A stretch of DNA of 32,829 bases from Promethearchaeota archaeon (GTDB lineage: Archaea > Asgardarchaeota > Lokiarchaeia > Sigyniarchaeales > SOKP01): contig JAHLWS010000066.1 of NCBI GenBank assembly GCA_019057795.1, positions 1 through 32,829 of the forward strand, given 5' to 3'. The notes under the pieces were generated by a model. That model was not told the origin of the DNA. It saw only the letters and a program-made list of their open reading frames with translations, and did not search any database. The position numbers and the translations under genes are program-made. Each line of letters begins with the position of its first letter. Positions within the stretch are counted from its first letter, which is position 1. Positions 1 to 32,829 of the stretch are shown here, piece after piece.

Positions 1-188
1 ATTTAGAAAAAATACTTAATTTAATCTCTTAAGTGATAAAAATAATAGGATGCTCTTCGTGTAAACTTTTAAAAAGGGTTAATAGTTCCATATTTTTACA
101 TTATTGATGTAATCAAGTAAAACCTAACTTATTTCTTGACGGAATTTAGACGAAGACCAAGCGTTTGGTGGGGATTACTTTCAATTTT

Positions 189-608
189 TTACGTAGAGGA
201 AGCCTTTTTCAAATCAGTTAACGTTTTTTGTAACGCCTTTATTTCCGTGTTTACATCTTTAATTCTTTTCTTTTTTTCGCTATCTATTTCCTTCAATTTT
301 AGGTTTAACATTTTCTCTTTTTCATTAATTAATTTTACTGATTCTTTTTTTAATCCTTTTAGAGAAGGCTTTAATTCCTTCTTTTTTAAACTCCATTCAT
401 CAGCTTTTTCTACTGCTTCCTTTAACTTTTCTTGTTCGGCATTTAGTTTAGACTTAATCTCGTTGAGTTTAGGGTCGAACTCTAGCTCAACTTCGCTTTT
501 AATAGAAGAGCTCCTCTCATTAAATTCTTCTTCAATTTTACTTATTTCTTCCTTTTTTGAATTAATTTGGTTTTTAATTTCATCTTCCGACGTTAAATTA
601 CACCTCAT
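189..608 (-). CDS. Hypothetical coiled-coil protein
   Basis: 139-aa ORF, K/E/L-rich heptad-like composition throughout. Confidence 0.7.
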   Translation of the reverse strand: MRCNLTSEDEIKNQINSKKEEISKIEEEFNERSSSIKSEVELEFDPKLNEIKSKLNAEQEKLKEAVEKADEWSLKKKELKPSLKGLKKESVKLINEKEKMLNLKLKEIDSEKKKRIKDVNTEIKALQKTLTDLKKASST

Positions 609-762
609 TTAATATTTTTAACAATTTGGGCACTATAAGCCCAATTATTAATTATTTGGTTCGTATTTAACTCTTAGTATTTCTACATTTCTCTACGGAA
701 AAGGTCGAACATAATTAAACTGACCCTCTCTGGATTTTTAGAGGTGATTTTAGTCCTTTTCT

Positions 763-1035
763 TTAACGTTATGGAATAGAAAAAACGTGCCAAATGATGT
801 TCCAAAGAAATCTAAAAAACAATTTGGTCCGAAAACAGGAGACCCAGAAAAGTTTGAGACATGGGAAGAATTCTGGAATGTGTAGGTTAATCAAATTCAA
901 TTTACGATCAAACACACCGCTGAAAATCATAATCTTCCTGAGCAGTTGAGATCAGATTTTTTACCCACTCCTTATGTATCCACAATTGTAAGGGGATGGG
1001 CTGAAAAAGCGTTAGATATATTTGCCAATATTTAA
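763..1035 (+). pseudogene. Internal fragment of a pyruvate formate-lyase-family glycyl radical enzyme
   Basis: Manual translation LTLWNRKN...KQFGPKTGDPEKFETWEEFWNV*VNQIQF...FLPTPYVSTIVRGWAEKALDI matches the GPxTGDP..F.T.EEF and P.P..S....C.EK..D motifs of PFL-like enzymes; in-frame TAG at 883-885, no start codon. Confidence 0.7.
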
Positions 1036-1084
1036 ATTGGTAAATGTGTATATAAAATACAAATAATATAATTGACTTAAAAAG

Positions 1085-1822
1085 ATGTCCGAGGATAAAG
1101 AAAAAAATTATAAAAGATTAAAGAAAAAACGGGAAAAATTTAATTCCCTACCATTCAATAAAGAATTAATAAAAAAAGATGGTGAATCTTTAAGAAACTT
1201 ATTAAGTGATTATATTTCAAATGCTATTGGACGGATAGATCATTACGAAGAACAGAGAAAATGGTTTTTAGAGATAAATCTTGCGTTTTTGGCTTTTCTT
1301 GGAACAGCATTTGTCTTTATTTTGTCTTATCTTCTTAACCCTGAAAATATACCGATAAATATAAGTATATTAATACTTTTAGTAGGAATTAGTATAGGTA
1401 TCTTTATTTTTATTATTTTCTCGTTAATAATAATATTTTATTATTTCATAGAGCACGGAACTGAATTTGAGGATGAAAAAGATTTCAATAAAACCGAACA
1501 AGAATTAAATAAATTTTGGATTTCACCCAGATTCCATAGAGGAATTATACCAAAAAAAGAAGAGATTGAATGTGATCCATTACTCTTTATAAAAAAATTA
1601 AATAAATTCGCAAAAAATTTTACAAAAAAAGATTCTATCGAGAAATTATTGAGAGAAGATATAAAAACTCTTTTCAATATTTATATCCATCAAGATAACT
1701 ATTATAGAATTGGAACCTCTATTCGAGAACTTACAAAGTGGAGTTTTATCATTCTAATAATCTTTATTATTGGTAGTCCAATCGTTTCTTTAATAACTTT
1801 TATTATTCAAATGACAATCTAA
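1085..1822 (+). CDS. 3-TM membrane protein, Pycsar effector (DUF5706)-like topology
   Basis: Helix (IDHYEEQRKW), two TM segments, a soluble loop with PRFHRGI, helix LLREDIKTLFNIY, then a third TM; family assignment is tentative. Confidence 0.55.
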   Translation: MSEDKEKNYKRLKKKREKFNSLPFNKELIKKDGESLRNLLSDYISNAIGRIDHYEEQRKWFLEINLAFLAFLGTAFVFILSYLLNPENIPINISILILLVGISIGIFIFIIFSLIIIFYYFIEHGTEFEDEKDFNKTEQELNKFWISPRFHRGIIPKKEEIECDPLLFIKKLNKFAKNFTKKDSIEKLLREDIKTLFNIYIHQDNYYRIGTSIRELTKWSFIILIIFIIGSPIVSLITFIIQMTI

Positions 1823-1932
1823 ACCTTTTAGAAATTTTTTAATTCAAATTATTAAAGTATTTTTTCGGATTTTTTGATTCTCAGTGTTTATATTCAGTTA
1901 ATAGTAAGTAAATTGTTCATTTTATTAAATAT

Positions 1933-2484
1933 CTAATCTTTATAGTATAATACTCCGATTGAATTGGACTTACTAGCAAATTCTTGAGATAGTTTATGGC
2001 TTTCGTGAATGACAAAACTTTCTTTTAACGGTCTTCCACTTTTTCCTGTATTAAAAAGAGTAGATTGAAACAATTGAACTGCAATATTTACCATTTCAAC
2101 ATCTAAAATCGAATAACGATCGATGTCTTTAAATCTTTGAGATAGTCGCATTTTAAACCTGTATAGCTGCGGTTGAGCCATGCTCTTCTTGTTCCAAATG
2201 TGACTTTTGATTAAGAATTCTTTATCGTTCAATAACGCCATAACTCCAAACGGAACATCGTATATTTTATCGTATTTTAACAAATACATTCTACTTGGAT
2301 GAGATTTAAGAACTTCAAAAATTATGAATTCTGGCAAAATTGGATATTCTCCGCTCTCGATTAACTCACTATATACTTTTACGAACAAATCTTTTTGTTT
2401 ATTGCTAATGTCTCCATCAAAAAGGAAAATTACCCTTTGTTCCCTTAAAATTTCGATCTGAACTAACATTTCTTGAAAAAGCAT
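1933..2484 (-). CDS. Hypothetical protein
   Basis: ORF 1933..2580 in track; ATG at 2484 (MLFQEML) is the more plausible start. Confidence 0.6.
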   Translation of the reverse strand: MLFQEMLVQIEILREQRVIFLFDGDISNKQKDLFVKVYSELIESGEYPILPEFIIFEVLKSHPSRMYLLKYDKIYDVPFGVMALLNDKEFLIKSHIWNKKSMAQPQLYRFKMRLSQRFKDIDRYSILDVEMVNIAVQLFQSTLFNTGKSGRPLKESFVIHESHKLSQEFASKSNSIGVLYYKD

Positions 2485-2625
2485 TAAAACAACAAAGCAA
2501 CGAAAGTATTTAAATAAAAATAACGATACTAATTTAGTAATTTCCAAATTAGAGAGGATGAATATATGCAAGAAGTCCAAGCTAAAGTTAGAGAATTTAT
2601 AGAAAAATATGATTTTTCAGCGAAC

Positions 2626-2922
2626 CTAAGTATTTCCATAAGGATTATCTAATTGATCTATGATCTCTTTCAATCTCAATTTCAAAATTATTCCGTTATT
2701 TGTTAAATGGATCGTTTTATGTTTCTTTATTGAGTCATACTCGATGGAGATAATATTTTTTTGAAGTAATTCCTTTTTAACTCGTAAAAACATATTATAA
2801 TAATCTGTTTCATTAAGGTTTTTAGTGAATTGCATAATAGAAATTTTTGATCCATCACTCGATAAGAGATCCAAGACTCGATAGAAACCATATTTCCTTA
2901 ATAAGCTTGTTTTTTCGATCAA
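2626..2922 (-). CDS. Winged helix-turn-helix DNA-binding protein
   Basis: 98 aa; ELLQKNIISIEY...KTIHLTNNG..L is a MarR/HxlR-like wing signature. Confidence 0.65.
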   Translation of the reverse strand: MIEKTSLLRKYGFYRVLDLLSSDGSKISIMQFTKNLNETDYYNMFLRVKKELLQKNIISIEYDSIKKHKTIHLTNNGIILKLRLKEIIDQLDNPYGNT

Positions 2923-3275
2923 TTTTTAAACCAGATTTATTTTAATTTTTTTATTAAATTTAGATTAATATGTTAATAATATAGACGTTCTCTTATTTAA
3001 AGTTCACCTATTTAACCAGAATTGAGTTTTAAATGAGATGGTGAAATATACCACAAATCTGGGTTTATTTTTACCATACATAAAATGTATCGAAAAGAGT
3101 TAGTATTAAATTAAAATTGTTATAGACAGAAAATGAGATCAGAAGAAAATTTCCATTTCATGATGACTATATTTTTTAAACTTAATCCATAATTTCACCC
3201 TGAATAGATTAATAATCATGAAAATTTTAAGACTTAAGACAAATAAAATTAATTTATAATTTTTCATAAACGATA

Positions 3276-3845
3276 TTAACGATTCTCTACTTTTTTCTTC
3301 AAATAATCTATGAAATCATTTAGCACCTGAACATTTGAGTCGAAATCATATTTTCTTGAGTAAAACACTTCATTTGGACCTATTTCACGCCCTAAATTTA
3401 AACGTCGTATTAAAAACTGGTGTATTACAGGAAAATTTGTAACATGTATTTCAAAATCATTATCATATAGGGTATTATCATCTCTATATCTAAAACCGAT
3501 TACTACTAATTTTGGAAATAATTCACCTAATTCTTGTATAACTTCCAATTCTCTTAAATTAGCTCCGCCTTCTATATATTCTATATCTTCATATCCTTCA
3601 AGCAATACTATAATCCTTTTTATAGGGTCATATCTTTTTTGTTTAGACTCTTTTTCCTTTTCCTCGACTTCAATCTCTCTAAATTTAGGTATAACCATCA
3701 TTTCAAGAATAAAAAATGAAGGTGTCCAGATTACAGGAATGATCAAGAGTAGTAAAAGATTAAAGATGGAGAATATAACTATAATTATTGTCATAATTAC
3801 CAATATTATAGAGATTATCCATCGCAATTTCCATATTTTATTCAT
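3276..3845 (-). CDS. Hypothetical membrane protein (2 N-terminal TM helices)
   Basis: 189-aa ORF, hydrophobic N-terminal 50 aa, GAGGA RBS-like sequence upstream. Confidence 0.7.
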   Translation of the reverse strand: MNKIWKLRWIISIILVIMTIIIVIFSIFNLLLLLIIPVIWTPSFFILEMMVIPKFREIEVEEKEKESKQKRYDPIKRIIVLLEGYEDIEYIEGGANLRELEVIQELGELFPKLVVIGFRYRDDNTLYDNDFEIHVTNFPVIHQFLIRRLNLGREIGPNEVFYSRKYDFDSNVQVLNDFIDYLKKKVENR

Positions 3846-4319
3846 TTTTTCCTCTTTTTAATTTTATTAAATAATTATTTTATATCTTTAAGAAAATAAT
3901 TCATATATTTAAACAAGAATACACAACAAAATTAAAAATATTAACTATTATTTTTTTATTAATTTTATCCTGGAAAAATTTTTTTACATTCCCATCAGAA
4001 ACATATATCGTTGGTAAAAAACCTGTTGCACTACTTTTTTCTCTAGGTATATTCGGAAGAAAACAATCAGATAGAATAGTTTTTATTTAGTATTCTCACA
4101 ACTAAAATTTCTAATTCCTTTAAGGATATTGACTTGATTTTATCATAAATTTCTTCTTTCAACATAGTAACCCATTTATTTCTATCTTATATCTTATATC
4201 TTATAATTAAAATAATAATTTAAAAAGAAAAATTTGTGTAATAATCCATTAATAGTTAATTAATAATTAATTGCAACAGAGAGGAGTGGATTTAAAAACT
4301 TCAAATTTATGATATTTAT

Positions 4320-4571
4320 ATGAACGAAGACGATATCAGAAAAGCTATAATGAAGAAAGCGCACACCTATGCAGAATGGACAATTGGGATAACAGAAAAT
4401 CCAAAAACACGTAAAAGTGGTCATGGAAATCCTAAAAAATGGTTTCAATGGAGAGCCAATACTGAGGGCGTTGTCAGAAAACTTGAAAAAGACTTCCTTA
4501 AAAAAGGGATGAAGGGTGCAACTGGTGGTGGCAAAGAGCCAAAATACATCTATATTTTTAAAAAAAAATGA
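4320..4571 (+). CDS. Small GIY-YIG-like protein
   Basis: WTIGIT.NP..R...H, R.LEK.FL..GM.G..GGG...YIY pattern resembles a minimal GIY-YIG-fold family. Confidence 0.6.
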   Translation: MNEDDIRKAIMKKAHTYAEWTIGITENPKTRKSGHGNPKKWFQWRANTEGVVRKLEKDFLKKGMKGATGGGKEPKYIYIFKKK

Positions 4572-4602
4572 TGAAACAGAGATAAATGCTTTAATTAATC
4601 AC

Positions 4603-5637
4603 TTATTTATATTTCATTATATCTCTTATAATTTCATTTAAACCTGTGATAAATGCTGTAATTTCAGAAGTGGGATTGTCTATTTGTTCAAGTTCCTGTC
4701 GTTTCTTTGTTAATTGTTTGACAATATTTTTTCTATTTGATATGATTTTCTCTCTTTCTTCCCGGATTAAAATATAATATTCATTTTTTAAAAATCTAAA
4801 AAACTGTAAATTATTTTCATCTATAGTTTTAACAATTAAATCAAAGAATTCTCCTAATTTTTTGCACATATAGAGTATTTTGAGAACTTCTAAGTCCCTA
4901 TTTCCTTTATTATGAGCTTTTTCAATATCAGGAATAATCGTTTCATTAAGTAATAGCCTTGCCTTCTTAGCAGGCGTTAACAAATATAATATATCGATGA
5001 ATTCAAGATTTAGACTTGAGTCCAAATTAAAGATCATATTATAAGCAAAATCTAAAAATTTCTTTATTACTGGTAATTCTACCTCAGAGATTTTCTTTCT
5101 ACTAAAAATATCATTAAATTTGTCTCTTATAATATAAATTAAGACATCGTTCTCTGAGGGTTGTACCTCACTCCATATTTCAATTATTTCTTCAATTACA
5201 TTAAGATTCGGAATTTTTATGTCTAAATTTCGTTCTTTTAATGATAGATATTCAATAAGAGCTTCTTTATCAAATTGTTCATATTTCTCCCTTATTATAT
5301 TCATCTTTTTTTTAATATCATCTATTTTTTCTCTTGTAATTGAAAAATAATGTAAATATGTTTCTAATTCTAAAATTTTTCCCCATTTTTCTCTATTACA
5401 TTTGTTATGAGAAGGAACTAAGTTAATTATATCATTAATCTTAAAATCAGGTGATAATTTTAATTGTTTTTTAAGGGTTTCATATTCCTTGGGAAAATTT
5501 TTTGGCACTACTTGCGCTATAATGTGATCAATGTGAAGATTCGGATATTTTGATATTAGATCTTTACAATAAAAACATTGCTTATTAAATACATCCCTAA
5601 TTGCAGTTCTAAATATTGGGTCTTGAATATTTACCAT
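4603..5637 (-). CDS. HNH endonuclease with C-terminal helical domain
   Basis: CFYC...HIDHII...NLVPSHNKCNREK canonical HNH motif in the first 85 aa. Confidence 0.85.
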   Translation of the reverse strand: MVNIQDPIFRTAIRDVFNKQCFYCKDLISKYPNLHIDHIIAQVVPKNFPKEYETLKKQLKLSPDFKINDIINLVPSHNKCNREKWGKILELETYLHYFSITREKIDDIKKKMNIIREKYEQFDKEALIEYLSLKERNLDIKIPNLNVIEEIIEIWSEVQPSENDVLIYIIRDKFNDIFSRKKISEVELPVIKKFLDFAYNMIFNLDSSLNLEFIDILYLLTPAKKARLLLNETIIPDIEKAHNKGNRDLEVLKILYMCKKLGEFFDLIVKTIDENNLQFFRFLKNEYYILIREEREKIISNRKNIVKQLTKKRQELEQIDNPTSEITAFITGLNEIIRDIMKYK

Positions 5638-5688
5638 ACATTTATTCTATTTTTTTTTTGTAAATAAATTTCATTATTTATTATAGAT

Positions 5689-6567
5689 TCAAGAAATTAA
5701 GTTAGGAAAATATTCTAAAATTCCAGATCGGTTGAGATTTTTCCATAAATCACTTCCATGAAATTCCCAATCTTGAGTTTTTTTCCATTCTTCATTAATT
5801 CTCATTTCCAGGTTGTTTACATAATATTCTAATTTCTCATCATCAATATCCATTATAGACAATAAATCTCTTATATCAATACCATGAACACCTCCTAAAA
5901 TACACTCCATAAAATAGGTATCTCGGCCTAAATCTCCTGAATGAATAGCCTTGTTGAAATTCATTAAACGAATATCATTATTTGAATCTTTTTTTGCTCC
6001 AATACTCGTATGAATTGAAATCAGACCGTAAATACAATTTGGGTTGTTTTTCATTTTTAATTTAACAGGATGAGGAATGTAACTGTTAGAATTTAATACA
6101 TCACTATTAATACACCTACCTAGTCTAATTCTATATTCCTGAATCTTTTCCTTGTGGTTTAGATTTTTTTCTTGATATGGATAAAAATTCCAAAGAAATT
6201 CACTAATGGTTTTAAATTTATCATTATTTGTGTTGTAGTGGATTAATTCATTTTTAATTCTCTCTATTATGGAACTCGGATAGCCTTCTCTTTGTGCAAC
6301 TCTTTTTAAGACCTCATCCTTGATATAATAAGCAATACATTCAAAGGAGTTCCCTGACTTATCAATAGACTCATAAATATTTACAATCTCCCCAATAGGA
6401 TCGAAGTCTTTACCAATATCCATATAACGCCCCCGATTAGTATTGAATCCTCGTCTTCCTCGAAATCTAACGATAAATGGTTTTACAATTTCCAAATTAT
6501 TTGTTGATTTTCTTTCATCAATTCCAAAACGACTCATTAATGAACCATAACCAATTACTAAGATCAT
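5689..6567 (-). CDS. Gamma-glutamylcyclotransferase (GGCT/ChaC/AIG2-like) domain protein
   Basis: N-terminal VIGYGSLMS, G.RGFN strand and conserved REGY motif. Confidence 0.65.
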   Translation of the reverse strand: MILVIGYGSLMSRFGIDERKSTNNLEIVKPFIVRFRGRRGFNTNRGRYMDIGKDFDPIGEIVNIYESIDKSGNSFECIAYYIKDEVLKRVAQREGYPSSIIERIKNELIHYNTNNDKFKTISEFLWNFYPYQEKNLNHKEKIQEYRIRLGRCINSDVLNSNSYIPHPVKLKMKNNPNCIYGLISIHTSIGAKKDSNNDIRLMNFNKAIHSGDLGRDTYFMECILGGVHGIDIRDLLSIMDIDDEKLEYYVNNLEMRINEEWKKTQDWEFHGSDLWKNLNRSGILEYFPNLIS

Positions 6568-6582
6568 TTTTACCCCTAATTT

Positions 6583-9500
6583 TTAGATTATTCTTTCAAA
6601 ATAAACACCGATTTCTTTTTCTGTTTCATTTCTATCGAAAATACTTTTAAAAAATAACCTTGCTTCTAAAAACCGTTTACTCAAATAAACATTATAATCT
6701 CTAAGTATTTGCTTTAAAAGTTTATGATTAATTAAAAAACGTAAACCATAGAATCGTAGATTTCTTGAATAGGAATTTGAAACATACCCCTCTTGCCATT
6801 CTTCAAATTTAGCTACTATAGAACCATTTCTAAAGAAATTAAATGAATTATCGAAATTTAGATTATAGTGATCTATGATATATTTTGGTAAAGATATAAT
6901 ACCGCGATATCCAAAAAATGGATATTTGTTTGCTTTTTTTATTAATATTGGTAAAGAGTGGTGGTCTTCCTTAATTTTAAAAATATCTTTCTGTATATAA
7001 TTCCTTGCTTGTCTAATTGTAATATTTTCATTTTGATTTATTAAATCCATACTTATTTCAATTTCCTTAGCTGAACTTGAATCCTTCCTAATCAAGATTG
7101 AATCTTGTTGTAAATGAGTTTTATACCTTTCACTCAAACCTTCCTCTGTTTCATAGCATCTAAATTCAAAAATCGTTATCCATTCATCTGGATTCGAAAT
7201 CATTTTAATTGTACCATCTAACTTTTTTAATTGATCAAACCAAGATACCTTATTCTCAATAACGGGTTTCTCTATATCTATTGGTCTTGGTTTAATTTTA
7301 GAAAAGCTATATTCAAAATCAACAGATTGTAATATCCGCCATAAACTTTTAAGTTGTTTATCACTTACAGGGTTCTTTTCTAATAGATTGTTAATTATTT
7401 TATTAATATTTTTTAGTATTTTATAATCAAAATGTGTTAATATTGGTACATATGTAAAACCTTGAGCATGAACATTACCCTTCCAGTCTAAATTGAGTCT
7501 TTTTTCTTCTTCTTGAATGTTCCAATTCTGCCGTAATAAATTTTCTTCTAATAAATGTATGAAATGATTCTCATTAATATTCAGAACATTGCAGCATGCC
7601 TCTATTTTTTTAATTAAATTAATATTACGATATAGAAAAGATGTAAACTGAATAGAAGGAGATATATTAGGAATATTAATTTCTACTATTTCTTCATTGG
7701 TAGTTGTTTTATATTTGAGATTCTCTATTTTTTCTAGGATTTCTTCATCATTTTCAATTTTTTTTTGTATGTTTTTTAAAATTTTAATCAGCATCATCTT
7801 TATTGAAAAAGAGGCAATCATAAGTTCCTGTTCTAATTGTTCAATGAATGGATGTAATTGGACAGCTAATTCAAATGAAATCATATATATTATTTGGATT
7901 AATCTTTCTTTTAACAAACCAGTGCTTGTACTTAATTTTGAAAATATATACGGAATGAGTAATTGAGGCTGTTTCAGACACAACCATCGATAAGAATCTA
8001 ATAATCTTCTATATAAATCAATTTCAATTGTTTTAAGTCCATCAGTTAACAAATCAAGAGCAATTTGATCAAAATCCATCTCTTCTATTTTAATGGTTTT
8101 AATCCATTCATAATCATCTATGCTGGGTAAATGATAAAATAATGATTTAGTGTGTATATAATAATCTTCATATATCTTTTGAATTGATTCGATATCCTCA
8201 AAAATATCAAGAGCATTAACAATTAGTACGGGAACTTGAAATCCTGTATATTTTTTAAGTATATTATATATTTTTTTAATTACCAGCGATTTGGCCCTGT
8301 CAACATCGTGATTCTTAATAATCTCTAAGAAAAGGTTATCTGACGGGTTCCAATCAAAAAATCCAAAGTGATCTAGATATGCTTTCTCATAATGATCAAG
8401 TGCATAGCTTATTTCACCTAGCTCATAAAACTTCTCTGCTAGCTCTTCTTGCAAGGATATTCCTACATTATTATTAATAAAATCTGTTATGTCTCTTAAT
8501 TTTTCTACCTCAACTGTTCTTAATATGAAGTTTTTTAGAATATTGCTAAATTCAGATGTTATATAGAAATTTTCATTTTCAATTTTAAGAGCGTTGATGA
8601 TTTTTTTATAATTTTCGAATGATTCTTGTAGTTTATTCTTAATCTCCTCTTCAGAAACTTTTTCACCATTTAAAATATATTCCCTTATGTTATCTTCTTC
8701 CTGTGTAGTCGAAACCAAATCCTTCTCTTCCTGATACTCGATATTGAAGTATTTAAAATCAAGTTTTTGCCAATCCTTGGGATTTATGGTTGTTTTTACA
8801 AAGAGCAATAATCTATCTTTAAAATTCTCAACAATACCACTATCCCCTCCTTTTTCAATTAATTCAATAATTTTTTGCTTAGAGTTGAATATCTGCTTGG
8901 AATATCGACCATCTTCAGAGTATTCATTTGTAAACAGTTCTGTAAGTGCCCATAATATTTCTGGATTTCCGTAATTTAATTTATTAATTAAATATTCCAG
9001 ACAATCTTGCATCTGCCATCGACTTTTATTCTTGGCGTAAATCTTTAACACTTCCAATGCTATATTAAAATCTATCTTTGTAATTTCTCTAAATATATAA
9101 TATGGAAAATGCCTAGTTTCTTTTCCATCTGTGAGATGAGGCATCCAATCTACTAATTCAATTAATTCAGCACATCTTGATAATGATTGTTCAGAATCAT
9201 ATTTATTTAATTTACTCATAATTCTAATCAGTTGATAAAGAGTCATATCTTTTCTATAACCATAAATTAAGGTCGATTTTATTCCAATTTTTAACCATTC
9301 TTTTGTTTTATCTTTAAAACCACAATATGCAGAAATTAATGCTAATAAGAAAAAATGCTCAACTCTATTCCCTCCTTTGATCATTGTTGATTGAAGAATT
9401 TTTTCCTCAGAGTAATCTAAGAAATCTATTATATTTCTTTTTATTAGTGAAATTCTTGATAATTTTTTATAGATTAACAATTCAAAGACATAATTATCCC

Positions 9501-12500
9501 ACAATTCTCCAAAGCTTACTCTTTTTGTCCATAATTCAGAGGATTGTAGAGATTTTATCTTATTAAACCAATCAGTTAATCTTAAAGGATATTTCTCAAC
9601 AATTACCTGTGTTAATTTATATAAGCTAGTTTTTAATTCATTACGACTGACTCGAATAAGATTCCAAATATCTTCTCTTCTTGCAGGTTTTATATTTGAA
9701 AGATAATCAAGAGCTTCTATGGCTAAATTAAAAACATCATCATCACTATTTCTTAAATAATATCCATAGAATTCTCCTGCTTTAATTAAATATAATAAGT
9801 AATTATGCCACCATGATGGATTGGATTCTAAATATAACTGCAAATTCTTATGGTGTTTCCTTTTATTAATATAACCTAGTGTCCACAGTTTTCTACGATA
9901 TTTTTCTAAACCTCTATCTGAATATTTAACTTGTCTTGAAATTAAAAGATCATTTACATCAGGAATTATAAATTCATTTTCTATTTCGCTGATTGGAAAT
10001 TTTGTAAGTGCTTTATAAAAGATAATCTGAGAATTTAATTTATCTTTATAATTTGACGCATATTCTTGAAGCTCTTCTTTTAATAATTCCAATTTTTCGT
10101 TTTTAGCTAAGCTTTTGATTATATAGATTTGAATTATTTCATTTAGAGAATCCATATCAATATTTTTAATTGTATTCCAATACGGTTTATCATGGAATTT
10201 TATTAAATAATTTATGTATGCTTCAATATGTGGAAAGGAATTCTCAGGATTTTCCATTAACTTCTCTTCTATAAAACTTGGGTTAATTTTACACGCTCTC
10301 AAATAGAGAAGTTCATTATTAACAGAATATGAATGTATTCCTAAACATTTACAGTACTTGAGAAATACTTCTACATTTTCAAACTTCCTAAAAGAAATTG
10401 TTTCGTTGAAGATTTGAAATAGTTCATAGCTTAGATCATCAAAACCTTGTTTTGCTAATTGAATTATAATACTTAAAGCTAAACCCTTATTGATAAGCCA
10501 TTTGTTATGATTTATTGAATATGTATATTTTAATACTTTTTCATGATCGCCCAAAGTTAACAATACTTTTGATAATAAGTTCCAATTCATATGATATTCG
10601 ACTCTTTGTTGAGTGATATTTTTAAGAGAGGCAAGGCGACTTAAAGATATTAAATCTTTTTTATCTTTTGCTGATTTTATCGCCCAAGTAATTGCGTTTT
10701 CGATATCTTCCTCGGATCTATAATTATATAAAGCTGTATCTATTAAGTCACTTGTTACCTTTTCTAATATATAATCATAATCATCAACTTGATAAGCATA
10801 TTCAAACACATAGCTAAACCATTCATCACTATATTCCAGCGTTTTAAGATGATTTGTAATATCAAGATTAATTGCTTTCAAATACTGATTATCAAATTGA
10901 GAAATGACATATTCTCTGAAGCTATTGTGAAATATTGAAACGAAATCATTATTGTCTTTAACAAGATGCTTAATTAGCTTAAAGCAATCTTGAAATACAG
11001 GTAGTGCAAGAATCTTTTGAAAATTGATTAGTTCATCTTTTTTAACTTGAAACCTTAGACAAGCTAATACACCACATAAATGTCTTACATTTCCTTTCCC
11101 AAATTGTTGAAATTCATCCCATAAATAATCATAATAAGATTTTATTTCACCATTCTCTATAGACGTTAGATTACTTGCAACTTCCTCAAAGTCTTGATAA
11201 TCTTTCATTAATTCTGAAATATAACGTAGATAAATTGGTAATCCTTCACTTATTTTAAATATTTTGTGAACTTGCTCTTCGAATAATATATTTTCACCTA
11301 ATTTTTTTTTAAGATAGGTTAGAGTTTCATTAAAATCAAAGAGAGGGAGGACAATCGATTGTTCAGGATTATCTTTTATAATTTGTAAAAATATAGGCCA
11401 TTTATGTAATTCCTGTGTTCCTACGATAAAAATGATTCCTTTAGGAATACTTCTTGGAAGGGTATTTAATAGACTTTCTTGAACTTCAACTGCCATTTTT
11501 TCAGCGTGATCAAGACCATCCAAAAAAATAACTAACTTTTTTTCATTCTCTTCAAAATGATTTCCAATTTCTAATAGAATATGATTAAAATTATGCTCGG
11601 AATAATCATAACGTCTATCTAGAATTTCAGAATAGTTGACTTGAATTTGATTTAATAGATTTATTCTTAAAGTTTTTGCTTGTATTCTTAAATTTTGAAA
11701 ATTATCATTGATGTCAACAAAACAATAGTACTTAATAACTTCATATTCAGCTAAATCTCTTAAAATATCTAAATATTGGGTTAAACTTGTAGATTTACCA
11801 CTTCCTGGTAGCCCAGTTATTATTATATAATCTCCATTGATATTTTGAATAGCCTTTTCAAGCTTCTTATTAAATAATTCACGTTGAACATAAAATTCTT
11901 CATTAATCTCAAAGACTTGATGTAATAAATACTTGGTTGTTTCTTTTTCAAAAATTTCTCTAAAGAAATTAGAATTTATTGAATTTCGACTATAAATAGC
12001 ATAATTTTCAAACTCAATTTTTAAAATATTATAAACAGAATTATCATATATACCAAGTCGTGTGTTAAGTAAATTTTCTTGTATATATTGGTTTAATTCT
12101 GGAATATTTTTTTCCTTAAAATGAAACTGAAAGCTTTTTAAAAATTCTTTAAACTCTGCTTCATTTAATTCTGAAGATTCTTTTAATTTATTACGGTTCT
12201 CACGAGCTTTCTTACGTTTTTTATTTTCAATAAATTGTTCAGTGAAAGTTCCATCATTATTAATAATTTCATTGATTTCTTCATCAACTGAATGATTAGT
12301 TAAAAGAAATGTATAAATTTCTTTTTCAGGATGATTTTCCTTAAAGCTTTTCCAACCCTCTGCAAACTTCTTGATAAACACCCGTTTCTTATTAGGGTCT
12401 TCTTCATCTATAAAATCAATTATCTTGTAAGATGCATGTGGATCAACTGAATACTTAATCTGATATGCAAGAATTTGATTATCAATAAAAATAACAACAT

Positions 12501-12660
12501 CATCTAAATTTCCTTTACTATCATATTCCATATACAGGTTAAAATCTTGATTTTCAATGTATAATTCTAATGCTAAACGAAGTGCCATTATGTCTTGATA
12601 TTGATCTCCCTTCCTTCTTGAACTGCTTCTTTTTGGATTATTAGAGCTAAGATTTATCAT
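6583..12660 (-). CDS. Avs/AVAST-like antiviral STAND NTPase with N-terminal Cap4-like PD-(D/E)XK nuclease
   Basis: 2025 aa; GDQYQD...E...LDDV...YQIK nuclease motif; Walker A GLPGSGKST; Walker B VIFLDGLDH; GLPIY and FHNSFREY motifs; long helical sensor region. Confidence 0.85.
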   Translation of the reverse strand: MINLSSNNPKRSSSRRKGDQYQDIMALRLALELYIENQDFNLYMEYDSKGNLDDVVIFIDNQILAYQIKYSVDPHASYKIIDFIDEEDPNKKRVFIKKFAEGWKSFKENHPEKEIYTFLLTNHSVDEEINEIINNDGTFTEQFIENKKRKKARENRNKLKESSELNEAEFKEFLKSFQFHFKEKNIPELNQYIQENLLNTRLGIYDNSVYNILKIEFENYAIYSRNSINSNFFREIFEKETTKYLLHQVFEINEEFYVQRELFNKKLEKAIQNINGDYIIITGLPGSGKSTSLTQYLDILRDLAEYEVIKYYCFVDINDNFQNLRIQAKTLRINLLNQIQVNYSEILDRRYDYSEHNFNHILLEIGNHFEENEKKLVIFLDGLDHAEKMAVEVQESLLNTLPRSIPKGIIFIVGTQELHKWPIFLQIIKDNPEQSIVLPLFDFNETLTYLKKKLGENILFEEQVHKIFKISEGLPIYLRYISELMKDYQDFEEVASNLTSIENGEIKSYYDYLWDEFQQFGKGNVRHLCGVLACLRFQVKKDELINFQKILALPVFQDCFKLIKHLVKDNNDFVSIFHNSFREYVISQFDNQYLKAINLDITNHLKTLEYSDEWFSYVFEYAYQVDDYDYILEKVTSDLIDTALYNYRSEEDIENAITWAIKSAKDKKDLISLSRLASLKNITQQRVEYHMNWNLLSKVLLTLGDHEKVLKYTYSINHNKWLINKGLALSIIIQLAKQGFDDLSYELFQIFNETISFRKFENVEVFLKYCKCLGIHSYSVNNELLYLRACKINPSFIEEKLMENPENSFPHIEAYINYLIKFHDKPYWNTIKNIDMDSLNEIIQIYIIKSLAKNEKLELLKEELQEYASNYKDKLNSQIIFYKALTKFPISEIENEFIIPDVNDLLISRQVKYSDRGLEKYRRKLWTLGYINKRKHHKNLQLYLESNPSWWHNYLLYLIKAGEFYGYYLRNSDDDVFNLAIEALDYLSNIKPARREDIWNLIRVSRNELKTSLYKLTQVIVEKYPLRLTDWFNKIKSLQSSELWTKRVSFGELWDNYVFELLIYKKLSRISLIKRNIIDFLDYSEEKILQSTMIKGGNRVEHFFLLALISAYCGFKDKTKEWLKIGIKSTLIYGYRKDMTLYQLIRIMSKLNKYDSEQSLSRCAELIELVDWMPHLTDGKETRHFPYYIFREITKIDFNIALEVLKIYAKNKSRWQMQDCLEYLINKLNYGNPEILWALTELFTNEYSEDGRYSKQIFNSKQKIIELIEKGGDSGIVENFKDRLLLFVKTTINPKDWQKLDFKYFNIEYQEEKDLVSTTQEEDNIREYILNGEKVSEEEIKNKLQESFENYKKIINALKIENENFYITSEFSNILKNFILRTVEVEKLRDITDFINNNVGISLQEELAEKFYELGEISYALDHYEKAYLDHFGFFDWNPSDNLFLEIIKNHDVDRAKSLVIKKIYNILKKYTGFQVPVLIVNALDIFEDIESIQKIYEDYYIHTKSLFYHLPSIDDYEWIKTIKIEEMDFDQIALDLLTDGLKTIEIDLYRRLLDSYRWLCLKQPQLLIPYIFSKLSTSTGLLKERLIQIIYMISFELAVQLHPFIEQLEQELMIASFSIKMMLIKILKNIQKKIENDEEILEKIENLKYKTTTNEEIVEINIPNISPSIQFTSFLYRNINLIKKIEACCNVLNINENHFIHLLEENLLRQNWNIQEEEKRLNLDWKGNVHAQGFTYVPILTHFDYKILKNINKIINNLLEKNPVSDKQLKSLWRILQSVDFEYSFSKIKPRPIDIEKPVIENKVSWFDQLKKLDGTIKMISNPDEWITIFEFRCYETEEGLSERYKTHLQQDSILIRKDSSSAKEIEISMDLINQNENITIRQARNYIQKDIFKIKEDHHSLPILIKKANKYPFFGYRGIISLPKYIIDHYNLNFDNSFNFFRNGSIVAKFEEWQEGYVSNSYSRNLRFYGLRFLINHKLLKQILRDYNVYLSKRFLEARLFFKSIFDRNETEKEIGVYFERII

Positions 12661-12869
12661 CTTTTTTTATCTTTTTAAAATGTTATTTTTCTTGTTTTTA
12701 ATATGAGTAAAGATAGATATAAAATGTTCTTCAAATAGAATGGAAGATAAGAAAAAAATAATTTTTCAAATTGATTATATTACTAAATCTTTGAAAATAA
12801 TCTTAAAGTACTATTCTATACCTAGCATTTTTACTCATTTTAGCAATAATTTTTCTTTGGTTTTTAGCC

Positions 12870-13145
12870 TTATTTTTTCTTTGATTTGCAAAAATTATTC
12901 TTTGTTACATTTACATATTTAAATAATTTTTCTCGTTTTCTTGCTTCCCACTCTTTTCTTTTCCCAGGATTATACATATTAACAACACTGTAATATCCCG
13001 TAACTCTTGAATATACTTTCGTATCTTCAGAATAACATTGAGGACATGTAAATTGACTTCCTCGATACACCTTACGACAGGATGGACAATATACAAAATC
13101 TGTAGTATATGCAAAATATCCAGTATTTTTACTCTTTCTTTTCAA
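12870..13145 (-). pseudogene. nrdD: C-terminal fragment (Zn finger plus glycyl-radical loop) of anaerobic ribonucleotide reductase
   Basis: CPSC...CPQC...YSRVTGYY....NPGKRKE..AR is the NrdD C-terminus; TTG start only, upstream frame closed; could instead be an intact small gene. Confidence 0.75.
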
Positions 13146-13704
13146 ACTTCAAATCTAACTTAGCGACAGATTAAAATTCAAAAGACTTGTTTAGGGCGAA
13201 TTTTATCTTTCTTTGAAATAACAATTATTTCGCGAGTATTTAAATCTTTTTACTTAATCGATTTAATATAACTCCGGAATTTTTCCTTCTTAAATTAATT
13301 GCTTTTTATTTCAGAGGGCAAAAAACTACCTCCTGAAACGAGCAAGATTTATTTTTCTTTTTTTAGAACCATTAGCATTTATATCTAATAAAATAATAGA
13401 TAATATTGACTATATTGACGAACAACGGTAATTTACTGGTGAAATCGAGTTAAATTCACAACAAATCTTAGAGAAATTTGAGTATCGTCACACTAAAGAA
13501 TTGAAAATAAAATTTGAGTGTTAAAAACTTTTGGATGTGGGATCGTTTTGAAATTGTGCGCAACCTCTTTTTATAATCTTGCTTAAAATTGTCGATTATA
13601 ATTTTGCAAGAATCTGGTCCAGCTCCAATATTTTCTATAAGATATAATTTATAATTGTTCGAAAATATGAAGATTAACTTTTTTGATAAAGAATTAAGAA
13701 CAAA

Positions 13705-14037
13705 TTAGAAAAAATGAATTTGCTTATTCAAGTATTTATCTAGCGAACCATCTTTCAAAAAATAATCTTTCCAATCGTCTTTCGGTCCAATCAATAAGTA
13801 AAAGTTTATCTCAGGTTCAAGTTTAATTTTAGCGTTTTCAAAACTTTTTTTAAATTCTAACACTTGGTCTTCTTTTGCATTTTTCTTAGTAGTCTCCCAT
13901 ACAACATAACAAAAGAAATATAACTTAGTCTCAATACCATATTCTTTCATAAAAAATTTGTAATTTTCATACCCGCTTCTTAAAGCTTCAAAATCGCGTT
14001 TAATTGTAGTATAATTAATGGTTTCCCTTGGAGGCAT
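13705..14037 (-). CDS. Hypothetical protein, probably the 5'-truncated half of a PD-(D/E)XK nuclease
   Basis: The frame stays open upstream of the ATG and reads ...HLIELK-MPPRE before running into an AT-rich repeat tract. Confidence 0.4.
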   Translation of the reverse strand: MPPRETINYTTIKRDFEALRSGYENYKFFMKEYGIETKLYFFCYVVWETTKKNAKEDQVLEFKKSFENAKIKLEPEINFYLLIGPKDDWKDYFLKDGSLDKYLNKQIHFF

Positions 14038-14100
14038 TTTAAGTTCGATTAGATGCGAACAAAAAGTGGCTCTTTTTGGAGTGTCTTTCTCACTTTTTTT

Positions 14101-14153
14101 TTCTTATTATTTTTTCTTATTCTTATTCATTTCTTATTATTCTTATTATTATT
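14101..14153. repeat. Degenerate TTCTTATT(A) short tandem repeat tract
   Basis: ttcttattat/ttcttat/tcttattcat/ttcttattat/tcttattatt seen directly. Confidence 0.6.
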
Positions 14154-14251
14154 AAAACCAATAAATTTGAGTCTAAAATTGAAAAAAAGTTAACTCCCAA
14201 GCGTTCGATATAAAAAGGAAAAATTCCGATATTTCGGTAAACCAGCTAAGT

Positions 14252-14266
14252 GGAAAGGTTTAAATA
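14252..14266 (+). promoter_or_regulatory. Archaeal BRE + TATA box
   Basis: GGAAAGG-TTTAAATA, ending about 20 nt before the structured region. Confidence 0.55.
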
Positions 14267-14284
14267 TTTGCAAGAAAAAATAGA

Positions 14285-14604
14285 TATTGTAATTGTATAA
14301 AAAGATAAAATCTTTGAAGTTTTGTCCGATCTCAATTTAAATTGTGCTCGGAAAAAAAAGAAATAAAATAGGTAAATCAAACCATGGCTCCTGTCATCAC
14401 TCTGGATTTTTGTCTTTTGGTAGCGTGTAATACACGCTCATTTCGCTTTTCTTCTCCTATTTTATTTCTGACCTTATCGTTAGGTCGAGGTGACAGGGAC
14501 CATCTTTTCTTTCTGAAGCTTATTTGAATAAAAAAAGGCTAGCGATTTTCAAATTATATTGTAGGAGCTGAACCACTTGATTTTAAGGCTATTTTATTAC
14601 AATA
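14285..14604 (+). ncRNA. Candidate ~320-nt structured non-coding RNA of unknown family
   Basis: 9-bp terminal stem (14285-93/14596-604), 15-bp stem with 2 G-U pairs (14384-98/14489-503), 14-bp perfect stem (14359-72/14456-69), hairpins 14301-15, 14325-52, 14422-38, 14470-86; TATA upstream and T-run downstream. Confidence 0.55.
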
Positions 14605-14611
14605 ATTTTTC

Positions 14612-14619
14612 TTTATATA
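14612..14619 (+). promoter_or_regulatory. Putative TATA box for the 14682 gene
   Basis: TTTATATA about 63 nt upstream of the ATG. Confidence 0.35.
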
Positions 14620-14681
14620 GCCAAGTTTAGACTATTGGGTAATTAATTTAATTTCAACGATCAGTATGAATTAAATGAATC

Positions 14682-15224
14682 ATGGTAGAATATCACAACA
14701 AAGCCTTTTTTGGATCGAAAGTGGGGATGTTTTTCGATAGCGGTTCCTGGACTAGTCCGTTTTTTTATCTTAAATTTATCAAGAAACGAGACAACGACAC
14801 GTGGGAAAAACCCTCGTTAAGAGAAGGCAAGTCCATAAAGTTTTCTTTAGAAGACGCGGCGCTTATACTAAGGGTATTGAACCGAGAAGTATTAAACTGG
14901 AACACGGTTCACGTGTATAAAGAAAATAAAACGCACATCTCATTTCAATGGGAGAAAGGTAACAAAGAGCGCCTTCACGTTAACGGAGGCGAATACCACA
15001 AAATGTTAAACTACGCCGAGATAATAGTATTTGAATCGCTGTTGGAGCACGTATTTGGCGAGAAGATCACCCATTCGACCGTTACTTCCAAAAATGGAAG
15101 TTTTAAGAAGTCAGTTGGCGTCCAATCCGAAGAAGAAAAACCCGAATTAATGGTTACCGAAGAAATAATAAGAAACACTCGACCTGAAAGTCAACCTATT
15201 GTTTTTAAACAAAAACACAAATAA
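14682..15224 (+). CDS. Hypothetical protein, possible Whirly-like ssDNA/RNA-binding fold
   Basis: Duplicated beta-sheet plus helix pattern: YLKFIK..WEK...IKFSLED..LIL / KTHISF...HVN...KMLNYAE..VFESLL; disordered tail. Confidence 0.55.
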   Translation: MVEYHNKAFFGSKVGMFFDSGSWTSPFFYLKFIKKRDNDTWEKPSLREGKSIKFSLEDAALILRVLNREVLNWNTVHVYKENKTHISFQWEKGNKERLHVNGGEYHKMLNYAEIIVFESLLEHVFGEKITHSTVTSKNGSFKKSVGVQSEEEKPELMVTEEIIRNTRPESQPIVFKQKHK

Positions 15225-15275
15225 GACAAATAAGTTAAAATTCAAATACAATTGAGTTTTATATGACACTATATC

Positions 15276-16259
15276 ATGAAGATTAAATTTCAGTTTAACG
15301 CTAGATCAAGCGGTCAAGGCGTCCCAGAAGCGTTAACCTTAGCGAAAAAATATGGTGGAGTCTTAGACAACAAATTCTACGCGATCGAATTTGACGACCC
15401 TCGTGATAAAAACCTAGGAAGATTATTTAATCTCGTCGGAAATTTGAAAGGATCCGTAATTCTTATAGACGATGGCGAGCCTGTTAACGCGGTTAAGTTT
15501 TTCTACGCGGTTAATTGTCAAGATAAGTTATTATGTAAAGGTGCGTGTAAACATCTCCAATTAGAGTATTATTCTGTTGATCAATTTGCTCTCGCTCACT
15601 CTTCTGATATCAAAGGCGAAGTTTTAAAGACTTCGGATAAGAACTTATTCCGATCCCTCTCTGATTATTTAGAACCAATTAGCGATACTGAATTTAAATT
15701 TAACAAGCAATTGTTTCTAGAACACGCAGATATAGAATTGGTCATGGAGAGGCAATTTTGCGAAAAATTTGACTTTACTAAATTCACAGATTACGTTAAC
15801 GGGCTACCTTCAGAGATAGAACTAATAAGTCCAGAGGAGCCTATAGATTCTTACGAAGAAAGATACGAAGAAGACCAAGGTATCGCGTATATTCTTCCAG
15901 AATGCGACATTGATAACAAGCTCCCGTTAGAAGCCATCCTTCGTTGTGCAAAAGCTAGCTCGCTTTTATCTCGTTTTACTAAACCAAGTAGAATAGCCGA
16001 CTCAGACGTGACGGTATATTCTTTTCCAGAGTTAAATAAGATTATATTTGTAAAGTTAATTGTCAACGAAGTCGAATCCTACTCTGACGAGACCAATGGT
16101 GATAACGAAAAAGACGGAGAAGACGGAGAAACTTTAATAATAACGGAAGAAGAAGGATTCTTCACCGTAAAAAGCGAATTATTTGAATTGTACTTTCAAA
16201 TTTACGACGAATCTAATCCTAATATTGAACAGAGTTTTAAAAAATTAAGAGAACTTTAA
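15276..16259 (+). CDS. Hypothetical acidic protein with Cys cluster
   Basis: 327-aa ORF; CQDKLLCKGACKH possible metal site. Confidence 0.75.
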   Translation: MKIKFQFNARSSGQGVPEALTLAKKYGGVLDNKFYAIEFDDPRDKNLGRLFNLVGNLKGSVILIDDGEPVNAVKFFYAVNCQDKLLCKGACKHLQLEYYSVDQFALAHSSDIKGEVLKTSDKNLFRSLSDYLEPISDTEFKFNKQLFLEHADIELVMERQFCEKFDFTKFTDYVNGLPSEIELISPEEPIDSYEERYEEDQGIAYILPECDIDNKLPLEAILRCAKASSLLSRFTKPSRIADSDVTVYSFPELNKIIFVKLIVNEVESYSDETNGDNEKDGEDGETLIITEEEGFFTVKSELFELYFQIYDESNPNIEQSFKKLREL

Positions 16260-16324
16260 AATTAAGTTTGAAACCAACTATTTATTCTTTCAAGTAGAGA
16301 AGGGTACCTTTTTCTTTTTAAATA

Positions 16325-17131
16325 TTAGTGATAAATCCAATTATCTAAAGTCGCGTTTTTCGCGGGTTTTCTAAGCCCTCGTTTTGGTTTTAGTTGCTTC
16401 CTCTTTACTAAGCGATTCTCAGGCAAAGATGGATGTTGGATCAACTTATATTCGGTGTAGCGTTTTTTGCCTTCGATTAAAACTAACACTTGGCCAAAGT
16501 GGTAAAGAATGTTTCCGCCTACCGGCTTAAAGTCAGAATACTCGTTTTTTGGTGCCGTAATAACTATCAACGGGTCTAATTTTTCTAAAATCCTTTTAAT
16601 CCCGCTTATAGCTCTCAGTAAATTTTCGAAAGTTCGCTGGTCGTAGTTGGGCCACAACCTCGTTATTCCCGAAATAAAAACCGCACCCACTTGCTCGAGC
16701 TCGGCTACTTTGTTTTCCAACAACTCTACCATTTGCTCGTAAGTAAAAGCTCTCGAGATCAGCACGCTCTCCAAAACTTTCGTTGGAGATAAGCCTATAC
16801 TAACCGCGAGCTTGCTAACTGTATAAGGATTGAACCTGTTGTTTCCGTCTACGATCGCTACTTTTTGTTTAAAAATCCCGTACCGACTTGATTTCTCGTT
16901 GTTAGATTGAGCGACCGCTTGGCTCTTGAAAAATTGAACCGCAGTTTCAAGTAAAATTCTAGAAGTTATTTTGCGACCCCCGCACAACAAATACACGAGG
17001 TCTTTACGGAACCCCCCGTTGAGCAACGCGTCTAAAGTAGAGTCTCCGCTCGATATTACCGGTAGCTTCCCTTTCTTTTTGTGCTCTTCGAACCCCGAAT
17101 TGTACGACTTTTTGAAATTTTTAGACGCCAC
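16325..17131 (-). CDS. Inactivated RadA/Rad51-like ATPase paralogue
   Basis: ISSGDSTLDALLNGGF...VYLLCG; VDGNNRFNPY; ISRAFTYEQM; KPVGGNILYH; Walker A lacks GKT and Walker B lacks Asp. Confidence 0.8.
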   Translation of the reverse strand: MASKNFKKSYNSGFEEHKKKGKLPVISSGDSTLDALLNGGFRKDLVYLLCGGRKITSRILLETAVQFFKSQAVAQSNNEKSSRYGIFKQKVAIVDGNNRFNPYTVSKLAVSIGLSPTKVLESVLISRAFTYEQMVELLENKVAELEQVGAVFISGITRLWPNYDQRTFENLLRAISGIKRILEKLDPLIVITAPKNEYSDFKPVGGNILYHFGQVLVLIEGKKRYTEYKLIQHPSLPENRLVKRKQLKPKRGLRKPAKNATLDNWIYH

Positions 17132-17510
17132 ATATTGAAGAAATTTTAAAGCTATAAAAAAATCGACTGACTAGCAATTTTTGATCACGACAAGATTGGA
17201 TAAGATTTTATATTTCAGTGGAATACTAGAGATTCAAAATTAAATAGTAATAAGATAGGGAAGAAATAATCGTTTTATCTCATTGGTTCTATAACAAATC
17301 ATCCAATAGTTTATTAATATTTTTTAAAACTTCTAATTTTTGAAAAGGCTCACATAAAAATATGAACAAAAACAATATTATCTACCACTTGTAAAAAAAC
17401 TAAATTGAATTAGCATGACTTTTGATGAGCTTATTAAAAATGACTATGATATGATATATTGGCATAACCCAAAGGTAATCCGACATAAAAGTAATAGTTA
17501 AAAATTCAAG

Positions 17511-17690
17511 GTGAGAATAATAAAAATATGTCCTAGATGTGGAAGAAAAAATTCATCTAAAGCTACCAATTGTAGACGGTGTAGAACTTCACTCAGTACC
17601 AATCCGATATTTAACGCTTATCGAACTTTCCATTCTACTTCTTCCAACAAATTGTTAAGGGCGTTTGGATACCAAAACCAAAGATTATAA
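17511..17690 (+). CDS. Small zinc-ribbon protein (59 aa)
   Basis: Manual translation from GTG: RIIKICPRCGRKNSSKATNCRRCRTSL...; below the ORF track cutoff. Confidence 0.5.
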   Translation: MRIIKICPRCGRKNSSKATNCRRCRTSLSTNPIFNAYRTFHSTSSNKLLRAFGYQNQRL

Positions 17691-17739
17691 TTAAACTCTT
17701 CTATATTAGAAAGAAGATACCGAGAGGGATAAGAATAAA

Positions 17740-18726
17740 ATGGATTTCAACAAACACATGAAGGAGTATCGTGAGTTTCTTCTCGATGTATACGATGATA
17801 TCATTGTAAATACCCTCACGACCAGAAAAGGCACTTTTTTAGAATTTAAGGACGATAAAATAGATATAAATAAATTTTTAATTGTGTACGAGAAATCTAG
17901 GTCGGTGTGTCGAGATTGCCAAAAGATCTTCAATAATTATGGAGTTGGATCACGATACCAAAGTTTAAAACTTCGGTTCGATTTTGAACAACGCCCGATG
18001 ACGTTCCCGAATTGGTTAGGTTCGCTTGATTTTAAAAGTCCCCATAGAAAAGACATCATGATAATAGGACAGGCGGCAGGTCCTGATATTCAAACCAATA
18101 TCAATATATCATACGGTTTGGGCAATCTCTCCTCGTGTATTGAACATAATGGCACAATGAATAACAAAAAAATCAATCTACTATTTAAGAATGTCGAAAA
18201 ACAGCTCAAAGATTACCCTAACTTTCTCAAACTACGAGAGAAAATTCAGAAAACACAAATTTCAGTTCGCAATAATCTATGGGAACGTCTTTATGACGTA
18301 TTCGATGACAATCTTGAAAAAGTTATGAATATGACCTACCTTACCGATTTAAGCAGATGTAACTATAAATCGACTAATATTTGGAGAGAATGTGCGATAA
18401 ATTGCCAAAAATATTTATTTCAAGAGATCAAGTTCATAAATCCGAAACTCATCATTTTCTTAGGAAGCGATGGGTATGAAAAGGTTAAGAAATCAAAAGA
18501 ATTTAAGGTAGAAGATGATAAAAAAGCAACTGAAAAATATAAGATTTCTAAAAATTTCCCCAAAATCGGCACAATTACTTCTCACAAAAGGGATTTGTAT
18601 ATCAAATTCGTGAAGATTTATCATAACCAACACTTTCATACTTCCCATAGCTGGAATGCAAGTATTCATATTTGGAAAGAATTATTCAGGAATGAGATTT
18701 ATCCTGTACTTGGATTTGCTATATAA
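17740..18726 (+). CDS. Uracil-DNA glycosylase superfamily protein
   Basis: IMIIGQAAGP (motif A-like), YLTDLSRC, C..YL.QEI..INPKLIIFLG, KIYHN (motif B-like). Confidence 0.75.
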   Translation: MDFNKHMKEYREFLLDVYDDIIVNTLTTRKGTFLEFKDDKIDINKFLIVYEKSRSVCRDCQKIFNNYGVGSRYQSLKLRFDFEQRPMTFPNWLGSLDFKSPHRKDIMIIGQAAGPDIQTNINISYGLGNLSSCIEHNGTMNNKKINLLFKNVEKQLKDYPNFLKLREKIQKTQISVRNNLWERLYDVFDDNLEKVMNMTYLTDLSRCNYKSTNIWRECAINCQKYLFQEIKFINPKLIIFLGSDGYEKVKKSKEFKVEDDKKATEKYKISKNFPKIGTITSHKRDLYIKFVKIYHNQHFHTSHSWNASIHIWKELFRNEIYPVLGFAI

Positions 18727-18859
18727 AACATAGATCTTGTTTTGTGTACTTTCACATTATATTCAAGTCTCTCCCACAAACCTCGGTACAGACATTTACA
18801 GCAGGCAAATAGCTGCATCTTTCCAACGAAGTTTAAGAAATCACTAAAAAAACATATAA

Positions 18860-19657
18860 CTAAAACTTAAAAGTTACTTCAAAATAGATGCTATAGGTAT
18901 AATGCGAATGGCTGTTGCCTATTGTAATGAGCTTTTCATCAACCAATTTTTCCTTTACAATAGGTTTCATCGGCTTTTCCGTTCTCTCTTCGACTTTCAT
19001 AACTTCCAGCTTTTCAACAATTTCCTCCAACTCCCACTTTTCAATCTGCTCTGGATGTTTCACTCTCATGGCGAGTCTGAAAAGTTTTGCTTTCTCGGAA
19101 TATGCTCCTGAGTCAAAAAGGGTGTAGTCCAGAAACTTGGTTGGTTTCTCTTGATAGCAAGACCATACCGCCTTTTTCACGATCTCCTGATCCGTTTCTC
19201 CCAATAAATCCACAAGAGTAATTTGCTCCCTAAATGTCTCAATGGCCTCTAACGGAATGTTAAATAAATAAGGCGTGAGTGCTTTAGATCCAATGATGGT
19301 TCTCTTTTCATTTAACCCGTTATTAATCAGAGCTCTAAGGGCGTCACCCGAATTGTGCCCTTCGACCTCTCTGCCACAAAGGATGAGATACCGTATATTT
19401 GGATTTGAAGCGATATTTGCGACTATCTTCTCTATCCCAACATTTTCAGTTTGAAGGGTGCCTGCCAATGCTGCTCCTGTTTCTATAGAAACTCTCATCA
19501 AAAGTTCTACATCTTCTGGAATGCTATCTACATTAGATGGAAGCTCTTTGTATGGCGCATTGAGCAGTACAACCACCGTCACTGGAGAATAATGATTACC
19601 TATCAGATAACATCCTGGTTCTGGGGGATAATCCTTTAATAGTTCAACTTTTAGCAT
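18860..19657 (-). CDS. mtrA: Tetrahydromethanopterin S-methyltransferase subunit A-like corrinoid protein (stand-alone, C-terminus possibly truncated)
   Basis: YPPEPG.Y..G; G...TENVGIEKIVANI.SNPNIRYLILCG.EV.GH.SG; IIGS....PY..N. Confidence 0.85.
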   Translation of the reverse strand: MLKVELLKDYPPEPGCYLIGNHYSPVTVVVLLNAPYKELPSNVDSIPEDVELLMRVSIETGAALAGTLQTENVGIEKIVANIASNPNIRYLILCGREVEGHNSGDALRALINNGLNEKRTIIGSKALTPYLFNIPLEAIETFREQITLVDLLGETDQEIVKKAVWSCYQEKPTKFLDYTLFDSGAYSEKAKLFRLAMRVKHPEQIEKWELEEIVEKLEVMKVEERTEKPMKPIVKEKLVDEKLITIGNSHSHYTYSIYFEVTFKF

Positions 19658-19731
19658 ATTAATCCTCTTTTCTACATATTTTATTAATCATATGATTATA
19701 TTTAAATACAATTATATTTTAAATTTTAAAT

Positions 19732-19995
19732 ATGCCAATTGAAGAAAAAGAAGACTCTGAAAAGATAGTTAGTAAAGTAATTGATACTAAGTCTGCGTGT
19801 TGCTATTATAATTTAATTACGCCCATAAATGAGGCCATTGCGACTATGAAATCTGATGAAATTTTAGAAATCATAGTTAAACCGAATTTGGAAAGAGAAT
19901 TTAATGAGTATGTCGAAGAAGAGGGATATGAAATCCTCGGGAAAATTAGAGATATGGATGAAATCCGTGTTAAAATTAATCCAAAAACCAAATAG
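19732..19995 (+). CDS. TusA/SirA-like small protein
   Basis: IDTKSACC...AIATMKSDEILEIIV......EEEGYEIL pattern of the TusA fold; canonical CPxP replaced by CCYY. Confidence 0.6.
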   Translation: MPIEEKEDSEKIVSKVIDTKSACCYYNLITPINEAIATMKSDEILEIIVKPNLEREFNEYVEEEGYEILGKIRDMDEIRVKINPKTK

Positions 19996-20092
19996 AATAA
20001 AAGAAGTGAGAGAATTGAAGATTTACAAACATATGTTATTATTAGAAAAAAAAAAATTTAAAAATAATTAAAGAATAATAGGTGATTAGAAA

Positions 20093-20227
20093 ATGGCAAA
20101 AAAAAAAGCAGAAGGAGATCCTAAACTTGAATCCTTACAAAAGCAATATAAAGAAGAAACTGGAAAAAACGCAATTCACTGCGGTAAATTAACTAAAGGA
20201 TTCCAAGAATGGAAATCAAAGAAATAA
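20093..20227 (+). CDS. Small basic protein (44 aa)
   Basis: MAKKKAEGDPKLESLQKQYKEETGKNAIHCGKLTKGFQEWKSKK preceded by a GGTGA RBS. Confidence 0.6.
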   Translation: MAKKKAEGDPKLESLQKQYKEETGKNAIHCGKLTKGFQEWKSKK

Positions 20228-20270
20228 GGTTAAATTTCAACCACATTATTTTTATCAAAGTATATTTTGA

Positions 20271-20468
20271 ATACAACGAATTAGAGCGAGTAGGGAATTA
20301 GATCCATTACAACAAGAAATGAAAAAAGATTTCAAGAAGTTGTAAATGAGATTAAGCAAGGCTTTAAAGAACAAAAAGCATTTCTCAAGCCAATTCCCAA
20401 TAATGAACTAAAAGAAATACAAGAAAGGAAAACAGAAAGATTAAGAGAAATAGGATTAGAATTATAAT
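20271..20468 (+). pseudogene. Frameshifted small hypothetical gene
   Basis: IQRIRASRELDPLQQEMKK then a frame change in an A-run to RFQEVVNEIKQGF...LREIGLEL*; the stop overlaps the next start codon. Confidence 0.4.
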
Positions 20469-20655
20469 GTTAGAATTTTTAGGATGCCCAATTTGTAATA
20501 GTGTTGTAAAACCAAATTACATAAAAGATAAATATGGAATAACTGAAATTAATAGCTGTTATTGTAGGCATTGTAAAAAAACATTTGAAATTAATGAACT
20601 CATTATAATAAACAAGACCAAAAAAGAATTGAAAGAGAGCAATTTAAAGATTTAA
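20467..20655 (+). CDS. Small zinc-finger protein
   Basis: CPIC...CRHC, 62 aa. Confidence 0.6.
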   Translation: MLEFLGCPICNSVVKPNYIKDKYGITEINSCYCRHCKKTFEINELIIINKTKKELKESNLKI

Positions 20656-20985
20656 CTCGTTTTATTTAAAGAATCCAATAATTGGAATAAAGAAAGAAAA
20701 AAAAATAACTATTATTATCGAAATCAGAACACAGCAACACCAAAAACAGATAGACTTTCTTTTCTCTTGTTTTCTTAGTATTTCCTTTATTTCCTTAACA
20801 TTTTTATCTATTTTCTCTAAACCTTTTTATTTTAATTCGCAAATTCTTTTAAAAAAAAAAGATTAGAAATTTAAATTTTTTAATCTGTTTATTCTAATAT
20901 GCATTGTAATTCTGGTTCTCCCACACTTCCATCTGGAAATTAATATTTTTATTGTTCTTTTCCACTAAATATATTTTATATTTCA

Positions 20986-21954
20986 TTATTGTCTTTTTTT
21001 AATTTTCTTGATTAATATAGGTGTTATAATTCCAATAATTCCCAAGAGAATTAAAGGATTGAAGCCAGGAATCTTTTCTTGTTCACCATTTCCATTTCCA
21101 TTTCCACCTTCCTCAATTGTCAAAACCTTAGAAACTTTACTCGACCATGCTCCATCATTGTCTTTAACTCTGAAATAAATTGTATGTGTTCCAATTGATA
21201 AATCACTTGCAGATTTAGTGAAATCATTAGAATTATTCAAAATTCCATCAATGCTTGAACTCCACTCGTATGCAGTTATTGTTCCATCAATATCAGTACC
21301 CGTACCTTTAAATTCAACAGTATCTACTCCTTGTTCTGCAGGACTCGGTGTAATGGAAGTAATAGTTGCTGTTGGTGCTTGATTTGGTTCATAAGTCCAT
21401 ATTAATTTTGGTCCTGGAAAAAGACTACCCATATCTCCTTCTCTTGCTCTTGCTTGAACATATCCAGTTTGTAGATAATCAGAAGCATTAAAACATATAG
21501 AAATACCATCTCCTTCTATATAATTAGTAACATCAATTGTATAAACTTTCCCTTCGGCTACCGTAAAAGTTGTAATTATTTCTCCATGTTCAGGTTTATT
21601 TAACCAATCAATTGTATATTCATCCCATGTATCATTTATCAAACTTGCAGTTACATCAAAAGTCTCTGAAACAGAATACATATCTATTGAAATCTCTGCT
21701 TTTGTCCAACCCGCTGGTTTGTCGGAAAAATTAAAATATAAATATGCTTCATTCCATCCTAAAATATAATCTCCAAATATTAACCAATCCTTTCCACCAT
21801 TATTTGAGGTTGGAGAATATGAATCCACATAACTATCTTTCTCCGCAACCGTCGATATTGTCATTGTTGATCCATTAGATACAACTGGTTGGATTAAAAA
21901 GATTGTTCCAAATATTAAAACCAAGAAAATTACGAATATTTTTTTATTTATCAT
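20986..21954 (-). CDS. Secreted/surface protein: DNRLRE(CBM96)-like domain, PKD domain and C-terminal sorting/anchor signal
   Basis: Signal peptide; DSYV...P.SN.G...AYLYF...W.E.TI.W.NKP; NQAPTA...DIDGTITAYEW...GTHTI..RVKDNDGAWS; IPGF + TM + KKIKKRQ. Confidence 0.8.
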   Translation of the reverse strand: MINKKIFVIFLVLIFGTIFLIQPVVSNGSTMTISTVAEKDSYVDSYSPTSNNGGKDWLIFGDYILGWNEAYLYFNFSDKPAGWTKAEISIDMYSVSETFDVTASLINDTWDEYTIDWLNKPEHGEIITTFTVAEGKVYTIDVTNYIEGDGISICFNASDYLQTGYVQARAREGDMGSLFPGPKLIWTYEPNQAPTATITSITPSPAEQGVDTVEFKGTGTDIDGTITAYEWSSSIDGILNNSNDFTKSASDLSIGTHTIYFRVKDNDGAWSSKVSKVLTIEEGGNGNGNGEQEKIPGFNPLILLGIIGIITPILIKKIKKRQ

Positions 21955-22126
21955 TTTAATTCCTCTTTTTTAGTATATCTTATTTTAATTCCTTTTATCT
22001 GAAATAGATAAAGGTTTGAAGTAATTAAAGTTATCTTATCGTTTGAGGGATTATATATAACTTCGCTTATATTTTGCCTCAATATTAATATTGTCGAAAT
22101 GTAAATTTAACCTTTGGGGTTTAACT

Positions 22127-22249
22127 TTATTTTTTCTTTTTATTTTTTAATTTTTTACAGAATTCATCTCTACATTTATGAGAGCAAAAGATATATTTCT
22201 TATAACAGAGCCCACTATTGTTATCCTTACCGCAATTCTCACAACAACA
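22127..22249 (-). pseudogene. TRASH/MYM-type zinc-finger gene remnant
   Basis: Manual translation CCCENCGKDNNSGLCYKKYIFCSHKCRDEFCKKLKNKKKK*; no in-frame start (TAG immediately upstream). Confidence 0.5.
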
Positions 22250-22312
22250 CTATGCTCCTATTTGCTTCCGTACAATTGATAATATAGTTGCCAACGCGAA
22301 TTCTTTTCTGAA

Positions 22313-25300
22313 TTGCCGCACTTGATAGCTCAGAACGCATTGCAATCAACTCAACGAAGTTCGGAATTATTCGATAACTTTGAGATTTATCAAGACGAAA
22401 GCTCTATAATATACGTAGCAGACATAGATATGGACGGTGAACCTGATTATAAGCAGACGATCGACGTAAACAAAGATGGAAAGATCGATGTTATTAGATA
22501 CGGTCTTGACGATCCGCAAGGTTCAGGTGAGATTTATTGGCATACGGTTATTCAAGATTTTGAAAGTCGAGAGATTAACGTAAAGCAAGAATTAGAAGAA
22601 GAGAAAAGAACCGAATGGTTTGACATAGACGACCGAATTTTCGCTTATTACGATTTTAACGTCCTGAAATTACTAGCGATTGTACTTACGTTGCCTTTGG
22701 TATCCCTACATATTACCAAAATGATGCTTCCAGACGTGGATTATTGGGCTCAAAAATCTACCCAACAATTAGTCCAGAAACAAGAGTACGTAAAGTCTTC
22801 CTTCTACAGCGTGACGATCGATAACGACAGAGATGGCTACGCCGATTCTCAGATAAATTACGAGAAAACGGATGTCAATGTATATTACGACATTAGCGAA
22901 CATAAGAAAACAATTATTGCCGCTAAGCATCAAGATATCTTTACTTTTTTAGACGATTACATTACCAAAAGCATCGATTCCTTATTCACGGGCTCCCGCG
23001 ACGATCCTATTTTTAACGACCAATTAAATAAGACCCATCTCGAATCTTCCAACTTTAGCTCCTGTAATTCGTATACCCAAAAGAATGCCGATGTTTTGCG
23101 CGCAACATACAGAAAGTTCTCTGAATATACCTTGTCGTCTTATACCGATACCCTTGAGCGCTCCACACTTACCGTAATCGACTGGAACGAGGGAGAGATC
23201 GAAGAACAAAGGATTTATACTGACGATTTTGAGAACGGAGAGATTGAGAACGCGGACGACTTTTTCTCGAGCTTATCGGCAGAGCATTCGGTGACCGATA
23301 TTGATACGGGACAAGAAGTTACCGTCGATTTCGACTCCGAATTTCCGTACACTCATCCGGCAAATATTAGTTGGGATTGCGAGACTTGGGGTCCCGATAA
23401 TGTTCCTACTAAATACGACTCCTTGCAAGTTATAAGAGAAGGTTATTATTATACTACAAACTTGTTCGAAAAAGAAATTATTATTAGAATTCCGAATCGA
23501 TTCTCGTTATATAACGATTTTGGTAAAGTTAGCAAATTTAGCGTAGAAAACGGCGGCTGGGTTGAGTTTAAGGTTAAAGGTATGCTTATTACTCCTCCCG
23601 ATGGTCAAGTATATTATACTTCCGACGTCGATTCCTTCGTTTCCGATTCAGCGAAAATTGACGGACATTATTTCTATGTGGATTCTGATCTAAATGGATT
23701 CTACGAAACGGTTTATATCCTAGATGATTACAACTATATAGATTCATCCGGTACCCCAATATATACCGTTATGTCAATAGGGATGAATTACGACGGTATT
23801 CACGATTTTGTACCTTACGAACGATTATACGATAGAGAGCTCGTAGTGTCTAACTTCGAAACTTCAACACAAGAGTCGGTCATGTTCGGAAGCGATTGGA
23901 TTTACAATTTCAGGCACTTAAAGGACATAGATCTTTTGGAAGAAACCGAATCTAGATTGGAAGAATACAACTTAAAACCAAAAGATCAACTATTTGAGAT
24001 TTATAAGCTCGTGCAAACTAGCGAGCAAAACAGCAAGTTTTCCGAATTATTCTACGAAATAAGGCACAAGACCTACTCAACCGCGTGGGAGCAATATAAA
24101 AAGCAATTAGTAGAAGATATCGCGCAGCAAGTGTTTATGTCAGTAACAGCCGCCCTTCTTAGCGCTGCGGTAGAAGCTATCCTTACTCCTGCCGGAAAAC
24201 CTATCGCGATCTTAACTTATATGGGGGTTTATACTTTAATGACCAAGTTTTACGTCGACATAGACCTTGCCAAGGCAGAAGCTGAAAAACGGTCTCAAAC
24301 TTTCTACCCTGATTCGAGCGAGACTCGTGAACCTACTTCCCTTAACGAGAAAAACCACTTAGATAGGGTTCTCGGCGATAGCATGGCAGCAGCACTCATA
24401 GGGCATCCAGGCGGATATTACACCGAGGTAAGCGGAGGAGAGCCGGGAAACACATATACAGGTCAACTACTGGTAAGCCCTCCCAACCTTTTGCGCACGC
24501 TTCATTCGTTTGAGGGCTTTTTAGATTTACTTTGGGAAAATCTCTGGAATATGGGAGAATCCGACCCCGACGTATACGCCGCACTCGATTTTGACGACAT
24601 TAATTTGGATTACTTTTTACTTACCAGCGAATTACCGTCTTACAATCAGAACCCCTATTACACCTACGAGAACGCAGACGGTATTTTTGACTTATATAAC
24701 ATGTACGCCCTCAACACTTTAGGTTATCTCGAAACACAAGTAAGCCAAGCTTCAAGCGGACAGTACGACGCGATCCGAGCAACTTGCATAGACGGAAGAC
24801 CCCAATACGAGTTTATTAATAGTACATTGTACCAAGCAGTAAGACCGCAACAAGTTTTATATAGACCTATCGTGTTAAGTCAAGAAAGATACGACCAGCT
24901 CCAACCAGCTCCGGGTAGCTTAGTCATAAACGCCCGATGTAAGGATTACAGCAACACTTACGGAATAGATCCTTACGCAATGAGCGATGTAGAGCGCGAG
25001 GTATACGAAGCAAAGGTTCCGCTCAACGACAACGGTTTTGAGTACCCGATTAGGTACATCTCAATTGACGTGGTAAAGTTTAACATTTACACCGGCGTTA
25101 GTTATTTTGTTAAGGGTCTTATCGTGAACGAGACGGATTATTCTATCGACCTCGGCAACCTCTATTTCGCAAAATCCATCGAAGCGATCGTATCGGAAAA
25201 AGATAGCGGGTTCGAGGACTTTTTAAGCTACGCGTTAGCACATGAATTAATCGAATCGAAGATTTACTTTAACGTTCACATAGTTTTTGACATGTTTATC

Positions 25301-28300
25301 CCCGACACCACCGAAGAGTCGAGCAGATTAGCTTTAGCTCAAGCCACTTCCCACACAATCATGGATTATTTCAATCAGTATGTTTTTGCGGAAGTTTCGG
25401 CTAATAGTATTTCAGAGATTACCTACACGGAGACTATGACCTTCTGGTCGACCTTAATCAGCGCACCCCTCGTGTATTTCGGCTCGTGGGCGGTAAAAGG
25501 TACTGAAGCTATGATGGGCGAGGCATCAGCAAAGTTAGTTAAAATGGGGTTAATGACTAAAGGACAAGCGATTAAACAAATGCTACTTCAATCTTTTGCC
25601 AGCATGGCTCTAAGCCCCATTAAAGAAGTATTTGAAGAAATCATTAAAGACGGGTTTACTGAAGCGCTTGCAGAAAATCTCGTGGACATGGCGGGATTAA
25701 CCGACGACTTTGGTTTCTGGGTTTCTTCCTTTATGACTTCCAGGAGAGAGACTACGGGAGCGTTGGGACAATTAGCGCTCGGAGACGCCAGCGTAGCTTT
25801 CGGAGACGCCAACTTAATGACCAAGCTTTCCCTTATTAGCGCGAGGATATCGGGGGACGCGAACGCCATCGCAGAGATCACGGCGAGCGTTAAGCAGAAC
25901 GTAGCGCAAAAACAAGCAGACGCAGATGCTAAGCGGCAACAGATGAAATCGTGGCAGAAGTTATTCAGTTCCGGTTTCTTTAAGGGACTTCTCATGGTGC
26001 TTCCCGCGGTCCTTTACGGCTCGTTCAGTTTTGCCGCTTTAAAAGGTCTTAACAACATGATCGATTCCATAGAAGGCGCAGTGCCGAAAGCGTACGCAAG
26101 ACGCATATCCCAAGTCCAAGCTTACAGAAAAGGAAAACTGCAAAATATGGTCGGAACGCAAGACTCTCTCGTTAACAACATGCAAGAACAGATGAAGAAA
26201 CCCGCCCAACTAGAAGCTGCCAAACCCGAAATCAACGAGAAACATAAAGATCAGCAAAATTTTGAAAAAGAAAATCCTCCATTAGCAGCACTCTTTTCTA
26301 AAGGTAATCCAAACCCAAAGACTGAGACGAGAAAAGATCTAGCTAATAAATTTAACACGATTGCGTTTGAAGGTTATTTTAACGAATGGATTGAAGGATA
26401 TATATTCAGCGACGAGAGATTTAAAGCTTTTAAATCAAAGTTCATACAAATTCAACGGAACTATAGAGAGATTGGATTTCAAGAAGCGGAAAAAGATGCG
26501 ATTAATGTCATCAAAGAAGCACTTGCAATAGACAAATTTAATCTAAGGTTCCTTAACATGTTCGGTGTGGAATTCTACGATCCCGATTTCGTTTTGATTG
26601 GCGCTCCTGGTCCTAGCGCTAGATCGGAAGGCTCCAGATTATGGAAGCAGAAAGCTTTTAGAGCAAAGATGACCACTTTAGACAAAGTAAACGAAATTAA
26701 GAGCTACTTCGATGTGAGCGGTGATTATGCGATGTATGTTAAATCGAGAGATGGTCAGCGCATCAACATCCCCGTAGATTCCGTGACAATTCTTGCCGAT
26801 TGGTTAACAGACCACCGCCACAGTATCGATAGCAAGATTTATGTAGCGCCGGACTCCATGAAAATTGAAGAATTCCATACTTACGATAATTGGGAAGATC
26901 ATCCAACCTATGTTTTCTTTCAAGATATGAAAGCTCTCCTTACGGGTAAGGATCCTAATGATGTTAAAGATGAGGGGATGGTCCAGTTGTTGGGGCAGAG
27001 CAGGGGGATCTTTCTCACAGCTCGACAAGACTTACAGAGAGGAACTAATTACTATTTTGACGATGCTAATCTTTACAAATGGTTATTTGTTATTAAAGAG
27101 GACCAACAATTTAAAAAAGTAAGGAATTCTTTTGAAGCTTTAGTAATGAATTATAGGAGAGCTAACGGGTTAACTCTTCAAGATCTTGATCGAGACACTT
27201 TATTAGGAGAGCTCAGGCTAGCAATTCAATATGAATCTGGTTTTGTTACTACTCGGGGTCCTTCAATTCTCAAATTGAGTGAATTTTTCTATCTCACCCC
27301 TAATCAGAAGGTGTTAAAAGGACCTCTTGAGGCTGCTACCATATCCAAGCTATTTTATGGATTATTTAGAAGGAGTTCTGGTGAATTCATATTAAAAAAT
27401 TTAGGTAAATCTCGGATTTCAGATGATATGAGGGCACCCCTAGCAGTTAAAAAGGCTCTAACAGCTATTAATAAATATTGCTTATCTAAGGGATACTTTT
27501 CTAATGTCGAACCTCTTCAAAAGTTTGTTATGCTAGGGGCTTGGCATCTATCGAATATACACGGAGGGGGTAGATACCTTGTTACTGGGCAAATAGCAAA
27601 TCTTCTTAACATTAAAAGGGGCAATATTATAAATTATCTCTCTGGTAAAAATAAGAATATAAGGGATTCTGACATTATTAATAATCTAGAAGCTTTGATT
27701 GATATCTTAAGCGAAACTATAGGAAAACGCCAAAATGAATTTTTAATGCAAACATATAATGATTTTTACACAATTAATGCTGGTATTTTTCCTGGTGTCC
27801 ATGGAATTCGATCCTCAGGATACTCTGATGATTGGAACAGTCCTGACATTGTGGCTAAACATATCGTTGAATTATGCCTTAGACAAGGAGGTCTTATGCC
27901 GGCTGGTAGACGCGGGGAGGGGGCTGATAGTTATGATGTTGAAGATCCCAAGAATAGACATCATATTATTTTCAATAAATTCTCTAGCGACGTAATGGAT
28001 CTCATACTGTTAGGGCGTTTACATTATAAGTTTACATATTCGGAGGTGAAGGGTGATTTAGACTACTACACGCGTATGCGATATATGCGCGACAGTTTCG
28101 AAGAAGCAAGGCCCCCATCATCTTGGAGTAAAAGATTGCAAGATAAATACATCGAGCGCCTTAAAGAATTTGTTACCGAATGGGAGAGTACTAAAAGTTC
28201 AATACGATATACTCATACGAGGACCGATGGAAAAGTTGAAAAAGTTGATTTTATCAAAATTAAATATGGTGGAAAGACATACAATCTAAAGGGAATGATT

Positions 28301-28384
28301 GAAATAGGTTGGATTACTGAAGACTGGGTTGATAACATAATACAAGACATAAGGCAAAAATTAGAAGATCGAGATTTACTGTAA
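22313..28384 (+). CDS. Giant protein (probably 5'-truncated) with Dx[DN]xDG Ca-binding motifs, hydrophobic helices and HTH/HNH-like C-terminus; candidate polymorphic toxin
   Basis: 2023-aa ORF; DIDMDGEPD, DVNKDGKID, DNDRDGYAD, DSDLNGFYE; several TM-like segments; RHHIIFNK....DLILLGRLH near the C-terminus; TTG start inside a frame that already reads QREFFSEL. Confidence 0.7.
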   Translation: MPHLIAQNALQSTQRSSELFDNFEIYQDESSIIYVADIDMDGEPDYKQTIDVNKDGKIDVIRYGLDDPQGSGEIYWHTVIQDFESREINVKQELEEEKRTEWFDIDDRIFAYYDFNVLKLLAIVLTLPLVSLHITKMMLPDVDYWAQKSTQQLVQKQEYVKSSFYSVTIDNDRDGYADSQINYEKTDVNVYYDISEHKKTIIAAKHQDIFTFLDDYITKSIDSLFTGSRDDPIFNDQLNKTHLESSNFSSCNSYTQKNADVLRATYRKFSEYTLSSYTDTLERSTLTVIDWNEGEIEEQRIYTDDFENGEIENADDFFSSLSAEHSVTDIDTGQEVTVDFDSEFPYTHPANISWDCETWGPDNVPTKYDSLQVIREGYYYTTNLFEKEIIIRIPNRFSLYNDFGKVSKFSVENGGWVEFKVKGMLITPPDGQVYYTSDVDSFVSDSAKIDGHYFYVDSDLNGFYETVYILDDYNYIDSSGTPIYTVMSIGMNYDGIHDFVPYERLYDRELVVSNFETSTQESVMFGSDWIYNFRHLKDIDLLEETESRLEEYNLKPKDQLFEIYKLVQTSEQNSKFSELFYEIRHKTYSTAWEQYKKQLVEDIAQQVFMSVTAALLSAAVEAILTPAGKPIAILTYMGVYTLMTKFYVDIDLAKAEAEKRSQTFYPDSSETREPTSLNEKNHLDRVLGDSMAAALIGHPGGYYTEVSGGEPGNTYTGQLLVSPPNLLRTLHSFEGFLDLLWENLWNMGESDPDVYAALDFDDINLDYFLLTSELPSYNQNPYYTYENADGIFDLYNMYALNTLGYLETQVSQASSGQYDAIRATCIDGRPQYEFINSTLYQAVRPQQVLYRPIVLSQERYDQLQPAPGSLVINARCKDYSNTYGIDPYAMSDVEREVYEAKVPLNDNGFEYPIRYISIDVVKFNIYTGVSYFVKGLIVNETDYSIDLGNLYFAKSIEAIVSEKDSGFEDFLSYALAHELIESKIYFNVHIVFDMFIPDTTEESSRLALAQATSHTIMDYFNQYVFAEVSANSISEITYTETMTFWSTLISAPLVYFGSWAVKGTEAMMGEASAKLVKMGLMTKGQAIKQMLLQSFASMALSPIKEVFEEIIKDGFTEALAENLVDMAGLTDDFGFWVSSFMTSRRETTGALGQLALGDASVAFGDANLMTKLSLISARISGDANAIAEITASVKQNVAQKQADADAKRQQMKSWQKLFSSGFFKGLLMVLPAVLYGSFSFAALKGLNNMIDSIEGAVPKAYARRISQVQAYRKGKLQNMVGTQDSLVNNMQEQMKKPAQLEAAKPEINEKHKDQQNFEKENPPLAALFSKGNPNPKTETRKDLANKFNTIAFEGYFNEWIEGYIFSDERFKAFKSKFIQIQRNYREIGFQEAEKDAINVIKEALAIDKFNLRFLNMFGVEFYDPDFVLIGAPGPSARSEGSRLWKQKAFRAKMTTLDKVNEIKSYFDVSGDYAMYVKSRDGQRINIPVDSVTILADWLTDHRHSIDSKIYVAPDSMKIEEFHTYDNWEDHPTYVFFQDMKALLTGKDPNDVKDEGMVQLLGQSRGIFLTARQDLQRGTNYYFDDANLYKWLFVIKEDQQFKKVRNSFEALVMNYRRANGLTLQDLDRDTLLGELRLAIQYESGFVTTRGPSILKLSEFFYLTPNQKVLKGPLEAATISKLFYGLFRRSSGEFILKNLGKSRISDDMRAPLAVKKALTAINKYCLSKGYFSNVEPLQKFVMLGAWHLSNIHGGGRYLVTGQIANLLNIKRGNIINYLSGKNKNIRDSDIINNLEALIDILSETIGKRQNEFLMQTYNDFYTINAGIFPGVHGIRSSGYSDDWNSPDIVAKHIVELCLRQGGLMPAGRRGEGADSYDVEDPKNRHHIIFNKFSSDVMDLILLGRLHYKFTYSEVKGDLDYYTRMRYMRDSFEEARPPSSWSKRLQDKYIERLKEFVTEWESTKSSIRYTHTRTDGKVEKVDFIKIKYGGKTYNLKGMIEIGWITEDWVDNIIQDIRQKLEDRDLL

Positions 28385-28451
28385 TATCGCAAATTATTAA
28401 ATCTTGGTACAGCTATGATTAAATTATAAACAATTATTTTTTTATTTAACA

Positions 28452-29312
28452 ATGAAAAACATAAGAGAATTAGGTATTGAGATTGAAGAGGAATTAAATC
28501 CACAAGAATACTACAACCTCTTGGAATTAGACGATTTGATAAGCAGCAATCTCGAAAAGAAGCGTGGCGATAATTCGAGTTCGATCTATCTTGAGATTGA
28601 AGGTGGGAATATTGTAAAGCTTAGCTTGGTTTCGTGTCGTCTCTCCTCGGTCCCTCGTGTTGTTTGGAAATTTGTAATGTTAAAAGATTTAGATTTGGAT
28701 AGAAACGCTCTCGAATCTATTCCCGATTCAATTGAGAATTTGAAATCCTTAGAAATTCTAAGCATTTCCTATAATAAGCTAGGAGCTTTTCCTGAGTCAT
28801 TAACAAAGATTGCATCTCTGCAGAGCCTTAATTTAGCACACAATAAGATCTTTTCAATGCCAAGTTCGATTAGCAATTTAAGACAACTACACCATTTAGC
28901 TTTGGACGATAATTGTCTTATAACGCTACCAGAGTCAATAGGAGAATTAAAGTCTTTAAAGACTTTCCGCTTGAGAGATAACAAACTAGAATATCTACCA
29001 GAAAGTTTTGGAAGTCTAGAAAATTTAAAAGAATCTACTCTTAGAAATAATCGTTTAAAGAAAATTCCCGCATCGTTTGGAAATCTAAAAAAGATAAACT
29101 ACTTAGATTTAGCTAATAATCGTTTGGAGCAATTACCATCTTCAACTGGAGGGATGGAGTCATTGAGATCTTTTGGTTTAGACGGAAACAAGTTAAAGGA
29201 ATTACCTAACTCTATAGGTGAACTTAGGTCCTTAGAAAAGATACAATTAAAAGGAAACCCTTTAGAATCAATTCCAGACATTTTATTGAAGAAAACTATT
29301 AGTATCGTATAA
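28452..29312 (+). CDS. Leucine-rich repeat protein
   Basis: About 9-10 23-aa LxxLxLxxNxLxxLPxSIGxL repeats. Confidence 0.92.
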   Translation: MKNIRELGIEIEEELNPQEYYNLLELDDLISSNLEKKRGDNSSSIYLEIEGGNIVKLSLVSCRLSSVPRVVWKFVMLKDLDLDRNALESIPDSIENLKSLEILSISYNKLGAFPESLTKIASLQSLNLAHNKIFSMPSSISNLRQLHHLALDDNCLITLPESIGELKSLKTFRLRDNKLEYLPESFGSLENLKESTLRNNRLKKIPASFGNLKKINYLDLANNRLEQLPSSTGGMESLRSFGLDGNKLKELPNSIGELRSLEKIQLKGNPLESIPDILLKKTISIV

Positions 29313-29479
29313 ACCTAATTCCAATAATATTAACTAACAAATTACTCAAAATTATTCTGAATATTCTATATAATAAAATTTATACTCCAATTTTAAAACT
29401 GTAAATTTTTTTAAGTTAAGCTAACTTTCTTTAGATCTGTATTATTCAAACATAATGCAAAATTGCCAAGGTTGATTTT

Positions 29480-30271
29480 ATGAATTGTCCTCAATGTGGC
29501 GATCCTGCCAGTGAAGATCAGAAATTTTGTGAAAAATGTGGAACTGAATTACGAACCGTTAAGAGTTTACTTGAAAAGCAAAAGCAAATTAGTTTAACTT
29601 CAGTTTCAAAGCAAGCGCCTTCGGACAGCGTTAAACTATTTAGTTTGAACCGAAATCTCTACATAATTAAAGAGCATATGTGGGATATGGGCTATGGCGA
29701 TATTATGGATGAACAGGGTAAACTTATAGGTCGCATGAATCGAATTCTTTTTAGCATAAGGAGAAGAGTTGAACTTCAAGAACTTGATGGAACTGTAGTA
29801 GCCACAATTCATAGTAAAATAGTTTCTGCTCGAGGGGCTAATGATATAAAAGATATTAATGGAGAATTAATCGCAAGAATTAAGAAGAAAATATTTACCT
29901 TTTTTAGATCAAAATTCTTTTTGGAAGATAACATGGGAAATAGATGGTACGAGGCTGAAGGGGATTTTTTTGGCTGGTCGTTTAAAATCTATGAAGTTGC
30001 TTCAAGAAAATTGGTAGCGGAAATAGAAAAAGCTGATAGATGGAGAGATATTTTTTTAGGGGGATTATTTGATTTTGCGGACACTTACGCTTTGAAAATC
30101 CTAGATAACGAAACAGACAGAAGGATACTAGTTGGATTTGTTCTATCAATAGATAATGTAATGCATGACTCTGCGGGTAGCGGACCAATGATGGGTCGTG
30201 GAAGATTCCCTGGTCCTTACCGTCGTGGAAGGTTCCCTGGTTCTTTTGGAGCTACACGCCGTCGTCGCTAA
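29480..30271 (+). CDS. Zinc-ribbon + LURP-one/scramblase (Tubby-C-like) protein with RG-rich tail
   Basis: CPQCG..QKFCEKCG; YIIKE..W....DI.DE.G; GDFFG..F.I; DTYAL.I...DRRIL.GFVLSID. Confidence 0.8.
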   Translation: MNCPQCGDPASEDQKFCEKCGTELRTVKSLLEKQKQISLTSVSKQAPSDSVKLFSLNRNLYIIKEHMWDMGYGDIMDEQGKLIGRMNRILFSIRRRVELQELDGTVVATIHSKIVSARGANDIKDINGELIARIKKKIFTFFRSKFFLEDNMGNRWYEAEGDFFGWSFKIYEVASRKLVAEIEKADRWRDIFLGGLFDFADTYALKILDNETDRRILVGFVLSIDNVMHDSAGSGPMMGRGRFPGPYRRGRFPGSFGATRRRR

Positions 30272-30326
30272 CTAACTTATTCAATGTTATAACTAATTTT
30301 TTCTTTTCTTATAGTTTAAAATTATT

Positions 30327-30818
30327 TTATAATTCCTTTCCGCATTTTTTACAAAATTTCCAACTAATATCAATAATTTCTCCACAATATTCACATTTAT
30401 TAGAAACTGGTTCGGTTTCCTTATCGTTCGGAGAGGAAGCCATATTTTTAATATTGATAGTTTTTATTATAGTTGCATTTATCAATTCACTCAAAGTAAT
30501 ACTCTGTTGCCTACCTATACTTCTATTATTTGCCATTGTAATGGAGAACAAATGATCGTCTCTGGTTTCAACTACTACAACAAATATTTTTTGAATTTTC
30601 GCGCTATACGCTTTTTTGATGCTTTCTAAAGGAATTATAAAACCATCCTTGAAATCATCAATTGAGGAACCGATTTCTGTTAAACTTATATTTGATTTTT
30701 TTACTAGTGATAACTTTTGTTCGGTCAATAGGATTTTTCCAAATTCCATTTGAAATTGCCACTTCTTTTCCACTTCTCCTTCACAAAAATATCCTTCAGA
30801 AACATAAACTAACGACAT
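30327..30818 (-). CDS. PH-like domain protein with C-terminal zinc ribbon
   Basis: GKILLTEQKLSL...IPLESI PH/GRAM-like pattern; CEYCG..WKFCKKCGKEL. Confidence 0.65.
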   Translation of the reverse strand: MSLVYVSEGYFCEGEVEKKWQFQMEFGKILLTEQKLSLVKKSNISLTEIGSSIDDFKDGFIIPLESIKKAYSAKIQKIFVVVVETRDDHLFSITMANNRSIGRQQSITLSELINATIIKTINIKNMASSPNDKETEPVSNKCEYCGEIIDISWKFCKKCGKEL

Positions 30819-31033
30819 GGTAACTTTAATTCATTTTTTTTATTATAAATTAAATAAATTCAATCCTTTATTTTTTTATTTATTTTATTTATTATTTTTT
30901 TTATTTATCTGTGACTCTTGCTAGTATAATCGATTGAGTCCTTATTATAAATAATAGTTGCAAAAATTTTTATAGCCGGACTTTGATTAATACATTAAAA
31001 TCTTTAAATAATAATATTTGAAAATCTAACAGA

Positions 31034-31573
31034 GTGAAAAAAATGTCGTTACTAAATACTAGAGAATTTATCCTTAAAGAAAAAATGATTTCTTTAACTG
31101 ATAAAGGCAAAATATTTAATATGAATAACGAAGAAATTGGTAGCTTTCGAGGAAAACTCATAAAAATCGGTAATACGTACCGTATAAGAGACCTTGACGA
31201 TGTTCCTGTGTTAACCGTTCAAGAAAAAATAATTTCTTTGCGTTCAAGTTATAAGTTCTTTAAAGGTGGTGAAAAAGACGACGATCAATTTATCGGAAAA
31301 CTAAAAAGAAAACTTGTTGCAATTAAACCGAGCTATTGGTTCGAGGATCCAAACGAAAATAGAGTCTTTACAATGAAAGGAAATGTATTCACCTTGAAGT
31401 TCAAGATTTTGAAAGATGGAAAACAAGTTGCCGAAATTAGTAAAAAATTATGGAAGAGTCTACTAAGAGGGCATTACGGAGTAAAAATGTCGCCCGATTT
31501 AGACGACGACTCCGCTATGTTAATATTAGGAATTGTGCTAATGCTTCATCACGAAAAAGAAGAAAATCGATAA
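31034..31573 (+). CDS. LURP-one/scramblase family protein
   Basis: FILKEKMISLTD; MKGNVF...F.I.KDGKQVAEISKK.W....HYGV; start may be the ATG at 31043. Confidence 0.8.
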   Translation: MKKMSLLNTREFILKEKMISLTDKGKIFNMNNEEIGSFRGKLIKIGNTYRIRDLDDVPVLTVQEKIISLRSSYKFFKGGEKDDDQFIGKLKRKLVAIKPSYWFEDPNENRVFTMKGNVFTLKFKILKDGKQVAEISKKLWKSLLRGHYGVKMSPDLDDDSAMLILGIVLMLHHEKEENR

Positions 31574-31707
31574 TAAATAAATTTTAAATTTTCATTAAAC
31601 CACTTTTTTTATTTTTTTTTTTTTATTTTTTTAACTCAATTTATTTAACTTAAATTTAAAAGGATATATTGTCTTAATTTGATTAAAATTGTAAAATTTA
31701 TAATTGG

Positions 31708-32394
31708 GTGAGAAATATTCCAAATTTTTGTTCTAATTGTGGTGTTGAATTTAAGGACCTAAACCAAAGATTTTGCCAGGAGTGTGGTTTTGAATTAACT
31801 TCAGTATCCACAAGTGAGGGCATCGTTGAGCAGAAGGCTCCAATATTAACAGGCTTGTTTGATATCAGCAGGAAATACTATATTTTGAAGGAAAAGTACT
31901 GGGATTGGGGTTCGGGCGATATCCTCGATGAGAATAATCAAATAATAGGAAGAATGCATAGAATAATCTTTAGTATTCGTAAGAGAGTAGAGCTCCAAGA
32001 GATCGATGGGACGATCGCAGCAACTATTCATGCTAAACTAATTTCGGCAAGAGGTGCGCAAGATTTAAAAACTCCAGAGGGTGTGTTAATCGCAAGGATT
32101 AAGAAAAAAATTCTATCGTTTTTTCGTCCTGTGTTCTATTTAGAAGCGCCTGATGGAACTCAATGGTTTCGAGCGCAAGGAAAATTTATGGGATTTAGTT
32201 TCAAAGTTTACGACGTAACAACGGGAAATATTGTCGCCGAAATTGAAAAAGCTGATAAATGGAGAGACATCTTTTTAGGTGGTATGTTTGATTTTAAAGA
32301 TACATACGCTTTAAAAATCTTAGATAACAAAACAGACCGAAGGATACTCTTGGGATTTGTTCTTTCAATAGACAACGTCTTACACGATCGATGA
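31708..32394 (+). CDS. Zinc-ribbon + LURP-one/scramblase family protein (paralogue of 29480)
   Basis: FCSNCG..RFCQECG; C-terminal 52-aa block is 46/52 identical to the 29480 protein. Confidence 0.8.
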   Translation: MRNIPNFCSNCGVEFKDLNQRFCQECGFELTSVSTSEGIVEQKAPILTGLFDISRKYYILKEKYWDWGSGDILDENNQIIGRMHRIIFSIRKRVELQEIDGTIAATIHAKLISARGAQDLKTPEGVLIARIKKKILSFFRPVFYLEAPDGTQWFRAQGKFMGFSFKVYDVTTGNIVAEIEKADKWRDIFLGGMFDFKDTYALKILDNKTDRRILLGFVLSIDNVLHDR

Positions 32395-32411
32395 TAATTA
32401 AGATGGTGATA

Positions 32412-32449
32412 CACCCATAAGAATTGGGTGAAGATTTTATTTTTTTTTT
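32412..32449 (+). terminator. Hairpin plus T-tract terminator
   Basis: CACCCA-taagaat-TGGGTG followed by a poly-T run after the 31708 gene. Confidence 0.45.
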
Positions 32450-32559
32450 ATCATTCTTAAGTTTACAAGTTAAGTATCAAAAAAAAAGTTTTTCTTAATG
32501 TAACTAACGACATTAATGAATTTAAAGACGTTGAAGAAAAAAGTAGGGGGGATGAATTC

Positions 32560-32829
32560 TTAATTTGGCAGTAGACGCCTTAAATTTAGCGTTTTGAAAA
32601 GCTTTGAAGCGCTTTTAGGAATTTTTTCAAGTTTCCAAAGAGGTTTTGCTTTTGGGCTGGTTAAAATTTTAAGAGCGTGTATTGCTCTTAGTTCGGAAAG
32701 AAGTTCGTTGTAACTCGTAGGTACCGATTTTCTCGCCAATTTCAACCTGAGTAGCGATAATAAAAGCAAGGAAATCACGCACAAGAACACATGAGCCCGG
32801 ACAGAGGAGTCTGCGTGGTGATACATCGG
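32560..32829 (-). mobile_element. C-terminus of an IS1634-like (IS4-clan DDE) transposase, runs off the window
   Basis: PMYHHADSSVRAHVFLCVISLLL..L matches the P.yH....rAHvflc motif. Confidence 0.75.

Follow-up and report, generated by a model that had tools for sequence, protein, structure and literature searches.

The window, i.e., the whole stretch of 32,829 nucleotides of Promethearchaeota DNA analysed here, contains three open reading frames on the minus strand that follow each other with gaps of 15 and 51 bp, as the preliminary description of this DNA had reported. They lie in a low-GC stretch of the contig (P0003, 24.7%; P0002, 29.7%; P0001, 26.5%; genome, 31.4%). The features of the locus, listed in the direction in which the genes are read, are:

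12660 to 6583, minus strand: P0001, a 2025-aa Avs3-like antiviral STAND protein (open reading frame list and translation)
12642 to 12076, minus strand: Cap4-type PD-(D/E)xK nuclease effector domain, aa 7-195 of P0001 (PADLOC models, invariant residues)
11904 to 10294, minus strand: STAND NTPase module, aa 253-789 of P0001 (PADLOC, NCBIfam, Pfam, Walker motifs)
10293 to 7219, minus strand: helical-repeat (TPR/ARM-like) sensor arm, about aa 790-1814 of P0001 (AlphaFold2, Foldseek and VIA-align; the model covers aa 1300 onward)
7209 to 6589, minus strand: C-terminal beta-rich sensor domain, aa 1818-2024 of P0001 (AlphaFold2 model m9a1c80c711c4)
6582 to 6568, minus strand: 15-bp spacer between P0001 and P0002, with a Shine-Dalgarno-like AGGGGT before the ATG of P0002 (sequence read)
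6567 to 5689, minus strand: P0002, 292 aa, with a GGCT fold and belonging to a family without annotation (AlphaFold2, VIA-align, motifs)
5688 to 5638, minus strand: 51-bp AT-rich spacer between P0002 and P0003, with the TATA-like sequence TTTATTTA (sequence read)
5637 to 4603, minus strand: P0003, 344 aa, an HNH nuclease at its N-terminus followed by a helical part (Pfam, PHROG, translation)
4211 to 4073, minus strand: leftover of a gene start; in the related locus L006, this gene comes immediately after the P0002 homologue (tblastx)

The 15-bp spacing between the first two genes recurs in two related loci (L129 and L004), and its Shine-Dalgarno-like motif suggests that P0002 is translated from the Avs transcript; P0002 would thus probably be co-transcribed with the Avs gene in the lineage of the window. 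The 51-bp spacer reads differently: a Shine-Dalgarno motif is absent, and the TATA-like TTTATTTA is positioned about 23 nt before the ATG of P0003, an arrangement that may represent a promoter of its own combined with a leaderless start. Three closely spaced genes in one orientation are commonplace in archaea and, taken alone, tell us little; the real question is the conservation of the linkage.

P0001 had been described from its sequence as an Avs/NLR-like nuclease-STAND protein comparable to Avs3, and profile matches, invariant residues and a structural model all bear this out. Its N-terminal region (aa 7-184) is matched by the Cap4-like PADLOC model Effector endonuclease PDLC00741 (E 2.5e-18) and by SAVED-PDDEXK models (E 1.6e-16), and there is a weak profile match to the Cap4 structure 7yib; the Pfam family Cap4_nuclease (PF14130) is on record for its homologues. 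The nuclease is of the PD-QxK type, and the residues D53, D54, Q67 and K69 are invariant in 29 full-length homologues (about 2030 aa, 28-68% identity), as are the Walker residues of the STAND module (Walker A, GLPGSGKST, 283-291; Walker B, DGLDH, 381-385). The approximately 30 full-length relatives come from sediment metagenomes; when 400 genomes of the phylum were searched with the C-terminal half of P0001, few candidates being scored per genome, the window alone was found.

In sequence, the STAND module is best matched by the AVAST type 1 protein Avs1b (PADLOC PDLC02159, E 1.1e-36; NCBIfam NF041810, E 7e-32), and Pfam NPHP3_N, AAA_16 and NB-ARC match it as well. Among the PADLOC matches of P0001 with E values up to 1, Avs1b is the only Avs model, and no Avs3 profile appears. 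The likeness to Avs1b is nevertheless partial: just model positions 199-733 of about 1930 match P0001, the score of 110 bits is far under the cut-off of 1500, and Avs1b carries a protease at its N-terminus where P0001 has the Cap4 nuclease. Avs1 and Avs3 are reportedly close in structure (PMC13601566).

An AlphaFold2 model of aa 1300-2025 of P0001 is all-helical up to about residue 1814 and ends in the beta-rich domain, in which a W-Q-E-G-Y...Y-S-R motif is conserved across the family. Matches to the sensor arm found with Foldseek and VIA-align are helical repeats and the Avs3 protein of Salmonella enterica (SeAvs3) in complex with terminase (PDB 8DGC). The Foldseek match to 8dgc_A has an E value of 4.6e-14 (probability 1.00), compared with 2.6e-3 for the next match, and VIA-align gives a Z of 13.7 with 539 residues aligned at an rmsd of 15.8 for this multi-domain comparison. 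Since the helical-repeat background reaches a VIA Z of 12.9, the likeness of the sensor to SeAvs3 is carried by the gap in the Foldseek values and by the coverage of the beta domain; SeAvs3 is the only match whose alignment extends to the C-terminus of the model (model residues 36-726), with residues 1335-2025 of P0001 colinear with 1348-2073 of SeAvs3. The two proteins are nearly equal in length (2025 versus about 2030 aa) and share the order of their parts, i.e., a Cap4-type nuclease, a STAND NTPase, a helical sensor arm and a C-terminal beta sensor domain; furthermore, homologues of P0001 are found as single genes in defence islands. As modelled, the similarity of the C-terminal parts is structural only: single sequences and family profiles searched against the PDB at E values up to 10 gave no match to 8dgc, and similarity at the sequence level is limited to generic STAND and Cap4 signatures. 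P0001 also differs from SeAvs3 in its host, an Asgard archaeon, in a trigger that is predicted by analogy, and in the two extra genes that follow the Avs gene in its lineage. SeAvs3 was reportedly described by Gao et al. in 2022.

The call of the 292-aa protein as GGCT-like is upheld by its structural model. The AlphaFold2 prediction for P0002 has a pLDDT of 90.2, and every top match obtained with Foldseek and VIA-align is a GGCT-fold protein (human GGCT, 3cry and 2rbh, Z 10.4 to 3cry over 154 residues; YkqA of B. subtilis, 2qik, Z 10.3; ChaC2, 6ky0, Z 7.7; GGACT, 3jud, Z 6.7). P0002 shares with these enzymes the N-terminal GYGSL loop, and the segment G6-Y-G8-S9-L10-M-S12 is (nearly) invariant in its close family and in 23 distant members. 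Residue E94, located within R93-E94-G-Y96 in the helix after a core strand, as expected, is at least 90% conserved family-wide, and we regard it, by motif and helix position, as the putative catalytic glutamate; the R-E-G-Y context of this near-invariant residue is presumably akin to the ChaC-type motif. P0002 deviates from the known enzymes in two places: about 70 residues (aa 84-153) form a helical insertion, and the C-terminal part, helical and conserved, carries the family-specific motif YFxECILGGVHGIxxRDLL. P0002 has probably remained an active enzyme that cleaves, by a cyclotransferase-type reaction, a small molecule with a gamma-glutamyl or similar amide linkage.

At the sequence level, P0002 is matched neither in Pfam (E up to 1; GGACT, ChaC and AIG2_2 included), NCBIfam, PADLOC and PHROG, nor among PDB sequences searched with the single sequence and the family profile. 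Of the PADLOC comparison that the preliminary description had called for, the part concerning P0001 yielded matches (endonuclease, Avs1b), and the part concerning P0002 did not. The family is rare, with 71 clusters in 1.84 billion proteins, and relatives occur in 12 of 400 genomes of the phylum, where several are broken. With the patterns used, relatives of neither P0002 nor P0003 were found on IMG/VR viral contigs, and a viral origin of the two genes is unsupported.

P0003 is an HNH nuclease, as had been proposed. Its HNH region (aa 9-105; nt 5323-5613) matches Pfam HNH with 23.1 bits (gathering cut-off 21.4; E 8.2e-5) and PHROG 2118, HNH endonuclease, with an E value of 2.9e-9, and the beta-beta-alpha-metal HNH motif can be read in the translation (C21xxC24, H35xD37H38, H77N78xC80N81).

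The trio is found intact in one other lineage and is decayed in three more. In L129, a locus from another metagenome, ENA ERZ23498388, the C-terminus of the Avs protein, a 15-bp gap, P0002, a 68-bp gap and P0003 follow each other in the same order as in the window, with identities of 79, 80 and 80% and dN/dS values of 0.1-0.4 for each gene; all three genes are thus under purifying selection between the two loci. The corresponding dS values (0.27-0.83) derive from short stretches, are noisy, and give no verdict on a common history. P0002 and P0003 accompany an Avs gene in the window, in the near-identical strain L057 and in L129 only, with a decayed copy in L004, so that the association is confined to relatives at no less than 77% identity. 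Beyond these, Avs homologues at 68% (L050), 60% (L051) and 40% (L052 and L053) have no relative of P0002 or P0003 nearby, P0003 homologues at 78% (L054) and 60% (L055) lack P0002, and approximately 25 P0002 homologues (50-73% identity) are without either partner and share no neighbour, bearing in mind that many of the homologue contigs are short and that partners could lie off the contig. Many of these P0002 homologues bear a conserved upstream region of their own. In L004, all that is left of the Avs gene is a 78-aa remnant next to a full P0002 reading frame; in L059 (98% nucleotide identity), P0002 is truncated, the Avs gene is absent and P0003 is intact. In L006, the P0002 homologue is joined directly to sequence that lies beyond P0003 in the window (L006 5031-5156 versus window 4198-4073, 81% match by tblastx), and the HNH gene looks inserted relative to L006; L057 and the window part ways at window position 4074.

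These patterns speak against the variant three-gene system envisioned in the preliminary description and better fit its alternative, namely independent genes stacked in an island. It had held that its proposal would fall if, among other things, the trio were never conserved: L129 keeps the trio at about 80%, so that the proposal does not fall outright on this count, and elsewhere each gene is mostly represented by homologues that lack its two companions. The neighbourhoods of the 292-aa homologues, to which it had pointed as a check, retain the trio in close relatives and show no constant neighbour at 50-73% identity. Its remark that no Avs system with a GGCT-like partner has been described agrees with the literature searched, in which nothing relevant was found on a link of GGCT or AIG2 to phage defence; neither GGCT nor HNH partners are mentioned in a survey of 90 Avs families.

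A lineage-specific functional module, in which the co-transcribed GGCT-like enzyme works jointly with the Avs3-like sensor, with or without the HNH protein, would account for the conserved trio of L129 with its 15-bp spacing and selection on all three genes, for the former presence of the P0001/P0002 pair in the L004 lineage, for the Shine-Dalgarno motif and for the intact GGCT motifs of P0002. In such a module, the GGCT-like enzyme could either serve as a second effector, destroying a gamma-glutamyl metabolite or the tail of a cofactor once activated, or regulate the sensor. That an Avs sensor can work with an accessory enzyme has a reported precedent in Avs2-trypsin-MBL (bioRxiv 10.64898/2026.08.25.746987); the present case differs in that P0002 and P0003 are absent from most members of the P0001 family and that each also occurs alone. 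Across the Avs family, the accessory genes do not co-occur with the sensor in the manner of a multi-gene Avs system: neither Avs homologues up to 68% identity nor P0002 homologues up to 73% have these partners, P0002 stays intact without Avs in L004, and P0003 is found without both in L054, L055 and L059. A distant P0002-like protein, P0118, in which this domain is fused to CHAT and AAA_5/nSTAND3 domains, would favour a STAND link, but it was set aside as ambiguous because molybdenum-hydroxylase genes adjoin it, and its NTPase may serve in maturation, as a factor of the MoxR/CoxD type, and not in immunity. A complex prediction for P0001 1329-2025 with P0002 gave no answer (score 0.00) and counts neither way. 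We consider such a module rather unlikely, and it is decidedly unlikely that the terminase sensor of this sub-lineage has recruited the co-transcribed GGCT-fold enzyme, and perhaps the HNH nuclease, as extra effectors. If that were true, the sensing of infection would trigger DNA cleavage together with the destruction of a gamma-glutamyl-linked metabolite or cofactor tail, a metabolite-depletion arm so far undescribed for Avs systems.

P0002 could also be a single-gene defence or stress effector, with the island stacking three independent immune genes (Avs3-like, GGCT-like and HNH). Its patchy occurrence, frequent pseudogenes and own upstream region are consistent with this, as are some of the 121 neighbours of its homologues assessed with Pfam and PADLOC in bulk: ApeA HEPN, Trypco1 with a trypsin-LRR-RT protein, HinfI, a type IIG restriction-modification enzyme, an AAA_21-LRR protein, HNH proteins, and matches to the PADLOC RT and HEC-06 models. 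However, these counts per family have no baseline, the neighbours also include housekeeping genes (DapB, amidase, ornithine/arginine decarboxylase), neither a sensor-like domain nor a PADLOC match is recognised in P0002, and its distant bacterial relatives point to metabolism; we hold this explanation to be very unlikely. Those relatives reside in a conserved operon with genes for MBL-fold, PTPS/QueD-like and dihaem cytochrome c proteins, with the PTPS gene directly downstream in 18 loci, often with the MBL gene upstream, and two of them (P0146 and P0157) are fused to MoeA. Together with the molybdenum-hydroxylase genes beside P0118, this would suit an accessory metabolic enzyme unrelated to immunity that resides in a variable region and acts, for instance, on a gamma-glutamylated pterin, folate or F420-type compound. 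Yet the archaeal branch is just 22-30% identical to these pterin- and molybdopterin-linked proteins and has none of their neighbours, which leaves such a role for P0002 highly improbable.

The explanation we favour, and consider moderately likely, is that P0001 is a stand-alone Avs3-like terminase sensor and that P0002 and P0003 are separable passenger genes; because the genes travel together only in close relatives, the trio is best viewed as neighbours in a defence island and not as one new immune system. SeAvs3 is activated by the large terminase subunit and then tetramerises and cleaves dsDNA (PMC13601566). By analogy, the target bound by the C-terminal sensor of P0001 would be a conserved protein that tailed archaeal viruses use in virion packaging, with the large terminase as the most likely candidate; the STAND NTPase would then oligomerise, and the clustered N-terminal Cap4-type nuclease domains would cut dsDNA, so that infection is aborted. 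P0002 and P0003, the latter an HNH nuclease with its own promoter-like spacer, would be passengers of the same low-GC variable island that came to lie beside the Avs gene in one sub-lineage and were inherited together there.

For the defence field, the locus is chiefly a caution that a tidy three-gene "operon" in a defence island may be a recent juxtaposition and not a conserved system. Avs proteins have already been reported from archaea; P0001 places a pattern-recognition nuclease of Avs3 architecture in Asgard archaea, which bears on where NLR-type immunity came from close to the eukaryotic stem. A rare GGCT-fold family without annotation in any sequence library is delineated as well, and the operon and MoeA fusions of its bacterial branch provide a concrete lead for enzyme discovery.

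The window spans contig C66 from end to end (32.8 kb). The contig belongs to the metagenome-assembled genome of a Promethearchaeota (Asgard) archaeon with a GC content of 31.4%, and the first 14200 positions of the window (1-14200) have a GC content of only 25-27%, a value close to the lowest 5% of the 5-kb windows of this genome. The trio of genes studied here lies within this AT-rich region, and its coordinates and spacing are exactly those of the preliminary description when compared with the ORF list:

12660..6583, minus strand: P0001, 2025-aa ORF, Avs3-like nuclease-STAND protein
6567..5689, minus strand: P0002, 292-aa ORF, GGCT-fold protein
5637..4603, minus strand: P0003, 344-aa ORF, HNH nuclease

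P0001 and P0002 are separated by a 15-bp spacer that carries the motif AGGGGT five bases 5' of the P0002 ATG and is too short to accommodate a promoter; hence, P0002 is probably translated from the Avs transcript. The 51-bp spacer between P0002 and P0003 is AT-rich, contains TTTATTTA about 23 nt ahead of the P0003 ATG and lacks a Shine-Dalgarno motif, features that would fit a promoter of its own and a leaderless start.

P0001 begins with a Cap4-type/SAVED-associated PD-(D/E)xK endonuclease domain (residues 7-195; model matches with E-values of 2.5e-18 and 1.6e-16), followed by a STAND module (residues 253-789) that matches that of Avs1b (PADLOC, E 1.1e-36) and is also recognized by the Pfam models NPHP3_N, AAA_16 and NB-ARC; the NCBIfam Avs1b score of 110 bits lies far below the cut-off of 1500 bits. 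A database search recovered 29 full-length homologues (about 2030 aa; 28-68% identity), nearly all of them from sediment metagenomes. The nuclease residues D53, D54, Q67 and K69, the Walker A (G283-T291) and Walker B (D381-H385) motifs are invariant in their alignment, and a W-Q-E-G-Y...Y-S-R block near the C-terminus is kept. The AlphaFold2 model of residues 1300-2025 (pLDDT 82.6) consists of helices up to about residue 1814 and a β-rich domain thereafter (1818-2024). Its top Foldseek match is the Salmonella enterica Avs3 protein (SeAvs3) in complex with the PhiV-1 terminase (PDB 8dgc; E 4.6e-14; the second match has an E-value of 2.6e-3), and the VIA-align superposition (Z 13.7, 539 residues) is colinear, with model residues 36-726 (protein residues 1335-2025) aligned to chain residues 1348-2073; 8dgc is the sole match that extends to the C-terminal end of the model. 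No match to 8dgc exists at the sequence level. P0001 thus shares architecture and predicted sensor fold with SeAvs3, yet is a distant archaeal relative. We regard it as a new archaeal member of the known Avs3 type.

Terminase binding causes SeAvs3 to tetramerize, upon which its nuclease degrades dsDNA, and a C-terminal terminase-binding sensor is common to Avs1-3 (PMC13601566). By analogy, binding of a trigger would lead to tetramerization of P0001 and degradation of dsDNA, and the likeliest trigger would be the terminase of a tailed archaeal virus.

P0002 has no sequence match in Pfam, NCBIfam, PADLOC, PHROG or the PDB. Its 44 homologues (mostly 50-80% identity; 286-300 aa) belong to a family of only 71 clusters among the 1.84 billion representatives covered by an exhaustive profile search. 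The top structural matches of its AlphaFold2 model (pLDDT 90.2, pTM 0.89) all possess the GGCT fold: human GGCT (Z 10.4), YkqA (10.3) and ChaC2 (7.7), followed by yeast ChaC (7.3) and GGACT (6.7). A GYGSLMS loop (residues 6-12) and the segment R93-E94-G-Y96 are kept even at 20% identity, which fits the substrate loop of this fold and, with E94 as the putative equivalent, its catalytic glutamate. Additional elements of the P0002 family are a helical insertion (residues 84-153) and, at the C-terminus, a helical part in which the sequence YFxECILGGVHGIxxRDLL is strongly kept. The fold of P0002 is thus a known one, but the family of which it is the founding member lacks annotation.

The third protein, P0003, carries an HNH domain (residues 9-105; beyond the Pfam gathering score; PHROG 2118, E 2.9e-9) followed by a helical C-terminal part, and has only three close homologues. 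Profile and structure matches bear out all domain assignments of the preliminary description: an Avs/STAND nuclease, a GGCT-like protein and an HNH nuclease.

Do these genes form a variant three-gene Avs system, as was proposed, or are they independent defence genes stacked in an island, the alternative offered at the same time? Apart from L057, which represents the same strain as the window (99.7% nucleotide identity), the complete order is found in locus L129 from another metagenome: an Avs C-terminus (79% identity) is followed after 15 bp by a P0002 homologue (80%) and, after a further 68 bp, by the first part of a P0003 homologue (80%), with dN values of about 0.10 and dN/dS ratios of 0.12-0.36 for all three genes. 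Elsewhere, the trio is found in pieces. In L004, L005 and L058, the P0002 homologue (71%) is intact and is preceded, at a distance of 15 bp, by a 78-aa remnant of the Avs C-terminus (77%), with an ApeA-type HEPN gene where the rest of the Avs gene would be; in L014 (phylum genome G254), only aa 206-292 of P0002 are left (91%), with a P0003 homologue (86%) next to them downstream; and L059, with 98% nucleotide identity to the window over 6309-4156 only, lacks the upstream Avs gene and has P0002 cut off at residue 83, with P0003 intact.

Homologues of all three genes also occur without their partners, and support for a new three-gene system across the families is absent. No traces of P0002 or P0003 are found near the Avs homologues L050 (68%), L051 (60%) and L052/L053 (40%), which are followed by convergent or unrelated genes, and the genes upstream of the P0003 homologues L054 (78%) and L055 (60%) lie on the opposite strand. 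About 25 distinct loci with P0002 homologues (50-73%) contain neither partner; no neighbour family is common to more than four of them, and in many of them the gene is preceded by a conserved stretch of some 100 nt that is particular to these loci and includes an GGAGGTGA-type ribosome-binding site. In L006, the P0002 homologue (73%) runs directly into sequence corresponding to window 4198-4073, which lies beyond P0003; P0003 thus has the appearance of an inserted segment of about 1.45 kb. P0002 and P0003 relatives are present in 12 (several broken) and 8, respectively, of 400 genomes of the phylum. We consider a stack of separate genes the likelier explanation, if only moderately so, and a lineage-specific module of the trio genes rather improbable. 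The simplest account is that the genes were brought together once, in a common ancestor of the lineages of the window, L129 and L004, and that the arrangement was then inherited and has been eroding piecemeal, any of the genes being capable of surviving without the others.

The neighbourhoods of homologues of the 292-aa protein, proposed as a check on the three-gene system, give a mixed picture. Defence-like neighbours do occur in the archaeal branch (ApeA, Trypco1 with a trypsin-LRR-RT protein, HinfI, a type IIG restriction-modification enzyme, an AAA_21-LRR protein, HNH and ParB_N proteins, nucleotidyltransferases, and PADLOC RT and HEC-06 model matches), and so do housekeeping genes (DapB, amidase, decarboxylase). 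The bacterial branch (22-29% identity) is found in a conserved operon encoding MBL-fold, P0002-like, PTPS/QueD-like and dihaem cytochrome c proteins, with the PTPS gene directly downstream of the P0002-like gene in 18 loci, often near divergent MoxR-DUF58-VWA/BatA genes and M17/M24 peptidases; none of these neighbours lies beside the archaeal branch. In two family representatives (P0146, P0157), the P0002-like part is fused N-terminally to MoeA, and the 1670-aa P0118 (L128, 4194-9206), with an N-terminal P0002-like domain joined to E3_binding, CHAT and AAA_5/nSTAND3 domains, is divergent from adjoining CO/xanthine-dehydrogenase-type molybdenum enzyme genes. For the distant branch, this context points to metabolism tied to pterin/molybdopterin genes and lends an immune role no support; the bacterial operon seems to be a module of this kind that has not been described before. 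Operon-bearing bacterial MAG and metagenome loci are L016-L023, L089, L096, L101, L102, L107 and L126.

Six loci (L001, L002, L012, L066, L069, L074) have a conserved block in common, which precedes the P0002 homologue by about 110 nt (...ttagaaaacaaaataaaaata...tgaagaataaaaaaa...gaggaaggtga...ATG), a candidate shared promoter or 5' leader travelling with the gene. Recombination junctions lie at window positions 4074, where strain L057 departs from the window sequence, and 6309, the upstream breakpoint of L059 within P0002.

A 215-aa ORF (window 1933-2580, minus strand) weakly matches the PADLOC prokaryotic Argonaute PIWI model PprPIWI (E 2.7e-5, positions 548-600) and may be a pAgo gene remnant; its flanking ORFs (2626-2922 and 3276-3845) gave no matches. 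A 91-aa ORF (window 12870-13145, minus strand) is a lone C-terminal glycyl-radical end of the anaerobic ribonucleotide reductase NrdD (Pfam NRDD positions 496-560 of 562, E 1.8e-16). Over 55 aa it shares 87% identity with a locus on another contig of this genome, C70, presumably the full NrdD gene. The ORF may encode a spare-part protein or may be the scar of a duplication at the edge of the island. L004 (103-9704) is a dense Asgard defence island, where the P0002 homologue is accompanied by genes for an ApeA-type HEPN protein, a Metallophos_2 protein, a HinfI-type restriction enzyme and Trypco1, the last together with a trypsin-LRR-reverse-transcriptase protein of 1470 aa. L052/L053 (1-16790) is another stacked island, in which the P0001 homologue is flanked on one side by an integrase fragment and a TIR-SEFIR protein and on the other by a cluster of PglZ, DUF1156-methyltransferase and SNF2 helicase genes.

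Follow-up and report, generated by a model that had tools for sequence, protein, structure and literature searches.

Introduction

Multi-copy 'sibling' small RNAs – LhrC1-5 of Listeria and RsaE/RoxS of the Firmicutes – are Hfq/Sm-dependent regulators that carry C/U-rich seeds. The Sm-class snRNAs of eukaryotes are organized around an Sm site (RAU4-6GR; AAUUUGUCUAG in U7) that is placed between two stem-loops. To our knowledge, structured non-coding RNAs have rarely been described in Asgard archaea.

Here we describe a locus on contig JAHLWS010000066.1 of a Promethearchaeota archaeon; the window (the whole stretch of DNA analysed) comprises 32,829 nt and is one of the 87 contigs of its genome. 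As judged from its sequence and that of its relatives, the plus strand between 14252 and 14512 very probably constitutes a complete and independent gene whose product is a small, structured non-coding RNA, and this copy is best explained as an accessory paralogue within a multi-copy family. A full-text search of the published literature returned no description of such an RNA family.

Like the sibling sRNAs, the family consists of dispersed paralogous genes, each with its own promoter and U-run, and its members have an unpaired pyrimidine strand that resembles an anti-Shine-Dalgarno sequence, as well as a U-rich single strand beside stem-loops, in the manner of an Sm/Hfq-type binding module. 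Unlike them, the RNA is archaeal, has no sequence or Rfam relation to the bacterial RNAs, is larger, and is built as a closed three-way junction with a leader pseudoknot or alternative helix; its 22-nt invariant box has no counterpart among them. In size (120–230 nt) and in the presence of several gene copies it is like the Sm-class snRNAs, and its Sm-site-like box (GGAUUUUUGUCU) is flanked by a stem (helix B plus ACC/GGU) on one side and by hairpin 1 on the other. It departs from them in the U that follows the G of the box and in the lack of any spliceosomal or histone-processing context, and its restriction to one Asgard family means that it is not an ancestor of the eukaryotic snRNAs. The orphan structured RNAs that Rfam lists as candidate motifs are likewise defined by comparative genomics and restricted to particular lineages; the RNA described here differs in being absent from Rfam 15, in being multi-copy, and in its pseudoknot-type pairing to its own leader.

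The RNA offers a well-defined covarying fold, a fixed 22-nt strand and a conserved pairing between leader and junction. If the fixed strand were the site of an Sm-like protein, the family would provide a tractable model of Sm-type RNPs in prokaryotes closely related to eukaryotes; were it instead a pairing seed, the family would be a rare case of multi-copy regulatory sRNAs in archaea. A covariance model of the family could, moreover, label hundreds of blank intergenic islands in Lokiarchaeial genomes.

Extent of the RNA gene

The preliminary description, made from the letters of the window, proposed a structured RNA unit of ~320 nt in which two long helices cross. All of the sequences that it listed – the BRE/TATA box, helices A and B, four hairpins and a 9-bp pair joining the two ends – lie at the positions given to them. 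The extent of the unit needs correction: the conserved stretch runs from the promoter (14252) and the predicted start (~14289) to the U-run (14505-14512), which amounts to ~225 nt, and has a core of ~125 nt (14381-14506; Table 1). In the closest relative (contig C35 of genome G008) homology extends from ~14245 to ~14512, while positions 14515-14614 have no counterpart there or in any paralogue. Copies within the same genome are similar only from the promoter region to the U-run just past helix B.

Predicted folding energies were compared with those of shuffled sequences. The 333-nt unit as originally delimited is only marginally better than its shuffled controls (z -1.9), whereas the conserved unit (14289-14514; z -3.35) and the core (14381-14506; z -4.62) are clearly better, with none of 200 shuffles as good in either case. 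The 9-bp helix between TATTGTAAT (14285-93) and ATTACAATA (14596-604) is present as sequence but is not conserved, as the closest relative has neither of its arms. Dinucleotide shuffling produces a 9-bp pairing of the first 70 nt with the last 70 nt in 4.9% of cases, and some inverted repeat of 9 bp in 61%; one of 14 bp, the length of helix A, is seen in 2 of 1000 such shuffles of 14252-14614 (0.2%).

The BRE/TATA box, for which the paralogues and the closest relative give the consensus AAAG(A/G)TTTAAATA, stands ~100 nt ahead of the core, and over 118 copies TATA-like octamers peak 140–160 nt upstream of the near-invariant 22-mer. From the TATA spacing only, transcription is predicted to start near 14289; at the other end, the U-run is likely to be an archaeal terminator and to mark the 3' end. 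A promoter-plus-leader module of ~115 nt, recognized with an nhmmer profile, is common to the window copy and to the RNA copies on contigs C63, C80 and C56. The same module recurs within the window at 13175-13289(-), ahead of a protein gene: the first leader hairpin therefore belongs to the promoter module and not to the core of the RNA. The second leader hairpin (14325-14352) is missing from all other paralogues in the genome.

Table 1. Features of the RNA gene and its promoter region, with positions in the window and the observations that bear on each.
Feature	Position	Strand	Observation
Promoter-plus-leader module	14214-14312	+	Palindrome, BRE/TATA box and first leader hairpin; nhmmer profile
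Small palindrome in promoter module	CCGA 14226-29 / TCGG 14234-37	+	
BRE/TATA box, GGAAAGGTTTAAATA	14252-14266	+	Conserved in paralogues and closest relative
Leader hairpin AAAGAU/AUCUUU	14301-14315	+	Larger loop in C63, C80, C56 and 13175-13289(-)
Leader hairpin UCCGA...UCGGA	14325-14352	+	Paralogue-specific; shared by G008, where U-A replaces C-G
Helix A, 5' strand, AGAAAUAAAAUAGG	14359-14372	+	In 5' leader; perfect pairing with 14456-69
Helix B, 5' strand	14384-14398	+	Closing helix of core; 12/12 modelled pairs change on both sides
Near-invariant 22-mer, CUGGAUUUUUGUCUUUUGGUAG	14402-14423	+	Identical in 7/7 copies of the genome
Hairpin 1, GCGUGU AAU ACACGC	14422-14438	+	98.7% of cells paired; double changes at 3/4 pairs
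Unpaired pyrimidine-rich linker, CAUUUCGCUUUUCUUCU	14439-14455	+	Alignments of copies
Helix A, 3' strand (A'), CCUAUUUUAUUUCU	14456-14469	+	Inside the junction closed by helix B
Hairpin 2, GACCU UAUCGUU AGGUC	14470-14486	+	99.1% of cells paired; double changes at 5/5 pairs
Helix B, 3' strand	14489-14503	+	Pairs with 14384-98; covariation
U-run, UUUUCUUU	14505-14512	+	End of homology to all relatives

Copies and distribution

Seven copies of the RNA, 65–83% identical, are present in the genome to which the window (contig C66 in our numbering) belongs, together with a truncated eighth copy on contig C9. BLAST searches found between one and nine copies in each of the 24 genomes of the genus. A phylum-wide search with a covariance model and strict filters recovered the RNA from 29 of 29 genomes (six genera) of the GTDB family that includes the window, and from 0 of 121 genomes belonging to 24 other families. 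When a broader model (R3) was applied to the order, matches were obtained in all 21 genomes of the family, in 1 of 14 from the sister family and in none of five from two further families; the single sister-family match lies on a 1.8-kb contig of a MAG of 1150 contigs. Three sister-family genomes that are each assembled into a single contig have no R3 match, and ordinary transcriptomics may for this reason have missed the RNA. A wide spread among Asgard archaea, as the record titles (Odin-, Thor-, Hermod- and Hodarchaeota) would imply, was considered and rejected: the model searches confine the RNA to one family, and the titles themselves are unreliable, two MAGs that bear them being genomes which the GTDB-based set places in the window's own genus and family.

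Two crossing helices

Helix A consists of 14 perfect base pairs; helix B is paired at 14 of its 15 positions, with two G-U pairs and one mismatch, exactly as first reported. The order of the strands, A-B-A'-B', had been read as either a large pseudoknot or two alternative conformers. Both helices are kept and both covary, and their crossing order persists across much of the family.

A covariance model (R1) was built from the seven copies of the genome and gave 102 matches in 99 fetched loci. Helix B and hairpins 1 and 2 covary across 96 distinct homologues: standard pairs fill 96.7% of pair cells, compared to 85.1% in shuffles, and cells with changes to both partners number 282 compared to 59 in shuffles, or at most 50 if the partners are slid by one to three columns (these and all further covariation counts were taken on model-fitted alignments and lean towards structure). 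In the R1 alignment, changes on both sides are seen at 21 of 28 modelled pairs. The sequence of helix B is wholly different in some copies and yet still pairs, and in hairpin 2 GACCU/AGGUC is exchanged among homologues for GACGC/GCGUC and others. Only one strand of the 3-bp stem ACC/GGU varies, and an inner pairing, GGAU/GUCU – weak, though possible in the fold – never varies. Among the pairs that vary, 115 are G-U or U-G and 26 are A-C or C-A, as fits an RNA read from the plus strand. Conservation extends to both paralogues and orthologues, and compensatory base changes are many. An all-against-all covariation scan gave no further convincing tertiary pairs.

Helix A was evaluated separately: in each of 96 distinct copies, the 16 nt preceding hairpin 2 were paired with that copy's own upstream 130 nt. 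In 43% of copies – a group that includes strongly different A' sequences (loci L151, L124, L043, L062, L079 and L120) – the resulting duplex improves by 2 SD or more on those formed with shuffled leaders, and in the window copy it reaches -15.6 kcal/mol, compared to -6.9 kcal/mol for shuffled leaders. Under a second model (R2), in which helix A is nested, ~80% of its cells are paired and double changes occur at 14 of 14 pairs. Many copies of the subfamily with the GACGC hairpin have no counterpart of helix A. Being weak or missing in more than half of the copies, helix A is not required for the core function.

Conserved single strands

The 22-mer is U-rich, holds the Sm-site-like string AUUUUUG and is probably the loop of the 3-bp stem ACC/GGU. 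Exact matches to it are found in at least 116 public contigs and, even in the most divergent model matches, it carries no more than one to three changes: the strand is fixed while the surrounding helices change their sequence completely. The segment GGAUUUUUGU, which separates helix B (plus ACC/GGU) from hairpin 1, is invariant and is flanked on its 3' side by U. An ungapped scan of the whole genome for Watson-Crick and G-U complements of the 22-mer returned only the antisense strands of the RNA genes themselves and the truncated eighth copy, and the best duplexes of the 22-mer with the 16S and 23S rRNAs of the same genome do not surpass those that shuffled 22-mers form. Translation – of a 47-aa ORF (14384-14527), or of a micropeptide from a conserved ATG – was rejected, as the 22-mer occurs in all three frames relative to the upstream ATG (48, 32 and 17 copies), and the ATG is missing in 25 of 122 copies.

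The linker that follows hairpin 1 reads UUUCGCCCUCCUCC in the ancestral copy of the genome and UUUCGCUUUUCUUC in the window copy. Its pyrimidine character is retained but the identity of the bases is not (CCCUCCUCC vs. CUUUUCUUC), as would be expected of a strand with G-rich partners that tolerate G-U pairs. The ancestral form resembles an anti-Shine-Dalgarno sequence, with a CCUCC motif that is degraded in the window copy; the 16S rRNA of this genome ends in ...GAUCACCUCCU, and Shine-Dalgarno sites of the GGAGG type are enriched 5–10 fold at positions -18 to -3 of its long ORFs. In the fold with helix B the pyrimidine strand is unpaired. A search for targets with 11-mer complements of this strand returned low-complexity, A-rich matches only.

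Possible mode of action

The RNA probably acts in trans. The best explanation overall – one to which we assign a probability somewhat short of even – is a trans-acting sRNA with a protein platform, a pairing face and a leader that gates it. According to this hypothesis the RNA would work as a ribonucleoprotein: the invariant AUUUUUG box between stems would serve as a platform for a protein, an Sm-like (SmAP/LSm) ring being the likeliest, and the pyrimidine-rich strand would pair with purine-rich sites, for example Shine-Dalgarno regions. Helix A would have one of two roles: to dock into the junction, giving a pseudoknot, or to compete with helix B, giving a second conformer. In both, it would keep the pyrimidine strand gated until displacement or removal of the leader. 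An RNP with a protein bound at AUUUUUG is favored by the combination of a closed, stable core, a U-rich strand, a pyrimidine strand, a U-run and sibling genes, which is how trans-acting sRNAs that depend on Sm or Hfq are laid out. The narrower model, in which an Sm-like protein in particular would occupy the platform of an RNA that also has a pairing face, is put forward tentatively, on the strength of analogy: we presume that AUUUUUG can be likened to an Sm site, the resemblance being one of 7 nt in which the base after the G is U and not a purine. An extra LSm paralogue was considered as the partner: LSM-domain matches number four in this genome, mostly four in genomes of the family and mostly three elsewhere, the fourth match here being weak and partial and the related genomes not independent of one another. 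The LSM-domain genes of this genome lie at C31:64678-64872, C21:36791-37006, C77:190976-191170 and C70:91771-91890.

A true two-state switch would make helices A and B mutually exclusive, with temperature, a ligand or processing of the leader exposing the pyrimidine strand. Both helices are conserved and, in the window copy, the nested folds with helix A (-52.0 kcal/mol) and helix B (-51.3 kcal/mol) are isoenergetic, differing by 0.7 kcal/mol; the minimum-energy fold of the full-length RNA contains A, that of the core alone B. We nevertheless consider such a switch unlikely. By geometric estimate, the linkers (at least 11 nt between A and B, ~20 nt between A' and B') look long enough for both helices to coexist in a pseudoknot, the many copies with helix B and without helix A mean that switching is not the core function of the family, and no ligand-type gene association is evident.

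If instead the RNA were structural or catalytic – a scaffold, or a new ribozyme such as a self-cleaving one – the 22-mer and the junction would make up a tertiary core, and helix A would belong to a compact fold with a pseudoknot. The RNA combines invariant junction strands, freely covarying helices and a long-range pseudoknot-type pairing, as ribozymes and RNP scaffolds typically do, and the scans above found no trans target for the 22-mer. However, there is no match to a ribozyme or scaffold family in Rfam, the covariation scan produced no extra tertiary pairs and helix A is dispensable in many copies; the conserved strand, furthermore, is a long contiguous U-rich run, whereas the conserved bases of known small ribozymes are scattered. 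On balance this interpretation is improbable.

The trans-acting, platform-bearing sRNA could also be extended to a stronger claim. Were GGAUUUUUGUCU a genuine Sm site, the RNAs would be the cores of Sm-ring RNPs and the whole a prokaryotic snRNP-like particle, with the layout stem, Sm site, stem-loop and U-tail, and with a leader pseudoknot controlling assembly or the pairing face; such a particle would have arisen among relatives of the eukaryotic ancestors. This too is argued by analogy, and we regard it as distinctly improbable.

Genomic context

The genes downstream of different copies are unrelated: they encode a radical-SAM enzyme, a Hel308-like helicase or, in the window, a 180-aa protein. 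The ancestral syntenic paralogue of the genome (C49:59248-59414) is flanked by a divergent 132-aa four-helix (4-TM) membrane protein and the radical-SAM enzyme, an arrangement found in nearly all genomes of the genus and accounting for 41 of 124 fetched contexts; members of a second group of orthologues precede the helicase. Clustering of neighbors for a partner gene beside the RNA shows only blocks of syntenic orthologues.

The preliminary description had linked the RNA to the gene at 14682, and a cis-acting leader or riboswitch would be expected to keep such a link. The RNA is indeed co-oriented with this gene, which begins 170 nt downstream, and for 78 of 109 copies the next gene has the same orientation as the RNA. 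This bias, however, stems from a single syntenic group of 41 loci, without which the count is 37 of 68; the median distance to the next gene is 253 nt, a different gene follows the RNA in the closest relative, and the U-run closes the conserved unit. Random orientation outside the syntenic group, together with a gap of ~250 nt, marks the RNA as an independent gene rather than a leader, and with no constant downstream class, orientation or short distance a riboswitch or leader is very unlikely. The companion idea of a module formed with the 180-aa protein and a RadA paralogue was likewise abandoned, as it is not kept in the closest relative.

Comparison with known elements and RNA classes

An element that acts at the level of DNA (a replication origin, a structured ssDNA, a MITE or an integration site) would account for the multiple copies and for the 9-bp inverted repeat around the unit as first drawn. 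That repeat is, however, unique to the locus, unconserved and near chance; the copies are bounded by the promoter and the U-run and lack terminal repeats, so that a MITE or transposon was rejected. The 22-mer has no exact match in viral contigs, and a mobile or viral origin was therefore dismissed as well. Many copies are syntenic orthologues, and the excess of G-U over A-C among varying pairs, along with one to nine dispersed promoter-bearing copies per genome, argues against the ssDNA origin that had been named as the alternative: we consider any DNA-level function extremely unlikely.

The proposal of an undescribed archaeal non-coding RNA is borne out by a strand-specific, covarying family with its own promoter and U-run. 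Of the outcomes that the preliminary description had named as refuting it, those on conservation, covariation, folding relative to shuffles and Rfam were examined, and each result spoke for the proposal. A search of the whole window against Rfam 15 at gathering thresholds gave no match, and lowering the cut-off to E<=10 for 14000-14720 gave chance-level matches only (E 0.36-5.8, far under the thresholds). ARAGORN found no tRNA or tmRNA, and SRP RNA and RNase P RNA are both located elsewhere in the genome, in agreement with the earlier opinion that the RNA belongs to none of these classes. Box C/D sRNAs have a C box (RUGAUGA) near the 5' end, a D box (CUGA) near the 3' end and a terminal stem; there is no UGAUGA in 14352-14514, and the sole CUGA (14467-70, at the boundary of A' and hairpin 2) is internal. 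Y RNAs have a closed stem with a conserved bulge and need the Ro60 (TROVE) protein, for which (PF05731) the genome has no match although control genomes do; a parallel search for La gave no match in this genome or in the controls.

A divergent 5S rRNA is hardly credible: the core of ~121-126 nt has its ends paired in a closing helix around a three-way junction, and RF00001 finds no match in this genome although 16S and 23S rRNA genes are present, but RF00001 has no match at the locus even at E<=10, the arm lengths are wrong, the loop C and loop E signatures are absent, and the RNA is multi-copy, variable and limited to one family. Sub-threshold, full-length 5S matches in relatives lie at other loci and carry the signatures CCGAACCCGGAAGUUAA and AGUAC...GGGAA; their 5S-like homologue in the genome studied here is at a separate locus, C49:29447-29672(-).

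Variant copies and taxonomic labels

Besides its seven copies of the RNA, the window's own genome (G000) holds a truncated eighth, in which the 5' strand of helix B is followed by the first 17 nt of the U-rich 22-mer and then by unrelated sequence. Elsewhere the RNA is enlarged: in some members of the family (L065, L085, L088, L107 and L115) an inserted hairpin of ~30 nt (…CCGUGAUUCACACGG…CUGGGGAAUCCCC…) separates hairpin 1 from the pyrimidine strand.

The RNA also occurs in MAGs whose record titles name Hermod-, Thor-, Odin- and Hodarchaeota (L038, L049, L058 and L088). These labels look wrong, because at least two of the MAGs (L058 and L038) coincide with genomes assigned, in the GTDB-based set, to the genus or family from which the window comes. 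Full copies occur at L079 (labelled Patescibacteria) and L091 (labelled Nanopelagicaceae), and both look misbinned. In two MAGs labelled Saccharibacteria (L063 and L152) the exact 22-mer is found, on two near-identical contigs, without the remainder of the RNA.

Coordinates of additional features
Feature	Location	Strand	Remarks
Truncated eighth RNA copy	G000 C9, around 10449-10470	-	helix-B 5' strand and partial 22-mer
Second promoter-plus-leader module	window 13175-13289	-	~115 nt
NrdD-like ORF	window 13145 to 12870	-	91 aa; region with module 12870-13289
5S rRNA candidates	L184-L187; G000 homologue C49:29447-29672	- (C49)	5S signatures
Fourth LSM-domain match	G000 C70:91771-91890		25 bits

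A second promoter-plus-leader module

Downstream of the second copy of the module is an ORF whose match to PF13597 (anaerobic ribonucleotide reductase NrdD) is confined to the last 65 positions of the model (496-560 of 562; E 1.8e-16). The matching part carries the two CxxC pairs and a glycyl-radical-type loop, RVTGYY. Like GrcA/YfiD, the encoded protein may be a free-standing 'spare part'.

5S rRNA and LSM-domain genes

Against the Rfam 5S rRNA model (RF00001; cut-off 38 bits), 5S rRNA scores 25-30 bits in the RNA-bearing family vs. 50-68 bits in the sister family. The candidate loci of the RNA-bearing family bear clear 5S signatures, and seem to contain additional or rearranged sequence; the Rfam search of G000 gave no match at all to its homologue on C49. 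LSM-domain matches in the phylum sample mostly number four per genome in the RNA-bearing family and three in other Asgard families, the fourth in G000 being partial and weak.
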